NCBI GenBank assembly: GCA_965226795.1
Contig: CBDDDZ010000002.1
Coordinates: 256,001-320,000, forward strand
Length of the DNA stretch: 64,000 bases
Reading direction: 5' to 3'
Source of the DNA: Candidatus Latescibacterota bacterium
GTDB lineage: Bacteria > Latescibacterota > UBA2968 > GCA-2709665
Every line of letters begins with the position of its first letter. Position 1 is the stretch's first letter. Positions 1-64,000 of the stretch are shown piece by piece. Under the pieces are notes generated by a model. It saw only the letters and a list, made by a program, of their open reading frames with translations. It did not search any database and was not told the DNA's origin. Made by a program: the position numbers and the translations under genes.

Positions 1-33
1 CCCTACGGTTGGAGCATCGAAACGAATGGATAT

Positions 34-58
34 GAGCAGACAGGAATGTCTGCTCCAC
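34..58 (-). repeat. REP-like palindrome GTGG-AGCAGACATTCCTGTCTGCTC
   Basis: Minus strand reads GTGGAGCAGACA-TTCC-TGTCTGCTC, a GT(A/G)G foot followed by a perfect hairpin. The window also opens with CCCTAC, the tail of a GTAG REP. Confidence 0.55.
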
Positions 59-204
59 CCTCTCAACCATATGTGCACCGAGTCGAAATATCGTGAATGC
101 CGTTTTATCTGTTTGGATATCCCATAATTGGTGGCCCCGAACCCGCCGCGGACCAGAGCACTGTGAGTGATATCCATTTTTCGATATTCTGTATCTGCGA
201 CCAT

Positions 205-2166
205 CTATGGTCTCTCTATTCTGAACCTCGTCTCCAGCACGTCGTCTCCGCTTCCACCGAACGGCACCTCGAGGAGCCACGGCGCGGTTTGTCCGCGGCG
301 GTGGGCGTTCGGTCGCAGCCATTTGACGTTCCGCCGAAGCTTCGTCGTCCCCAACCTTTTGCTATCGAAGTCGATCCCGACTGCCACGTCCCCGCAAACC
401 GCACGAAAGCCGCCGGGCGAGCCCGTGACCTCGACACCGTAGTCGAAATGGAAGAGGGCTCTGTGGAACTTTCTGCTCTCGCTTCGTGCGCTGTCGGTGA
501 GCTGCCATTCGTTGCGTGATCCGAGACGTATTTCGCGCGACCATGTAACGCCGCCTGTGGTCTTCAGCGTTCCCCTCATTACCGATTCCGTGCCGACGCG
601 GAGCGAACTTTCCACCGAAGCGGCAGCGACGCCCCAAACGTCGACGAGATCCTCGGGGCGAGACCTTGGCTGCCCATCGGTGAGAACGACGGACTTGGAT
701 AGGTCGGAATAGGGATAGCCCCGAGCCGGCTTTCCGCGGTGCCGGGATCCGTTGACATGGATGTAGAGTTCGTTCGACGGGAGCCACAGGATCGGCACCC
801 CACGGGCCAGGAATGTGATGCCAAGGGTGTCGTCGTGCGCGTGCCCGGTTACGTCGCACTCCCCGTCCGGGATGTTCAGAGTGATGGCGGTGGCGTTCCT
901 CTTCCAGGAACTGCGGACAACGGCGATGCCGGTTGCTGGCAGCCGGACACCGCCGGGAAGCGAGGGCCGAGGTTTCGCGGAACGTGCCTGCAGCAAGGGA
1001 GGCAGGTGACGGTTCAGTCCCAACCGCTGAAGCACTTCACCGCAGATTCCACTGTCCAGCGCGAAGCTGCCCAGGCCGAGGAGACTCGCCGTCGCCGGTG
1101 CCGCGGGAGGCTCACCGTCCCCTACCGGGGGAAGATGGCCCGAGGGCAGGACCGTGAGCGCCATCTGCTCTGCGGCCCGACGTATGACCTTGCGGTCTTC
1201 GGCGTCCATGAGCCGCACACGATTCAGCTTTGCGACCAGGAGCGGCGCGAGAAACATTTCGAGCGTGACCATCGCATAGCTGCCGGACCGCTCGACGTAA
1301 CAGCCGTCCGAAAGGAAGCTTCCCGCCGCATGGCGCTTCAGATTCCTTCGGGCCAACGTCGACAGGCGTTGAAGTCGCGGCGTCTCGGGGAAGTACATCG
1401 CCATAACCGCGGGAACGTTACAGGTCCGCATGATGTGGTGGTTGTTGCGCGCGTAGGGCGAATTTTCGAAGTGGATGTAGGCCGCGGAAGTGAACCACAT
1501 GGCCTTGATGAACGCGAAGGCCGTGTCGACGGGGACCTCCGGTGCGAATACGATCCCGCTCTGGATACAGCTGATCCAGTTGAAGAGCCGGTGGCCGCTC
1601 GGCATGGACTTCTCTCCGGTGGAACGGCAGAAAATCATGTCTTCACCTGTGAATTCCGGATCGAGTCTGAACGGCCAGTCGGTCACCCAGCGGGCGGCGA
1701 ACTCGGCGAACTTTGCGGCGTATGCACCCTCCCGGGAGGCGGCGTGGGCGATGGCGAGATCGCGCATAAAGGGACAACACTTGAAGGTGTTGCCCGGCAC
1801 AAAAAGACTGAGCGTATCGGGCGTGACCCAGTCCAGGTCCCTGCCGAACCGGAGTTCCATCCCCGGCGACATAACAAGTATGTTCCGAAGCGCGAGATCG
1901 GCGCGCGCCGTGAAATCCTCGATATCCGGCCGGAGTACCGGGGGCCAGAGATGACGCACTTCGCCCCTTCGTCCATCCCGAAGGTCGCACAGCCATCGCG
2001 GGGACCGGCGATTTCGGAAATGGTTCACAAACTCCGATCGTGCAGCGTCGAGGTCGCCTTTATCGACAAGAGAGGGGACGCGCCGGAGCTCTTCGGACGA
2101 TCCCTCAAACTCGAGGAGGAAGTCGCGATCCGAGAATTCGGTCAGACTGCGCGGAAGTTCAGTCAT
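205..2166 (-). CDS. heparinase II/III family protein (polysaccharide lyase-like)
   Basis: 653-aa ORF with NNHH motif, DG(C)YVERSGSY, RSSW and GHAHDDTL motifs typical of Hepar_II_III proteins. Confidence 0.8.
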   Translation of the reverse strand: MTELPRSLTEFSDRDFLLEFEGSSEELRRVPSLVDKGDLDAARSEFVNHFRNRRSPRWLCDLRDGRRGEVRHLWPPVLRPDIEDFTARADLALRNILVMSPGMELRFGRDLDWVTPDTLSLFVPGNTFKCCPFMRDLAIAHAASREGAYAAKFAEFAARWVTDWPFRLDPEFTGEDMIFCRSTGEKSMPSGHRLFNWISCIQSGIVFAPEVPVDTAFAFIKAMWFTSAAYIHFENSPYARNNHHIMRTCNVPAVMAMYFPETPRLQRLSTLARRNLKRHAAGSFLSDGCYVERSGSYAMVTLEMFLAPLLVAKLNRVRLMDAEDRKVIRRAAEQMALTVLPSGHLPPVGDGEPPAAPATASLLGLGSFALDSGICGEVLQRLGLNRHLPPLLQARSAKPRPSLPGGVRLPATGIAVVRSSWKRNATAITLNIPDGECDVTGHAHDDTLGITFLARGVPILWLPSNELYIHVNGSRHRGKPARGYPYSDLSKSVVLTDGQPRSRPEDLVDVWGVAAASVESSLRVGTESVMRGTLKTTGGVTWSREIRLGSRNEWQLTDSARSESRKFHRALFHFDYGVEVTGSPGGFRAVCGDVAVGIDFDSKRLGTTKLRRNVKWLRPNAHRRGQTAPWLLEVPFGGSGDDVLETRFRIERP

Positions 2167-2351
2167 AACGCTCCGATCGGGGCCGCTGTCTCACGGCCTC
2201 CTGGATAGGTTGTACACGGTCATTATTTCCGGTCTCCGCCGGTTCTGTCACTAGCCTGCCGGCCTGCCGTTTCCTCCGACCGCCCGTCTCGCTGCGTACC
2301 TATCGTTGCATACACTGAGCCAGCCAAAGGTAGTCCGTAGAACCGGCTTGC

Positions 2352-2580
2352 CGAAATGCCCGCGTTTCGAAATGCCCGCGTTTCGTGACCCGTTTGGCGC
2401 CATTCATTGCCCTTCGCCGACCCTTCGACCCTTCGACAGGCTCAGGGACCACAAGCCCAGGGACCACAAGCTCAGGGAGCGGCTCTCAGGGTACAGGCTT
2501 TATGATGTCCTTTGTTTGCGTCTTATGCGTTGCCTGTGCTGCTTGCGTTGAGCTTGTCGAAATGGCCTGTCGAAACGCGC
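2352..2580. repeat. nested CCCTTCGACA(A/G)GCTCAGGGA / TTGAGCTTGTCGAAA repeat cluster, copy 1
   Basis: CGCCGACCCTTCGACCCTTCGACAGGCTCAGGGACCACAAG (2415-) is shared with 19763-. Tandem GAAATGCCCGCGTTTC x2; TTGAGCTTGTCGAAATG at 2548. Confidence 0.8.
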
Positions 2581-2803
2581 TCTTCGACCTTACACGATCG
2601 TCCGAACACCGCGGTCCAGCCGGGATGAAACCATGGGTGGTCCGCAATCTGCATGATCATCAGGCAGTAGCCGTCGACAGCCCCGGCAGCGTTCGCGCGA
2701 GGCACCTCGCGTCGCTGCGTCCTTGACACCGCGCGTCGTCTGTGGCTAAATATGCTCACTCATTTCGAACGACCGCACCAGCCAACAATCAAGGAGCCTT
2801 TCC

Positions 2804-3778
2804 GTGAACGTCCCACCGACAGACGGCATACGGGTTCCCGTCGAAGACCTGCGGCGTCTCGTCTCAAGGATCTACGAGGCCGTCCCTCTGCCGCTGGAGC
2901 ACGCCCGCCTGATCGCCGATCTGCTGGTCGACACCGAACTGCGCGGCGTGGTCAGCCACGGCGTGGCGCAGGTGGAGCGATACGTCCGCTCGTTCCAGGA
3001 AGGACGCGCCAACCCCGATCCGTCCATCAAGGTCCTCCACGAGAGTCCAACGACCGCCGCACTCAGCGGGGACGGCGGTCTCGGAATGATCGTCGCCACC
3101 CGGGCGATGCAAATGGCCATTGCCAAAGCCAGAGAACTCGGCGTCGGCGTGGTCACCACCGTCTATCACGACCATCTGGGAAGCTCGGGGAAGTACGTGC
3201 GCATGGCCCTGAAGGAGGACCTCATCGGCATCAGCCTTTCCGGTCGGAGCGCCGCCCCGTCGTACGACAATAGCATCCGCGGCTCGATCCAGGGCAGTCC
3301 GCCGTTGGCCTTCGGGATGCCAGCGGGCCGGGGTCAACCCAACTTCCTGCTGGACTATGCCAGCCATTTCGTGGCGGCTGACGAAGAGGTCCGCAAGAAT
3401 CCGGCGGTCTTCGTGAAGGCCATCGGCATGTCTCACGTGGCCAACATCCTCTCGGGGACCCTGGGGGGACAGATGCTGCCCGAATTCGACCGGCGAACCG
3501 CGAAGTTCCAGGGCGCGGACCAGTCCGGATTTCACATGGCGCTGGACGTGAGTTGCTTCACGTCTCTCAACGCCTTCAAGGCGGACATGGACTACCTGAT
3601 GGACGAGACGGCGAAGATGCAGCCTATGCCCGGACTCCCGGATGCGGGCCTGCCGGGACAGAGGGCCCGGCAAAAGGAGGCCGACTACCGGAAGAATGGC
3701 ATTCCCATTGCCGCGAAGGCGGTAACGTCGCTCGAGGGCCTGGCCCGCGAGTTCTCTCTCCCGGTCCCCTGGAAGTAG
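2804..3778 (+). CDS. Ldh_2 family (malate/L-lactate/ureidoglycolate dehydrogenase-like) oxidoreductase
   Basis: ELRGVVSHG, GDGGLG and HLG motifs; AAGGAG RBS upstream of GTG. Confidence 0.88.
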   Translation: MNVPPTDGIRVPVEDLRRLVSRIYEAVPLPLEHARLIADLLVDTELRGVVSHGVAQVERYVRSFQEGRANPDPSIKVLHESPTTAALSGDGGLGMIVATRAMQMAIAKARELGVGVVTTVYHDHLGSSGKYVRMALKEDLIGISLSGRSAAPSYDNSIRGSIQGSPPLAFGMPAGRGQPNFLLDYASHFVAADEEVRKNPAVFVKAIGMSHVANILSGTLGGQMLPEFDRRTAKFQGADQSGFHMALDVSCFTSLNAFKADMDYLMDETAKMQPMPGLPDAGLPGQRARQKEADYRKNGIPIAAKAVTSLEGLAREFSLPVPWK

Positions 3779-3821
3779 AGTCCCGGCTCAGCTGCGTCGT
3801 TTGGTAAGTAATTCCCTTTCT

Positions 3822-4943
3822 TTACCGGAACCAGTCATAGTTCAGCCCTAGAGATCGGTCCTCGAGAGGAAGCTGGACGCGGTCTCCACCACGCGCCGAA
3901 GACAGCTTCAGCGCGACCTCAACCTCCAGGGCGACGGCGACTCGCCGACCTGAGTTCTTCGGCTCGTCGAGACGGCCGTCCATGCAGTCGATCACGTCGT
4001 TCAGCGAGTAGACTGCGCCATACGGAAACGCCATCTGCGGATCCGGCCACGGCATCTCGACCCGATCGTTGCCGGACCTCTCAAGCTGCTGTCTCAGATG
4101 CCATCGACGGTCCGCCCCGAACTCGATCTCTCCCGTGCTCCCTTCCAGGCGGACCCCCGGAGCTCCCGTGCGAAAATGCACCACCGTGTGGTCTGCCGCG
4201 ACCATGATACCCTGGCCGGTGAATTCGTCGCTTCCTCCGGGACCGCCGAACTCGTCGGTGCCCTCCCCCCGACGGGGCAGGTCTCCGATTCCCGAGACCC
4301 AGGCCGGCGCGCTGTCCAGGAAATACGACCAGTTCTGATGTTGAGCGAATGGTCCGGGCGCCTCTATTGACCGGATCTCTCCGATGGCCCCGCTCTGAAC
4401 CAGTTCTCTGGCTTTGGCGAATGAGGGGTGGGTCGTCGTGATCGCGCCGCAGCTCAGGGGGACGCCCGCATCAGCGCACGTGGCTACCATGCGGTCCGCC
4501 TCCTCGAGCGTGTGACACATCGGCTTGTCCGTAACGATGCCATGTGCACCGCACGCCACGGCCAGGCACGTCAGATCGGCGCGCCCCTTCGTATTCGTGG
4601 CGATGGCCACGATGTCCAGTTGCTCGGCTCGGAGCATCTCTTCGGCATCCGTGTAGGTCGCCACGATCCCGTAGCGCTCGGTGAACGCCGCGAGCCGTTT
4701 CGGGTCCCGGTCGGCTGCCGTCACCAGTTCCACCTCGGGCCGGTTGTGCAGCGCCTCCGCGTAGGAGGATGGATTCCCCTCGGTGCCCGGATGGTCGTGG
4801 TGGTGGAATCGGCGATGGACGTCCAGCCGGGGAGTCGGGCGGTTCACGTCGTCGATGTCGAACCGGTCGGGGATGCGCGCCGCCAGATCGTAGAGCATGC
4901 CCATCCAACCCAGTCCGATCACTCCCGCTCGATATTTCGCCAT
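3822..4943 (-). CDS. Gfo/Idh/MocA family oxidoreductase
   Basis: N-terminal GVIGLGWMG Rossmann motif, DKPM (EKP-like) motif. Confidence 0.88.
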   Translation of the reverse strand: MAKYRAGVIGLGWMGMLYDLAARIPDRFDIDDVNRPTPRLDVHRRFHHHDHPGTEGNPSSYAEALHNRPEVELVTAADRDPKRLAAFTERYGIVATYTDAEEMLRAEQLDIVAIATNTKGRADLTCLAVACGAHGIVTDKPMCHTLEEADRMVATCADAGVPLSCGAITTTHPSFAKARELVQSGAIGEIRSIEAPGPFAQHQNWSYFLDSAPAWVSGIGDLPRRGEGTDEFGGPGGSDEFTGQGIMVAADHTVVHFRTGAPGVRLEGSTGEIEFGADRRWHLRQQLERSGNDRVEMPWPDPQMAFPYGAVYSLNDVIDCMDGRLDEPKNSGRRVAVALEVEVALKLSSARGGDRVQLPLEDRSLGLNYDWFR

Positions 4944-4973
4944 GGTTACTCCTATCGTTATGCTTCAAAAACA

Positions 4974-5946
4974 AGCTATCAGCGGTCAGCTATCAGCGGT
5001 CAGCTATCAGCGTTCAGCAAGAAGCAAAACCATCAAAACCTGCGCCTGTTGCCATTCAGCAGGGACAATTCTTGCATGGAACTGCGTTCCGGTCGGCCAC
5101 AGGCTTTACCTCTCCCATTCACTTTTATTTTCTCTTCGTCCTTTTTCTTATTCGCGTAAGAAAAAGGACCAAAAAGAACCGCGCCTGCCTGCCGAGCACG
5201 ACTCGGCGCAGGCAGGCCGCTCGGCGCGGGGCCGGTTTTTCAGCGAATTGCCTCATGAGACCGGAAAGACGATTGTGCCCTGGGTACGCGTTCGAACACA
5301 CGACGCCCCGGTGCTGAACGGAATAACGCGGAAAAACCCACCTCTCCGCCACCGATCGCGTGAGGGATAAATCTCAGGAGCGATTAAACCTTTCTGCGAT
5401 AAGAATTGCGAGTTTTTCCGTGCATTGATGTTTCTGGACGTTAAAGCGCGGAGAATCCAGTTCCACCCCCGAAGCGGGTGGCCTGTTGTTCCGGTGATGT
5501 TGCGGGACAACAGGGGACGCTTGGTGTTGGCGTTCGATGCTGATGGTGAGCGGTGCGTTTTATGCCGCGAACAGACCCCCCACACCACCGGTCGCGCCGT
5601 TGTTGTATACGTAGGGGCGACCCATGGGTCGCCTGCCTGGTGGCTCTGATGAAACCATGCCGGTATCTAACGCGATGCGTTTCGAGAGGACTACCAGAGC
5701 AGAGCGCGCGATTCCGTCCAATGCAGGGGTACGATCTGCTTCCGAGGCTGGCAGGGCAGAGTATCATGTGGATCCCGTAAGGCGATTCGCGCTGTGCATA
5801 AGGCAGGCCCCGCGCCCAGCGGCGACTTTTGGTTCCTTTTGGTCGCTTCAAAAGGAACCCGCCGGAGGAAGGGAATTTGGGGAGAGGTGGTTTTTGAATT
5901 TGGTTTTCCCCTATTGCTTTCGGCTGAACGCTGTACGCTGCCTGCT
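4974..5946 (+). mobile_element. modular structured non-coding element, copy A (heptamer array - L arm - cassette M1 - REP/M2 - R arm - heptamer array)
   Basis: L hairpin 5138-5169, 33-bp palindrome 5184-5216, GTAG REP 5611-5633, R hairpin GGTTCCTTTTGGTCGCTTCAAAAGGAACC 5831-5859. Homologous to five other intergenic loci; mobility is inferred. Confidence 0.75.
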
Positions 5947-6122
5947 ACGGTCTCACTGATGTGCATCCATCCACGTCAAAACATGCTGGTGTTCCTGCCG
6001 TGCATCCTGTATGGTATACACCTCCGTGGGACATACCTCAAGACAATTTCGGGAACCTCTTGTTCACGGTCCGAATCCGCGGGGTCCGGAAGGCGTCAAT
6101 CCTCACGTCAGGAGTCACAATC

Positions 6123-6899
6123 ATGCGAAGCAGCAAGTTGCTCGCGAAGGTGCGGGATGGCAAGCCGGCTCGGATCTGCGGACTCGGCCACTTCATACCG
6201 GCATACATCCGGATGGCCGCGACCGCCGGTTTCGACTGCATCTGGCTGGATGGGGAGCATCGCTGTTTTACGGACCGCGAAATCCAGGCAATGCTCGCCT
6301 ACTTCCACCTATACGATATCGACTGCATGTTTCGCCCACCGACCACCGAGAAGACGAGGCTGTATCGATATCTGGAGGACGGCGCGACCGGCCTGATGAT
6401 ACCCCACGTCTCGACGCCGGAGAAGGCGCGGATGCTGGTTGACGCGGTCAAGTTTCCGCCCGTTGGCGACCGCGGTATGGACGGGGCCGGGCTCGACAGC
6501 GAATTTTTCCTGGACGGCGGGGAATCCTACGTCGAGGAGGCCAACCGCGAGACATTTCTCGTTGTACAAATCGAAACGTCGCAGGCCCTGGAAAACCTCG
6601 ACGCGATCGCATCCATCGAGGGTGTCGATGGGCTGTTCGTCGGCCCGGGGGACCTGGGTTTAAGGATCCAACGACTGAAGGAAGGTTTCACGCTTGACGA
6701 AGCCATTAGAAAAGTCGCGGACGTCGCGGGCGAACGGGGTGTGGCGTGGGGCTGTCCGGCGGCTTCCGCGGACCACGTTCAGGAACTCTGCGACATGGGC
6801 GCAAAGCTGGTCGCATACGGCAGCGAGTTCTTCGCGCTTATGCAGATGCTCGAAGTCTGTTCGCGAGACCTCGACGGGGTCTATGGCGACGGATCCTGA
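6123..6899 (+). CDS. HpcH/HpaI aldolase/citrate lyase family protein
   Basis: GFDCIWLDGEH, KFPPVGDRG, VQIET and FVGPGDL motifs; GGAG RBS before ATG 6123. Confidence 0.92.
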   Translation: MRSSKLLAKVRDGKPARICGLGHFIPAYIRMAATAGFDCIWLDGEHRCFTDREIQAMLAYFHLYDIDCMFRPPTTEKTRLYRYLEDGATGLMIPHVSTPEKARMLVDAVKFPPVGDRGMDGAGLDSEFFLDGGESYVEEANRETFLVVQIETSQALENLDAIASIEGVDGLFVGPGDLGLRIQRLKEGFTLDEAIRKVADVAGERGVAWGCPAASADHVQELCDMGAKLVAYGSEFFALMQMLEVCSRDLDGVYGDGS

Positions 6900-7041
6900 G
6901 GTTCGCGGCCTGTCAGTCCGTCATTCCACCGCGACCGGGCCGCAGGCGTCGATCGGCTTTCAACCGCCCGGTGAAGATTGCGAACTCTACTTAGTCCCTT
7001 CTGTTTGATCGCCGCGAAGTCTCATCGAGCAGCCAGGGCGA

Positions 7042-8055
7042 TCAGGTTCCCTCGAATCGCGCCAGCAGTTCGGCCGCCCTTTCCCGCGTAGCCGGGTCAT
7101 TGTGCCGCGCGATGATGCGCTGGAGCGCTGAGACGGCCTTCTCGTCTCCCTGCTCGGCCATGTCGAAGGCCATCCGGTCCCGCCTGTCGTGGTAACTGTT
7201 GTCGTACTCCGCGATCTCGAGTTCGTAGTTCTCCCAGTAGTTCTTCAGCGATTCGTTTTTCCAGCCTGCATAGATATTCTCCCAGGTGTTCGGCTGGCTG
7301 TGGGGAAGAATGCTCCCCGGCGCGATGGGATCACTGACTCTTTGGTATCGCGCGTCGATGGACATGCGGAGACGGTCGGACCGGTTCGGAAGGCCCTTGT
7401 GGACAAGCATACTGTGGAAAAAGAGGACGTCGCCCTGCTCGAACGGTCCGCTGACCCAGGCTCCTTCGAGCGGATCGGTGATCTCGATTCCGCCCGCTCC
7501 CAGAGACGGCTTGAAGTCGTACACGCCCTGGCGATGAGAACCGGCGGCGACCTGCAGGCCGCCCATCTCGAACGGCAGATCGCTGAGCGGAATCCACGCG
7601 GTGTACGTTTCGGGTGTTCCCTGGATGGGAATGAAGTCCTGATGGGCCGGGGTCGTATACGCCTCCCGTTGAGGAAAGATGGTCCTCGCGATGATGCGCG
7701 CATGAGGCAGAATCGGTTCGCCGGCCATTCGCTCGAGAAGGGTAACGATGTTCGGGTGATGCTGGAGCGCGTGAAACGCCTCTAACCCATACATGGCGGC
7801 ATAGACATCCATGTAGGCCGGCTCGGGCTCGACGCAGAAGCCGTCCAGGTCTGCTATCCCGTCCTCCAGCGGCGTGTCCTTCCTGACCCATCCGGCTTCC
7901 CGGGTGATCTCGAGGAACCCCTTTCGCAATTCCGCCAGGATCTCGTTGGGTAACATGCCGCGTACGAAGAGGTATCCGTCGCGGTGCATACGCTCTCTCA
8001 GTCGAGGTCCGTTTCCCGCTATGTCGGTCGAATCTTCAAATGGCTTCAAAATCAA
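7042..8055 (-). CDS. phytanoyl-CoA dioxygenase (PhyH) family Fe(II)/2OG dioxygenase
   Basis: TPAHQD, WIPL, GSH, GDVLFFHSMLVH and RMSIDARY motifs. Confidence 0.9.
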   Translation of the reverse strand: MILKPFEDSTDIAGNGPRLRERMHRDGYLFVRGMLPNEILAELRKGFLEITREAGWVRKDTPLEDGIADLDGFCVEPEPAYMDVYAAMYGLEAFHALQHHPNIVTLLERMAGEPILPHARIIARTIFPQREAYTTPAHQDFIPIQGTPETYTAWIPLSDLPFEMGGLQVAAGSHRQGVYDFKPSLGAGGIEITDPLEGAWVSGPFEQGDVLFFHSMLVHKGLPNRSDRLRMSIDARYQRVSDPIAPGSILPHSQPNTWENIYAGWKNESLKNYWENYELEIAEYDNSYHDRRDRMAFDMAEQGDEKAVSALQRIIARHNDPATRERAAELLARFEGT

Positions 8056-8094
8056 CCCTCCCCATCAGGTGTGTTCGAAACGCTTTGCCCTCGT

Positions 8095-9522
8095 TTATCC
8101 CATGTCTGCCTGGATGTCGGTGCCTTCCTTCTCCAGGTCGTCGTACCACCGGAGAAGCGTCGCCGGCTCGAGCAGTTTGGCCCGATTGTCCCGCTCTTCG
8201 TGGGACATACCCTTGAGGTCCTCGCTGTGGGAAACCTGTACGCGACACATCCCGTCGAAGAAGCGCCGATCGAAGTTCAGCTCGCGCCATGCAAGGTACA
8301 GCGCATACGGAAACGGCTCTGAGGAGACCCGACCCACCGGGCGGCTGTGTTCGTCAATTGTGAATTCCGGGTTGTACTCCCATCCGCCGTAGACCTCGCC
8401 GGAGTCGGACTGCTTATAGATGACGTTGTTCGTCGCCAGGATCAACCGCCGCCGGAGCGCGGGTGCGAACGGATGATCCCGCGGCAGCGCTTTGTGCAGC
8501 GATGCCAGGCCTTTAAGGATGATGAGCTGATACCCAACGTAAGAGTTGTGACCCGGATATCCGCCGTGGGGACACTGCGCAACAAAGATCGCTTCCTCGG
8601 TCCGCCGCACGGCGGATTCGAGGTAGGCCTCCTCACCCGTGGTCTCGAAGAGCGGACCCAGGAACCAGAGCGCGAACGCGTCGTAGTTGTTGTTGCCGGT
8701 GGCGGGGCAACGGACCGTCCAATCCGCAACCCGTCGAACCGCGCTCAGGCAACGTTCGTCCCCCAGCATTCGGTAGCCCTCGACAAGTGCCAACGCGGCC
8801 CATCCTGAGCTGTAGAAGCAGTCGCGGTCGTTCAGGACTCCCTCCCGGGTGTACCACCACCGGTAGGCGCCGTTCGGCTCCTGTTCATCGAGCAGATAGT
8901 GCAATCCGCCAACGGCCCGGTCCAGATACGTCTCCTCGCCGAACAACCGATACCCGGTGAGGTAGCCCAGGATGATGTTCGCCACGGACCGGTAGAGGGG
9001 ATGGAAACTGAGCTCCTGCGAATTGTAGCCCTTGCCCCAGGACCCGTCGGGGTTTCGGTCCTGTTCGCACATCCCGTGGCAGACCTGGAAGTAGTCCACA
9101 AGCTGTTCCCTGCGGACGGGCTCGAAGTCGTAGAGACAGGCGATCGTCCTGTCCCTGGGCAGAGCCGGAAAGCAACCCGGAGACTTGACCTCCACCGCCA
9201 CGACTTCGAAGTCGTCAGATACAACGCTGCGGATGTCTTCTCTGTCACCGAAAAGTGTTGCCGTTACCGAGTACCGTCCAGGCGGCGCACCATCCGGGAT
9301 CTCCCATTCGAACTCGAATTCCGCAGGGCCGGCCTCAATCGAAACGTCGTCCCTGCTTTCCAGGAAGTGCCTTGCCCCGACGGCGTCGTTTACTTCCAAC
9401 CGGGCCGACCCGCGCTGCGGCTGCCACCCTGAGGCGTGTACCCGGAGGGTCACTCGTTGGCCCGCGACAAGTCCGATGCTCTTGTCTACGATCTCCAGGA
9501 ACAGCGGCTTTCCAGAACGCAT
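8095..9522 (-). CDS. hypothetical protein, probable (alpha/alpha)-barrel six-hairpin glycosidase-like fold with Ig-like N-terminus
   Basis: Repeated 'Y..FGEETYLDRA', 'Y.MLGDERCL' and 'TGEEAYLESA' helical hairpin motifs, plus QxxDGSW; AAGGAGG RBS before ATG 9522. Confidence 0.6.
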   Translation of the reverse strand: MRSGKPLFLEIVDKSIGLVAGQRVTLRVHASGWQPQRGSARLEVNDAVGARHFLESRDDVSIEAGPAEFEFEWEIPDGAPPGRYSVTATLFGDREDIRSVVSDDFEVVAVEVKSPGCFPALPRDRTIACLYDFEPVRREQLVDYFQVCHGMCEQDRNPDGSWGKGYNSQELSFHPLYRSVANIILGYLTGYRLFGEETYLDRAVGGLHYLLDEQEPNGAYRWWYTREGVLNDRDCFYSSGWAALALVEGYRMLGDERCLSAVRRVADWTVRCPATGNNNYDAFALWFLGPLFETTGEEAYLESAVRRTEEAIFVAQCPHGGYPGHNSYVGYQLIILKGLASLHKALPRDHPFAPALRRRLILATNNVIYKQSDSGEVYGGWEYNPEFTIDEHSRPVGRVSSEPFPYALYLAWRELNFDRRFFDGMCRVQVSHSEDLKGMSHEERDNRAKLLEPATLLRWYDDLEKEGTDIQADMG

Positions 9523-9599
9523 AGGTTTCCTCCTTACGAAATGGCGACCCAACGCCGAATGCAATCATGAGAGCGCCCGCATGCTCACCAGGGATCGAA

Positions 9600-10460
9600 T
9601 CAGCCGTTGAGATTGCGGAAAAAGAAGCGCTGCGCCGTACCCCAAAGAATGGCGTCTTTCTCGGAGGGGCTGAGAAAATTCGCGTGGTCGCGGATCAGAT
9701 CCACGGCAGCCGGATAGTCGGTCATCGGGTCCTCCATCTCGATTGGCCCGCCGCTGTCGGACTCCCACATGCAGCGATGGGCGCCGTACGCTTCGACCAC
9801 CCGCTGGATCAGGGGCAGGACATCGAGGTAGGGGGCGCGGCGCGAGCACAGCGCCTGGAGCGGACCGATCTTGACCATCACCTTCTCATGCCTGGCAAAC
9901 CGGAGCAGCGCTTCCAGGTCTTTTTCGCTGTAGTCGGCTTCCCGGATGCCGACGTGGCACAGGTGATCGAGGATGACCGGCGTTTCCGGAAAGCGGCTGC
10001 ATAGCCGGTCCAGGTCGGGCAGCAGATCCACTTGCATGTTGAAGCTCAGGGCGAGTTCGTGCTCCGCACCGGCGGCGAACATCTTCTCGAATGCCGGGTG
10101 ATCCAATCCGGAGGGCGGCTCGCGAAAGGCGAAACACCCCTGCTGTGAGAGTTCGAGCATCGTGCTGTCGGGCTCGGGATCATCCAGACTGATCATGCCC
10201 GTGCCTGCAAACGTTTCGGGGTCGCCGGCGATGAGGTCGAGGATGTAGCTGTGATCGTACCAGTACCAGATCATCTGGACCAGGTTGATGCGCACGTTGC
10301 CGACCGTCCGGCAGTAGCTGAAGTACTCTTCCGGCGTGAAAGTGGGATGCCAGAGATCTTCTGCTTTGACGCTGGGGGCCAGGGGATAACGCGCGAAGTC
10401 GTCCGTCCAGACGTGGATGTGGGCGTCGACGATCCGGTGCGAGGATGCCTGTTCTGACAT
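9600..10460 (-). CDS. amidohydrolase_2 family protein (sugar lactonase-like)
   Basis: VDAHIHVW, ILDHL, RCMWESD and ILWGTAQRFF motifs. Confidence 0.88.
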   Translation of the reverse strand: MSEQASSHRIVDAHIHVWTDDFARYPLAPSVKAEDLWHPTFTPEEYFSYCRTVGNVRINLVQMIWYWYDHSYILDLIAGDPETFAGTGMISLDDPEPDSTMLELSQQGCFAFREPPSGLDHPAFEKMFAAGAEHELALSFNMQVDLLPDLDRLCSRFPETPVILDHLCHVGIREADYSEKDLEALLRFARHEKVMVKIGPLQALCSRRAPYLDVLPLIQRVVEAYGAHRCMWESDSGGPIEMEDPMTDYPAAVDLIRDHANFLSPSEKDAILWGTAQRFFFRNLNG

Positions 10461-10605
10461 GGAAACTCTCCGCTCAAGGATCTCGTTGAGTCACGCGGTT
10501 TCGACGACCCCGGTCGACCCTTTCCGCCTGTTTTGCGTCTTCCGGCAGGATTGGCTATATTAATTCGACCCTGCAGCTCCTCAATCCTGTCGCCCGGAAT
10601 CCGAC

Positions 10606-11364
10606 ATGGCAAGAGAACAATACGACGGCGTCTGGCAACCCCATATGCTCGACCGGTTTCCGATGAATCCCAACGTGATGGTAAGCGATCTGGACCGGGA
10701 ACGACTGGACCTTATTCTTGCGTACGTGGCGGAAACCGGCCACAGCGAAGCCCTTTCCGACTGTGTCGCGCAGATTGTGGAACGTCACCCGAGATATCTG
10801 CGTGTGAAAGAATTGTTTGAAACCTTCGAAGCATACAAACGCATTGGACAGGCCATCTACGAACAGTGGCGTGCGGGCAACGTCGAGACGATTTTCGACC
10901 TGGCCTGCGGCCACGGCCTGCTGGGCATCCTGCTGGCCTGGCGGTTTCGCGGACTCCGCGTGGTCTGCGTGGACCTGGAACGGCGGCCGGCCTTCGATCA
11001 CTACCTGGAAATCGTGCACGAACAGGCCGTGCCTATGGAGAACATCGCGTACATTGAGAGCGACTTCAACAATGTGGAACTGAGCCCTCGTTCCTACGTC
11101 ATCTGCATTCACGCATGCAACGAAGGCACCCGGGATGCCCTGGAGATGGCTGGCGCGGCGAACGCGTGTTTCGCCGCCATGCCCTGCTGCATCCGGGACC
11201 GCATCTACCTGCGCCGCATCAACCATCTTGACGACTACGCGCGATACACGGCTGCGGTGGGTGTCATTGCCGGCCGGTACGGGGCCTACAAGATCACGGC
11301 GATCGACCAGCGTATCACCAACCGCAATCTCATTGTCCTTGGCGCGCCCGCGACAGCATCCTGA
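10606..11364 (+). CDS. SAM-dependent methyltransferase
   Basis: FDLACGHGLLG motif I, IHAC and AMPCC motifs. Confidence 0.82.
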   Translation: MAREQYDGVWQPHMLDRFPMNPNVMVSDLDRERLDLILAYVAETGHSEALSDCVAQIVERHPRYLRVKELFETFEAYKRIGQAIYEQWRAGNVETIFDLACGHGLLGILLAWRFRGLRVVCVDLERRPAFDHYLEIVHEQAVPMENIAYIESDFNNVELSPRSYVICIHACNEGTRDALEMAGAANACFAAMPCCIRDRIYLRRINHLDDYARYTAAVGVIAGRYGAYKITAIDQRITNRNLIVLGAPATAS

Positions 11365-11430
11365 TTCCCCAACCGGGAAGCCGCCCCGCGGGCCCTCGGC
11401 GACGTATCGATTTCACGCGAACGCGATCCG

Positions 11431-12435
11431 TTACCACCGATAGTCGGGTTCTCCTGCTTCGGAGGCTGCGGCCGATGCCATCATGGTCTCCAGGTCTCCC
11501 TTTGGCCGGTAGCCGATCAGCGATTTCGCTTTCGTGATGTCGTGATCGTACATCCAGCGCACCGGAACCGTCACCTCCAGGGGTTCCCGCCCGGTGATTT
11601 TCTCCAGTAGCCGGGCGCCCTTCGGGAAGGTAAAGGGGGCCGGGGCTCCGCCGTTGAACGACTCTCCAACCGCATCCGGAGACCGCAGAGCGCACACCAT
11701 GCAATGCGCGATATCCCGCGCGTCATTCGGCTGGTAGTACCACGGGCGCCCGGATTCGTCCCGGACGGCGCACGGCTGGTCAGGACTGTCCGCGCGCGCC
11801 TCGATGTCGTGCCACAGTTCGGTTCCGTCGGCCATGTACATTTCCGTACCGGGCCCGACCTGTCCCGCCTTCAGTATCGTGCATACCCGTCCAACCGTGA
11901 ATTGATCGAGAATCGTCCGGCCCGAAAGCACGTGGCTGGGCCGTACGATGGAAATGCGAAGCCCCGTCTCCCTGGACGCCCGCTCGGCCATCAGCTCACC
12001 AATGTACTTGGATAGGGAATACTCGTTGTCGGGCCGCTTCGGATGCAACTCGTCCACGGGATGGTATGCGCAGGCGATGTTCTCGCCGTTATTCGGAAAA
12101 ACACCGGACGAACTTACGTAGACGTACCTTTCCAGACTGTCCGCGAATAGCCCGCACGCACGGGACACCTGCAGATTCGTCTGCGTGTTGTTCTCGAAAT
12201 AAGGTCCTACCAGGTTGGCCGTGTGGATCACGGCATCCGTCCCCGATACCAAGCGTTTCACAAAATCCCCGTCCGTCAAATCCCCGTCCACAAGTTCCAT
12301 GTCCAGGCCTTCCAGCCGGTTGAGACATGGATCGTCCGGCAGTACGGAACCCCGAACTTCGAGGTTCAGGTCCAGAAGCTGCCGTACCAGCCGGCACCCG
12401 ACCTGTCCTGCCGCGCCAGTAACCAGAACTTTCAT
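11431..12435 (-). CDS. NAD-dependent epimerase/dehydratase (extended SDR)
   Basis: MKVLVTGAAGQVG, YVSS and YSLSK (YxxxK) motifs. Confidence 0.9.
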   Translation of the reverse strand: MKVLVTGAAGQVGCRLVRQLLDLNLEVRGSVLPDDPCLNRLEGLDMELVDGDLTDGDFVKRLVSGTDAVIHTANLVGPYFENNTQTNLQVSRACGLFADSLERYVYVSSSGVFPNNGENIACAYHPVDELHPKRPDNEYSLSKYIGELMAERASRETGLRISIVRPSHVLSGRTILDQFTVGRVCTILKAGQVGPGTEMYMADGTELWHDIEARADSPDQPCAVRDESGRPWYYQPNDARDIAHCMVCALRSPDAVGESFNGGAPAPFTFPKGARLLEKITGREPLEVTVPVRWMYDHDITKAKSLIGYRPKGDLETMMASAAASEAGEPDYRW

Positions 12436-12791
12436 GGAAAACCTCCTGATCGTGCAAAGACGCTTCCACGTCACCTGTATCGATGCCGGCGCGGTGTACG
12501 CGGCTTTCGTCTTTGATGGAAACCGACGGCGTACCTGGTCTGATATGCCGGGAGGCAGACACCGCCTCTATAGTATTTCCAGATGGTAGAGCGAGGGCAA
12601 TATATCCCTCGCGGCTAGGCATTGCAACACCGACACCGACCCTCAGGAATTCTACTACGACCTATATAACAAGGTCTATAGAGAAATCACCAACAAAAAG
12701 GAGCGCCAGGGGAATAGGGATCATGGTTACGAATGCAGCCGGGACCTGTCGAAACGCGCATGTCGAAATGTGCGTTTCGGTAGCCGTGAGA

Positions 12792-13100
12792 TAGAAATCC
12801 CACCACCCCCGAACGTCCCCTATTCCCTTGCCCTTTTTCTTGTATCGCCCAAGAAAAAGGGCGAAAAAGAAGGGCGCCGCTCGGCGCGGGGCCGGTTTTT
12901 CCACGAATCTCGTCAGCGGCGTAGACAAGCAATTGTGCCCTACGTACGAATCCGGCCCCACGATGCTTCAATGCTGGACGGAACAGCGTGGAAAAACCCC
13001 CATCTCCGCCACCGGGCGGGCGAAGGATGCAACACGAGGAGCCGCGAACAACCGCGTGCGGCGTATGAATTCGTAGGGGCAGCCCTTGTGGCTGCCCACG
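12792..13100 (+). mobile_element. modular structured non-coding element, copy B (L arm without 33-bp insert + GTAG REP; no R arm)
   Basis: GCCCTTTTTCTTGTATCGCCCAAGAAAAAGGGC hairpin 12830-12862; GGTTTTTCCACG...CGTGGAAAAACC stem; REP 13073-13097. Confidence 0.75.
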
Positions 13101-13148
13101 TGGCGGCGCGGGAGGTGGAATGGTCGTCCTTATTGGCATATAGAAAGC

Positions 13149-13312
13149 GACGAGACCTACCCCCTATCCCCCGTCCTGAAGGAAGGGGAAAACTGTCATG
13201 GGTTGAAGACTTATCGATCGATGAAAAACCGACAGGGAACAGAGTGCGACGGGCCATCCCCCGGTTTTCCTCCCACTTTCCTTTAGGAGAGGGGGCCGGG
13301 GGGAGAGGTCCC
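13149..13312 (+). repeat. MITE-like module P, copy 1 (GACGAGACCTACCCCCTATCCCC ... GGAGAGGGGGCCGGGGGGAGAGGTCCC)
   Basis: Both ends match 27103-27361 on the opposite strand; imperfect terminal inverted repeats. Confidence 0.7.
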
Positions 13313-13503
13313 AGGACCCACGTGGTGTCGATGAGGTAGCGGTAGGCATTCGAGCGCCAGAAATCCCGCGGATCGGCGCCGAGCCTGGTGAGATACAGCT
13401 CGATCCTCCCGGTCCCGACGTAGTTCTGATCGCGGCTTACGCACTTCGCGGGGCCCGGCGACGCTTCGCAGAGCTCACGAGTGACTACGATCGCACGTTC
13501 CAT
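13313..13503 (-). pseudogene. possible gene fragment truncated at module P
   Basis: About 62 codons of protein-like, GC3-rich sequence (MERAIVVTRELCEA...FWRSNAYRYLIDTTWV) that runs straight into the repeat. Confidence 0.3.
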
Positions 13504-13660
13504 CGCGCGCCTTTCGTTCTATTGGAAACCGATCGCTCGATTCGTTAAATTGAATAGATTTCACACGTACGCTCTACCGTGGGTCAGAATCGTAGAGCGA
13601 TTCCAATATATCCCATGTCCGTCGGCATCGCAATCCCATGCCGTCTTAGGAGCACAGCAC

Positions 13661-14728
13661 ATGACGACCGCAACCCGCTTTCGCCCTGCCCACATCCACT
13701 CCGCCTCCCGAAATCTGTTTTCGGCTGCCGGCGTCCCCCGCCACGTCGCAGAGACAGTCTCCGAAATACTGGTGAGTGCGAATCTCGCCGGCCACGACTC
13801 TCACGGCGTACTTCGGATCCCGACCTACCTGGATGGCATTGCGAACGGCTCCATCGTTCCGGCCGCCGAACCCGAGGTCGTCCGGCAGCACACGAATACA
13901 CTGATTATCGACGGCCACCAGGGGATGGGCATCTACACCGCACGCAAAGCCATCGATCTGGCAATTGAAAAAACCGGCGAGACCGGAATCTGCTGCATCA
14001 GTTTCAGGCGCGTCGGCCACATCGGCCGGCTCGGCGAATACGCGGAGACCGCCGCCCGGGAGGGATGCATCGCCATCATCACGGTCGGCGTCGGCACCGT
14101 CGACGCGGTCGTCCCGTACGGGGCGGCCGGGGGCCGCCTGGGCACGAATCCGATCGCCATCGGCGTTCCCACCGGTGACCAGGCCCCGTTCGTGCTGGAC
14201 ATCGCCACAAGCGTCGTGGCCGAAGGAAAACTTCAGGTTGCGCGCGCCGAGAAATCGCGGCTGCCGGAAGGATATATCCTGGACCGGCACGGGAAACCCA
14301 GCACCGACCCGGTGGACTTCTACGACGGTGGTTACCTCCTGCCGTTCGGTGCGCACAAGGGATCGGGTCTTTCGCTGCTTACCTGTCTGTTGAGCGGCCT
14401 TTCGGGCGTTTCCGAGGTGGAAGAGGGGACGCTCGCCGGTGCCTTCATGCAGGTGATGCGCGTGGATGCCTTTACCCCCCTCGGGCCGTACCAGCGGGGA
14501 GTACGCGCCTTCCTGGACTCAATCAAGGCCATGCCACCCGCCGCCGGCTTCGACGAGGTGCTCGTACCCGGCGATTTCGAATACCGCACACGCGCGAAAC
14601 GTCTGATCGAGGGGGTTGACGTGCCGGGCCCCATAATGGAGAGGATACGCGACTGGGCCGACAGGTTGAACGTGTCCCTTTCGGAAGACGCTGTCGAACC
14701 GGCCGATGAGGAAAGGTATCAGGCGTAG
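13661..14728 (+). CDS. Ldh_2 family oxidoreductase
   Basis: NLAGHDSHG, GHIGRLG, GTNPIA, LDIATS and PFGAHKG motifs; AGGAG RBS before ATG 13661. Confidence 0.93.
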   Translation: MTTATRFRPAHIHSASRNLFSAAGVPRHVAETVSEILVSANLAGHDSHGVLRIPTYLDGIANGSIVPAAEPEVVRQHTNTLIIDGHQGMGIYTARKAIDLAIEKTGETGICCISFRRVGHIGRLGEYAETAAREGCIAIITVGVGTVDAVVPYGAAGGRLGTNPIAIGVPTGDQAPFVLDIATSVVAEGKLQVARAEKSRLPEGYILDRHGKPSTDPVDFYDGGYLLPFGAHKGSGLSLLTCLLSGLSGVSEVEEGTLAGAFMQVMRVDAFTPLGPYQRGVRAFLDSIKAMPPAAGFDEVLVPGDFEYRTRAKRLIEGVDVPGPIMERIRDWADRLNVSLSEDAVEPADEERYQA

Positions 14729-14764
14729 GGGCGACGCATGCGGAGGAAGGGGAAAGGCAAGACA

Positions 14765-15340
14765 GGTTGCGTTCCGGGCCTGTAAGGTCATTTCCCTTTC
14801 TCTCTTTATCCTGTCCTTCTTTGTTCTTCGTCCTTTTTCTTGTACGCCCAAGAAAAAGGACGAAAAAGAACGGCGCCGCTCGGCGCGGAGCCGGTTTTTC
14901 GGCGAATTACCCCTGTGACGGGTACGTACACTCTTGCCCTGCGAACGCGTAAGCACCCGCCGGGCAACGGCGCTAAACGGAATGGCGCGGAAAAACCCCC
15001 CACACCACAACCGTTCGCACGAGGGATAAAGCGTAGGAGCGCGGCGAACCCGTCTACAACAAGAGCTGCAAGTTTTTCCGTACAATGATGATGCTGGACG
15101 TTAAAGCGCGGAGAATCCAGCTCCACCCGCGGAGCGGGTGACCGGTTGTTCCGGGGATTATGCGGGACAGCAGGGGACGCCTGTTTCTGGCGTTCGATGT
15201 TGATGGTGAGCGGCGCGATTTTTGCCGCGAACAAACCCCCCGCACCGCTTACCGCTGATTGGTTCCTTTTGGTCGCTTCAAAAGGAACCCGCCGGAGGCA
15301 GGGAATTTGGGGAGATGTGGATGTTGAATTTGCTTTTCCG
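14765..15340 (+). mobile_element. modular structured non-coding element, copy C (L arm without insert + M1 + truncated R arm)
   Basis: L hairpin 14830-14861; M1 aligns with copy A; R hairpin 15261-15289; M2 and most of the R arm are absent. Confidence 0.75.
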
Positions 15341-15510
15341 CTTATTCTTCCGCTCCCGCGCCGAAGGCAAAAAACCAAATGGATAAAGGGGAATGATGGG
15401 TCGCGCTCCGGGCGCGCGCGGGGCGAGGCCATGTGCTGGGCGCAAGAAGACGGGGGCTAGATTCCTCGCCCCCGTCCGTTACCAGATTCTCGTCTGTCTC
15501 TGCGGCGTTC

Positions 15511-16104
15511 CTAAACGTGGGGACCGCGTTCCCTTATGATCCGCAGCGCCAGTTCCGGATCGATCTGCACAATCATCTCCGGTTCGACTTTGCAATGGCC
15601 GGGCAGGTCGAACCCCGCCACCGCGCTCCGGGCGTGCCACCCCGATAGCGACGCGTCCATCCCACTTTCCGCAAACTGCGATCCCGGCCCTCCGAACACG
15701 TCGTGAAAAACCGTGCTATACCCGTCTACGACCTGGGGCGACTTGGAGAATGATCCGCCGCCGGCGGAATTCACCATCCCGATACATTTCACGCAATACC
15801 ACACGTCGTTAAGCGTACCGAACGGGTCCAGCGCCCAATGCAGCGTCACGACGTGGGAAATGCCCGCCTCCCTGCCCGCCTCGTAACCGGCTTCCACGTC
15901 CGCGTCGTCGTTGGTGACCGCCCCGACGCCGCCTCCCGTGCCCGATGTAAACACCAGCCCGGACGGTGTAAACGTGGCCATGCAAATCCGCCTTCCCTGG
16001 GGCGCCGGACACGCATCCTCCCTGGACCCCAGATCGATCCCCAGCGCCTCCAACCGGTCGTACACGTCGAAATCCCGTTGCCATGAATTGTGCAGATCTG
16101 CCAT
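15511..16104 (-). CDS. RidA/YjgF-like family protein (divergent)
   Basis: RLEALGIDL, LVFTSG, VKCIGMVNS and HARSAV motifs resemble the YjgF-like subfamily. Confidence 0.72.
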   Translation of the reverse strand: MADLHNSWQRDFDVYDRLEALGIDLGSREDACPAPQGRRICMATFTPSGLVFTSGTGGGVGAVTNDDADVEAGYEAGREAGISHVVTLHWALDPFGTLNDVWYCVKCIGMVNSAGGGSFSKSPQVVDGYSTVFHDVFGGPGSQFAESGMDASLSGWHARSAVAGFDLPGHCKVEPEMIVQIDPELALRIIRERGPHV

Positions 16105-16252
16105 GTGGTCTCCTCCGTATGGGTTAGTGTTTCTCAAGAATGTCCATTCAAAATAAGGCCTTCATCCACAATGTCAAGCCCCTATGACGACACGGCTTCA
16201 CGGTTCTCGTCTGAAAGAAAAGCTGCCGATTCGGGCGTTTTCCGCGGTTCCA

Positions 16253-17323
16253 CTACCAGATCGTGGCGGCGATATACCGCTCGCCGTCGGGTTCGTCGTC
16301 ATAGTAGTACGCCGAAACGACCCTGCCGTCCGGCCGCTGCACCGCCCGCGGATAACCGACGTCGTGGTCCCCGCCGTCGTCCCGAAGGATTAAGGGGGTG
16401 CTCCATGTTGCGCCTTCGTCTTCGCTCAACACCGCGCGCAGCCCCGAGGGCGCATCCCGGTATCCGTATACCAGACACAGGCGCCCGTCGGCAAGCAGCA
16501 TCATCGCGGGCGGGTTGCCGCCGGTCCCGGTTTCCGCCACCGGCTGGTTCATAAAGCGCCAGTTCGCCGCGTTGTCGTCCGAACAGTAAAGGTCGATCCA
16601 ATTCCCGTCCCTGCTCTCGCGGCCTCCGCGGCATCGCACGGCCACCAGGATGCGTCCCCCTGAAAGCCTAACGCTGGCCGGCATGATGGCAAAACCTTCC
16701 GGTTCGTCTCCGATCCACGAAACGAACTCGAACGTCCTGCCGCTGTCCTCGGTTCCGGCGCAAAACACCCTCCCCTCGCGCCCGTTGGACTTGGCCGACG
16801 TCAGGAATAACGTGCAGGTATCCTTGCCTTCCACCAGATAATCCGTCCGCGCCGCGATGCCGGACAGTCCGAACATGGGCAGACCGAACGGTCCATCCCA
16901 GGACCGACACCGGTCCGTCGACGTGTAAAACCACGACCGCGCGCCCGCCGCGAGTCCCGTCCGCGCGCACATCAGGGCGAAATCCGGATGGCTGAAATCG
17001 ATCCGGTCGGGGTGTCCCTGTGGCAGCGCAACCGCCTCTTCTATTTCCAGGGAACGGTTCATATGTTCGTTCGCGGATACGCCCTTGTTTCCGGGAGTCG
17101 ATATCGGCATCGGTTCAACCGTCCAGGTCCGGCCTCCGTCGAGACTGCGTGCCTGCATGGTTTCGAACGGCCGGTCCCGGTCCCGCCGGTGAAATCCGCC
17201 GTCCGACCTGTGATACCCCAGCGTGAACCCCACCACGATCTCGTCTCCCCAGGACCAGATCCCATAGTTTGCCGGCCATCCGGCGTACCGCCCCTTTTCC
17301 CTGTAGATAACGACGTGTTCCAT
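16253..17323 (-). CDS. BNR/Asp-box repeat sialidase-family protein
   Basis: Asp-boxes SLDGGRTW, STDRCRSW, SDDNAANW and SEDEGATW; DVGYP motif. Confidence 0.85.
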   Translation of the reverse strand: MEHVVIYREKGRYAGWPANYGIWSWGDEIVVGFTLGYHRSDGGFHRRDRDRPFETMQARSLDGGRTWTVEPMPISTPGNKGVSANEHMNRSLEIEEAVALPQGHPDRIDFSHPDFALMCARTGLAAGARSWFYTSTDRCRSWDGPFGLPMFGLSGIAARTDYLVEGKDTCTLFLTSAKSNGREGRVFCAGTEDSGRTFEFVSWIGDEPEGFAIMPASVRLSGGRILVAVRCRGGRESRDGNWIDLYCSDDNAANWRFMNQPVAETGTGGNPPAMMLLADGRLCLVYGYRDAPSGLRAVLSEDEGATWSTPLILRDDGGDHDVGYPRAVQRPDGRVVSAYYYDDEPDGERYIAATIW

Positions 17324-17556
17324 GCCTTGCCCCCATTGCGTTTGTTATGTGCTCAACCCCAGACGGATTGGGCCGCGTCGGATCAGACTTCCCCTACGGC
17401 GGTAACCGGCATCCGACTTAGCGGAATAACGTGACTACCGGGCCGGGCAAATCCGCCTTGTGCATCGCGCACGGCGGCGTTATTCTATACCGGTCGCGGG
17501 ATTTCCATTCCAACGCACGCCGCGTCCGGACCCGATTAAAGAGAAAGGACTCCTCG

Positions 17557-18201
17557 ATGAACACACTGCAACTCGCGGCGCCTTCCAATGCCTTTGTCCT
17601 GTTCAATGGCAGGGACCTCAGTAACTGGACCGCCCTGGACGGCGGCGAACCCGGCTGGACCGTGGAAGACGGTATCCTCCAGGTCGTGCCCCGGGCCGGG
17701 GATATCGTGAATACCGAACGCCTGACCGATTTCTATCTCCACCTGGAGTTCCGATGCCCGGACATGCCCGACGCCACGGGCCAGGCCAAGGGCAACAGCG
17801 GGGTTTTCCTACAAGGCATCTATGAGATCCAGGTTCTGGATTCATTCGGGGTGAGCATTCCCGGCACCGGAGACTGCGGCGCCCTCTACGATCAGTCGTC
17901 CCCCCTCGTCAACGCCTGCAAGCCCGCAATGGAATGGCAGACGTATGACATCTTCTTCCGTGCGCCGCGCATGAACGACGCCGGGGAAGTCAGCGAGCAA
18001 GCCCGCGCCACGGTACTTCAAAACGGCATCGTCATTCACAACAATGTCGGGATTTCAGGCCCCACCGGTTCCGCTTCCAGTATGGCGGTGGAAACCTCCG
18101 GCCCCCTGCGCCTGCAGGACCACAAGGATCGAGTAGCCTATCGGAACATCTGGGCCGTACCGCTTCCACTTAAGGGATCCGGAACCTACGAACCGCGGTA
18201 G
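17557..18201 (+). CDS. DUF1080 / 3-keto-disaccharide hydrolase family protein
   Basis: LFNGRDLSNW, GNSGVFL, YEIQVLD, GALY and LQDH..VAYRNIW motifs. Confidence 0.9.
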   Translation: MNTLQLAAPSNAFVLFNGRDLSNWTALDGGEPGWTVEDGILQVVPRAGDIVNTERLTDFYLHLEFRCPDMPDATGQAKGNSGVFLQGIYEIQVLDSFGVSIPGTGDCGALYDQSSPLVNACKPAMEWQTYDIFFRAPRMNDAGEVSEQARATVLQNGIVIHNNVGISGPTGSASSMAVETSGPLRLQDHKDRVAYRNIWAVPLPLKGSGTYEPR

Positions 18202-18217
18202 CATCGAAACATCGGGA

Positions 18218-18883
18218 TTGGAAAACACCCGCCGCGGAACCGGCCCTGCACCGGAAAAGAAACCACCTGCCGCCAAAGACGATCCTGTGAATGACACCAT
18301 CGACCTGAGCAGCCTGGAGACAGACCCCCGCCTGCTCAGGTTTGCGCTCAATGGAAGCTGTGTCGACGGCCCGTCCTTTGAAACCTGGAAGCGCGCCCGG
18401 TCATTCATCGCTTCAGCGATCCACCGCCCCGGAACCCTGCTGGACATCGGCTGCGCAAACGGGTTCCTGCTGCGATGTCTTACGGAATGGTCCGACCACG
18501 AACTCATTCCGTTCGGCATCGACTCCAGCGCCGGCAGGGCCGGGGATACCGAGCGGTTCTTCCCTTCACAGCGCGACCATTTCGCCCGCCTTCCGGTCGA
18601 GCGGCTGGGTGAGATCGGTTCTCGTGGCCTTCCGGATAAGTACGACTTCATCTACTGGGCCGTCTGGGACAATTACGGGTTCGACCGCCAGGATCGAATC
18701 GACCTCCTCAGACGCGCCCTCGAAAACGTGAGAGACGATGGACGGCTGATTCTGGGTTTTTACGACCGCGAGCCCAAAACCATCGAAAACAAAATCGCCC
18801 GGATCAAGGACCTCAACCTGGGGCATGCTGTCCGCGTGGCGAATCCGAACGGACCGCAGGTACTGCTTCGTTTGTGTAAATAG
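18218..18883 (+). CDS. class I SAM-dependent methyltransferase
   Basis: LLDIGCANGFLL motif I; start codon uncertain. Confidence 0.72.
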   Translation: MENTRRGTGPAPEKKPPAAKDDPVNDTIDLSSLETDPRLLRFALNGSCVDGPSFETWKRARSFIASAIHRPGTLLDIGCANGFLLRCLTEWSDHELIPFGIDSSAGRAGDTERFFPSQRDHFARLPVERLGEIGSRGLPDKYDFIYWAVWDNYGFDRQDRIDLLRRALENVRDDGRLILGFYDREPKTIENKIARIKDLNLGHAVRVANPNGPQVLLRLCK

Positions 18884-19043
18884 CCGCATCTGGGGAGACG
18901 CAAGAGGCAAGAGGGGAGAAGGCCACCCAGCACCCGACCGCCTTTGCCATATCTCACGTCTAGCTTCTTGCGCTTGGGTCGGGTCGACGGATGGTGTGAA
19001 TGCTGAAAGACGACGCTTTTTCTTTAAGAAATCCGACTTTGGA

Positions 19044-19508
19044 TCATCTCTTGATCACGTCCTCGTACTCCTGGAACATTTCGATACTGATCCCGTCAGG
19101 GTCCAGCGCGTACATGGCGCGGGCAACGACCACCCCGTCGCGGTCCACGTCCGCGGGCGGATTGATGGATCCGAGCCCCGCGTCCTTCAGCCGCGCGTGC
19201 ATCGCATCCACGTTGTCCACCTCGAACGCCACGTGCGACGCGCCCAGAAACCGGTTCTCCTGGGGCCGCGCTTCGACCTTCGGATGAACGTACTGCACGA
19301 GTTCCAGGATAAACTCGTTCACCGGATGCCGCAGGATCGCAATCATCAGATGCACGTTATCGTAACCCAGAATCGTATCGTACGACGGCAGATTCTTACG
19401 CTCCGATATCCGGACCAGTTCCATCCCCAGCTGGTCCCGGTAGAACGAAACCGAACGCTCCAGATCCGATACCGTAAATCCGTGGTGATGCCCCATCACA
19501 ATGCCCAT
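19044..19508 (-). CDS. VOC/glyoxalase family protein
   Basis: HHGFTVSDLERSVSFYRDQLG, HVAFEVDNVD and DPDGISIE motifs. Confidence 0.92.
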   Translation of the reverse strand: MGIVMGHHHGFTVSDLERSVSFYRDQLGMELVRISERKNLPSYDTILGYDNVHLMIAILRHPVNEFILELVQYVHPKVEARPQENRFLGASHVAFEVDNVDAMHARLKDAGLGSINPPADVDRDGVVVARAMYALDPDGISIEMFQEYEDVIKR

Positions 19509-19714
19509 GTCTCTTCGCTCCCTGAAAATCGACGACCGTTCCGGCGGATGGATACGGACTGCCGCAGCGACGGCACAATCGGCAATCGTAATGATTCCTA
19601 TTATGTCAAGCGCTGCGACGTCCCAAAACCCATTTTTGTTAATATATAACCTGGAGCGGTAAAAAGCTGACGTTTTTTCCGCCTGGTACAGAAGAGTTCT
19701 TCGAAGCGCGTTCA

Positions 19715-19815
19715 TTGAGCTTGTCGAAATGCCCGCGCTTCGCTTCCCCGACGGGTTACCTGCGCCGACCCTTCGACCCTTCGACAGGCTCAGGGACCAC
19801 AAGCTCAGGGAGCGG
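19715..19815. repeat. nested CCCTTCGACA(A/G)GCTCAGGGA repeat cluster, copy 2
   Basis: TTGAGCTTGTCGAAATGCCCGCG and CCCTTCGA-CCCTTCGACAGGCTCAGGGACCA-CAAGCTCAGGGAGCGG are shared with 2352-2580. Confidence 0.8.
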
Positions 19816-19915
19816 CGCTGCGAGGGATTCCGTTCACGCCTGACCTACGCTCTTTGCATGCGTTGCTTCCCGCCAAGCGCCCGTTGGACTCGAAGTGTTG
19901 TTCGTTTCGATTCAG

Positions 19916-19943
19916 GGAACTCTCGGACCACGACAGTCGTCTA
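19916..19943 (+). promoter_or_regulatory. candidate ECF-sigma promoter GGAACT-N16-CGTCTA
   Basis: Matches the GGAAC/CGTC ECF consensus and spacing; lies upstream of a secreted thioredoxin-like gene. Confidence 0.45.
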
Positions 19944-20176
19944 TACTGAGCCAGTCACGGTGATCCGTCGACTGTTCGGAATCCAACCGGCCCGGCCTGG
20001 CAGACGTCAGGCCGTCCGGCGCAGATAGATGTTGACCATTCCGGCGGGTAATACCCACTAAGGCCGGAGGGGCGGCAATGCGTCGGTTCCGAAATCCGTC
20101 AGGGTCAGGCGTGCGCCCAATCGTTGCGCTACCGCCGGCCCGGTCCGTTCTCACACCGTTTCAAAGGAGTTGATCC

Positions 20177-20617
20177 ATGCGCATTCGACGCACGCTCGCC
20201 CTCGCAACCGTTTCCCTTGTTCTGATCGCCGGTCCCGCTCTCGCGGGTACCGTAGCGGTGGATGGCCAGGGCGACCCGGTCCTCTACGTCGTGAAAGTAC
20301 ATGCCGACTGGTGCGGCGCCTGTACGGACCTGGTACCCGTCCTCAATGAGGTTCGTACGGCTGTGGCCGATAAGCCCGTCCTCTTTGTCGAATTGGACGT
20401 GACCGACGCGGCCAGCACCGCCCAATCCCGCCTGCTGGCAGCTGCGCTCGGTATCGAGGAGCATCTCAAGGCCAACAACAGAACGGGCCTGGTTCTGCTC
20501 ATCGATCCCGCCAAGAAGGCCGTCGTGGAGACCCTGACCCTCAAGAGTCCCGCGGACGAGATGACCGGCAAAATCAAGGCGCACATCGCCGCAAGCGGAA
20601 AGACGTGCTGCGAGTGA
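20177..20617 (+). CDS. secreted thioredoxin-fold protein
   Basis: Signal peptide, HADWCGAC (CxxC) motif, AAGGAG RBS. Confidence 0.85.
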   Translation: MRIRRTLALATVSLVLIAGPALAGTVAVDGQGDPVLYVVKVHADWCGACTDLVPVLNEVRTAVADKPVLFVELDVTDAASTAQSRLLAAALGIEEHLKANNRTGLVLLIDPAKKAVVETLTLKSPADEMTGKIKAHIAASGKTCCE

Positions 20618-20786
20618 GGACCGGAAGTATGGCGCGGCAATGCGTTCGGCCGCCCGAGGATTGAGATCCGGGGTCAGCCAAACCCACGGATGCGGCCCTC
20701 CAGGTCACTTTGGATGTCCGTTCTCAACGCCAACTGGTTGCCGCGCATCCGTGGAAACAGCGTCTCCTTCGAAGAGGAATTCCGGA

Positions 20787-21854
20787 ATGATCATAAAAAA
20801 AATCACGGCGACCACGGTCAGCATCCCCTATGCCGCCCCCGTCGGCCCGTACGTGGGTCGAGGCGCCGGCGGCGGCACGCTGGGTGGGACCGGACTTATT
20901 GTCAGAATCGAAGCCGACACGGGTCTCGTCGGATGGGGCGAGGGAACCGGCGGTTTCGAATTGGACCCCAACACGATCCTTGCGGGCAACCATGTCTCGG
21001 ATATCGAAAAGGCGATCGGCCTGATGGAAAACGCGGGCATCACCAGGGGTCCGATGTCGGGCATTGAAATGGCGCTCTGGGACCTCCTGGGCAAGCACGC
21101 CGGCCTGCCGCTGTGCCGCCTGATGGGCGGCGTTGTCCGCACCGAGGTCGACTTCACCGCCTGCATGGGCCTGAAGGAACCCGAACAGTCGGCCGCTACC
21201 GCCCGTGAATACATCGACCGGTGGGGGTTCCGATTCATCAAAACAAAGGCGGGAAACGACCCCGCGCAGGACCTGGCCATTGCCGAAGCGGCGCAGAAGG
21301 AGATTGGGGACGAAGCCGTATTCCGTCCGGATGCGAACGGTGGATATCCCCCGGAAGAGACGCTGGACATTATGAAAAAAATGGCGGACCTGGGCGTCCG
21401 CCACTTTGAAGACCCGTGCCATACCGAGCACGTGGAAACGCTGGCGCGGGTGCGGTCCGACGTCGGCACCCATGTCCTCGTGAACGGCGGCGTGGCCCTG
21501 CCCGACAGCATCCGGCCTTTTCTGGAAGCCGGCTGCGCCGACTCCCTCATGCCGGACACCCCGGCCGCCGGTGCGCTGCTTCGCGTGAGAAAAATCGCGG
21601 ATGCGGCGGAGCCATGGGAGGTCCCGTGCCTGATGCACTGTTCGCACGACCTGGGCCTCAAAACCGCCGCGATTACCCATATAGCCGCCGCCACGCCCAA
21701 CTTCTCGGGGCCCAACGACACCTGCTACCACGGGCTGGTCGACGACGTTCTCGCCGAACCCTTTACATTTGAAAACGGCCAGCTGGAAGTCCCCCTCGGC
21801 CCCGGCCTCGGCGTGGAAGTCGACGAATCCAAAGTCGAGAAATATCGCGTCTGA
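20787..21854 (+). CDS. mandelate racemase/muconate lactonizing enzyme (enolase superfamily)
   Basis: GLVGWGE, IEMALWDLLGK, KTK (KxK), PDANG, FEDP and GPGLGVEVD motifs. Confidence 0.92.
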   Translation: MIIKKITATTVSIPYAAPVGPYVGRGAGGGTLGGTGLIVRIEADTGLVGWGEGTGGFELDPNTILAGNHVSDIEKAIGLMENAGITRGPMSGIEMALWDLLGKHAGLPLCRLMGGVVRTEVDFTACMGLKEPEQSAATAREYIDRWGFRFIKTKAGNDPAQDLAIAEAAQKEIGDEAVFRPDANGGYPPEETLDIMKKMADLGVRHFEDPCHTEHVETLARVRSDVGTHVLVNGGVALPDSIRPFLEAGCADSLMPDTPAAGALLRVRKIADAAEPWEVPCLMHCSHDLGLKTAAITHIAAATPNFSGPNDTCYHGLVDDVLAEPFTFENGQLEVPLGPGLGVEVDESKVEKYRV

Positions 21855-21945
21855 TCCGTTTCCGGCATTAGGGCCGAATCGTTTCCCGGCGCGGCGGGAC
21901 GGCATCGGCCCCGTTGTCCTTTCATAACATGAAGGAAGGCCTGGC

Positions 21946-22785
21946 ATGGACTCCGTCCACGTCGACGACCGCGACTGGTCCGCGCTGACCCTGGGCGAAC
22001 GCATCCGCCAGATCGAACTCGACGGATACGTCGTCCTGCCCGGTCTACTCACTCCCGGGCACGTCGCGGCGCTCAAGGCCGAGACCGCCAGGTTGGAGAC
22101 CCGGCCGGTGGACTACAGCGTCCACCAGCAGGTCTGCCCGAATCTGCAGTTCACCGGCGGCCACATCACCGAACTCATCGCCCATCCGCCCACCCTCGCC
22201 TTCCTGAACGAACTCTTCGGCGGCGAGACCATCTTCATGTCCTACACGTACGCCCGCTCCGAACCCGGCCACCCCGGTATCAGTCTCCATACCGACGGCC
22301 AGCCCTACGGCTCTCGGATCTTCGGCTACGGCGGCAGCGTTCCGTTCATGGTCAGAGTGCTGTATTACCTGGACGACCTCACGCGGGATGTCTCGCCCTT
22401 CCGGGTCATACCCCGCTCCCATCTATCCATGCATGCCGACGCCAACCCGTACAAACGCTACGGGGACCATCCCGAACAGGTGATGGTCCCCGTCAAGACA
22501 GGCGGCGCCGTTCTGATCAACCACAAAGTCTTCCACGGGAACTTCCCGAACACCGGCGCCCATGCCCGTGAAATGCTCGCTATTGCCTACCGCCCCGCGT
22601 GGGCCGGCCCCATTGCCGACGTGCCCGCGTGGAACGACGCCGACCTCGCCGCCCTGCCCGAAACCGTGTGCCCCCTGTTTGCCGATCCCAACACCCGCCA
22701 CTGGGACTTCCAGGGCGGCAATAAACCTGCCAACATGGCCCGAGAGGCGCCCGGTATCAACCCCAGCCGCTGGGATCGTCGGTAG
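21946..22785 (+). CDS. phytanoyl-CoA dioxygenase (PhyH) family protein
   Basis: DGYVVL, LHTD (HxD), VIPRSH and FHG motifs. Confidence 0.85.
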   Translation: MDSVHVDDRDWSALTLGERIRQIELDGYVVLPGLLTPGHVAALKAETARLETRPVDYSVHQQVCPNLQFTGGHITELIAHPPTLAFLNELFGGETIFMSYTYARSEPGHPGISLHTDGQPYGSRIFGYGGSVPFMVRVLYYLDDLTRDVSPFRVIPRSHLSMHADANPYKRYGDHPEQVMVPVKTGGAVLINHKVFHGNFPNTGAHAREMLAIAYRPAWAGPIADVPAWNDADLAALPETVCPLFADPNTRHWDFQGGNKPANMAREAPGINPSRWDRR

Positions 22786-22943
22786 GGGAATCCGTAGTCG
22801 AAAATCGACGACCCGTCAACCGATTTCGCATCCCCGCGTCGAACGGGAATCCGCGCGGGTCTCCGATCGGACTCACCTTCCAATTACGAGACGTTTGTCG
22901 CGGCTCCATGCATCTCAAGTGAGCGAACTCGTGTTTCCCGCAT

Positions 22944-23831
22944 TCATGTCTGCGGGTTCCACTCCGCCCCCAGGGCATCGAACTGGCTGTAAAAAGCCTC
23001 CAGCACGGCGTCGGCGAGAGGTCCCCTTGTCGTCAGTTCCAGGTTATTCCGTGCGTGGTCCGGATTCGTCGTTCCCACAATGGCCGTATCGATGGCGTCC
23101 TGTGAAAGCGTGAAACGCAGCGAAAGTTCGATGGGATCCTCGGGGGCACCGTCCGGAATCTCAAGCTGCTGCGCCCGCTCAAAGTAGGCGTCGGCGTAAC
23201 CGTACGGCGACGCTGACTGCCCGATCGCCCCGTTCGCAATCGGCCTTTTGGCGATCACGCCCATCTCCGCCGCCTTCGCCTCCGGAAGCACGTCGGCGCG
23301 CCCTTTCTGATCCACCAGGTTGAACGACGTCTGCAGCGTGCTGAATACTCCCATCCGGATCGCCTCCAGCGCGTCATCGCCGTCGCCGCTGTAACCCACG
23401 TACCGTGTCTTTCCCGCTTCCTTCGCCCGCATCACAGCGTCGACGGCCTCTCCCTCCCGGAGCACTTCTGCCGAACAGGTGTGGAGTTGAACCAGGTCGA
23501 CGTGGTCCGTCCTGAGCCGCTTTAAAGACCGGTCGATGCTCTCCTCGATCACGGCCCGTGTCCAGGGCTCGCCAGTTGCGTCTCCGGTCACGTGGCCGCA
23601 CTTCGTGGCCAGCACGTATTCGTTCCGCCTCCCACCGATGTACCGGCCGATCAGTTCCTCGCTGTCGTGGTAGCATGCGGCGGTGTCGATCAACGTGATC
23701 CCGTCGTCCAGCAGCCGGTTCAGCACCCTTCCCACCCGATCGGGGTTTACGTCTTCGAGCCCGATCCTGGCGCCGCCAAACCCCAGGCGGGTGACTACCA
23801 GATCAGTCCTTCCCAGCGTGCGTGTTTCCAT
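22944..23831 (-). CDS. aldo/keto reductase
   Basis: LGFGG, IDTAACY, ATKCG, SLKRLRTDHVDLVQLH and IAKRP motifs. Confidence 0.95.
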   Translation of the reverse strand: METRTLGRTDLVVTRLGFGGARIGLEDVNPDRVGRVLNRLLDDGITLIDTAACYHDSEELIGRYIGGRRNEYVLATKCGHVTGDATGEPWTRAVIEESIDRSLKRLRTDHVDLVQLHTCSAEVLREGEAVDAVMRAKEAGKTRYVGYSGDGDDALEAIRMGVFSTLQTSFNLVDQKGRADVLPEAKAAEMGVIAKRPIANGAIGQSASPYGYADAYFERAQQLEIPDGAPEDPIELSLRFTLSQDAIDTAIVGTTNPDHARNNLELTTRGPLADAVLEAFYSQFDALGAEWNPQT

Positions 23832-23880
23832 CGCGAACCCTCCATTAAGAGCGTGAGACGTAACAGGTCCACCCTGCGCC

Positions 23881-24631
23881 CAGCCATTAGCTGTCAGCTA
23901 TCAGCTGTCAGCTAGAGGCAAAAACCCGATTCAAATTCCACATCACCCCAGATTCCCTGCCTTCGGCGAGTTCCTTTTGAAGCGACCAAAAGGAACCAAA
24001 AGTCGCCGCTGGGCGCGGGGCCGTACATATGCATTGCGCGAATCACCTCACCGGACCCACCGGATCCGCTGCCCTACCGATCGCCGAGGATACCGTAATT
24101 CGGATTGGGACGGAACAACGCGCCCTGCTTTGGTAGTGCTCTGGAAACGTATCGCGTTAGATACCGGGATGGTTTCATCAGAGCGAGCCACCAGGCGGGC
24201 GACCCATGGGTCGCCCCTACGAATACAACAACGGCGTGACCGGTGGTGTGGGGGGTTTTTCCGCGTTTTTCCGTCCAGCACAGCAGTACTGTTACATCTG
24301 ACGGGCTCGTAGGGCACCCAATTGCATTTTTTCCCCTTAGGCGATTCGCGGAAAAACCGGCTCCGCGCCGAGCGGCCTGCCTGCGCCGAGCCGTGCTCGG
24401 CAGGCAGGCGCGTTTCTTTTTGGTCCTTTTTCTTACGCGAATAAGAAAAAGGACGAAGAGAAAAACAAAGTTGAAGTGGAAGGTAAAGCCTGTGTCCGCC
24501 GGGCCGTAGTTCCAAAGGGTGCTTGTCCGCAAATGGTCGACCCAGTAAGACCCTGTGGATAATCCACAAGTGGACAACCTCACGGTAGAATTCCCAATTG
24601 TCTTTAGCTGTACGCTAACAGCTTATTGCTA
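23881..24631 (-). mobile_element. modular structured non-coding element, copy D (L arm with insert + M2/REP + R arm, lacking M1)
   Basis: Heptamer array 23881-23913, R hairpin 23970-23996, REP 24197-24220, 33-bp palindrome 24376-24408, L hairpin 24423-24454, degenerate heptamers 24606-24631. Confidence 0.78.
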
Positions 24632-24729
24632 CTTTTCCCACCCGAAAACCTTCCGGTCGCCGTGCGGTTCGGGAAGATAAGGTCAAGGTCATGGAAATGC
24701 AAGAGGTTACCCGTTGATCCGGTTTTGGG

Positions 24730-24758
24730 TTGACAGAAAAGCCCGCTTGCGTTAGGTT
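24730..24758 (+). promoter_or_regulatory. sigma70-type promoter TTGACA-N17-TAGGTT
   Basis: Perfect -35 box and 17-bp spacer, upstream of the PhyH gene at 24875. Confidence 0.55.
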
Positions 24759-24874
24759 TGGATATCGCGATATACGCAGTCTGAAACCCGAGGGAACGAG
24801 GGGCTTGTCCCCCTTTCGGCCCGCCCCCGACGCGCGCGGGTCCGAAAACCCGTTCCTGCCCGGAGGAGACACCG

Positions 24875-25741
24875 ATGGAACAGACCCTTGAACGGGCCGT
24901 CTTTGACAATTACGTCGACGACGGCGGCTACACAGCAGATCTCTACGAATTTCACGAAATCGACGAGGGTATCGAAAGCTTCGACGCCGCGACCGATGCC
25001 GACGTGGATTATTTTCATCGGAACGGCTATCTGGCCATCAGGAAAGCGTTCACGAGCGCCGAGGTCGACGATATGCATAACGGCCTCATGGATCTTATCA
25101 AGGGAAAAAATCCGGACTTCAAAGGCGTACAGTTCGAAGCCAGCTACAAGGGCACGCTGCACGCCCTATCGGACGACGAACGGTGGGACGCCGTGCGCAA
25201 GCTCCAGTACTTCATGGGCTACGACCACCGCCTGACCGCTCTGGCCGAACACCCGAAAATCCTGGACATCATGGCGCGGATCATCGGCGAAAAACCAGCG
25301 CTCTATTCGCACCAGGCCATTCTCAAACCACCCAGGGTGGGGCGCGAAAAACCCTGGCACCAGGACCACGCCTATTTCAATCTGCCGATGGGCACCCCCA
25401 TCGTGAGCACGTGGATTTCCCTGGACCGGGCCACGCCCGAAAATGGCTGCATGCGGGTGATCCCCGGCACGCACTTACAGGGTCCCAGGGTTCATTTCAA
25501 GCGCCGCGACTGGCAGATCTGCGATACGCACCTGGTCAGAGACCGCGTCGTTGCGATCCCGCTCGAACCGGGCGGCTGCCTTCTCTGGTCCGGCATGATT
25601 CATCACGGCACCCCGGCCAACACCACGTCCTACAGGCGCCGGGCCGTTCAACTCCACTATTGTCCCGCGCGCGTGAAAGCAACCACGTCACAGGAACGCC
25701 TGGCCGTATTCGGCAGCGAGGGAAAAGACGTCTCCTGCTGA
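24875..25741 (+). CDS. phytanoyl-CoA dioxygenase (PhyH) family protein
   Basis: KPWHQD, WISLD, NGCMRVIPGTH and HHGT motifs; GGAGGAG RBS. Confidence 0.93.
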   Translation: MEQTLERAVFDNYVDDGGYTADLYEFHEIDEGIESFDAATDADVDYFHRNGYLAIRKAFTSAEVDDMHNGLMDLIKGKNPDFKGVQFEASYKGTLHALSDDERWDAVRKLQYFMGYDHRLTALAEHPKILDIMARIIGEKPALYSHQAILKPPRVGREKPWHQDHAYFNLPMGTPIVSTWISLDRATPENGCMRVIPGTHLQGPRVHFKRRDWQICDTHLVRDRVVAIPLEPGGCLLWSGMIHHGTPANTTSYRRRAVQLHYCPARVKATTSQERLAVFGSEGKDVSC

Positions 25742-25769
25742 AGCTGGATCAGACCTGCATTTCCCATTG

Positions 25770-25808
25770 AAAAAAGCCCCGGTGAAGATGTCTCCCGGGG
25801 CCTTTTTC
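25770..25808. terminator. probable bidirectional intrinsic terminator
   Basis: AAAAAAGCCCCGG...CCGGGGCCTTTTT just downstream of the stop codon. Confidence 0.7.
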
Positions 25809-26189
25809 GCCTTTATAACCAAAACATGAAGGAGTGCCCTTTCAAGATACTGGATCGGCTAAATGAAACTCCACATTCTGCTCCGGATCCCTACAGGAAT
25901 TGGGGCGGTTATTGAGCAGGCTACAAGAGACCTATCGGCGGTCTGGCGATGAGGATGGCCTCCTCAATGGATGGGGCCTATAATGATCAATCCAACGCCG
26001 AGTACGCAAAAGAACAGGACAAGCAATTCTATTACAGTGGCCTACCTTGCTTGCCCAAGAATACAAACCGGGAAAATACAAAATCATCATCGATGGCAAA
26101 CCACTACTGCGCAACAATGTCGAGGCCAGCATCTTCCAGTTGACCTCGCTATTACACCCAAAATGGACCTATCGCGGACATCCTCTTCT

Positions 26190-27033
26190 GGTTCATGCAG
26201 CGATCCCCGTATCGTCTTTGCCCGCCAACGTTGAAATCCGGGCACCACGATACATCCCTATACGCATCCCAACACGAATCCCCGACCTGTCATGGATACG
26301 AAACTCCACGTCCGGAAATGGAACGCATCTGTCTACGGCGCCATCCTCTTCTTGCAGATACGCGCCAGCTGAACGGGCCGTCCCAGCCCGACCTGAGTGC
26401 GTGGCTGATCGGCCGACGGGTGCGGAAGCGCGGCCCGGGCCCGCGGTCATCTTCGCCCACGGCAACGCGGAACTCATCGACCACTGGGCCGGCGAAATGA
26501 CGGCCTTCACCCGTCTCGGATTCGCCGTCCTGCTCGTCGAATATCCCGGTTACGGACGCTCCGGAGGATCGCCCACCGAGGCCAGCGTCACGGAAACCTT
26601 TGTCGCCGCCTACGACATGCTGGCCGCCCGGGAGGATGTGGACACAAACCGCATCGTTTTCATGGGCCGCTCGCTTGGAGGGGGCGCGGTGTGCGCGCTT
26701 GCGGCCGAACGCCGTCCGGCGGCGCTCATCCTGCTATCCACGTTCAAGAGCATCAACGCCCTGGCTGTGGAGAAATACTACGTGCCCGGATTCTTCGCTC
26801 GCGATACGTTCGACAATCTGACAACGCTTGGTGCCTATTCGGGTCCCGTTCTCATCGCGCACGGCACGCGGGACAATGTAATTCCGTACAGCCACGGCGT
26901 CGCCCTGCGAAAGGCATCCAGACGCGGCCGCCTCATCACCTACGAAGCCGGGCACAGCAACTGCCCGCCCGATTGGCCGGCCTTCTGGCGCGAGGTCGAA
27001 GGATTTCTGCGGGAAGGCGGAATTCTCCGGTAG
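26190..27033 (+). CDS. alpha/beta hydrolase (ABHD13/Bem46-like); 5' end uncertain, possibly frameshifted
   Basis: HGNAE, EYPGYG, GRSLGG nucleophile elbow, HGTRD and AGH motifs. Similarity is clear only from about 26430. Confidence 0.75.
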
Positions 27034-27102
27034 GCCTGGCTTCGGCCGTGCATGGACGATTCGGGTTCCTATGGCAGACTTCGCCTGACTAATTCACGAA
27101 AA

Positions 27103-27361
27103 GGGACCTCTCCCCCCGGCCCCCTCTCCTGCGAGGAGAGGGGGAGTCGAACGAAGTGTTGAGTAAACAATTGTTTATACAGGCTCCGATTGATTGGAGA
27201 ACGCCATCTCGTCACTTTCCCAAGCGCAACTCGCCGACCAATCACGATATTTCGAACCGATTTTTTCGTCAATCGAAACGTCTTCATCCAATCCAACCGT
27301 TCATCAACCAGTAACAGTTCCCCCTTCCTCTCATGAAGGGGGATAGGGGGTAGGTCTCGTC
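27103..27361 (-). repeat. MITE-like module P, copy 2
   Basis: Ends match 13149-13312 in reverse orientation; the interior is longer and only partly similar. Confidence 0.7.
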
Positions 27362-27502
27362 CGTCCAAATCCAGAATGTATCACACATTGGGATTCGCTT
27401 TCTCTATTCACTTGGAAGCTGTTTCTGCTTCGTGAAACTGCACTCCGTGACAATTCAGGTTAGGTGGAGTTGACAAGCACTGTACGGAAGAAAGAACTGA
27501 CC

Positions 27503-28519
27503 GTGCCATTGGATTACACCAGGTACGCGCGTGACGAGGATGTGGCGTTTTTCCAGCGCGAACTGGCATCGTTCGTACCGGACAGGGTGTACGACGCCCA
27601 CTGCCATCCGGACGTGCCGGGCAGCGGGAAGCCGCTGGTGAAAGACTTTGAAGCGGGTGTGGATCACGCCGACTATGTGCGGTTGATGGACTGCATGATG
27701 CCGGGGCGGGTTATCGCGGCGAATTTCATCTCGTTCCACGCGAGTCCGGAATGGCATGCCAGGTCCAACGAATGGACGGCCAGACAGGCGGCGCGCGATG
27801 TCCGCTGCCGGGGCGAGTTCTTTGTGAGGCCCGACGACGATCCGGAGTGGGTGCGGCAGGAGGCGAAGCGCCTGGGCCTGAGCGGGCTGAAGTGCTATCA
27901 CCTCCAGGCGCCGAGACACCCGTCGTGGGAGGAGGGCCGGCCCACGTGGGATGCGGATATCTGCGATTATCTGCCGGAGTGTCTGGTGAAGGTGGCCGAC
28001 GACGAGGGCTGGGTGATTACCCTGCATCTGGTCAAGCGGCGGGCGGTGGCGGATCCTGCGAATATCCACTGGATACGGCGTTACTGCGAGACGTATCCGA
28101 ATATGAAGCTGATCCTGGCGCACTCCGCACGAGGGTTTCAACCGGCGCACAATCTGGAGGGCCTGGCGCAGTTGGAGGGATTGGAGAATCTGTATTTCGA
28201 TTGCAGCGTCAACTGTGAGCCGATCGCGCACCAGAGCATCATTCGCGTCTTCGGACACGGAAAGCTGATGTATGGGTCCGACTTTCCCGTGAGCCATCTG
28301 CGCGGGCGATCGCTGGGTGCCGCGGACTCGTTCCTGTGGCTCTACGAAGACACGCCGGTCTGGGGAGAAAAGCACAGCAGGGTCGATCCGGTGCTGATCG
28401 GGCTGGAGCAGTTGCGCTCGCTGAAGTGGGCGTGCTGGTCGGAACGGCTCACCGACAGCCAGGTGGAGGACGTCTTCTGGAACAATGCGGCGGCGTTGTT
28501 TAACGTGACCACGGATTGA
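27503..28519 (+). CDS. amidohydrolase family protein
   Basis: YDAHCH, GLKCYH, LILAH, YGSDFP and FWNNAAALF motifs. Confidence 0.88.
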   Translation: MPLDYTRYARDEDVAFFQRELASFVPDRVYDAHCHPDVPGSGKPLVKDFEAGVDHADYVRLMDCMMPGRVIAANFISFHASPEWHARSNEWTARQAARDVRCRGEFFVRPDDDPEWVRQEAKRLGLSGLKCYHLQAPRHPSWEEGRPTWDADICDYLPECLVKVADDEGWVITLHLVKRRAVADPANIHWIRRYCETYPNMKLILAHSARGFQPAHNLEGLAQLEGLENLYFDCSVNCEPIAHQSIIRVFGHGKLMYGSDFPVSHLRGRSLGAADSFLWLYEDTPVWGEKHSRVDPVLIGLEQLRSLKWACWSERLTDSQVEDVFWNNAAALFNVTTD

Positions 28520-28802
28520 ACGTCGATGGTCGAGGCGGCACTCCAGTCGACTTTAATGAAGTGTTAACGCGGGGCGGTCAGAAAAGGTATCCGGCCACTC
28601 AAATTATGCAGAAAATAGATAATTTTTGTAACTAAGTGCCATTATTATGCAAATATAAGATAATTTCTCGCTGCGTATGAGGCAACCACTTCAATTAATT
28701 TGACTTGGTCTATGTTCTAAGCTATGCTTTTCGCACATGCGCGACGGGAAGTTGGGATCGCGGGAGAAATGCATTTGCGATACAAACCGCAGGGAGTGAG
28801 AC

Positions 28803-29294
28803 ATGGGCGTAGCAGTCATGGATGTGCCTGTTGCGGGAGAAGTGTCGTCTTTGATAGATCGTTCAGCGCGGGAGAACATGGATGCATTGTCGCGCCCTTC
28901 AATTTCAGGCGAGATATACCGAAATTTTGAAATTACCAATGATGTTGTTTTGAATGCCATGGCTGATTGGCATAAGTTTCTGAAGCTACTTGAAGAGAAC
29001 CCTGCAAACTACAAATCTATGTGCCGCGACGGTGATGTGAAAAGGGCTATCGCCGGCCTGGATGAAGCCGGGAAGACAGTGCGGAGAGAAACCTGGCTGG
29101 CTCTCGGAGAGAAAATTAAGGAGAACCACCCCGGCCTTTACGATAAATTCAAATTGGTGGATGAGAATATTGTAGCCTTTGGCGCACTCCTGCAAGAGGT
29201 AAGCTGGACCCTGTTGATTCTGCATCGGGAAGACCAGCCCAGCACGGGGAAGTCGTTTTCCGTAGATGAGGCAATTGCCGACTTGTGGAGTTAG
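28803..29294 (+). CDS. hypothetical protein, putative antitoxin
   Basis: 163-aa ORF in an AT-richer islet with GGAG RBS; ends GKSFSVDEAIADLWS, 2 nt before a RelE-like ORF. Confidence 0.55.
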   Translation: MGVAVMDVPVAGEVSSLIDRSARENMDALSRPSISGEIYRNFEITNDVVLNAMADWHKFLKLLEENPANYKSMCRDGDVKRAIAGLDEAGKTVRRETWLALGEKIKENHPGLYDKFKLVDENIVAFGALLQEVSWTLLILHREDQPSTGKSFSVDEAIADLWS

Positions 29295-29296
29295 AC

Positions 29297-29614
29297 GTGG
29301 CTGGATCGTATCTCCCGGCGGTACAAAGAATCCAGTATCACAATAACGATGTCAGAAAGGACGTAAAAAAGTTACCAAATAAAAAAAAACGGCTCGAAGA
29401 GTTCATGAATAATCTCCGTGTCGGTCAGATACCCAGGACAGGGAAAAACATCGCACAAGTGGCAAACGTTAAATAGTATCGTTTAAACGATCAGTATCGC
29501 GTAGCCTTTTCGTTTCGAGATGGGACAGCAGTGATAAAATGCGTTGGCGATCATCCGAAAATTGAAAAATACCTCGCCAAGGTGGAATCGGAATCACGAA
29601 AGCATCGAAGATAA
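29297..29614 (+). pseudogene. RelE/ParE-superfamily toxin interrupted by in-frame TAG (29474-29476)
   Basis: Same frame continues past the stop as YRLNDQYRVAFSFRDGTAVIKCVGDH, resembling the RelE/HigB R-x-N-D-x-Y-R...VGDH C-terminus. Confidence 0.65.
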
Positions 29615-29740
29615 CCCAAACAAGACGCCGCATCGTAGATTTGAACCCTCACAATCCAAGCTAAAATACCAACCAGGGGGTTCGACACGTAGGCTAAAAC
29701 CGTCTGCAAATCGGCGTAATTCCATAAAGAATGCGACAGG

Positions 29741-29775
29741 AAAAAAGAAGCCGAGGTGAAAACCTCGGCCTCTTT
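29741..29775. terminator. bidirectional intrinsic terminator between convergent islet units
   Basis: AAAAAAGAAGCCGAGGT-GAAA-ACCTCGGCCTCTTT. Confidence 0.7.
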
Positions 29776-29776
29776 G

Positions 29777-29923
29777 TCATCTGTTTTCTCGTGGTCCGGG
29801 CGGTGATTGTGGCCTGGGTGGTGACTGTGGAGTTGTTTCAGGTCTTGGAGGCGGTGCCGGTCTCGGGCTTGCGGGATTACGCGGTGGTCTTATGGCTCAT
29901 TCTTGCCCGCCTCTTTCTCCCAT
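29777..29923 (-). pseudogene. small proline-rich ORF with internal TGA
   Basis: ATG overlaps the upstream stop (TGATG) after GGAGG; reads MGERGGQE*AIRPPRNPASPRPAPPPRPETTPQSPPRPQSPPGPRENR*. Confidence 0.45.
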
Positions 29924-30438
29924 CAGGCCTCCCTGATTGAATATTGATCTACCAGTGAATTATCTGCTTCTCTTTGGCTTTTGATGTTGAATTTGTCATT
30001 TACCGAGATATCTGCCCAACCAGGAATGCTTGTTGCCCTCTCGCCGGATTCAATAAGATCCATCAGTATATCGTAGGCTTCATTATTGTCTATCGCGTTG
30101 TTTTCTATCTTCGACCACAACGCTTTGTGTTTGTCCTGCAAATCAAAACACATGACGCTTACCGCATGAAGACTGGCGGATTTTCTTGCATGATTCCCAA
30201 GTAGGCCAAGCACACTAACTGCAACAATGCCCAGATCTACTATGACTTCAGCCAGCCTACCTATGTAGTCCGAAAACATAAAGCGACCAGCCCCGGCTAT
30301 TGCGCAGAGCGCAAGTCCTATCATGATAGCATTGTGTCGCCTGCGATAATAACGAGAAAGTTCATCGTAGCATCTGGCCGCCCTCTCTACATCCAGATAC
30401 TCATTCCAGGCCATCCTTCGAGTAGCGTCACTGACCAT
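29923..30438 (-). CDS. two-TM membrane protein, SLATT-domain-like
   Basis: 171 aa: N-terminal helix, two hydrophobic segments, then a 'KSASLH' helical tail; GGAGG RBS; AT-rich. Confidence 0.55.
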   Translation of the reverse strand: MVSDATRRMAWNEYLDVERAARCYDELSRYYRRRHNAIMIGLALCAIAGAGRFMFSDYIGRLAEVIVDLGIVAVSVLGLLGNHARKSASLHAVSVMCFDLQDKHKALWSKIENNAIDNNEAYDILMDLIESGERATSIPGWADISVNDKFNIKSQREADNSLVDQYSIREA

Positions 30439-31012
30439 GGCGGACCTCCGAAGTCAACTACATCCCGTCGCAACGACAAAACGCGGGCTTCATCCTCTCA
30501 ACTAAAGGTACCGGATCGTACTTTGCGAGTCAAACGATTTTCGATGATACGGGCTCGGTACTTGAAGCCATTTCATCCGATTGCTCCTCCTCTCCGCCCG
30601 ATATACTACATTGAACCCGGCCGGCCTGTGGCGATTACACAAACGGGATTGCGGCTCATAGACCTGCCTGTCCGAATTCGTTTGAACGGCGGTGGGTTTT
30701 GAAAACCCATCAGCGAAGTTTCGGCAGATTCGGTGAGTTGTCGCTAGGTGTGTCTGAGACCGATCGTTCTGAGAGGAAATGTAACGGCGAAGCGTTGAGG
30801 GAAAGACAGCAAAAAGGACCAGAATATGTACAAGATAGATTATCGTTGTTGCAATATGCAACAGTGATGCAAAATCAAGGTAATTCCCCGCTGAACATGT
30901 TGACGTCGGGAAAGAATAAACCGACCGACGTCGCCGGCGCCGATGATCAGCGGTTCTTTGGGGACGATGTTTCGGAGGGAAATTTGAACCTGCGCGCCTG
31001 ATGTGGTGGCGG

Positions 31013-32092
31013 CTAAGGTCTGTAGATCAGCACGTGATCCGAAGCCTCGCCGTCTTTCAATCCGTCGACAATCAGCACGCGACCATCACGAAGGACCGTT
31101 GTTGTATAAAACAGTCGATTCTGCCCGATGCTGTCTCCCGTGCGACCGAACGTCCCGGAGGCCGGATCGTAAAGGACCACGTTTCCATCTTCGCCGCCGA
31201 TGAGAAACACTTCCCCCTTGCGAAGTACGGCGGCGGCCCGAATCGGCGTGATACCTGGAGTTCCCGCCGGCGAGAACGTTCCGGTAGCCGGGTCATATAG
31301 TTCGGCGGCCGTTACCTGCTCAGGAGAGGCCGGTTCGCCTTTAACACCGCCAACAACCAATACCCTTCCGTCTCGAAGAAGCACGGCTTTGTGATTTCGC
31401 CGTTCGTTGTGCAATTCGCCAACTTCCGTAAAGGCGTTGGACGTCGGGTCATAGATTTCCGCTGCTTTGCCCGAGGCCGCAGGATAGCCGCCGCCAACGA
31501 TGAGTATGCGCCCATCCAGCAGCAAAGTAGCCGTATGGCCTCCTCGACTGCCATCCAACCCGGAAATTGACGTGAAGTTGCCCGTGTCCGGGTCGAAAAT
31601 GGCCACGCCCAATGCGCAATATGTGAGGATGCTGCCATCGGGAAGTAACGCTGCCGTGCCGATGTCTCCCAACGTTGCGTTGTATGCGGAGAATCTTCCC
31701 GATTGCGGATCGTAAATCTCCACCGGAGGGAGGTGCCAACCCAATATTACGACCCGGCCATCCTGTAGCAATATTCCCGTGTCGCGAGTTCGAGCCACCG
31801 ACATGCTACGAGCCACCGATGAGGTTTGGGTCTCAGGATCGAATAGCTCCGTGCTGTCGTGATACAGTCCCGGAGACGTATGACCCGGGCGATCCGTCGG
31901 GGCGCCGCCCGAGATGAGAACGTGGCCGTTTTTCAATAGGGTCGAAGTATGCCAGAACCGCTTTTGGGTCAGATTTCCGGCGAAGTCAAAGCCCTTCAGG
32001 TCGGCCGGCGGTTCCGAGGGTGTGAGTACATTTCCGCCACATGAAAGAATACTTGAACAAATAACGAGTACCGGTACGAATCTCGTGGACAT
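31013..32092 (-). CDS. Kelch-repeat beta-propeller lipoprotein
   Basis: Lipobox ILSC; repeated HTATLLxDGRVLxxGG...ELYDP units. Confidence 0.9.
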   Translation of the reverse strand: MSTRFVPVLVICSSILSCGGNVLTPSEPPADLKGFDFAGNLTQKRFWHTSTLLKNGHVLISGGAPTDRPGHTSPGLYHDSTELFDPETQTSSVARSMSVARTRDTGILLQDGRVVILGWHLPPVEIYDPQSGRFSAYNATLGDIGTAALLPDGSILTYCALGVAIFDPDTGNFTSISGLDGSRGGHTATLLLDGRILIVGGGYPAASGKAAEIYDPTSNAFTEVGELHNERRNHKAVLLRDGRVLVVGGVKGEPASPEQVTAAELYDPATGTFSPAGTPGITPIRAAAVLRKGEVFLIGGEDGNVVLYDPASGTFGRTGDSIGQNRLFYTTTVLRDGRVLIVDGLKDGEASDHVLIYRP

Positions 32093-32506
32093 TTTGTGAC
32101 CCTCCTTCCACCAGACGGAATTTGTGGTCTCGGATTTGCGCGCCGCTGCGGCGAGGGCGATCGTCTCGCAATACTCTTCGAATGGGGTGGTGGTCTACTG
32201 TGCGAAGGGTGGCTTTATCGAAAGGATGAGCGTTCGATCGAGGCAGGACACCGGTGCCTCAGTAACGCGAGCTTAATCTGAAGCGCGGTTACCGGTGTCC
32301 AGGAAGGTTCGCTGATGATGACGTTCTCAATGCACTGGGGCCGGAGCCGGGAGGGACCACACCCTCGCAAAAAACCCTTTGTTACAGGGATTAGGGGATC
32401 CCCCGGCTCACCGATGCATACCTGGCCGGGGTGTCGCCTGAAATTACCGCTACAATGCATTACAAACCCGGTGATGCACTCACACTTCAGGTTGTATCCA
32501 CCAATC

Positions 32507-35500
32507 CTAGTTTGCGATGACAAATACCACGTCTTTTTCCGCCGACTCGCCGCTGTTCTTATCGGTGATCGATACCTTCAATGAGTATCGACCCGGGACC
32601 TGCTCTCCCAACGCCAGTTCCACGTATTCGACCTCCTGAGCGGCGTCGCCCTGCTGTTCGTACGTGACGGCCAGTTCTTCTCTTCTACCTGTTCCCCACC
32701 GGAACAGGCGTGAGATGTTGCCCACCCTGCCCGGCGTGTCTTTGGATGTGATCGTATAGGATACGGTGTAGTTCGTCCGTCCGAACTTGTCCTTCGCCAG
32801 GTTGTAGATTTCGTAGTAGACGAATACGCTCTGTCCCCTTTTGAAAGTTCTTGAGGGCATCGGGACAACGTTCAGGTCTCCCTTTCTGAACCGGTTGTCT
32901 ACTTTTTCCGCGGCAACCTGCCAGGCCAGTTCCAAGTCGCTGATCTGCAGTTGACTTTTTCCATACGGCTCCACGACGACCTGCTGTCGATAGGCGCCCA
33001 TGCGTCCCCTGAGGCGGTCCTGCGATTTCACCTCCAGGCGGTAGGCGCCGGGCGGCAGGGTCAGCTTCAGTACGCCAGGAACCAGTATGCCCTCCCCGGC
33101 CTGGTTGCCGGCAGCCTCGTACGTCAACCCATTCGATTGCCGGTAGACCGTGTCCAGCGAGGATGAAATGAGCGACGCATGGTGCGTCAGTACCTGGCGC
33201 GTGACATCCTCGTCCCCCACATAGTGGGCGGGAAGAATGGGGACGCCGTAGTAGACTTCGAGAAGGCTTCGGTCATCCTCGCCCCTGAAGTCAGCCAGCG
33301 AATAGTGGAAATCGAGAGGCGGTGTCTCGTCTTCGGGGGCATAGAAATCGGGTGTACCCGACGCCGCTCGCTGGTAGACCGATCGTGGAGAGTGGGTGCT
33401 TAACGAAGCGGTCTGACGTATCGAAATCCCTCCCTGGTTCGGCGGCACCGGGGCATAATCATATGTTCCGGAACCGATTTCGTCTGTAAAGGTGATTTCA
33501 ATGCCGCCTCCCACGTCGGTATAGATCCACGTCTCCCAGGGCACCATACTCGGATCGTCGCCTGCGGTAACCGGGTGATAGTCTCCGAATCCCAGCCGTT
33601 CGTCCATTGGAAAAATACCTATACGGACGTTATCATCAGGCGCTGGTGACGGCGTCGTTACGCCTTCATCAACGGACGTGCTTTGTCCCGCAATCTCCGT
33701 GCCGTCGACCTCGCCGGCCCCGTCCTCGCCGGACGATGCCGATGCGTTCTCGATGTTGACCTCTCTCAGTTCATACCAGGCGCCATCCAACTGCCGAAGG
33801 CCGCGTACGGGGTAAACTGGGCCGACAAACGTGTGCGCCCCGACGTCGCTCTTGTATATCTTGAAAGCGAGGCGCTCCTTAACCCGCTGTACTTTCGGGC
33901 TTTGCTTGAAGTTGGGTTCGTCCGATCCTGATCGATGATCGGGTTCCCCGAACCGAATGTAGACTTCGCCTCGGGCGTCCCAAGGCTTTTTGTTCTTGGA
34001 GAACTCCGTGAGCGCGTACCAGACCCTTCGGTAGTGTTCCACTAAACGCTCGTTAACGGGTGTGGATAGATCCGGGTCCTTGGAATTCCAAAAGCGCTTC
34101 AGATAGTCTGCGCGGTTTGCGCCCTCGGCTTCGTCAAGCGCTCTTAGCTCTTCGGTAGACGCAATTTGCGTTATATCTTCGTACAGTCTTTGTTTATCCG
34201 GAACAAGATTGGAAATGTAATCTTCGAAGAACCCCATTGCCATGTCCGGATTGTCCCGTTTGATGGCAGAAATAGCAACGATGGGCATCAGTTCGATCGA
34301 CTCCGGATGCCTTTGGACGAAGTCGAACAGGTGATGCATGATCTTAGAATAGTCTCTGACTTTCAAGTATGCAATGCCAAGGCTACGTTGCGCATCCGCA
34401 TCTTCCGGACGAAGCGCGAGATACTTTGTATACCATACTACGGCCTTCTCGAATTCCCACGACATGTTTAAATAATAGTCCGCAATCAGCAAATAAGCAC
34501 CAGCATGGGCGGGGTCCTTTTCCAGGACCCTTTTTGCTTCCAACTCGGCATCGCGCTCTTTCATCGCATAACGAACTTTGGCCATCTGATATCGGGCATC
34601 CACGAAGTTTGGATCTTTGATCAACGCCTCCGTAAAATGGTGGATGGCAAAATGGCGCTGCATCGGCCAATTCTTGTAAAGCATACCCAGGCCATGGTGG
34701 GCCAGCACCTTGCTTCCCAGGGTCAGGGCTCGGTGAAATGCGTCCTTCGATTCGTTGAATCGGCTCAATGACAATAAAATGTGACCTAGCCTGATATATG
34801 CGTCAGGATCCTTTGGCCTTTGGCGCGCAATATTTCGGAAGATCAAGCGCGCCTGTTCCGGATTGTCCATGTCCAAAGCCAGGCGGCCAAGAGATGCAAG
34901 GCTATCTACACTTGCCGGCTGAAGAGCTGATCTTTTCGTCAGATTCCCTTGGGGACCGGAGGTACCGTATATCTGTTCTCCACTGTGCCAGAAACAGGCG
35001 AGGGCCGGCGCGCCGGGCAACCTTTCGTGTTTGTAGAGATAATCGCTTAGAAACGGGTAATCAGAGTTTGCCGGGCAGGAGAACAGCACGCCAAGGATTG
35101 CTATCCTGTCTTTCCGTGCGTTCCCGGAAGGTGTATCTGCGACGATTCTTTGAACCGCCCATTGATGTAGTTCCCCAAGATCCGCAAGATCCCTGTTGTC
35201 TTGGACGCGCTGAAATTCCTGTATCAAGCCCAACATCCCGATCATGTGCTCTTGACATATGAGAGTTTTGATCGCGTTTTTTTTCGTCTCGATCCAATAT
35301 TCACAGACTTCGATATATCTTGCGCAGCTTTTCCTTGAAAGGCCGTATTCTGGGGCTTTATCAAAGAGGCGTCTAAATGCGCGCCTGGCATTCTTGAACA
35401 GTTGGTCCGCATTCGTATCGTTTCCTCTGTGTACCGCATTCCTGGCACGTATATAGAAGTCAAGACCGGTACCGATCAAGCCCAGCACGATTTCTGAAGA

Positions 35501-36247
35501 ATCCGTTTCCCGCAATGCTTCTGTAGGAAGTGCCTTCGAAATGGACTCCCTATCTCGTTTTTCGATTTTGGACTTGCGTACTTCCGCCTTCGGCTGAATA
35601 ATCTTCGCCGTGCCTACGTGAACACGGATCGATTTCGATCCATCGTCAATACCACATGAAACAGCCTTGCCATCAGCTGACCAGAATACCGGCCCCGTTA
35701 ATTCGCCGGCAATCAGAAACCTGACGCCGCCCGCTTTATCCAAGACCCAAAGGCCATTGTTGATTCTCTCGAAAAAGCTTCCCCTGTACCCTGTGATCGC
35801 CAATGTGCGTCCATCCGGAGATAGCGTTATTTCGTTCGGCTGAAAATCCTCCGGAAGCGGCCATAGTTCTTCTTTCTCACCGTCCAGGCTCAACTTCCAA
35901 ATCCGATTGTTGGTAATCGGCAGAGATTGTCCGCCATAGTAATACGATGCCCAGGCTCTATGTTGTAAGCTTCGCTCCAGGTAAATCAAGACTTCACCAG
36001 CCGGGTCGAAAAAGAGATCCCCGAGTTCTCCAGGGTAGGTTTTGATCCTCCTGCGTCCGTTGTCCTCCTTGGAGGCAACCCAAATTTCAGTTATCGAAAT
36101 CGCAGCCTCGCCACGTTGGACCCCATAAGCCAAATCCCCGACTTCCGACCTTACGGTGAGATACTCACCGTCAAACGCATCGACAAGACGTGGCGTTGCC
36201 AGAGTACAGAATGCACACATGAGTAGACTCCTAATGATCCACTGCAT
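32507..36247 (-). CDS. secreted TPR + GWxTD-domain protein with N-terminal beta-propeller-like region
   Basis: Signal peptide, SPDG/SADG repeats, TPR tract, FWNSKDPD...NERLVEHYRR...WDARGEVYIRFGEPD, C-terminal Ig-like domains; AGGAGG RBS before ATG 36247. Confidence 0.82.
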   Translation of the reverse strand: MQWIIRSLLMCAFCTLATPRLVDAFDGEYLTVRSEVGDLAYGVQRGEAAISITEIWVASKEDNGRRRIKTYPGELGDLFFDPAGEVLIYLERSLQHRAWASYYYGGQSLPITNNRIWKLSLDGEKEELWPLPEDFQPNEITLSPDGRTLAITGYRGSFFERINNGLWVLDKAGGVRFLIAGELTGPVFWSADGKAVSCGIDDGSKSIRVHVGTAKIIQPKAEVRKSKIEKRDRESISKALPTEALRETDSSEIVLGLIGTGLDFYIRARNAVHRGNDTNADQLFKNARRAFRRLFDKAPEYGLSRKSCARYIEVCEYWIETKKNAIKTLICQEHMIGMLGLIQEFQRVQDNRDLADLGELHQWAVQRIVADTPSGNARKDRIAILGVLFSCPANSDYPFLSDYLYKHERLPGAPALACFWHSGEQIYGTSGPQGNLTKRSALQPASVDSLASLGRLALDMDNPEQARLIFRNIARQRPKDPDAYIRLGHILLSLSRFNESKDAFHRALTLGSKVLAHHGLGMLYKNWPMQRHFAIHHFTEALIKDPNFVDARYQMAKVRYAMKERDAELEAKRVLEKDPAHAGAYLLIADYYLNMSWEFEKAVVWYTKYLALRPEDADAQRSLGIAYLKVRDYSKIMHHLFDFVQRHPESIELMPIVAISAIKRDNPDMAMGFFEDYISNLVPDKQRLYEDITQIASTEELRALDEAEGANRADYLKRFWNSKDPDLSTPVNERLVEHYRRVWYALTEFSKNKKPWDARGEVYIRFGEPDHRSGSDEPNFKQSPKVQRVKERLAFKIYKSDVGAHTFVGPVYPVRGLRQLDGAWYELREVNIENASASSGEDGAGEVDGTEIAGQSTSVDEGVTTPSPAPDDNVRIGIFPMDERLGFGDYHPVTAGDDPSMVPWETWIYTDVGGGIEITFTDEIGSGTYDYAPVPPNQGGISIRQTASLSTHSPRSVYQRAASGTPDFYAPEDETPPLDFHYSLADFRGEDDRSLLEVYYGVPILPAHYVGDEDVTRQVLTHHASLISSSLDTVYRQSNGLTYEAAGNQAGEGILVPGVLKLTLPPGAYRLEVKSQDRLRGRMGAYRQQVVVEPYGKSQLQISDLELAWQVAAEKVDNRFRKGDLNVVPMPSRTFKRGQSVFVYYEIYNLAKDKFGRTNYTVSYTITSKDTPGRVGNISRLFRWGTGRREELAVTYEQQGDAAQEVEYVELALGEQVPGRYSLKVSITDKNSGESAEKDVVFVIAN

Positions 36248-36446
36248 GATGTCTCCCCTCCTGGCATTCAACAACACAATAAGGAACCACGAAGCGCGTG
36301 AACCGTCTTTTGCATCGGTAGATATCGGACCTGTGGCTACATTAGGGGTGGGTCCGCAAATCCTGCCCAGCCAATACAAAATTAACCGGGCCACCTGACA
36401 TAACCAAGAGAAATTTATACATAAAGTTAGGTAATTTAATAAATTA

Positions 36447-36769
36447 TGTCAACGCGCTGTGTAAGTTTCGTGCGATACACTGCGTGCCGATATAAAGTGA
36501 GACAGTTTTTCCGCCGAGTTTATTGTAGTATATTGGGCGGAGAGGACAGCGTAAGATGAGGTCAAGAACCCATATTGTAGACAACGGCAGAGAGCGGTCT
36601 TTGGTTTTGGAGGTCCCTCGCGGGATCTCCAGGACGACGAGGCCTGATCCGGAAGTACCGGAGCGTGCGAAGCGGCGTCGCTTTACAGCGCGGTGCATGC
36701 TTCGCATCCTGGAAGAGGCGGAGGCGTGCCGAGAGCCGGGAAGCAAAACACGCCGATCGCGCGTTGACA
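36447..36769 (+). mobile_element. internally deleted IS3-family element (transposase OrfA remnant)
   Basis: PDPEVPERAKRRRFTA..MLRILEEAEAC.EPG peptide; 11-bp inverted ends TGTCAACGCGC / GCGCGTTGACA. Confidence 0.7.
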
Positions 36770-36953
36770 CTGCTTTTTTTGCCCCGGCGTAAGGACCGGA
36801 TGCAGGTGCATCGAATCCTGGGAGATTTGTCGCAGGAGGGTGGGGATACCAGGGAGGGGGGCGAAGCCGGAAGGTGCGGTATCGAGGCAGCGTGAATCGC
36901 TATCGAATCTGGTGCGGAATCCTTAGTGCAAACCGTGTCCACCGGCGTTCGAT

Positions 36954-37532
36954 TCACCCACCCGGTTGAGCGTTCAACAATCGGATTCGCTTCACAATGT
37001 CATCTATGGCCGGCGAGTATTGTCCCTCAGTAGAAACATGGATTGTGGGTACGTCGAAATCCGGGGCAGTATATTTCCCGGGAGGCGCGATCTCACCAGT
37101 CTGCCTGTAGATTTCAACTCGTCTGTCGCCGTGGTAGTACTCCCGGTTCGGATCATCCAGACCCCGCTGAAGATGGCGCTTTGCCGCCAACATTGCGTCT
37201 ACGGTGCATACGACAAGAAAGGGAGTAGACAATTCAAGGATCCCAGGGATTCCCGGTTCCCAGACCCTGTGCTGAAACCCCGCCTCGATAACGACAGAGA
37301 CCTTGGCGGCAAGATACCGATTTACGATCTCGAAGAACAAATCAGAGACCACGCGATTGGTGTCCGGCGGAAGCTGATCGTGCTTTTCGCCAAGGGTGTT
37401 GACGTAGCCTTCCTTGATCTCGTCGCGACTGATGACCGGCATCCACAGCCTGTCGGCGAGCCCCCTGGTTAAAGTCGTTTTTCCTGAACCCGGGCGACCA
37501 GTGACAATGATGCAAGTGGGTTTGCGGCTCAT
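36954..37532 (-). CDS. P-loop kinase / AAA_33 family protein
   Basis: Walker A GRPGSGKT, ISRDEIKE and VVIEA motifs. Confidence 0.85.
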   Translation of the reverse strand: MSRKPTCIIVTGRPGSGKTTLTRGLADRLWMPVISRDEIKEGYVNTLGEKHDQLPPDTNRVVSDLFFEIVNRYLAAKVSVVIEAGFQHRVWEPGIPGILELSTPFLVVCTVDAMLAAKRHLQRGLDDPNREYYHGDRRVEIYRQTGEIAPPGKYTAPDFDVPTIHVSTEGQYSPAIDDIVKRIRLLNAQPGG

Positions 37533-37573
37533 GTTTCCCGCTGCTCGAAATTGGGTCCGGGAATTTTCCGCCA

Positions 37574-39256
37574 TCAATCCTGTAAAAGTTCCACGCTTCT
37601 TCCGCCTTCCAGATCCATCGTGACGGCGCGGAACTGGAACCCGTATCGCTCCACCTCATCCCCACGCGTGTCACCTTCTCCGGCCGGGATCAGCACTGTC
37701 ACGGCCTTCAGATCCGCGTCCGCGGAGACCTCGTACACGCCGTTTTCGCGAAGTCCGAACCTTACCGTGCGCCGAGCGCGTTCCCAGGCGTCGATTTGAG
37801 CCGCGGTCCACCACGGCATGCCCTTATCCCTGGCATATCCGACGATTTCCCTGAGCCCGCCGCGTACGGCCGGCTCCCAGACGTGCGCGGGATGAAAAAG
37901 GAAATGGGCGATCCCGTGGTGCTCGTACGCGCGGTCCGTGAAACAATGCGCCAGGCGGGTGGAGCACCGCTTGTGAATATCCTGCACGGTCAGGTTCACC
38001 TCCAGCACGTCAATCGGCGGCCCTCCGGGCGATTCGTCGTCAACCGGAAACCAGGGGTGGCAGCCCCCAAACGGAAACCCGTTGGTATAGGGCGTATTCG
38101 GCCCGCGGCTCTGCTCCAGGGTGATGCCCGCGCGTTCGCACCAGCGGAAGAATTCCAGCCGACCCTGCCAGCGGAGCGTATGGTTTTTGTTGGTCGTGAC
38201 CGGCCGTCCCGCCGCTTGCGTGACCGTTTTCAGCTGACCGGCCAACTCGCTATATCCCCACTTCAAATGGGCGACGTCCGGCTTCTGATCGTCCGACGCC
38301 GTCTGGTAGGTCTGAGCGTCATAGTGCAACGCCACCTCCGAGCCGTAGTCCTGGATTGCGCGGTAGAACGCCGGTTGATAGTGTCCCGCCATGATGCACC
38401 ACGTCGTGCGTGCGTCCACCTCTTGCGTCAGGCGCAGCAACGACCAGCCCAGCGCCTCGTCTCCGCCGTCCGAGTCGTGCGACATGTGCGCGATGGCGGG
38501 CAGATTGTCCGGCCAGTACCACAGGACCGGCAGGGAGACGCCGCGTTCCCGGCAGGCGTACAGAACGGCCTTGATGATCAGTTCCCGGAACTCATCCGCT
38601 ATCGGTTCGAGAAAGACGAGATTTTCCTCCTCGCCCGGCACGGGCGACCGGTCGCGGTCCAGGTCCAGCGCCAACCCCTTGATCACGTCAATCCGCGTGG
38701 GACCCGACGCGGGGGGTATACGGTGCCCCTGCTGGATATGCACGATGGTTCCGACCACGTCCGGGCCCACGGCGATCGCCAGACCGGCCCCGGTCCGGTG
38801 CTCCACCACCCCGTCGCTGGCGCCCATCACCCTCGCAAGCGCCGTGCCATCCACGGCTTTGATTCTCCGCCCGCCGAAACAGTGCAGACTGCTCTTCAAT
38901 CCCGCCGTTACCGGATGGTCCTTTGCCGCCACCTGCAGATATCCGTCCGCCATGCCGCCGCGATCCACCGCGCCGAACACGTCGTCCAGCCCCGACATGC
39001 CTCCAAGGCCAATCAGTGCGCCGCCGGATTCCACGAATCCCGCCAGCAGCGTCCGCTCTGCCTCCGACAATTGAAGATGCCAGGGAAGCAGTACCACGCG
39101 AAATCCTTCCAGAGCGACCAGCGGACGTTCGATCTCGTCAAATGGAATGCCCGCGTGCGCGAGTATTTCACGAATGTAAAACCCGCCGTAACAGCGCGAA
39201 CCGTCCGAGCCTGTCTGCCCTTCCGGATCGGTCACCACACAGAGCGGAAGCCGCAT
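37574..39256 (-). CDS. hypothetical protein with glutamine-amidotransferase-like and polysaccharide-deacetylase-like domains
   Basis: AGIPFD...FVESGGALIG in the N-terminal domain; SHDSD, EVALHY, NH and FLFHP in the C-terminal domain. Confidence 0.55.
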   Translation of the reverse strand: MRLPLCVVTDPEGQTGSDGSRCYGGFYIREILAHAGIPFDEIERPLVALEGFRVVLLPWHLQLSEAERTLLAGFVESGGALIGLGGMSGLDDVFGAVDRGGMADGYLQVAAKDHPVTAGLKSSLHCFGGRRIKAVDGTALARVMGASDGVVEHRTGAGLAIAVGPDVVGTIVHIQQGHRIPPASGPTRIDVIKGLALDLDRDRSPVPGEEENLVFLEPIADEFRELIIKAVLYACRERGVSLPVLWYWPDNLPAIAHMSHDSDGGDEALGWSLLRLTQEVDARTTWCIMAGHYQPAFYRAIQDYGSEVALHYDAQTYQTASDDQKPDVAHLKWGYSELAGQLKTVTQAAGRPVTTNKNHTLRWQGRLEFFRWCERAGITLEQSRGPNTPYTNGFPFGGCHPWFPVDDESPGGPPIDVLEVNLTVQDIHKRCSTRLAHCFTDRAYEHHGIAHFLFHPAHVWEPAVRGGLREIVGYARDKGMPWWTAAQIDAWERARRTVRFGLRENGVYEVSADADLKAVTVLIPAGEGDTRGDEVERYGFQFRAVTMDLEGGRSVELLQD

Positions 39257-39370
39257 GATACATCTCCTTCAATTGAGAATCGTACGTCCCGGGTGGTTCG
39301 GCCCGCGACGCCCGGTTACGGCTGACATACCTGGACCGCAATTTCCCTCTTGCCCGGCTCGCTTTTTCTA

Positions 39371-40377
39371 CTACACCATAGCTTTCAACCTGCTGAGTTG
39401 TCCATCGGTTCCCAGCACGATCAGCACGTCGTCCTGTTGAATCGTAACGCCCGACAACCCGGCCGATGCGGCCGGGTGGATCCTGGGCTTTCCGTCCTGC
39501 CCCTGGATGCCCACGACGATCGCTCCTGTCCGCTGCCCGATATCCGTTTCCTTCAATTGCTTTCCCACCAGCGGTGACCCTGCGTCCACGTGAAACTCCT
39601 CCAGCCGCATTGCCGACTCCCCCGTGCCACGACGATATCGAGAAAATCTACGATTGATGGCCGCAGAATCACCGACGCGATCCGTCTCCCCGCCAACTGG
39701 TAGGGTGACATCACCCGGTCGGCGCCAGCCGTCATCAACTTGCCAATGCTCTGCTCCGCCGCCGCGCGCGCCACAATCTTCAAGTTCGGATTCGCCTGGC
39801 GCGCGGAAAGCACCACGAAGACATTCAGGGCATCCTCCCTCAGCACGGCAATCAACCCCTTCGCTTTGTGAATGCCGGCTTCAACCAGCACGTCGTCGTG
39901 CTCCGCGTGACCCTCCACGAACAGTACCGTTTCGTCACGGCCCAACTCAGAATGTTCGGGATCCTTATCCACGATTACAAAGGGCATTCCCGCATGCTTC
40001 AGTTCCTGCGCCACCTCTTTGCCGACCACCCCGCCGCCGCATATGATAATATGATCCTTCAGCTTTGAAACGGAACGTGTCATTCTGCGCCCTCGCATCG
40101 CGTGGAGAATCTGACCCTCGAAGACGAACCCGATTAATGTTGTCATCGAATATCCGACGGCGATCACACTGAACGTAAGAAGCAGGATCGTGAACCGCTG
40201 ACCCGTCGGCGACAACGGATGTACCTCGCCATAGCCGACGGTCGATACGGTAATCACGGTCATGTACAGGCTTTCCCACATCGTCCATTTCTCAATCCAT
40301 GCATACCCCGCCGTGCCGCCCAGCACCAGCAGAACCGGAAGCATGAACGCGAATGCAAAACGAACCAACGGCGACAT
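39371..40377 (-). pseudogene. potassium channel with TrkA-N/TrkA-C (RCK) domains, frameshifted at a G5 run (39619-39623)
   Basis: TVSTVGYGE filter and ICGGGVVG RCK motif. The TrkA-C domain (LEEFHVDAGSPLVGKQL) is in another frame; one added G restores VARGESAMRLEE. Confidence 0.8.
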
Positions 40378-40504
40378 GCCATTTCTCCAGAAAATAAACC
40401 GCCACCCGGGAGCCGTCGGCGTCAAGCCCAGGGAAGGGCCGCGTATTGGGACAGGCACACCGGGTGGTGGGTGTTCGAGGCGGGCAAAGGGCCGCCCGAA
40501 ATCG

Positions 40505-41563
40505 CTACGGTCCCGCCTGGGCATTTGCCACCAGCACCGGATCGCTCGGCCCGTAGGCGTTGTTCCGGATCCGGGTTTTTCCGTCGGACCGGACCGAGAG
40601 TTCATCCGGTCGCTGGTACAGCCAGTTGTGGTGGATATCAACGCCCTCTTCAGGCACGCCCCGCACCACGACAGCCGTCTTCGGGCAGCGGAACGTATTG
40701 TGATGCACCTTCATCCACGTACCGGCCACGTCGGTTCCGTCTTTTCGGTCCCTGCCGCCGTGCATGTCGAAACAATGGCTCAACGATTCGCCGATTTCCA
40801 CGTTGTGCCGCGCTTCGTATCCACTGCCCGCCCGCCCGGTTCCCGCCAGCGAGTGGCGGTTGTAGTCGAACCGATTGTATTCGATCAGCGAAAACGCCTC
40901 GTCGTGGCTCACTCCGTAACCCAGGCCGTTATATTGATTGTGATGGATGAAATTATGGTGGATGTGATGACCGTCTCCGGCCTGGAGGTAGACCGCCGCG
41001 TGGCTCCAGCCCCCCAGTTCGCAATTGTCCACTTCCAGGCCCGCGTATCCGGTCACGATCCCGTCGGCCGTCGGGAATTTATAGTAGTACTCGTGCCCCC
41101 TTCCCTCGCGAAACGAACGGTTGTGGTGCTCCAGGCACCGCTTGGGATTGGGGCCTTTTATACGCAATCCCGTAACCCGGACGTCCGGCCCGGTCGCCCG
41201 GATCAAGGGTTTTGTATCGAACGTATCGCACAATATCATCCCACCCGGAGATCCGTCCGTACCCCGGTTACCGGCCAGGGTGACCCCCTCGGGAATCTCC
41301 AGCACGAGAGATTCGATATACACCCGTTCGGTGCAGTCGATCTCCGCCTCGCCGTCCACGTATACCACGTCTCCCGATTTGGCCTGCGCCAGCGCTTCCA
41401 GCAGTTGGTCCAGCGTGGACACCGCGTTCACGGGTGACGATACCGCACATTTATATCCTTCGCCCCCGCCGATGGGCCCCCGTTCATCTGCCCGTGCACC
41501 GCAAGCTTCCCCCGAAATCTCGATCCAGGTCTGTCCCAACGGTTCCATTTCGCTATCGAACAT
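40505..41563 (-). CDS. right-handed parallel beta-helix (pectin lyase-like) protein
   Basis: Repeated Asn-ladder motifs (VDNCE, IHHNFIHHN, IEYNRF, VHHNTF); AAGGAGG RBS. Confidence 0.8.
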   Translation of the reverse strand: MFDSEMEPLGQTWIEISGEACGARADERGPIGGGEGYKCAVSSPVNAVSTLDQLLEALAQAKSGDVVYVDGEAEIDCTERVYIESLVLEIPEGVTLAGNRGTDGSPGGMILCDTFDTKPLIRATGPDVRVTGLRIKGPNPKRCLEHHNRSFREGRGHEYYYKFPTADGIVTGYAGLEVDNCELGGWSHAAVYLQAGDGHHIHHNFIHHNQYNGLGYGVSHDEAFSLIEYNRFDYNRHSLAGTGRAGSGYEARHNVEIGESLSHCFDMHGGRDRKDGTDVAGTWMKVHHNTFRCPKTAVVVRGVPEEGVDIHHNWLYQRPDELSVRSDGKTRIRNNAYGPSDPVLVANAQAGP

Positions 41564-41586
41564 CGCCAGCCTCCTTTTCAGCACGG

Positions 41587-42549
41587 TTACTCATTCAGTG
41601 AAACCACGTACCCTTCCTTGTTGTCCACGACGTTCAAAAGCGGGGCCCCATCCCGGAACCGCCGTACGTTTTCCAGGATCAGACCGATCCGACGATCCTC
41701 GATCCGGTCCGATTCCGCACCGACGTGAGGTGTTATCATCACATTCTCCATCGCCCAGAGCGGGTGCCCCTCCGGCAGCGGCTCCTCCTCGAAAACGTCC
41801 AGACCGGCGCCCGCCAGTTCGCCATTCCGGAGCGCCCTCGAGAGCGCGGCGAGGTCCACCACCTTTCCCCGCCCGATGTTGATGAATATGGCGCTCTGCT
41901 TCATCGCCTTCAAAGCCGCGGCGTCGATCAGCCGGTCGGTCTGACCGGTATGCGGCACGCAGATCACGAAGAAATCCACCTCTCCCAGCATCGCGTGCAA
42001 TTCATCCACGCCGTATATCCGTTCCACGAAGTCGGGGCGTCCCTTCGGGGCCGGGTCCAATGCCAGCACACGCATGCCGAATGCATGGCCCCGTTCGGCA
42101 ATCGCGAGTCCGATGCCGCCCAGACCCAGCACGCCCAGGGTGGTACCCGCCACGTGGATCACCGGAACGGGTTTTTTCTCCCATCGACCTTCCAGTTGAC
42201 TCCGGAAATAAACCGGTATGCCCCTGGCCAGCGAGAGCAGCAGCGCAAACACGTGCTCGGCGATCACGTCGCTGTAAATCCCGCGCAGATTGGTTACCGT
42301 AACCGCACTCTCCCGTAATTCAGGGAAATAATAGCCGTCGAGGCCCGCGCTTGTCGCCTGTATCCATCGCAGCTTTTTTCCCGCGGCCAGCAGCGCCGGT
42401 GTCATACGACCGTAAAACGCATCCGCGTCCACAATCAGATCCAACGCCGCCGCCTCGGAATCCGCTTCGCACGCCTCTACGCCCAGGTATCTCACCCGAG
42501 CCATCCAATCCGGCTTGAGCGCCGGCCGGAATACCATTTTCACAGCCAT
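41587..42549 (-). CDS. D-isomer-specific 2-hydroxyacid dehydrogenase
   Basis: GLGGIG, INIGRG, GAGLDVFEEEPL and ITPHV motifs. Confidence 0.93.
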   Translation of the reverse strand: MAVKMVFRPALKPDWMARVRYLGVEACEADSEAAALDLIVDADAFYGRMTPALLAAGKKLRWIQATSAGLDGYYFPELRESAVTVTNLRGIYSDVIAEHVFALLLSLARGIPVYFRSQLEGRWEKKPVPVIHVAGTTLGVLGLGGIGLAIAERGHAFGMRVLALDPAPKGRPDFVERIYGVDELHAMLGEVDFFVICVPHTGQTDRLIDAAALKAMKQSAIFINIGRGKVVDLAALSRALRNGELAGAGLDVFEEEPLPEGHPLWAMENVMITPHVGAESDRIEDRRIGLILENVRRFRDGAPLLNVVDNKEGYVVSLNE

Positions 42550-42550
42550 C

Positions 42551-43423
42551 TCAAAGCCCCTCCACCGGGATGAAATCACCCCTGTCGTCAATCCTGATAT
42601 AACCCCAGTACTGCTCCGGATCGTGCGGCCATACCACCAGCCAGCCCTCACCGGCCGCTCGTTTCAACACCTGCTGCCGCACCTTGAATGTCTTCCTGGG
42701 ATACAAGTCGAACGCCATAATGTAGACCGGGTGCACGTGATGTCTGGTGGGCGCCAGGTCTCCAACGAAACAGATGGTCTCGCCGCCCGACTGTACCAGG
42801 ACGGACTGATGGGAACGGGTGTGTCCGGGCGTGAGAAAAACATGCACGCCGGGGCAGACTTCCGCGTCGCCCTCGACAAGCTCCAGAACGCCCGCGCGTT
42901 CCAGGGGCAGCAGGTCCGACGCGGCGTTATAGCCTCGAACCGTCTGCCGGTCGGCGCCCAGGGCGTCTTCCCACTCCTGTCGCTGCACCGTGTACCGGGC
43001 GTTTGGAAACGCCGGTTCGAACCCGTATTCCGTCCGAACCGTCGTCCCGCCCGCGTGGTCCATGTGCAGGTGGGTGAGCACCACCCGGTCCACCGCCGCA
43101 GGCGCCACACCCGCTTCGGCCAGCGCTTCGATCACGCCCCGGGATGGGTCCGCCCCGTATATGTCCCTGTACTTCGGGAGCAGCTTCGCGGCGCCAATGC
43201 CGGTTTCCACCAGCACCGTGTCCGTTCGCGTTTCCACCAGCAGGCAGTTCAGGCCGAGTTGAATCCTGTTTCTCTCGTCGGGAGGAATCTTCTGTTCCCA
43301 GATCGACCGGGGAACCACGCCGAACATCGTGCCCCCGTCGAGCATGAACCGCCCGGCGTCCAGCGCCGTTACGCGGATTTCCCCGATGGTCCGGGAATCA
43401 CCCTTTCGATAGGAATGCTCCAC
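42551..43423 (-). CDS. MBL-fold metallo-hydrolase (YtnP-like)
   Basis: LDGGTMFGVVP, THLHMDHAGG, PGHT and GDL motifs. Confidence 0.92.
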   Translation of the reverse strand: MEHSYRKGDSRTIGEIRVTALDAGRFMLDGGTMFGVVPRSIWEQKIPPDERNRIQLGLNCLLVETRTDTVLVETGIGAAKLLPKYRDIYGADPSRGVIEALAEAGVAPAAVDRVVLTHLHMDHAGGTTVRTEYGFEPAFPNARYTVQRQEWEDALGADRQTVRGYNAASDLLPLERAGVLELVEGDAEVCPGVHVFLTPGHTRSHQSVLVQSGGETICFVGDLAPTRHHVHPVYIMAFDLYPRKTFKVRQQVLKRAAGEGWLVVWPHDPEQYWGYIRIDDRGDFIPVEGL

Positions 43424-43849
43424 CCGATTCCGACTGTGAATGGACTGCGTTGCGATTGCGACTTGTCGCCATTTCCCGGCACGGTCCAGCCGTTTCGACC
43501 ACTGTCATTATGCACGTATCGTTTGTCGGATGTCAAGCGCAAAAAAGCGCCAGTACCCACATCCGGCGCTGCAAGCGTCCTTTGCGGATCGCCCGACGAT
43601 TCGGTGGAGATCGATTCTACGGCACCGTCTCATCACTCGATTGCTGACTCAGCGAAGCGATAGAGAAGAATTGCATCAAATTCCCTACGAATTGGCATTG
43701 ACGTCGGGGTCCACTTCACTTGGCTATCGTTAACCATGACCGAAATGCCCAACACAGCATTGCCAAGGTATGGTTGCGCGCTATACCGGAATTTGACGGA
43801 TCGGTGTGGGCTTTTGTTGTATATATTGTGGATCTGCGGTACGATAGCC

Positions 43850-44566
43850 CTACGTGCCAATATAGAGTGAGACAACTCTCCCGCCGGTATTGCTGCTATT
43901 TCCGGCCTGTGCACACATCGAAGCAAGCCTTTTGCAGGCCGAGAGTTGGGGGCCATGTTTCAGATGTTTCAATATTACCTGGCTGCATTCTTCCGGACTC
44001 ATCTTCGCGGTATCGACTTTGAGGTCGTATATCCCGGGGTTGTGCACCTCGCGATTCCATCGATGCACCCGATAAGGCGGGGGCGTGCCATCCGGAATTT
44101 CCTGCTCCTTGAGCCACGTGCTACGCCGTCGCTCCCACACGATATCAACAGGGCAGCGCACGCCGACGAACAGGACGGGCAAACCTTCCATACGGCGCGC
44201 ACAGTCGTACAGGATTCCTTGATGACTCCCGTAGTCGTCATGATGGCCGACGTCGGTAACAACGTTCAAACCCAAACGACTGTGCGCCGCAATCGAGTCA
44301 TACATCGCTGCGTACATTAAAGGCACGATACGTTCTATTTTCTTCCTTTGTGCAAAAGGTTTTTCTTCCATTTTCTCAATCCCCGCCGGACGAAGCCCGA
44401 CCCCTGGCCGGTACCGTTCGGGTGTAATGCGTATATACGAATCTGCGCCCAGGTTCACCCACAACTCATCCGAAGCTTCCTGGATCGCCGTGGCTATGCT
44501 TGATTTTCCGGATCGCGGAGTGCCGTTCAGGATGATGACTTTGCCCAGCTGAATTTCATGTTTCAT
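43850..44566 (-). CDS. chloramphenicol phosphotransferase (CPT)-like kinase
   Basis: IILNGTPRSGKSS, VGVRCP and YDLKVDT motifs. Confidence 0.85.
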   Translation of the reverse strand: MKHEIQLGKVIILNGTPRSGKSSIATAIQEASDELWVNLGADSYIRITPERYRPGVGLRPAGIEKMEEKPFAQRKKIERIVPLMYAAMYDSIAAHSRLGLNVVTDVGHHDDYGSHQGILYDCARRMEGLPVLFVGVRCPVDIVWERRRSTWLKEQEIPDGTPPPYRVHRWNREVHNPGIYDLKVDTAKMSPEECSQVILKHLKHGPQLSACKRLASMCAQAGNSSNTGGRVVSLYIGT

Positions 44567-44639
44567 AATTTGCAGTACCTCAATCGGTCGGCCGGGACGA
44601 CCGCTGCCCCGACTTTTCACTGCCCGATTCATGAATGCC

Positions 44640-44850
44640 CCTACTTCATGTGGCACCGGATCGACGGCGCGGGTTCATAGAAAAAACGGGCATATCCCTG
44701 AACCGGGATGTGCCGGTTACAATGCCGAGGCCGAACCGGCTCAGGAATCGGTCATCAGAATATCAGAGAGCTGATTATTGGTGGCAATCATATACTATAC
44801 AGAACAGATTGTGTTCCAGCAATGGCATTGGGTTTCGCACTCCATTATTC
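44640..44850 (+). pseudogene. degraded RelE/ParE-family toxin remnant
   Basis: GR...IGHQNIRELIIGGNHILYR resembles the ParE/RelE GRxxxE...IRELIVGNYRIIYR motif; no intact ORF. Confidence 0.35.
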
Positions 44851-45246
44851 CCAGGCCAATAGTCGCTGCCAGCCTGGTAGAAAATCGCTGAAGCGTTGTC
44901 AACCGCGAAATCTTCCTCCGTGTTAAGGTCGAGCTTTTAACGGGCAGGCTACGCGACATACGGGCTCGTCCTGAGTCGGACGATGCAGAATATTTGAATC
45001 TCGTTGACGAAAGCCAATTGAGAAATTGAATTTTTCCTAAAAATAGGTTATCTTGGAGATAAGGCTTGGACACGCCAATGGATTTTATTGAAGGGGTACT
45101 TGATGGCAAGGAAGCGCTGCTCGCTATCAAGGGCCTTTTTGATGGCAGCGTCGAGACCGGGGTCGAGGACGAGCCGGAAATCCTGTTGGTGCGTGCCTGG
45201 TGGTTTTTGGCGAGTGAGAGGTGTAGATGATAGAGGAGGCGATGTT

Positions 45247-45465
45247 ATGGGTTTTGCAATTGTAGACGGGGCAAAAAGGCTGATTGACCGCGTGATTAGA
45301 TGCGAACGTCCTGAAGATCCGGTTGATGAGGTCGCTGACGATTCATGGGAGCGCCAGCGCGGCGCTGAGCTCTATCGGGACTATAAGGATGGCAAGATCG
45401 AGATTATGTCGGCCGAAGCGACCGAAGAACTAGTGCAAGACCTGAAGAGAAAGTGGTCGTCATAG
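45247..45465 (+). CDS. small hypothetical protein, putative antitoxin
   Basis: 72 aa with GAGGAGG RBS; ends GKIEIMSAEATEELVQDLKRKWSS; stop overlaps the GTG of a 22-codon ORF beginning MADYLLSKAA. Confidence 0.5.
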   Translation: MGFAIVDGAKRLIDRVIRCERPEDPVDEVADDSWERQRGAELYRDYKDGKIEIMSAEATEELVQDLKRKWSS

Positions 45466-45572
45466 TGGCTGATTATCTGCTTTCAAAGGCTGCAGGTAAT
45501 GGCCGAAAAAAAGAAGCGATGAGGCTGAAATAAACGGAACGGGGACACCGTGTCGCGGTGTACTCAGCCGAC

Positions 45573-45921
45573 TTATGACTTGCCGACCACCTCCACCACC
45601 CCTTCCGCGGGGCGCATCCGGACAGTATCGCCGGTCCGGATGGTCGCGAGTGGATCGGGTTCCAATTCGTGCATCAGCGCCACGTTCGCCAGCACCGCGC
45701 CCTGCACCATAACCGGGTTGGTGCGTCCGAATATGAATCCCGCCGGACAGGTTCCCCGCGCCACCATGTCCAGCATCATCCAGGACGTGGCCACGCCGCC
45801 CTTGGACGTGCGAAACACGACGATTTTTCCAGCGATCGACTGCCCGTAGAGCGGGTGCGTCTCCCGGCTGATTACGCCTTTGTACCGGTCATAATCGTAC
45901 CGGGCACTGAATCCTTCCTCG
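45573..45921 (-). pseudogene. 5'-truncated duplicate of the aconitase X swivel-subunit gene (direct repeat copy)
   Basis: 45586-45921 matches 48564-48899: 287 bp identical, then 5 mismatches in 49 bp. Lacks the first ~25 codons. Confidence 0.85.
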
Positions 45922-46116
45922 TACGATCCGAGCAGATACTCCGTGCATTGATCGTCAGACCACAAGGGCCTTAGTAATCCTGTACCGACGGCACTGGAAT
46001 CATACGCGTAGTGAGGTACAGGGACAGGTTTCGCAGGCCGGTCCATCCTTTGTAGCGATGGGAGTGAGTGCCGGGTTCCCAGCCCTCATCGCCAGCTGTG
46101 TTTCCGTTAGTCCAAT

Positions 46117-48306
46117 TCAGTTGTAACTGCCGGCGAAGATCAGAAAATCCGCAAACCCAATGGCGCCGTCCCCGTCCAGATCGAATCGCGTGTCATATCC
46201 CGTATCGCCCAGACCCAGCCCGAATGCGGCTGCAAACTGAATGAAGTCCGAAAAGCCAACGGTCCCATCCCGATCGAAGTCGGCTTTAGCCAAAGCTTCC
46301 GCCACAAAGGTTTTCTGATACGCATCTGTACCTGAGACTTTAACAGTCACGGTGTTGGTACCCGGTTTGCCTCCAAGCGTCAGTGTGCTCGACGCCCGAC
46401 CCGTTGAATCCGTCGTCGTGGATTCTAAAGAGAGCGTTCCACCACCTGTTGTGACAGCAAACGAGACTGGTACGCCTTCAAACGCCGTCCTGTTCTGATC
46501 CGATACCGATACCACGAACGGCTCTGTCAATTGAGCGCCGGTCTGTCCCTTTTGACCGTCACCGGAGAACTTCTCCAACCTCTTTGGTACGCGTGGGTCG
46601 AACTCTATGGTTACCCCTCGGCTCCGGAGGGCGGGGATTTGCCCATTGATGGAGAGGTAACTTAGGGGATTTGCCAAGATTTTCAGGAATCCCAGGTGGA
46701 TCAACTCCGCCAGAGGAGATATATCAGAGATCAGGTTGCCATAAAGCTCTAATGTTTCAAGGTGGATCAACTTCGCGAGGGGAGTGATTTCTCTGATCCG
46801 ATTGTCGCCAAGTTCCAGAGATGAGATATTGATTAACTCCGCCACGGGCGAGAGGTCCCTCACCGAGTTTCCCGCAATATTCAAACTGGTCAGATTGGCC
46901 ATCTTAGCCAACGATGAGATATCCGAGATGTTGTTTCTGTAGAGCTGCAATGACTCCAGGACGGTTAGTCCTTCCAGGGGAGTGATATCGCTGATTTGGT
47001 TGTCGCCAAGGAATAACTCCGTTAGATTAACTGCATTCTCGAGACCGGTAAGGTCTGCAATCTGTCTACCGGTGCCTTCAAGCCTTTCCAATCTCAACAT
47101 ATCCAGTTGGACGATGGAATCTCCAGTTGTCAAGCCGAGGGTTTCCCGCGCCACCGAGGCTAAACCTGAATCGGGTATCGACACGACTTTGGGCGTATGC
47201 AGTGACGCAATGTCGATTGCATACCATTTCTCCGTGACATTTCCATACACATCGACGACCCTGAGTGACACACGATTCCTTGGTGCTTCCGTCACTGCGG
47301 AAGTGGTAAATTCAACGGAGCCACTTTCCCCGTCCAGGCCTGACCCTTGACAATCAATTGCGTCACCAGAGTAGTTATGCAACTGCGCTTGGTGGAGTCC
47401 ATCAGGATCGGTCATCTCAAAGTGCAGGCGTACAGAGCGGGGTGCCACCGCGACCGGGACACGCATCTGAATTCGGGTGTGTTCATCTTTCTCGGGATAA
47501 CGTTGGCCTATGTTGAAGTAGCGGTGGGCATCCAGCCATTCGGCGGCACAGAATGACGTAACCATCCAGTCGGTGTGATACGAAGATGGGCTTCGAGAGG
47601 CATTTATGAAGCGATCATGCGCCAGTCCAAAGGCGTGTCCGAGTTCATGGGCAGCAACGGCAACATTGAAACAACTCCAGCCGCGTTCGCGTTGGAGGCG
47701 ACTGTTGGGGGCGGGTATAAGTACCGCTCCGCCTTCGGGGCCATCCGCTCCCCCTTGCCCGCAATAGCCGTCGATGGTCGCGGTACTTACATCCAGCGCG
47801 ACGAAGTAGATATTCGCTGACAGGTCAAACTGTTCAGCCGTTTCTTCGTCAATGACTTTGCGGAAGGTTTCCTTATGATAGTACTCATCGTTGAACTTCC
47901 CTTTCACATGATGCACCACAGCCTTTCCATCGCCGTCGGTTTCAAACCTGAAGGTTTTTCTGCCGAACCCGTGGTATTCCATCACCTCCGCGTACGATTG
48001 CTGTGCGTCTCTTATCAAGCTATCCATCTTTGCGTCTATGTCTTGCTGGGGCGTGCGGTCGCTTGGGAGAAAGTAGATCAGCCTCACCGTGAGCGATTCG
48101 CCGACGTTCAGACCCGAGAGCCGCTTGGCCGCGGGGCTAGGGTGATGCCGCCGCAATTGCTCGTAATCAAACGGCGCGCAGAAATTTGCGCTATCGGGCG
48201 GCGGCGCAGTCGAAGCGGAACTGACAGAACGGACGCAGAGAGGCGCAAGCAAGCATATCGCCAGCTTAAACAACCGCATCAGCTTATCAAACGCCGTGCC
48301 CTTCAT
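46117..48306 (-). CDS. secreted zinc metalloprotease + internalin-like LRR + Big_1 + dockerin/EF-hand-like protein
   Basis: HELGHAFGLAH (HExxHxxGxxH), about 6 LxxLxLxxNxIxDISPL repeats, Ig-like domain, DFDRDGTVGFSDF/DLDGDGAIGFADF tail. Confidence 0.85.
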   Translation of the reverse strand: MKGTAFDKLMRLFKLAICLLAPLCVRSVSSASTAPPPDSANFCAPFDYEQLRRHHPSPAAKRLSGLNVGESLTVRLIYFLPSDRTPQQDIDAKMDSLIRDAQQSYAEVMEYHGFGRKTFRFETDGDGKAVVHHVKGKFNDEYYHKETFRKVIDEETAEQFDLSANIYFVALDVSTATIDGYCGQGGADGPEGGAVLIPAPNSRLQRERGWSCFNVAVAAHELGHAFGLAHDRFINASRSPSSYHTDWMVTSFCAAEWLDAHRYFNIGQRYPEKDEHTRIQMRVPVAVAPRSVRLHFEMTDPDGLHQAQLHNYSGDAIDCQGSGLDGESGSVEFTTSAVTEAPRNRVSLRVVDVYGNVTEKWYAIDIASLHTPKVVSIPDSGLASVARETLGLTTGDSIVQLDMLRLERLEGTGRQIADLTGLENAVNLTELFLGDNQISDITPLEGLTVLESLQLYRNNISDISSLAKMANLTSLNIAGNSVRDLSPVAELINISSLELGDNRIREITPLAKLIHLETLELYGNLISDISPLAELIHLGFLKILANPLSYLSINGQIPALRSRGVTIEFDPRVPKRLEKFSGDGQKGQTGAQLTEPFVVSVSDQNRTAFEGVPVSFAVTTGGGTLSLESTTTDSTGRASSTLTLGGKPGTNTVTVKVSGTDAYQKTFVAEALAKADFDRDGTVGFSDFIQFAAAFGLGLGDTGYDTRFDLDGDGAIGFADFLIFAGSYN

Positions 48307-48550
48307 AGGTGCTTTCTCTGAGTTTCTGATTGCGGGAATTCTCAAACCTGAATCCATGGATATCCGATGGTGCAATTTGTGAATTGTAAAATGAGACAAT
48401 CGGTATAGCTTCAAGAACTGAGATTCTTTGTAAAGTTGTGATTTCTGAATGGGTTTGCCAATACGGCCTGCGACGTTCACTTCCCGGACAGTTTTCTGTT
48501 CGCGTATTGCCATCGTGGATGGAATCCCTGAAACACTTTCAGCCGCGAAC

Positions 48551-48973
48551 TCACAATGTCCACACCACCTCCACCACCCCTTCCGCGGGGCGCATCCGGA
48601 CAGTATCGCCGGTCCGGATGGTCGCGAGTGGATCGGGTTCCAATTCGTGCATCAGCGCCACGTTCGCCAGCACCGCGCCCTGCACCATAACCGGGTTGGT
48701 GCGTCCGAATATGAATCCCGCCGGACAGGTTCCCCGCGCCACCATGTCCAGCATCATCCAGGACGTGGCCACGCCGCCCTTGGACGTGCGAAACACGACG
48801 ATTTTTCCAGCGATCGACTGCCCGTAGAGCGGGTGCGTCTCCCGGCTGATCACGCCGCTGTACCGGTCATAATCGTACCGGGCGCTGAATCCTTCGTCGC
48901 ATACCAGCGCAACGCCTTCCGCGTCTGGTCCGACGCCCGGATGCCCGCGTAGCACAATGGTATCGGTCATCAC
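48551..48973 (-). CDS. aconitase X swivel (small) subunit, DUF126
   Basis: AEGVALV, HPLYGQSIAGKIVVF and KGG motifs; lies downstream of a DUF521 gene. Confidence 0.9.
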   Translation of the reverse strand: MMTDTIVLRGHPGVGPDAEGVALVCDEGFSARYDYDRYSGVISRETHPLYGQSIAGKIVVFRTSKGGVATSWMMLDMVARGTCPAGFIFGRTNPVMVQGAVLANVALMHELEPDPLATIRTGDTVRMRPAEGVVEVVWTL

Positions 48974-49032
48974 AGACTCTCCCGACTGTCCGTGGAGGCC
49001 CGACGAGCGGGAATCCCCGTCGCTTCATGCCT

Positions 49033-50271
49033 TCATCTGACTTTTCCCGTCACCGCGGCATCCACGCACGTTTCCACCGGCCGGAATACCGGGTTGTATC
49101 CATAGCCGGAGATGATATTCGCCAGTTTCGCCGAGTTCGTCACCAGCGTGCGATATTGAAACCGTTCCCGCAGCCGCCGGGCGTTCATGATATAAAAGCA
49201 GACCCCGGTAAGGATCTTTCCGCCCGCCGTTTCCACGGTCTCCGTGAACCCCATTCGATCCGCCAGCGCTTTGATCTGATAATTGGTGGTCAGGTACAGC
49301 GTCGTATCCGGGTGCACCCGCCTTCCGCGCAGCAGATCCACAATCGACTGAAGCTCGAACAGGGATAATTGCGGCGTGCCGCACACCACCAGGTCCACGG
49401 CCTCCTTCTCCGGCTGGAAGGAATCGTACGCCGCCCGCAGCATCCCGGGCGACACGACAATCGTCTCATCCGGATTCCGACCCTGATAGGCCTCGTCGGA
49501 CGTGCGCGCCTCTGGCGTCACGCCCACCATATGGAACATCGCCAGCGACCCGTAACTGGCCAGCGCCGCCCCCAGATGTTTCAGATCGTCGATGGACGGC
49601 GGCGCCTTAACGTCTTCAAATACCGGAACCCGCCAGTAGTCGTCCACCTGCCGTCCCACCACACAACCAAGCGCCCCCCAATCGCTGTTCGACCGGGGCT
49701 GATCGGCCACCACGACGCGCAACGTGCCGTGCCGCCGTTCGGGCAGGTGAAACCCGTAACGCGGCACCCGGCCGGTGAGCCCGGCCCACACGGCCGCGGG
49801 ACCCGCCTCGAAATTGGACCTGGCGCCGGCAACCGAGTTCGCAAAGATCACCGTGCCGGTATCGCCCCAGCCCAGGTGTTCGCCGAACCTGGGAGGGTCC
49901 ACGGTCTGATAGTTGATGCAGGTGTTGCACGGAAGCGCGCCCATCGCCGTCAACGCTTCCACGATGCGGCGCTCATTGATTACCTCCTCCTCTTCCTGTC
50001 CCACGTCCCTCCAGAGGGCAAAATCAACGCTCCTGGGATTGGTCGTCACCGGGACCCGGAAACGCCCGCCGCGGGCTGCGGTTTCTTCCAGAAAACGAAG
50101 CCCCGGATCCGCAAGCGCCTCGATATCCGCCATCACGTGCACCGTTCGGACCGGCACGAAGTCCTCGGCGCGAAAGAACGCCCCCACCTTCATCTGCTGC
50201 GCCAGCGCTTCCCCCGCGGCCTGCCCCATGTCTCCGGCCCGCATCGCCTTCTCTTCATGCGTTAATTTCAT
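49033..50271 (-). CDS. aconitase X catalytic (large) subunit, DUF521
   Basis: MKLTHEE, VTTNP, NSVAGARSN, MFHMVGVTPEA and TNSAK motifs. Confidence 0.92.
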   Translation of the reverse strand: MKLTHEEKAMRAGDMGQAAGEALAQQMKVGAFFRAEDFVPVRTVHVMADIEALADPGLRFLEETAARGGRFRVPVTTNPRSVDFALWRDVGQEEEEVINERRIVEALTAMGALPCNTCINYQTVDPPRFGEHLGWGDTGTVIFANSVAGARSNFEAGPAAVWAGLTGRVPRYGFHLPERRHGTLRVVVADQPRSNSDWGALGCVVGRQVDDYWRVPVFEDVKAPPSIDDLKHLGAALASYGSLAMFHMVGVTPEARTSDEAYQGRNPDETIVVSPGMLRAAYDSFQPEKEAVDLVVCGTPQLSLFELQSIVDLLRGRRVHPDTTLYLTTNYQIKALADRMGFTETVETAGGKILTGVCFYIMNARRLRERFQYRTLVTNSAKLANIISGYGYNPVFRPVETCVDAAVTGKVR

Positions 50272-50360
50272 TGAAGTCTCTGGAGAATTCTTGACGATAC
50301 TCCAAATTGAAACTGCGACAGGCCCGCTGATCGCTCGCCCTCAGAGTGGCATTCGCTTGT

Positions 50361-50715
50361 CAAACGCGAGGTCTTTCGCGAGCGCTCCCAGAGCAGAGCG
50401 CGTTGTTCCGTCCAGCACCGAGGATCGCCGTTCTTCCGTGGCTGGCAGGACAAAATCCCCAGTACCGTCTCCAATGGGTATTCGCGCTGTGCATATGGCA
50501 GGCCCCGCGCCCAGCGGCGACTTTTGGTTCCTTTTGGTCGTTTCAAAAGGAACACGCCGTAGGCAGGGAATCTGGGGAGAAGTGGATCTTGAATTTGGTA
50601 TTACCCTGTTTTTTTTCTTCACCCGCCGGAGGCGAGCAGCCGGGGGGAGAGGTCACGGCGTTGACGTCAACGGATTGGGTTTCCGATTCAAGCTGACTGC
50701 TGAAACTGATCGCTG
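50361..50715 (+). mobile_element. modular structured non-coding element, copy E (solo R arm + heptamer end)
   Basis: CAGAGCAGAGCGCG...ATTCGCGCTGTGCATATGGCAGGCCCCGCGCCCAGCGGCGACTTTTGGTTCCTTTTGGTCGTTTCAAAAGGAAC; GCTGACTGCTGAAACTGATCGCTG end. Confidence 0.75.
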
Positions 50716-50735
50716 CCTTTCCTGATAGCTTACAG

Positions 50736-51296
50736 CTACTCATCCAGGACTTTGACCATGTCGATGAGATCGCAGGTCTCCCCGGAGTCCATCAACACCC
50801 AGTCCGGGCGGCGCCCGGATTCGACGTAGCCGACTTTTCGGTAGACGTGAATGCCTGCGGTATTGGCGGACCAGACGGTGAGGTAAAGCTTGCGGGCACC
50901 CATCAGGCGGGATTCCTTTTCCAGGGTGTCCATCAGGCGGGTGCCAATCCCCCGGCCGCAGGCGCGGGCAATGAGAGCGAGGCCGATGGTAAAGTAGTCG
51001 TGGCCGCTTTTCTGTGTGAATCCCTCGCCGAGAAGGACGCCGTGCTGTTCGACCAGGAGATAACTCGACCGGTTCTGTTTAATGCCAACCAGGGCCTGCG
51101 AAAGCTCACGGCCCCCGGAAACGGCGTCGAGTTCAAGGCGCCTGCACATGACTTTTTCGCACGTCAGCGTGCGGTGCATGTCGATGAAGGCGTCCAGGTC
51201 GCGCCACCGCGGGTACCGGAAAGACGTTTTGGTCCCGTCAATCAAGAAAGTTTCAACGACGTAGCCTTCTTGCATGGCGAATGCCCGTGCGGCCAA
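50736..51296 (-). CDS. GNAT family N-acetyltransferase
   Basis: GRGIGTRLM acetyl-CoA motif and N.AGIHVYRKVGY. Confidence 0.88.
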   Translation of the reverse strand: MAARAFAMQEGYVVETFLIDGTKTSFRYPRWRDLDAFIDMHRTLTCEKVMCRRLELDAVSGGRELSQALVGIKQNRSSYLLVEQHGVLLGEGFTQKSGHDYFTIGLALIARACGRGIGTRLMDTLEKESRLMGARKLYLTVWSANTAGIHVYRKVGYVESGRRPDWVLMDSGETCDLIDMVKVLDE

Positions 51297-51429
51297 AGTC
51301 GATTGAGGAAGGGCTATATGTCAGGGAATATGGTGCGATCGGAGGATATGTCGATACGCCGGACTAAAATAGGGCATGGCAGGCACTGGCGCAAGCCCCG
51401 TGGAGCTACCTGAAAGTTCGTTTTAGGGC

Positions 51430-51458
51430 TTGACGGGTCTGTTTTGGCGTGTTAAAAT
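51430..51458 (+). promoter_or_regulatory. sigma70 promoter TTGACG-N17-(TG)TAAAAT
   Basis: Near-consensus -35 and -10 boxes with extended -10 TG, upstream of the 51635 operon. Confidence 0.65.
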
Positions 51459-51634
51459 GCATCTCGACGGCGTTAAGGAACGCAACGCCGGATTATGGAA
51501 TGTGATCGCTGCGGATTCGTGTCGAAGGCATCGGGTATGGTATCGATACACGTAACGTCCGTTTGCTCGTAGGCGGACCTCCGTGCTGAATTGCCGGCGC
51601 GTTGTCTTTTTCAAAGTCAAAAGGAGTTCAGTAC

Positions 51635-52678
51635 ATGAAGACATATCGGGTTGCGATTGTGGGGTTGGGACGGATGGGCAGTACGATCGACGAGGAGGTG
51701 GTGGACTACCCCTCCATTCCGTTGCCGTATTCCGTGGCGGGTTCGTGCAAGGCCAGCGAGCGATTGGAACTCGTGGCGGGATCGGATCTGGTGGTGGAGA
51801 AACGGCGGGCATTTGGCGAGAAGTGGGGGGTGTCGGCGTTATACGAGAATTATCTGAAGATGATCGAGGTGGAACGGCCCGATATGGTGGCGGTGTGCAC
51901 CAAGGGGGTCCTGCACGCTGACATGGGGGTGGAGGTCGCCCGGGCGGGCGTACCGATGCTTTACCTGGAGAAGGCAATGGCGTGTTCAATGGCCGAAGCC
52001 GACGCGGTCAGGGATGCCTGCCAGGAACACGGAACCGTGTTCAATACGGGCGTCCTGCGGCGATTCGACAACCGTTACCACGCGGCACGGGCGCTGATCG
52101 CGCAGGGTGAAATCGGCAAGGTCAACGTGGCGGTGCACTTTGCCCGTTCGAATCTGCTGCACGGACACGTCCATTCGATGGACACGGTCTCGTATCTGTT
52201 GGGCGATCCGAAGATCGCTCGGGTGCGCGGCGAGCTTCTTCCGGAGGACCTGGTCATCGAGAACAACCGGCTGGATCAGGATCCGGTATCCCGATATCAT
52301 CTGGAATTCGAGAACGAGGTTGAAGCCTGGACCATTCCCGCGGGTCACTGGGAGTTTGAGGTGGTGGGCGCTGAAGGTGCGATCCGTTCGCGCAACAACG
52401 GGGTGGGGTGGGAATTGCGCAAGACGGGCGCCCCGCGAGGACGGCACCGGTTTGTGGAAGCAGCGGCGTTTCCGGAGGTGGAACCACGAAGCGCCGTGGT
52501 GGCGTGTCTCGAGGATCTGGCGGCGGCATACGAGTCGGGCGAACCGTCGCTGGGCAACGTGGAGGTAACTCACCATATCACGGAGGCCTGTTTTGCCGTG
52601 GCCGAGAGCCACCGCCGGAACGGGGCCCGGGTCGCACCGCCGGAAGTGGATCGAGATCTGTATATTTTCCATGTATGA
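51635..52678 (+). CDS. Gfo/Idh/MocA family oxidoreductase
   Basis: VAIVGLGRMG and LEKAM motifs; AAGGAG RBS. Confidence 0.9.
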   Translation: MKTYRVAIVGLGRMGSTIDEEVVDYPSIPLPYSVAGSCKASERLELVAGSDLVVEKRRAFGEKWGVSALYENYLKMIEVERPDMVAVCTKGVLHADMGVEVARAGVPMLYLEKAMACSMAEADAVRDACQEHGTVFNTGVLRRFDNRYHAARALIAQGEIGKVNVAVHFARSNLLHGHVHSMDTVSYLLGDPKIARVRGELLPEDLVIENNRLDQDPVSRYHLEFENEVEAWTIPAGHWEFEVVGAEGAIRSRNNGVGWELRKTGAPRGRHRFVEAAAFPEVEPRSAVVACLEDLAAAYESGEPSLGNVEVTHHITEACFAVAESHRRNGARVAPPEVDRDLYIFHV

Positions 52679-52717
52679 GAGGCCCGGCATGCCGTGCCAT
52701 TACCGGAACGAGGGTCT

Positions 52718-53845
52718 ATGAAGATCGCGCCATTGATATCGCCGGATGAATTCGTGGGATTGGAAGGCGTCACGCATTTGTGTACAGGAGGAGAAAGTCC
52801 GTGGCTGAAGTCGCAGGAGGCGGTCTATGCCGAGTTTGCGCGCCTGAAAAGCGGAGGATATGACGGGCGGGGCGAGATTTATGAGATCGGGGACCGGTGC
52901 CGCGGCCGTCTGAGCAAACTCTGGGGCGTTCCTGCCTGGCGCATTGCGTTCATGCCGTCCGCGGCGGAGGGCATCAATTGGCTGGCGAGGGGGCTGGACT
53001 GGCGGGAGGGGGATAACGTGGTGACGACGAACCTGGAGTTCCCGTCGGTGGCGTATGCGTGGAAACAACTGGATCGACTGGGTGTGGAAGTGCGAATGGT
53101 CCCGCATAGGGACTGGTTCGTCCACGAGGCGGATCTCCTGGCGGCGGTGGACGCACGCACGCGGGTGCTGGCCGTCAGCCAGGTGAGTTTCTATACGGGG
53201 CAGAACCTGGACGTGGAACGGCTATCCGAGGGCACGCGGAGCAGAGGCGTGCTGCTGGCGGTTGACGCGACCCACGCGTCCGGGGTGGTGTGGGTCGATG
53301 CCGGGTTGGCGGATCTGACGGTGAGCAGCAGCTACAAATGGATGCTGGCGACGCATGGTGTCGCGCCGTGTTACGTGAGCGAACGGGCGGAGGCTCAGAT
53401 CGGGACGACATGCTTTGGCTGGCGGAACCTGGCGGTCTGGCCGGCCCAGCGCGCCGAGCGCCATCCCGATGTGGATGAGAAACCGATGCCGGACCGGATG
53501 GAGCCGGGAAACCCCGCGATGATGGTGGTGATGCACCTGGACAAGGCGCTGGAGGTCATGCTGGACGTGGGTATGGATCGGATCGATACGCATGCGCGCG
53601 ATCTGTCGGAACAGGTGAGCGCCGGTCTGGAGCGGCTCGGGTTACCCGTGATCAGTCCGCGGGATCGCCGGGCGCGTTCGGGCAATACATGCTTTTCAGT
53701 CGACGATGCGAAGGGGCTGGAAATGCGCCTGGCGGAGCATGGGGTACTGTGCTGGGGGGAATACGGACGGCTACGGGTGTCGACACATCTGTACAACGGC
53801 AGCTCGGACGTCGACAGGCTTCTGGAAGTCCTGGGCTCGTTGTGA
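52718..53845 (+). CDS. class V PLP-dependent aminotransferase-fold enzyme
   Basis: EFPS, VDATHASG, SSYKW (PLP lysine) and RVSTHLYN motifs. Confidence 0.9.
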   Translation: MKIAPLISPDEFVGLEGVTHLCTGGESPWLKSQEAVYAEFARLKSGGYDGRGEIYEIGDRCRGRLSKLWGVPAWRIAFMPSAAEGINWLARGLDWREGDNVVTTNLEFPSVAYAWKQLDRLGVEVRMVPHRDWFVHEADLLAAVDARTRVLAVSQVSFYTGQNLDVERLSEGTRSRGVLLAVDATHASGVVWVDAGLADLTVSSSYKWMLATHGVAPCYVSERAEAQIGTTCFGWRNLAVWPAQRAERHPDVDEKPMPDRMEPGNPAMMVVMHLDKALEVMLDVGMDRIDTHARDLSEQVSAGLERLGLPVISPRDRRARSGNTCFSVDDAKGLEMRLAEHGVLCWGEYGRLRVSTHLYNGSSDVDRLLEVLGSL

Positions 53846-53900
53846 GTTGCCGGCGGTCGAAGACGGGCGGTTCGCCGGCTTTTTCAAGGAGAACGACAGG

Positions 53901-54731
53901 ATGATGAAATTGGGCTGCATGTCGCTGAGCTACAAGGATCAATTTGCGAACGGAGAAATAGACCTGGCCGGGTTTATCGACCGGGCGCATGAACTGCGGC
54001 TGGATGGGATCGATATTCATACGCGGGCGTTTGCGTCCACGGAGCCGCCCTATCTGCGGGACATCAGGATGCGATGCCTGAAGCGCGGGCTGGCGATTTC
54101 CTATATCGGGGTGAGCAACGATTTCGGCAGGGGGGGGCCCGAGCTTGCCAGCGCAGTTGAAGAGGTGAAATCGTGGGTGGACGTGGCTGCATTCATGGGT
54201 GTGCCCCTGGTGCGGATTTTTGCGGCGTGGGTGCGTGGCGGTGCGTCGGAGGCGGAGGTGTGGGCGCGGATGATGCCATGTATGCGGGAGGTGGCCGCGT
54301 ATGGAGAGAAGAAGGGAGTTGTCCTGGGTCTGCACAACCACAACCACGGGTGCGTGACCCGTACGGGAAAGGATGTGCGCCGCATTATCGAGACCGTGGA
54401 CAATGCATACCTCTCGCATATTCTTGATACCGGTCAGTACGTCGGGTCGCCGGGGGCGAGCGGCGCAAATGGCCGGGAAGATCCGGCACTGGATTTTTAC
54501 GGGAGCATTACGGAGACGGCGCCGATGGCCGTGCATGTGCGCGCGAAGATTTACAGGATTCAGACCGGTGAGGAGGCCTGGCTGGACTATCCCAGGATTT
54601 TTGAGATTTTGAGAGGCGTGGATTACAACGGCTGGGTTTCGGTGGTCTACGAAGGACAGGCCGTGGAAGCGGAGGAGACGGCGGTTCCCAGGGCCGTGGA
54701 CTATCTGAGGCGGTTTGTTCCCGGCGGCTGA
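53901..54731 (+). CDS. sugar phosphate isomerase/epimerase (AP endonuclease 2 TIM barrel)
   Basis: LGLHNH, LDTG, HVRAK and YNGWVSVVYEG motifs. Confidence 0.85.
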   Translation: MMKLGCMSLSYKDQFANGEIDLAGFIDRAHELRLDGIDIHTRAFASTEPPYLRDIRMRCLKRGLAISYIGVSNDFGRGGPELASAVEEVKSWVDVAAFMGVPLVRIFAAWVRGGASEAEVWARMMPCMREVAAYGEKKGVVLGLHNHNHGCVTRTGKDVRRIIETVDNAYLSHILDTGQYVGSPGASGANGREDPALDFYGSITETAPMAVHVRAKIYRIQTGEEAWLDYPRIFEILRGVDYNGWVSVVYEGQAVEAEETAVPRAVDYLRRFVPGG

Positions 54732-54889
54732 AGCACCGCGCAGGCCGATCGTCAGGCCTCCTTCGCCGTGCTGAAGGGGGAGCCAGATGCGATGAGGACG
54801 TCGGCGCGGAGATTAATGGCACCTGATTGAGACAAAGGGGATGACCGATTGCCGGCGACCTGCCGGGTATTGCTCAGAGGACCGGGGGT

Positions 54890-56890
54890 ATGGCTCAGGC
54901 GCGTCTTACAGACAGCCAGGACGGTTTTGAAGACCCCGTTCCTGGGCGGAACGGTATCACCGCGCGATCGGTGGTTCTGGGTCTGCTGACAGCGGCCGCA
55001 TCGGCCTACTATGGCATTGCCGGGTCGATGGTGCTGCACGTCGGATCGTTGGTAAAGTCGAATTTCCCCGTGTCGTTAATCCTGGTGTTTACAATCTGGG
55101 TGACCATCAATATGGTGATCGCCCGGGTCGCGCCCCGGAGCGTGCTGTCCCGCACCGAAATGATGGTCATCTTCGCCATGGCGTGGATTGCGGGGATGAT
55201 GCCCGGGGTGGGCTGGACGGGATACATGACGGGCGCGTTGCCTGCGCCGCATTTTTTCGCCACTCCCGAGAATCGCTGGGCAGACCTGTTCCTGGACGAA
55301 CTGCCCCACTGGGCGTTTCCCGAGCCCGTGCCGGAAATTGTGGACCGGTTCTATTTCGGGCTGCGCAAAGGGGAGACGCTTCCGTGGTCCGGGTGGTTGG
55401 CGCCGGTGGGCTGGTGGCTGGTCGGCAGCCTCGCCATGGTGGGCGTGGCGTTTTTCGTAACGACGATCTTTCATCGCCAATGGGCCGATGCGGAGCGATT
55501 GACCTACCCCCTGGTGAGTTTCCCCGCGGACCTGACCGAGGGGATCGGACGCGGTCGTTGTATTCCGATGCTCTTCCGGTCTCCGTTGTTCTGGTTCGGA
55601 TTCGCCTGGACCGCGGGCATCATCTGCTGGAACATCATCACGTTCTGGTATCCCCAGGTGCCGCGCGTCACGCTGTTCGATTCGGTGAATACCAAGTGGA
55701 TGGTGGTGGCCCAGAATTTCCCGCGCGTCTACTATCGCGTACTGCCGCTGGTGATTGGTCTGGGTTATCTGTGCCGCCTGGATCTGCTGTTCAGTTTCTG
55801 GTTTATGGGTTTGCTGGCGGTGGTGAAGGTCGGTGTGATGAATCGGACCGGGTTCACGGTGGGCCTGGCGGGGCAGCCCTCGACCGGCAACGAAATCGTC
55901 AATCTGGAAAGCCACGGGGCGATGACGATCCTGGTGGTGTGGTCCATCTGGATGGCCAGGCGCCACCTCGCTTACGTATGGAAGAAGACCTGGGAAGGAG
56001 GGGATGCGGGAGAGGGTCCGGTGTCCTATCGGACCGCGGTGGCGGGGCTTGTGATCTGCTCGAGTTTTGTCTGCGGATTCTTTATGGCGGTTGGCCTCTC
56101 GTTCAGCCTTGCCCTGGGACAGATGACGTTGATGTTCATTGCGTATTTCACGGTTGCGAAATACATGGCGGCGACCGGGTTCGGATACCTCGTACCCGTG
56201 GGCGGCAAGGGCGGATGGTGGCTGAAGTCCATCACGGGCACGGCGACAATGGATACCCGCAACCTGGTGGGATTGGGGCTTTTGAACAGCAGCATCTTTT
56301 TTGGAGGGGGCCGGCTGCAGACCATTCAGATGTTGCCCCATCATCTGAAGGCGATGGACCACCTGAAATCCCGCCGGGGATGGATTGGCGGGACGGTTTT
56401 TTTTGGATTCGTGGTCAGCTTCCTGGTATGCGTGGGCTTTATCATCTATTTCTGTTATACGGAGTCCGCGCTGTTTCTGCGATCATGGACGTTATGGGAG
56501 GGGCCGCACGGCATATTCAACGGCGTGGCAACGTCCATCGGTGAGGCGGACCGGACCGTATTCGACCCCCAGAAGCTGGGGGTCTGGCTGTTCGGCGCGG
56601 CCGAAGCGGGCTTGCTGGCCCTGTTGCGGACCTGGTTTCCATGGTGGCCGTTGCACCCGCTGGGACTGGCGTTCCAGTATACCACGGGACCCCGGTATTA
56701 TGTGTTGAGCATTATGATGGTGTGGGCCGCCAAGTTGCTGATCGTGCACTACGGGGGTCCGCGGTTGTACGAGAAGGCGAAGCCGTTTTTCTACGGAACG
56801 GTGATCGGGTATTGTGTCGGAATCGGCATTGCGCAGGTGATCGACCTGATCTGGTTTCCGGGACATGGGCATGGCTTTCATAATTATTAA
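54890..56890 (+). CDS. polytopic membrane protein, DUF6785/OPT-like putative transporter
   Basis: 666 aa with many TM segments; ATPENRW, RQWADAERLTYPL, WWPLHPLG and YEKAKPFFYG motifs. Confidence 0.75.
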   Translation: MAQARLTDSQDGFEDPVPGRNGITARSVVLGLLTAAASAYYGIAGSMVLHVGSLVKSNFPVSLILVFTIWVTINMVIARVAPRSVLSRTEMMVIFAMAWIAGMMPGVGWTGYMTGALPAPHFFATPENRWADLFLDELPHWAFPEPVPEIVDRFYFGLRKGETLPWSGWLAPVGWWLVGSLAMVGVAFFVTTIFHRQWADAERLTYPLVSFPADLTEGIGRGRCIPMLFRSPLFWFGFAWTAGIICWNIITFWYPQVPRVTLFDSVNTKWMVVAQNFPRVYYRVLPLVIGLGYLCRLDLLFSFWFMGLLAVVKVGVMNRTGFTVGLAGQPSTGNEIVNLESHGAMTILVVWSIWMARRHLAYVWKKTWEGGDAGEGPVSYRTAVAGLVICSSFVCGFFMAVGLSFSLALGQMTLMFIAYFTVAKYMAATGFGYLVPVGGKGGWWLKSITGTATMDTRNLVGLGLLNSSIFFGGGRLQTIQMLPHHLKAMDHLKSRRGWIGGTVFFGFVVSFLVCVGFIIYFCYTESALFLRSWTLWEGPHGIFNGVATSIGEADRTVFDPQKLGVWLFGAAEAGLLALLRTWFPWWPLHPLGLAFQYTTGPRYYVLSIMMVWAAKLLIVHYGGPRLYEKAKPFFYGTVIGYCVGIGIAQVIDLIWFPGHGHGFHNY

Positions 56891-56939
56891 AGTTCTGAAC
56901 CGGAAATGGATCGCCGAAATCTGGCCGACGAGAAACAGC

Positions 56940-57765
56940 AACAGCAGCTATTAGCCATCGGCGGTCAGCCGTCAGCTAAGAGCGAAAACCAAATTCAACA
57001 TCCACATCTCCCCTAATTCCCTGCCTACGGCGTGTTCCTTTTGAAGCGACCAAAAGGAACCAAAAGTCGCCGCTGGGCGCGGGGCCTGCCATATGCACAG
57101 CGCGAATCACGCCGCAGACGCACCGGGTACTCTGCCCTGCTAACCTCGCAGGTACTCCAATCTTCAGCGCTGGACGGAATAGCGCGCTCTGCTCTGTTAG
57201 TCCTCTGGAAAGGCGTTTTAATCGTAAATTTCATTGAGTTTCTCACCAGCGAGGAGCAATCAGTTGTCGACAGACACCCAATATTGGTTAGCAATACTGC
57301 CGCGTGATGCCTATCGCCGATGACTGCGCCTTCACGAGGGCAACCACAAGGGTTGCCCCTACAAATCCGACGATGGCCGCGTAACACGGCGATAAGAATA
57401 CCACTAATGGCCGTTTGGTGTAGGGGCGGTTCGCGAACCGCCCGCTCTTCCGCGCGGCAAAAGCACGAACCTACAAAATGGTCTTTCGCAGTCTACCTAA
57501 AGTGCGCACGGTTGTGGCGTGGGGGGTTTTTCCACGCTATTCCGTGCAGCACCGAAGCGCAATGTGTCTATAGGCGTACGTAGGTCACAATTGCCGGCCT
57601 ACTCCACTGACGAGATTCGTGGAAAAACCGGCCCCGCGCCGAGCGGCCTGCCTGCGCCGAGCCGTGCTCGGCAGGCAGGCGCCCTTCTTTTTCGCCCTTT
57701 TTCTTGGGCGATGCAAGAAAAAGGGCAAGGGAATAGGGGACGTTATGGGGGTGGTGAGATTCTAA
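56940..57765 (-). mobile_element. modular structured non-coding element, copy F (L arm with insert + unique cargo with two REPs + R arm)
   Basis: Heptamer array ~56945-56978, R hairpin 57034-57060, REPs 57338-57362 and 57420-57443, 33-bp palindrome 57647-57679, L hairpin 57694-57726. Confidence 0.78.
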
Positions 57766-57804
57766 CTGGTGAGTGTCTAAACGCAACCTGGAGGATGTTG
57801 ACAG

Positions 57805-58779
57805 ATGAAGGTTCTGTATCTGGGTGTTGAGGATATGTTACAGCCGTGGTACAACGACTTCAGGGCGGCCATTGCAGGACGGCATACGGTGTGCCTGTAC
57901 GATCCGGAGAAACCCATGGCCGGACAGTTCGAGGACGTGGAGGTCGTGGTGGATCAGGGGGGGTCGGTGGGCACTCGAACCCTGATCGATGCCGGGCTGG
58001 CCGCCCGCGTCAAGCTGTGGCAGGTGCTGGGAACGGGGGTGGATCACGTGGACGTGGCGTATTTCCTGGAAAAAGGTCTGGCGCTTTCCAATACGCCGGG
58101 ACCGTTCAGCGCAGTGGCGCTGGCGGAGCACGCGATGTTTTTGATGCTCTATTTCGCGAAGCGGTTCGACGAGCACGTGCGTAACCTCCGGTCGGAGGTG
58201 TTTTACCTGCCGCTGAGCGAGGAACTGGCGGGAAAGACGCTCGGGCTGGTGGGGTTGGGCGCGAGCGGACAGGCTGTGGCGGCGAGAGCGAAGGCGATGG
58301 GAATGCGGATTGTGGCCGTCGACGCGGCGGATGTCCCGCGGGAAAGGCTGGATGAACTGGGGGTGGAGGTGTTTGTGGGTCCGTCCGAATTGAAAACAGT
58401 GCTCGAGCAGGCGGACTACGTGTCGTTGCACGTGCCGTTGACGTCCAAAACCCGCCACCTGATCGATCGTGAGGCGTTGGAGACGATGAAGACGACGGCG
58501 GTGCTGATCAACGTGGCCAGGGGAGAAATCGCGGATGAGGGCGCGCTGGTCGAGGCGTTGGAGAGCGGGCGGATCAGAGGCGCCGGGCTGGATGTGTTTG
58601 CCGAGGAGCCGCTGCCTCCGGACCATCCGCTGCTTCGGATGCCGAACGTCGTGGCCACACCCCATACCGCCGGCCAGACCTACGGTACATCGAGAAGACG
58701 CGGGGAGGCGTGTGCGGAGAATGTGGAGCGGGTTGCACAGGGGTTGGAGCCGCTGTATCGAATCACTGAAGTGGGCTGA
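57805..58779 (+). CDS. D-isomer-specific 2-hydroxyacid dehydrogenase
   Basis: GLGASG, SLHVPL, INVARG, GLDVFAEEPL and ATPH motifs. Confidence 0.93.
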   Translation: MKVLYLGVEDMLQPWYNDFRAAIAGRHTVCLYDPEKPMAGQFEDVEVVVDQGGSVGTRTLIDAGLAARVKLWQVLGTGVDHVDVAYFLEKGLALSNTPGPFSAVALAEHAMFLMLYFAKRFDEHVRNLRSEVFYLPLSEELAGKTLGLVGLGASGQAVAARAKAMGMRIVAVDAADVPRERLDELGVEVFVGPSELKTVLEQADYVSLHVPLTSKTRHLIDREALETMKTTAVLINVARGEIADEGALVEALESGRIRGAGLDVFAEEPLPPDHPLLRMPNVVATPHTAGQTYGTSRRRGEACAENVERVAQGLEPLYRITEVG

Positions 58780-58792
58780 GGCCGGCGAAGGA

Positions 58793-58826
58793 GGTCTCTG
58801 AGCCAGTCGAAGGGCTGCCGAAGGGG
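58793..58826 (-). repeat. CCCTTCGAC..GCTCAG-type repeat, divergent copy 3
   Basis: Minus strand reads CCCCTTCGGCAGCCCTTCGACTGGCTCAGAGACC. Confidence 0.5.
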
Positions 58827-58890
58827 TTTTCGGAGATCACTACTACTGCTCCCGTTCATTCGTGAACCGGCGTGGTATGAGGACTGCAAA

Positions 58891-61800
58891 TTGACCCGCG
58901 AACTGGATATCGAACTGGAGCGGAAAGACGTGTGGGAGGCGGGGCGCGAACCCACCTCGCTGGGCGAACTTGCCCGGATGGAAATCGCGAAGCATATCTG
59001 GGATAGCCGACACAGTTCCAAGCTGACCGGATTCGAGTACGCAAAGCGTCGGGGAACGCGAAATATGATGGATCCCGCCACACCGCGTCTGGATCAGCCT
59101 CAGGGGACGTACACGGGTCTTTGCGTGTTGGAACGAGGATGCGCTGGTGGTTTCCGCGGCATGCGAAGGGCGGACGGACGGGGAAGATCGTCTTGTCGTG
59201 GCGGTGCTGTCGGGGGGAGATTCGCTTCTTCAGTTCGAGTGCAAATCGGATGGGACGGCCCGGTTGCCGGAAGGAACGGGGCGGGCGACGTTCGACGTGG
59301 AGCCGGGAGAGAACGGCTGGTTGGCGCGCCTGACGGTACCTTGGGCGATGCTCGGCGTGCGGCCGCGACCCGGGCTGCAGCTTCCTCTCAACGTCGCGCG
59401 GTTCGTGAATTGGACGGACACGCCGCCGCCCGCGATGCTACCCGACGGGTTTGTGGTCAACGGCCTCACGCGCATCCAGCCGGGGCTGGAAGTGAGTACG
59501 TTGAGCCGGATGATGCGGTATCCAACCGCCAGTGATCCGCTACGGGCCGATCGGCTGGGCCGCCTGGTGCTGAGCCCTCGGCTGACAATCGGGGACGTGA
59601 GGCTGCGCGACGTGGGCCCAACGCAAAAGGCGTTGGATGTGAATCTAAGGCCCGCGCCGACACTGCCCGATACGCTTGATGTACGCGTCGTGCTTGCGGA
59701 TCCGTATGGCAGGGAGACGGTATTTGTAGACAGGGCTCAGGGCGCCGGTGAGATGAGGATGCGGCTCGAGTATATGTTTAGTACGTTCAGGGGCTTTCTG
59801 TATCCGTACCGTCTCACGGTTTCGGTATCCGATCCTGAGACCGGGGCGATGCTGGCGGATGAGCGGTGTGAATTTCTGCCGTCCCGGCGTGTCCGCCTGG
59901 ATCCGTTGCGCCTGGGTAACGATCAGCGCGGCACCGGCCGGTTTCGGATGGCAGGGGAAGGCCTCGCGGGCACACAGTGGCAGGCGTCGCTGGTGAATGA
60001 CGCGGGCGAGGCCCTGGACAGGGGCCGGGTCCTGGCGGATTCGGACGACGTTGCCTTTGATGTGAGTATCGGAGAAGTGCCCAGGGGGCGTTACATATTG
60101 CGTCTGACCCCGGCGGGGTTGAACGCGGCAGGCCATCTGGAATGCCCGTGTAACGTAATGGGTGCGAGGCCTCAGCCCCTTGTGATGTTGGGCCACGAGG
60201 ACGTCGTGCGGCTGCGGGTTGAGGCGAAGGAAGGGGGTCTGAAACCGCATTACCTGGCGATGAAGGCCGGGGTGGATGAGGTTCTTGAACGGGGTACGAT
60301 CCTGGAGCGCAGCCTCTCGCCCGCGGGGACGGAGGTCCGTGAGATCGGAATCGACGACCTGCTGGCCGGCGAAGAACTGCTGATGCAGGGCCACGCGGAG
60401 GATACGCTCTTTCAGCGGGACCCTCACCAGATGATGGCCGTAGCGCTCGTCTATCTGATCGAGCGCGATGAACGTTACGGCATTCTGGCCGGAAAGATGG
60501 TACAGGTGCTTGTGGAGCGCGTTCTGTGGGGAGACCCGCGGGTATACGGGGCGGACCCCGACCTGATGTGGAAGGCGATGTATTGCGCACTGGCGATGGA
60601 CTGGCTTGGGGGCCTGTTTACGCCGGACGAGCGGCGGGTGCTGAGCGATCGATTGGTAGAGAACGGGTTGCTGGTGTACCTGTGGGCCATGGAGAACAAT
60701 CAGGCCTACTGGAAAGGACGAATTTCGAACCTCACGCCGATATCGGATAGTGTTGCTTCCGCGTTGGCCCTTTGCCTTCGGGATGAGGCGGTGGATGCCG
60801 AAGCGGTGCTGAAAATTTCCAGGGAAGACATCGGAACGCCGATGCGCGCGTTCCCGCCTGACGGGTCCTGGCCGGAATCCGTCAACTACTGGGCGGTGTT
60901 CCTGCGCGGGGTGATATTGCACGGTGCGGCGATGGAGTCCGCAACGGGCGCGGACGACGGAGTTTTTTCACTGACCGGCATGCGGGATACGGGATATTTC
61001 CCCATTTACTTTACGCCTCGGGGCGTACCGGCCGGGTTCAACGACGGCATGAATGAAGGAGCGGCCCCTTTTCTTCATCTACTGGCGCGTCGGTATAACG
61101 AGCCCCTTTTTTCGCTGTACGCGGATGCGTACGGTGGAGGAGGTGAAAACAGGCGTTCGGATTGGAATACGGTCATGTGGCGTTCTCCCGGGATTCCCTA
61201 TCTGCCCCCCGCGCCGCGTACCGCGGTGGGCGACAGGCCCGCACCCGCGGCGTTGGGATCGAAAATGACGGGGTTAAAGCGCCTGCGGGTCTACGAGGAG
61301 ATCCGTTGGGCCGCGCTCGCCTCGTGCTGGCCCAATCCGGCGCTGTACGTGTCGTTCAAGAGCGGATACGCCGTTCCGGGTTTAGGGCATATGAGCAGGG
61401 ATCTGAACGCGATCCAGGTGGTGGCGGAAGGAGAGCCGCTGATCCGGCGAAGCCACGACTACAGTACGCCGCCGGAGGGATACAGCACCACGCTGGTCGA
61501 CGGCAAGCCGCAGGGGCCGGGTACGGGCACGTTCCTGTATTGGGAGGAGGCGTCCCGGCATCTCGCCATCGCGGCGGAGGCGGACCGTTCGTTCGGAGAG
61601 GGCGTCAGCCGGGTCCGGCGGCATATCATCATGGTGGACGGACGGTACCTGGTTGTCGTGGACGAAGTAAGGGCTGACCGCCCGGTCCGGGTGACGTTTA
61701 TGGCGCAAACGGCCGGGGAAATACACAGCGATGCCGGGCGGTGCGAGATCCGTGGCAAGAAGACGCGTCTGTCAATGGCGTTTGCCGGATCGGCGGTTAT

Positions 61801-62050
61801 GACAGACCGCGTGCCCTCGCCGGACTGCGTGATGACCCGACTCACGGAGCGGGCGCTTCACGCAACCACGGTCGCGGAACGGGAGATCGAGTTGCTCGCC
61901 GTCATCTGGCCGGAACGCCATGAGACCGAATCGCCCGCTTGCGGTTGGGACGGCGAACGCCTGGCGGTTCACCGGCCGGACGGTGTAAAGGACGTATTGG
62001 TCTTCGGGCGGGAGAATTCCGATATGCGATTTCTGCGCGTTGAGGGGTAG
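58891..62050 (+). CDS. large heparinase II/III-like protein with CBM9-like N-terminus; probable frameshift near 59103-59106
   Basis: Main ORF 59147-62050 has ISNLT, DGSWPESVNYW, FND and SFKSG..GH motifs. Its frame extends upstream as RTRVFACWNEDAL with no start codon; an RBS-led ORF from 58891 joins it if one G is removed. Confidence 0.7.
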
Positions 62051-62108
62051 GACCGCCCGAGACGCGTCTCACGCCCGTTGATTCCACATGTGACGGAAAG
62101 GACCGTAA

Positions 62109-64000
62109 ATGGCAACAGCGAATATCACCTGGACGAAGATCGACGAAGCGCCCGCGCTGGCCACCTGTGCGTTTCTGCCGATCGTCCAGTCGTACACCCG
62201 GGGATCCGGCATCGAAGTCGAACTCAGCGACATCTCGCTTGCCGGCAGGATCATTGCCAACTTCCCGGAAAACCTGACCGAAGCGCAGCGTATTCCAGAT
62301 TGTCTGAGTGAACTCGGCGCCCTGACCGGGAAACCCGAGGCCAATATTCTCAAACTGCCCAATATCAGCGCGACGGTCCCGCAACTGAAGGCGGCAATTA
62401 AGGAGTTGCAGGACAGAGGCTACGACATTCCCGACTATCCTGACGAACCCCGGAACGACGCCGAGCGCGCGCTGCAGGCCCGATTCGCCGTGGTGCTCGG
62501 CTCCGCGGTCAATCCGGTTCTGAGGGAGGGAAACTCGGACCGGCGCGCCGCGGCGTCGGTCAAGGAATTCTTCCGTAAACATCCCCATAAAATGATGCGG
62601 CCATGGCCGGAGTCCGGATCCAAGGCCCGGGTCGCCCACATGACCGGGAGGGATTTCTTCGAGAGCGAGAAATCGAGAACAGTGAGCGCGGCGAACAGTG
62701 TGCGGATCGAGTTCGTGGCTAACGACGGCCAGGTAACCCTGCTCAAAGACGGGATATCGCTGGAGGCCTGCGAGGTGGTCGACACCGCGGTGATGAACGT
62801 GAGAGCCCTCCGGCGATTCTATGCGGAGCAGATAGACGCTGCAAAGCGGGACGGGGCGCTGCTGTCACTGCATCTCAAATCCACGATGATGAAAGTCTCC
62901 GATCCCATTATGTTCGGCCACTGTGTGTCGGTGTATTTCCAGGAGGCGCTGGACAAACATGCCGATACGCTGGAGGCGGTCGGGGCCGACGTGAACTACG
63001 GCCTGGCCGATGTGCTGGGCCGGCTCGACCGCCTGCCCGCGGACAAAAAGGCCGAGATCGAGGCCGATTTTGCATCGGTTTATGTCAGTCGTCCGGGACT
63101 GGCCATGGTCGATTCCGATCGCGGCATCACCAACCTGCATATGCCCAACGACGTCATTATCGATGCTTCAATGCCGAACGTGGTCCGCGACGGCGGCAAG
63201 ATGTGGAATCGGGACGGAGAACCGAAGGATACGATCGCCATGGTGCCCGACCGATGTTATGCGACCATGTATAAGGAGATTCTCGAAGACGCGAAAGCGC
63301 GGGGGCAGTTCGATCCGGCCACAATGGGCAGCGTGTCCAACGTGGGTCTTATGGCGCAGAAGGCCGAGGAGTACGGGTCGCACGACAAGACGTTTGAAGC
63401 ACCTGCCGAAGGAGAGATTCGCGTTGTCGACCTGTCCGGTAACGTGATGCTCGGCCAGGCGGTCGAAGTCGGCGATATCTTCCGAATGTGCCAGACGAAG
63501 GACGCCGCGATTCGAGACTGGGTCGGCCTTGCCGTGAAGCGAGCGAAAGCCTCCGCCACGCCGGTGGTGTTCTGGTTGGACCAACGCAGGGCGCACGATG
63601 CGGAAATCATCAGGAAACTGAATGCCTATCTGCCCGAGCATGACACTTCGGGTCTGGACGTCCGCGTGATGAAGCCTCAGGACGCGATGCGGTTTTCGCT
63701 GGAACGGATCCGCAGGGGAGAAGATACGATTGCGGCGACGGGCAACGTACTTCGTGACTATCTGACGGATCTCTTCCCTATTCTGGAACTCGGAACCAGC
63801 GCGAGGATGCTGTCTATCGTGAGATTGATGAACGGCGGCGGGCTGTTCGAGACCGGGGCGGGCGGATCGGCGCCCAAGCACGTCCGGCAGTTCCTGGACG
63901 AGGGGCACTTGAGGTGGGACTCGTTGGGGGAATACTGCGCCCTCGTGCCCTCGTTTCGCCTGATTGCCGAAAACACCGGGAATACAAAGGCAGCGCTATT
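62109..64000 (+). CDS. icd: NADP-dependent isocitrate dehydrogenase, monomeric type (partial, runs off window)
   Basis: [50 protein letters not shown] and [12 protein letters not shown] motifs. Confidence 0.97.

Follow-up and report, generated by a model that had tools for sequence, protein, structure and literature searches.

A two-type intergenic repeat in a Candidatus Latescibacterota genome, with a predicted pseudoknot-triplex head and a core probably exchanged between copies

Between an oxidoreductase gene and an HpcH aldolase gene of a Candidatus Latescibacterota bacterium, two repeat arms, L1 and R1, face each other, and the question raised by this site is whether they are the two ends of a mobile element or two versions of one folded unit, and by what route such a unit would move. 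The window, by which we mean the whole stretch of 64,000 nt analysed, covers 256001-320000 of contig C2 in genome G000 (5.41 Mb, 5 contigs). The same stretch is present in sponge metagenome runs, and the element was found in samples of other studies, whose contig pieces show 0-1 differences each; this rules out an artefact of assembly. The parts of the site and the other copies in the window are as follows.

4975-5015, no strand: tandem array of the heptamer AGCTATC/AGCGGTC, lying outside L, with similar heptamers beside R copies
5138-5183, minus (outward) strand: L1 head, with CGCG, the T-rich third strand TTCTTTTT (5171-5178) and then stem S2; predicted pseudoknot and triplex
5138-5150 with 5157-5169, minus: L1 stem S2, whose loop CGCG (5153-5156) can pair with 5180-5183
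5185-5217, no strand: optional hairpin insert of 33 nt, carried by 44/80 L heads and skipped in contigs
5216-5233, no strand: 18-nt motif GCCGCTCGGCGCGGGGCC common to L and R, with an inverse copy at 5806-5823
5234-5338, minus: L1 long stem P1 (5234-5245 with 5327-5338), closing the probably exchangeable core
5246-5248 (AAT), 5276-5281 (TGCCCT) and 5318-5322 (ACGGA), minus: L1 core anchors, seen in the sequence
5356-5591, no strand: optional middle module M, with 18 genome matches of at least 100 nt, 16 of them within 700 nt of an L arm
5611-5633, plus: GTAG-type REP palindrome between the arms, seen in the sequence
5699-5797, plus: R1 long stem P1 (5699-5708 with 5788-5797), closing the core
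5713-5717 (TCCGT), 5753-5758 (AGGGCA) and 5785-5787 (ATT), plus: R1 core anchors, seen in the sequence
5822-5858, plus (outward): R1 head, with GCGAC (5822-5826) and third strand TTTT (5827-5830); predicted pseudoknot and triplex
5832-5841 with 5849-5858, plus: R1 stem S2, loop GTCGC (5842-5846)
5859-5910, plus: R outer flank, with N-CGCCG-N', a CC-GNA-GG mini-hairpin and a G-rich tail
12814-13035, minus (predicted folding strand): L2, a repeat match with no R partner
14817-15312, no strand: L3, module M and a truncated R head, a repeat match
23947-24473, no strand: R4 and L4, an inward pair, a repeat match
50358-50577, plus: R6, solo; near-identical at the same site in the relative G008
57010-57742, no strand: R5 and L5, an inward pair; R5 is identical in the relatives G008 and G013

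Two arm types of one unit and their distribution

The first-pass annotation had described L and R as diverged inverted copies of one folded unit, and the motifs it quoted are in place: L1 has its hairpin at 5138-5169, GCCGCTCGGCGCGGGGCC at 5216-5233, a stem strand at 5234-5245, ACGGA at 5318-5322 and the complement at 5327-5338; the inverse arrangement, R1, lies at about 5699-5858, and R5 reads as quoted at 57034-57200. The homology itself was borne out against shuffled controls. With a profile of L cores, 29/30 R cores scored above the best of 300 dinucleotide shuffles, and with a profile of R cores, 67/73 L cores scored above the best of 730; the heads exceeded the best shuffle by cross-type profile in 28/30 and 52/73 cases. 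L and R have different sequences in the long stem P1, yet its strands pair in both. In L, 9.73 of 13 positions are Watson-Crick pairs against 8.51 (maximum 8.80) after partner swap (n = 133), in R the values are 8.50 against 8.03 (maximum 8.19; n = 84), and compensatory columns are present in P1. The profile and partner-swap tests together agree with the earlier view that this is not a plain terminal inverted repeat but one ancestral folded unit whose stem sequences were swapped. The shared consensus fold fared less evenly, as P1 pairs in both types but plain RNAalifold on 9 arms missed it. Single-sequence folding gave z-scores of -3.3 to -4.5 for L1 and -0.2 to -1.2 for R1, which alone folds no better than shuffles.

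G000 carries 109 near-full arms (79 L and 30 R), of which 108/109 are intergenic by gene calls made in this analysis, and no orientation bias relative to neighbouring genes was seen among the 109. There are 24 inward pairs, all of them L+R, against 2.75 expected, a number never reached in 2000 shuffles; like-with-like inverted pairs and outward pairs were not found in G000 (0). Arms also occur singly, beyond the L+R pairs, and 61 are unpaired. Counted by head motif, an L partner lies beside 28/32 R heads, while 48/80 L heads stand alone, with no R remnant within 1.3 kb. The L+R pairs are 380 to 822 nt long. In the 2.18 Mb around the skew switch of contig C5, which we infer to be the terminus, 5/109 arms were found against 44 expected; a replichore strand bias (65 vs 44) was not convincing. 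REPs are present in 20/80 arm-bearing intergenic regions against 19/646 others of at least 400 nt, a comparison in which the arm-bearing regions are the longer ones, and many other repeats crowd these regions.

The repeat was found in 14/14 genomes of the same genus and in 19/21 of the family, and among 168 genomes of the phylum the head pattern is abundant only in genera g1 and g2. An R-like head pattern is far more widespread: an estimated 5600 stretches of the GTDB collection match it, and 119 loci among the matches listed belong to Proteobacteria, Bacteroidota, Bacillota, Spirochaetota and Latescibacterota and to one Nitrospirales record, that is, to at least five named phyla. The same R head is carried by a Ca. 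Latescibacterota record (L143), and R-like heads occur in culturable Pseudomonas, Parabacteroides and Mucilaginibacter. Plasmid sequences gave no match to the repeat.

Several parts vary around this plan. The heptamer tandem, which shows a 14-nt slip in sample X4, is a neighbouring repeat outside the fold. Module M is absent from one strain contig. L-R deletions join at or beside the shared 18-nt motif; at two places in G000 (C2:673554-673722 and C3:636924-637360), L and R heads are fused by such a deletion at or beside the inverted motif. A separate CGTC-type repeat (CCCTTCGACAGGCTCAGGG family) forms two clusters in the window, at 2411-2567 and 19708-19819.

Predicted fold of the head and the folding strand

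The first-pass annotation placed a hairpin at the end of each arm. The hairpin is there, but it appears to be part of a larger structure, a pseudoknot with a mirror-image third strand. In L heads, the hairpin loop pairs with bases past the A-tract (C-G in 57 and G-C in 18 of 79 copies), and the head is predicted from such covariation to be an H-type pseudoknot. A pseudoknot stem of 4-5 bp can form in 168/180 L heads. Among 113 unique cross-phylum heads, which are not independent because Pseudomonas is over-represented, the pseudoknot stem had a mean of 4.03 bp against 1.73-1.78 in two controls, and 60/113 heads had a stem of at least 4 bp against 10.8 in controls; 94 metagenome heads gave 3.55 bp against 1.52. 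A second pseudoknot (GGGGC/GCCCT) suggested by RNAalifold was dropped, as it showed no compensatory changes.

Read along the outward strand, the linker is rich in T and forms a mirror image of the pyrimidine strand (for L, TTCTTTTT against AAGAAAAA; for R, TTTT against AAAA), and in both types this third strand matches the purine tract in length and in the position of C. The pattern fits T·A-T and C·G-C triples, a predicted triplex signature. The direct test of the third strand is weaker than the pseudoknot test: the mirror form was found in 44 viral stretches against 16 for a direct-repeat control, with partial redundancy (39 vs 14 unique). In 71/113 heads, against 15.8 in shuffles, another stem begins immediately behind the head, and AA comes next in 56. 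Its counterpart in R, the N/N' pair of the outer flank (5859/5865), is complementary in 98/98 copies with four pair types.

Related motifs were seen in viral sequences. Six viral contigs (L391-L396, 4.4-5.8 kb) have an A/T mirror-triplex motif amid TTTTCAACA repeats, and L391 is a microvirus (capsid F, Rep) whose copy of the motif (L391:1653-1679) lies in non-coding DNA following the Rep gene. Several viral contigs (L052, L054-L056, L058-L063, L067, L068 and L071) have inverted doublets, about 100 nt apart, of a variant that lacks the loop (T-tract, GG, short T/A hairpin).

Which strand folds was judged from wobble pairs. With a search pattern that accepted either wobble polarity, we counted T·G 34, C·A 0, T-A 58 and C-G 10 on the T-first strand of 102 heads, and mismatches in the R P1 stem agree with the heads in polarity (31 vs 6). 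The L P1 stem has no wobble bias (54 vs 51), which counts against a fold of the outward strand. These counts suggest that the outward strand is most likely the folding one; given the T·G excess there, the inward strand from which the arms had earlier been read is probably the non-folding strand. As counter-evidence, a similar mirror motif without pseudoknot in the two microvirus genomes checked has its polarity reversed relative to the coding strand, the T-first form being on the non-coding one.

The earlier proposal of a single-stranded DNA or RNA fold can be narrowed, as mini-hairpin counts favour DNA. GNA triloops are DNA-specific stabilisers. C-GNA-G mini-hairpins on the head strand numbered 136 vs 17 in one count and 72 vs 21 in a second, and GCGNAGC 87 vs 8, while GNRA tetraloops were more mildly biased in the same two counts (63 vs 35 and 42 vs 23). 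The folding molecule is thus more likely to be DNA than RNA. Within G000 the GNA excess is confined to the outer flank of R (32 vs 0), and, as a point against, cores of Latescibacterota had no GNA bias (27 vs 30; 6 vs 6).

Counter-evidence comes from the Rfam family TwoAYGGAY, described as "probably RNA": in 4/20 loci searched (3/20 above the gathering threshold) it matches the body of the Pseudomonas version, on the head strand and 5' of the head, without covering the head itself. In the window, Rfam families including TwoAYGGAY gave 0 matches. In assembled contigs, pile-up at heads was no higher in RNA runs than in DNA runs, which speaks neither for nor against expression. A terminator or promoter role was rejected, since no promoter-like site was seen and terminator-like sites were at chance level, and no tRNA or tmRNA was found.

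Core exchange and arm-centred transfer

The stretch enclosed by P1 had been called a variable spacer. It is instead a cassette of fixed length, about 75 nt (75-76 nt in 96/103 R copies), likely exchanged between copies. Among 104 R copies, divergence is 9.5% in the outer part and 34% in the inner one; seven R pairs whose outer parts are identical have inner parts at least 20% apart, and in three tandem R units 6-7 of 190 outer positions differ against 32-60 of 150 inner ones. Sister tandem units carry dense substitutions without indels. When same-site pairs between G000 and relatives were compared, the cores fell into two classes (n = 55): 17 differed by less than 10%, 3 by 10-25% and 35 by at least 25%. 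Because only the outer flank served to define a site in this comparison, independent insertions may account for some of the 35 "replaced" cores.

Donors can be named for some cores. The core at locus L300 differs at 31/75 positions from the G000 copy at its own site and at 4/75 from a G000 copy at C5:66156; that at L303 has 32 differences from the own-site copy against 8 from a copy elsewhere, and one core pair crosses over mid-core. Window arm L5 and its G013 counterpart (locus L228) differ by 1/20/1 in head/core/tail, and among the copies compared the nearest to either core is 16-17 of 75 away. Several replaced cores have no close donor among the copies compared, which counts against exchange.

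In-place change is equal in head and core (59/1702 and 54/1500), and transitions and transversions are balanced among close pairs (342 vs 353). The R cores of G000 are star-like. Neighbouring G013 copies carry near-identical cores, so copying can be faithful and need not be mutagenic, and obligatory hypermutation at copying was ruled out by the same cores. Adenine bias in core substitutions was not seen. A coding remnant was likewise rejected, with no codon periodicity and no frame open in most copies, and three ORFs over arms had no Pfam match. These comparisons indicate that cores are likely exchanged between copies by recombination.

A similar patch was seen beside another element. At L291:1950-3840 in G013, an 887-bp tandem unit is near-identical except for an L arm and a patch of about 150 nt that are densely substituted, and this patch, directly 5' of a BoxC-type triplex, has 31 of about 200 positions substituted. 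A swap or mutation zone may be general to triplex heads.

Comparison with relatives bears on movement. At the L1/R1 site, relatives among the matches listed have no L+R unit, and two carry a different R. At 11 filled/empty sites, 16-38 bases are replaced by 309-1069, with no target duplication and no fixed ends, in a comparison where species divergence could blur short duplications and one site is listed twice. Of two further comparisons, one is a tandem unit and the other the loss of L5 from G008 by a deletion whose end falls within the purine tract; in G013 the core of L5 is replaced.

Where the core was retained, it is strikingly similar between species: at most 1 of 75 positions differs in 14/20 cases (11 loci; G008 and G013), against 18/123 alignable 75-nt arm-free intergenic windows that are as similar (G008 only, whose third codon positions differ by 11.4%). 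The near-identical tracts measure 96-977 nt with 0-14 differences, are centred on arms and include spacer and REP DNA, and the adjoining 300-nt flanks are less than 96% identical in 22/28. In samples X12 and X14, R5-L5 shows 2 differences in 547 nt against 14-15 in about 516 nt of flank, the contig pieces being assigned to one strain by similar depth only. The alignments fit best with recent arm-centred transfer between species; clonal frame or selection could instead account for the near-identity. The genomes are mosaics whose syntenic blocks are about 78-98% identical. Both ComEC and DprA occur, but these are common proteins and only permissive for transfer.

Known systems, partner enzymes and competing explanations

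The closest likeness in the available text on BoxC/PIT/TM repeats (PMC4666352) is an intergenic, multi-copy hairpin with a homopurine strand and a mirror third tract, which our sequences resemble; these repeats, too, often form inverted pairs, have no strong strand bias and no linked transposase, and occupy loci that vary between strains. BoxC itself is G/C-rich, about 36 nt long and read there as a purine-motif (class II) triplex, whereas the heads here are A/T-rich, do not match the TM consensus CCCTCNCCC-N-GGGNGAGGG-N3-GGGNGAGGG, have a wobble polarity pointing to the pyrimidine-motif strand and are attached to a 200-nt stem-and-core unit. True BoxC-type repeats exist separately in G000. 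The heads here are also predicted to be closed by loop pairing, and the word "pseudoknot" is absent from the available text of that paper. According to the same text, BoxC is found at variable loci and acts as a block to DNA polymerase in vitro, and Holder et al. (2015) saw no stable BoxC triplex in vivo (PMC4666352), which counts against an explanation driven by the fold.

The accessible descriptions of REPIN/RAYT and BIME mosaics (PMC3116915, PMC3337134) share with this repeat inverted doublets, a variable spacer constrained in length, folding of single-stranded DNA and tandem clusters, and the GTAG REPs between the arms give a REPIN-like setting. REPINs as described there have like REPs at both ends, unlike the two diverged 200-nt types found here, where most L arms are single; RAYT genes were not flanked by arms, and there were no like-with-like inverted doublets. 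The combination of terminal inverted repeats and target-site duplication that marks a MITE was not found at the 11 filled/empty sites. Neisseria dRS3/NTS with SsnA and NIME arrays, in the portions of PMC11893778 and PMC3184786 at hand, likewise place a conserved repeat that folds as single-stranded DNA beside variable DNA, linked to recombination and transformation, and this likeness provides a working model for the mechanism here. NTS is described as a 28-nt hairpin flanking a GIY-YIG gene (PMC11893778, in part), whereas the small GIY-YIG genes inspected here lack these heads. TwoAYGGAY (RF01731; PMC2864571, available part) matches the Pseudomonas body just 5' of the head and not the window, and P. 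fluorescens R-families such as R200/R26 (PMC2718517) may correspond to the Pseudomonas version. BRE was rejected because its sequence differs from this head. In the part of the PMC3110155 supplement seen, Betaproteobacterial BRE tandem junctions have a G-tract, a T-tract and a T/A hairpin with a C-tract loop; judged by eye, such a junction could be an analogous pseudoknot-triplex.

Diversity-generating retroelements (DGRs) also place a short hypervariable segment of fixed length beside an invariant one. They were rejected here on the lack of adenine bias, the non-coding core and the lack of a reverse transcriptase match within several kb of an arm. In its workings the repeat resembles a BoxC-type triplex repeat set within a BIME/NIME-like mosaic, and in our tests it fell outside the BoxC consensus, REPINs, MITEs, Ssn, DUF559 cassettes and DGRs. 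No description of a pseudoknotted head or of core exchange was found in the literature outside subscription papers, the original BoxC/PIT papers and picture-only supplements.

The first-pass annotation took the kept architecture for that of a fold recognised by a protein; the search for a partner enzyme was negative throughout. Apart from repeats, nothing came up repeatedly beside the heads across about 250 cross-phylum and about 140 genus loci. In 251 cross-phylum loci, only 127 of which reach 3 kb, tblastn gave nothing with proteins of the DUF559 (one), RAYT (two) and GIY-YIG (two) families, and we found neither a gene enclosed by arms nor a four-helix-bundle family. RAYT was present in 8/15 genus genomes with the query used, and 0/17 Y1 loci carried a head. 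Among 29 GIY-YIG loci, arm matches were found in 3 only, all of them long (>600 aa) frames, and the small genes inspected carry CGTC-type repeats. DUF559 does not track heads: it was not found with the query in 5/14 head-bearing genus genomes, and it was found in 4/16 genomes of genus g6 with 0-1 head matches.

RAYT, small GIY-YIG and DUF559 genes of the genus, when flanked by repeats, have other kinds beside them. CGTC-type repeats flank small GIY-YIG (Ssn-like) genes and GTAG REPs flank RAYT genes (L533-L536, L541, L530, L532). G000 has 62 CGTC-type motif matches, yet tblastn with two small GIY-YIG proteins found nothing there; this absence is weak, since the search missed even the long GIY-YIG protein of most relatives. 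The DUF559 gene of G013 (L292:3450-4800) has tandem G/C BoxC-type triplexes on both sides and lies about 700 nt from an L head, and the G000 copy (C4:674650-674931) is missing its start and keeps one degenerate repeat. At L002:580-3231 (G000 C2), a Y1/RAYT domain lies in frame inside a long DNA-methylase-like ORF, in two copies.

We tentatively prefer to read L and R as diverged types of a single non-coding intergenic repeat, predicted to fold as a single-stranded DNA pseudoknot-triplex and likely to spread and swap cores by homology-directed recombination. The outward strand would fold when exposed in a replication gap or in incoming transforming DNA, and the head would stall polymerase or be cut by a trans-acting single-strand nuclease to give a recombinogenic end. 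With the conserved head and tail as homology anchors, the core, a whole arm or an L+R composite could then be copied from another copy in the same cell or a related species, and near-identical L-L or R-R inverted pairs would be purged, leaving L+R pairs only. Exchange and transfer appear in the alignments themselves, while folding, stalling and cutting are proposed by analogy with BoxC (PMC4666352) and NTS/SsnA (PMC11893778), as given in the accessible parts of both papers. Against a recombinogenic fold, no linked nuclease or transposase gene was found. It is doubtful, if still conceivable, that L and R are instead the ends of a non-autonomous REPIN- or MITE-like element moved as single-stranded L+R DNA by an unlinked HUH or other transposase, with core swaps secondary. 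Pairing speaks for such ends (24/24 inward pairs L+R vs 2.75 expected; an L partner for 28/32 R heads), as do sites empty in relatives, co-occurring REPs and REPIN spacers that likewise keep length over sequence (PMC3116915, available part), yet 48/80 L heads alone, pairs of 380 to 822 nt and ends not conserved between insertions do not fit, and neither do RAYT in only 8/15 genus genomes (query used), 0/17 Y1 loci with a head and the lack of an enclosed gene. A bolder form of the recombination reading, which we consider unlikely, would make a pan-bacterial DNA pseudoknot-triplex the recognition signal of a homing system without its own transposase; the signal would set off recombination, by which arm patches invade the same intergenic site in neighbouring species and swap fixed-length cassettes genome-wide.

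RNA triplex pseudoknots have a U-rich linker that crosses stem 2, and the repeat could likewise be a structured RNA in transcripts, a telomerase-like pseudoknot with U·A-U triples that protects or binds RNA and is spread passively. Wobble pairs suit RNA equally, TwoAYGGAY matches the Pseudomonas body on the head strand and GNRA loops are mildly enriched; we still find it quite unlikely, because the arms have no orientation bias, no promoter-like site, terminators at chance and no Rfam match in the window, GNA triloops exceed GNRA, and core exchange would be left unexplained. Very unlikely, in our judgement, is that the core is an addressed or actively diversified cassette, under per-locus selection or rewritten in error-prone bursts beside the head. 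Such a cassette would suit retained cores far more conserved than their flanks, star-like R cores in G000, dense indel-free substitutions in sister tandem units and nearly equal transitions and transversions (342 vs 353), but the identical tracts take in spacer and REP DNA, neighbouring G013 cores are near-identical, donors exist, DGR-like adenine bias and codon periodicity are lacking, and head and core change equally in place. That the family is old and inert, shuffled by ordinary ectopic and interspecies recombination with a fold of no role, would agree with the lack of an enzyme, the mosaic genomes (blocks of about 78-98%) and the crowded repeats of the same regions; compensatory changes, found in both head and stem and not only inside the genus but also between phyla, and a core of 75-76 nt in 96/103 R copies make it highly improbable.

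For the recombination reading that we prefer, the interest of the family lies in a matter open since BoxC was described, namely how triplex-type bacterial repeats are made, kept and spread. The family offers a fold backed by cross-phylum covariation, a strand assignment, and comparative evidence of cassette exchange and arm-centred transfer, and these data define oligonucleotides and donor constructs that can be tested. The repeat also explains a class of spurious ORFs read across arms. Should the fold prove real, it would give the RNA pseudoknot-triplex a naturally occurring equivalent in DNA, and the repeat may show how enzyme-less triplex repeats spread.
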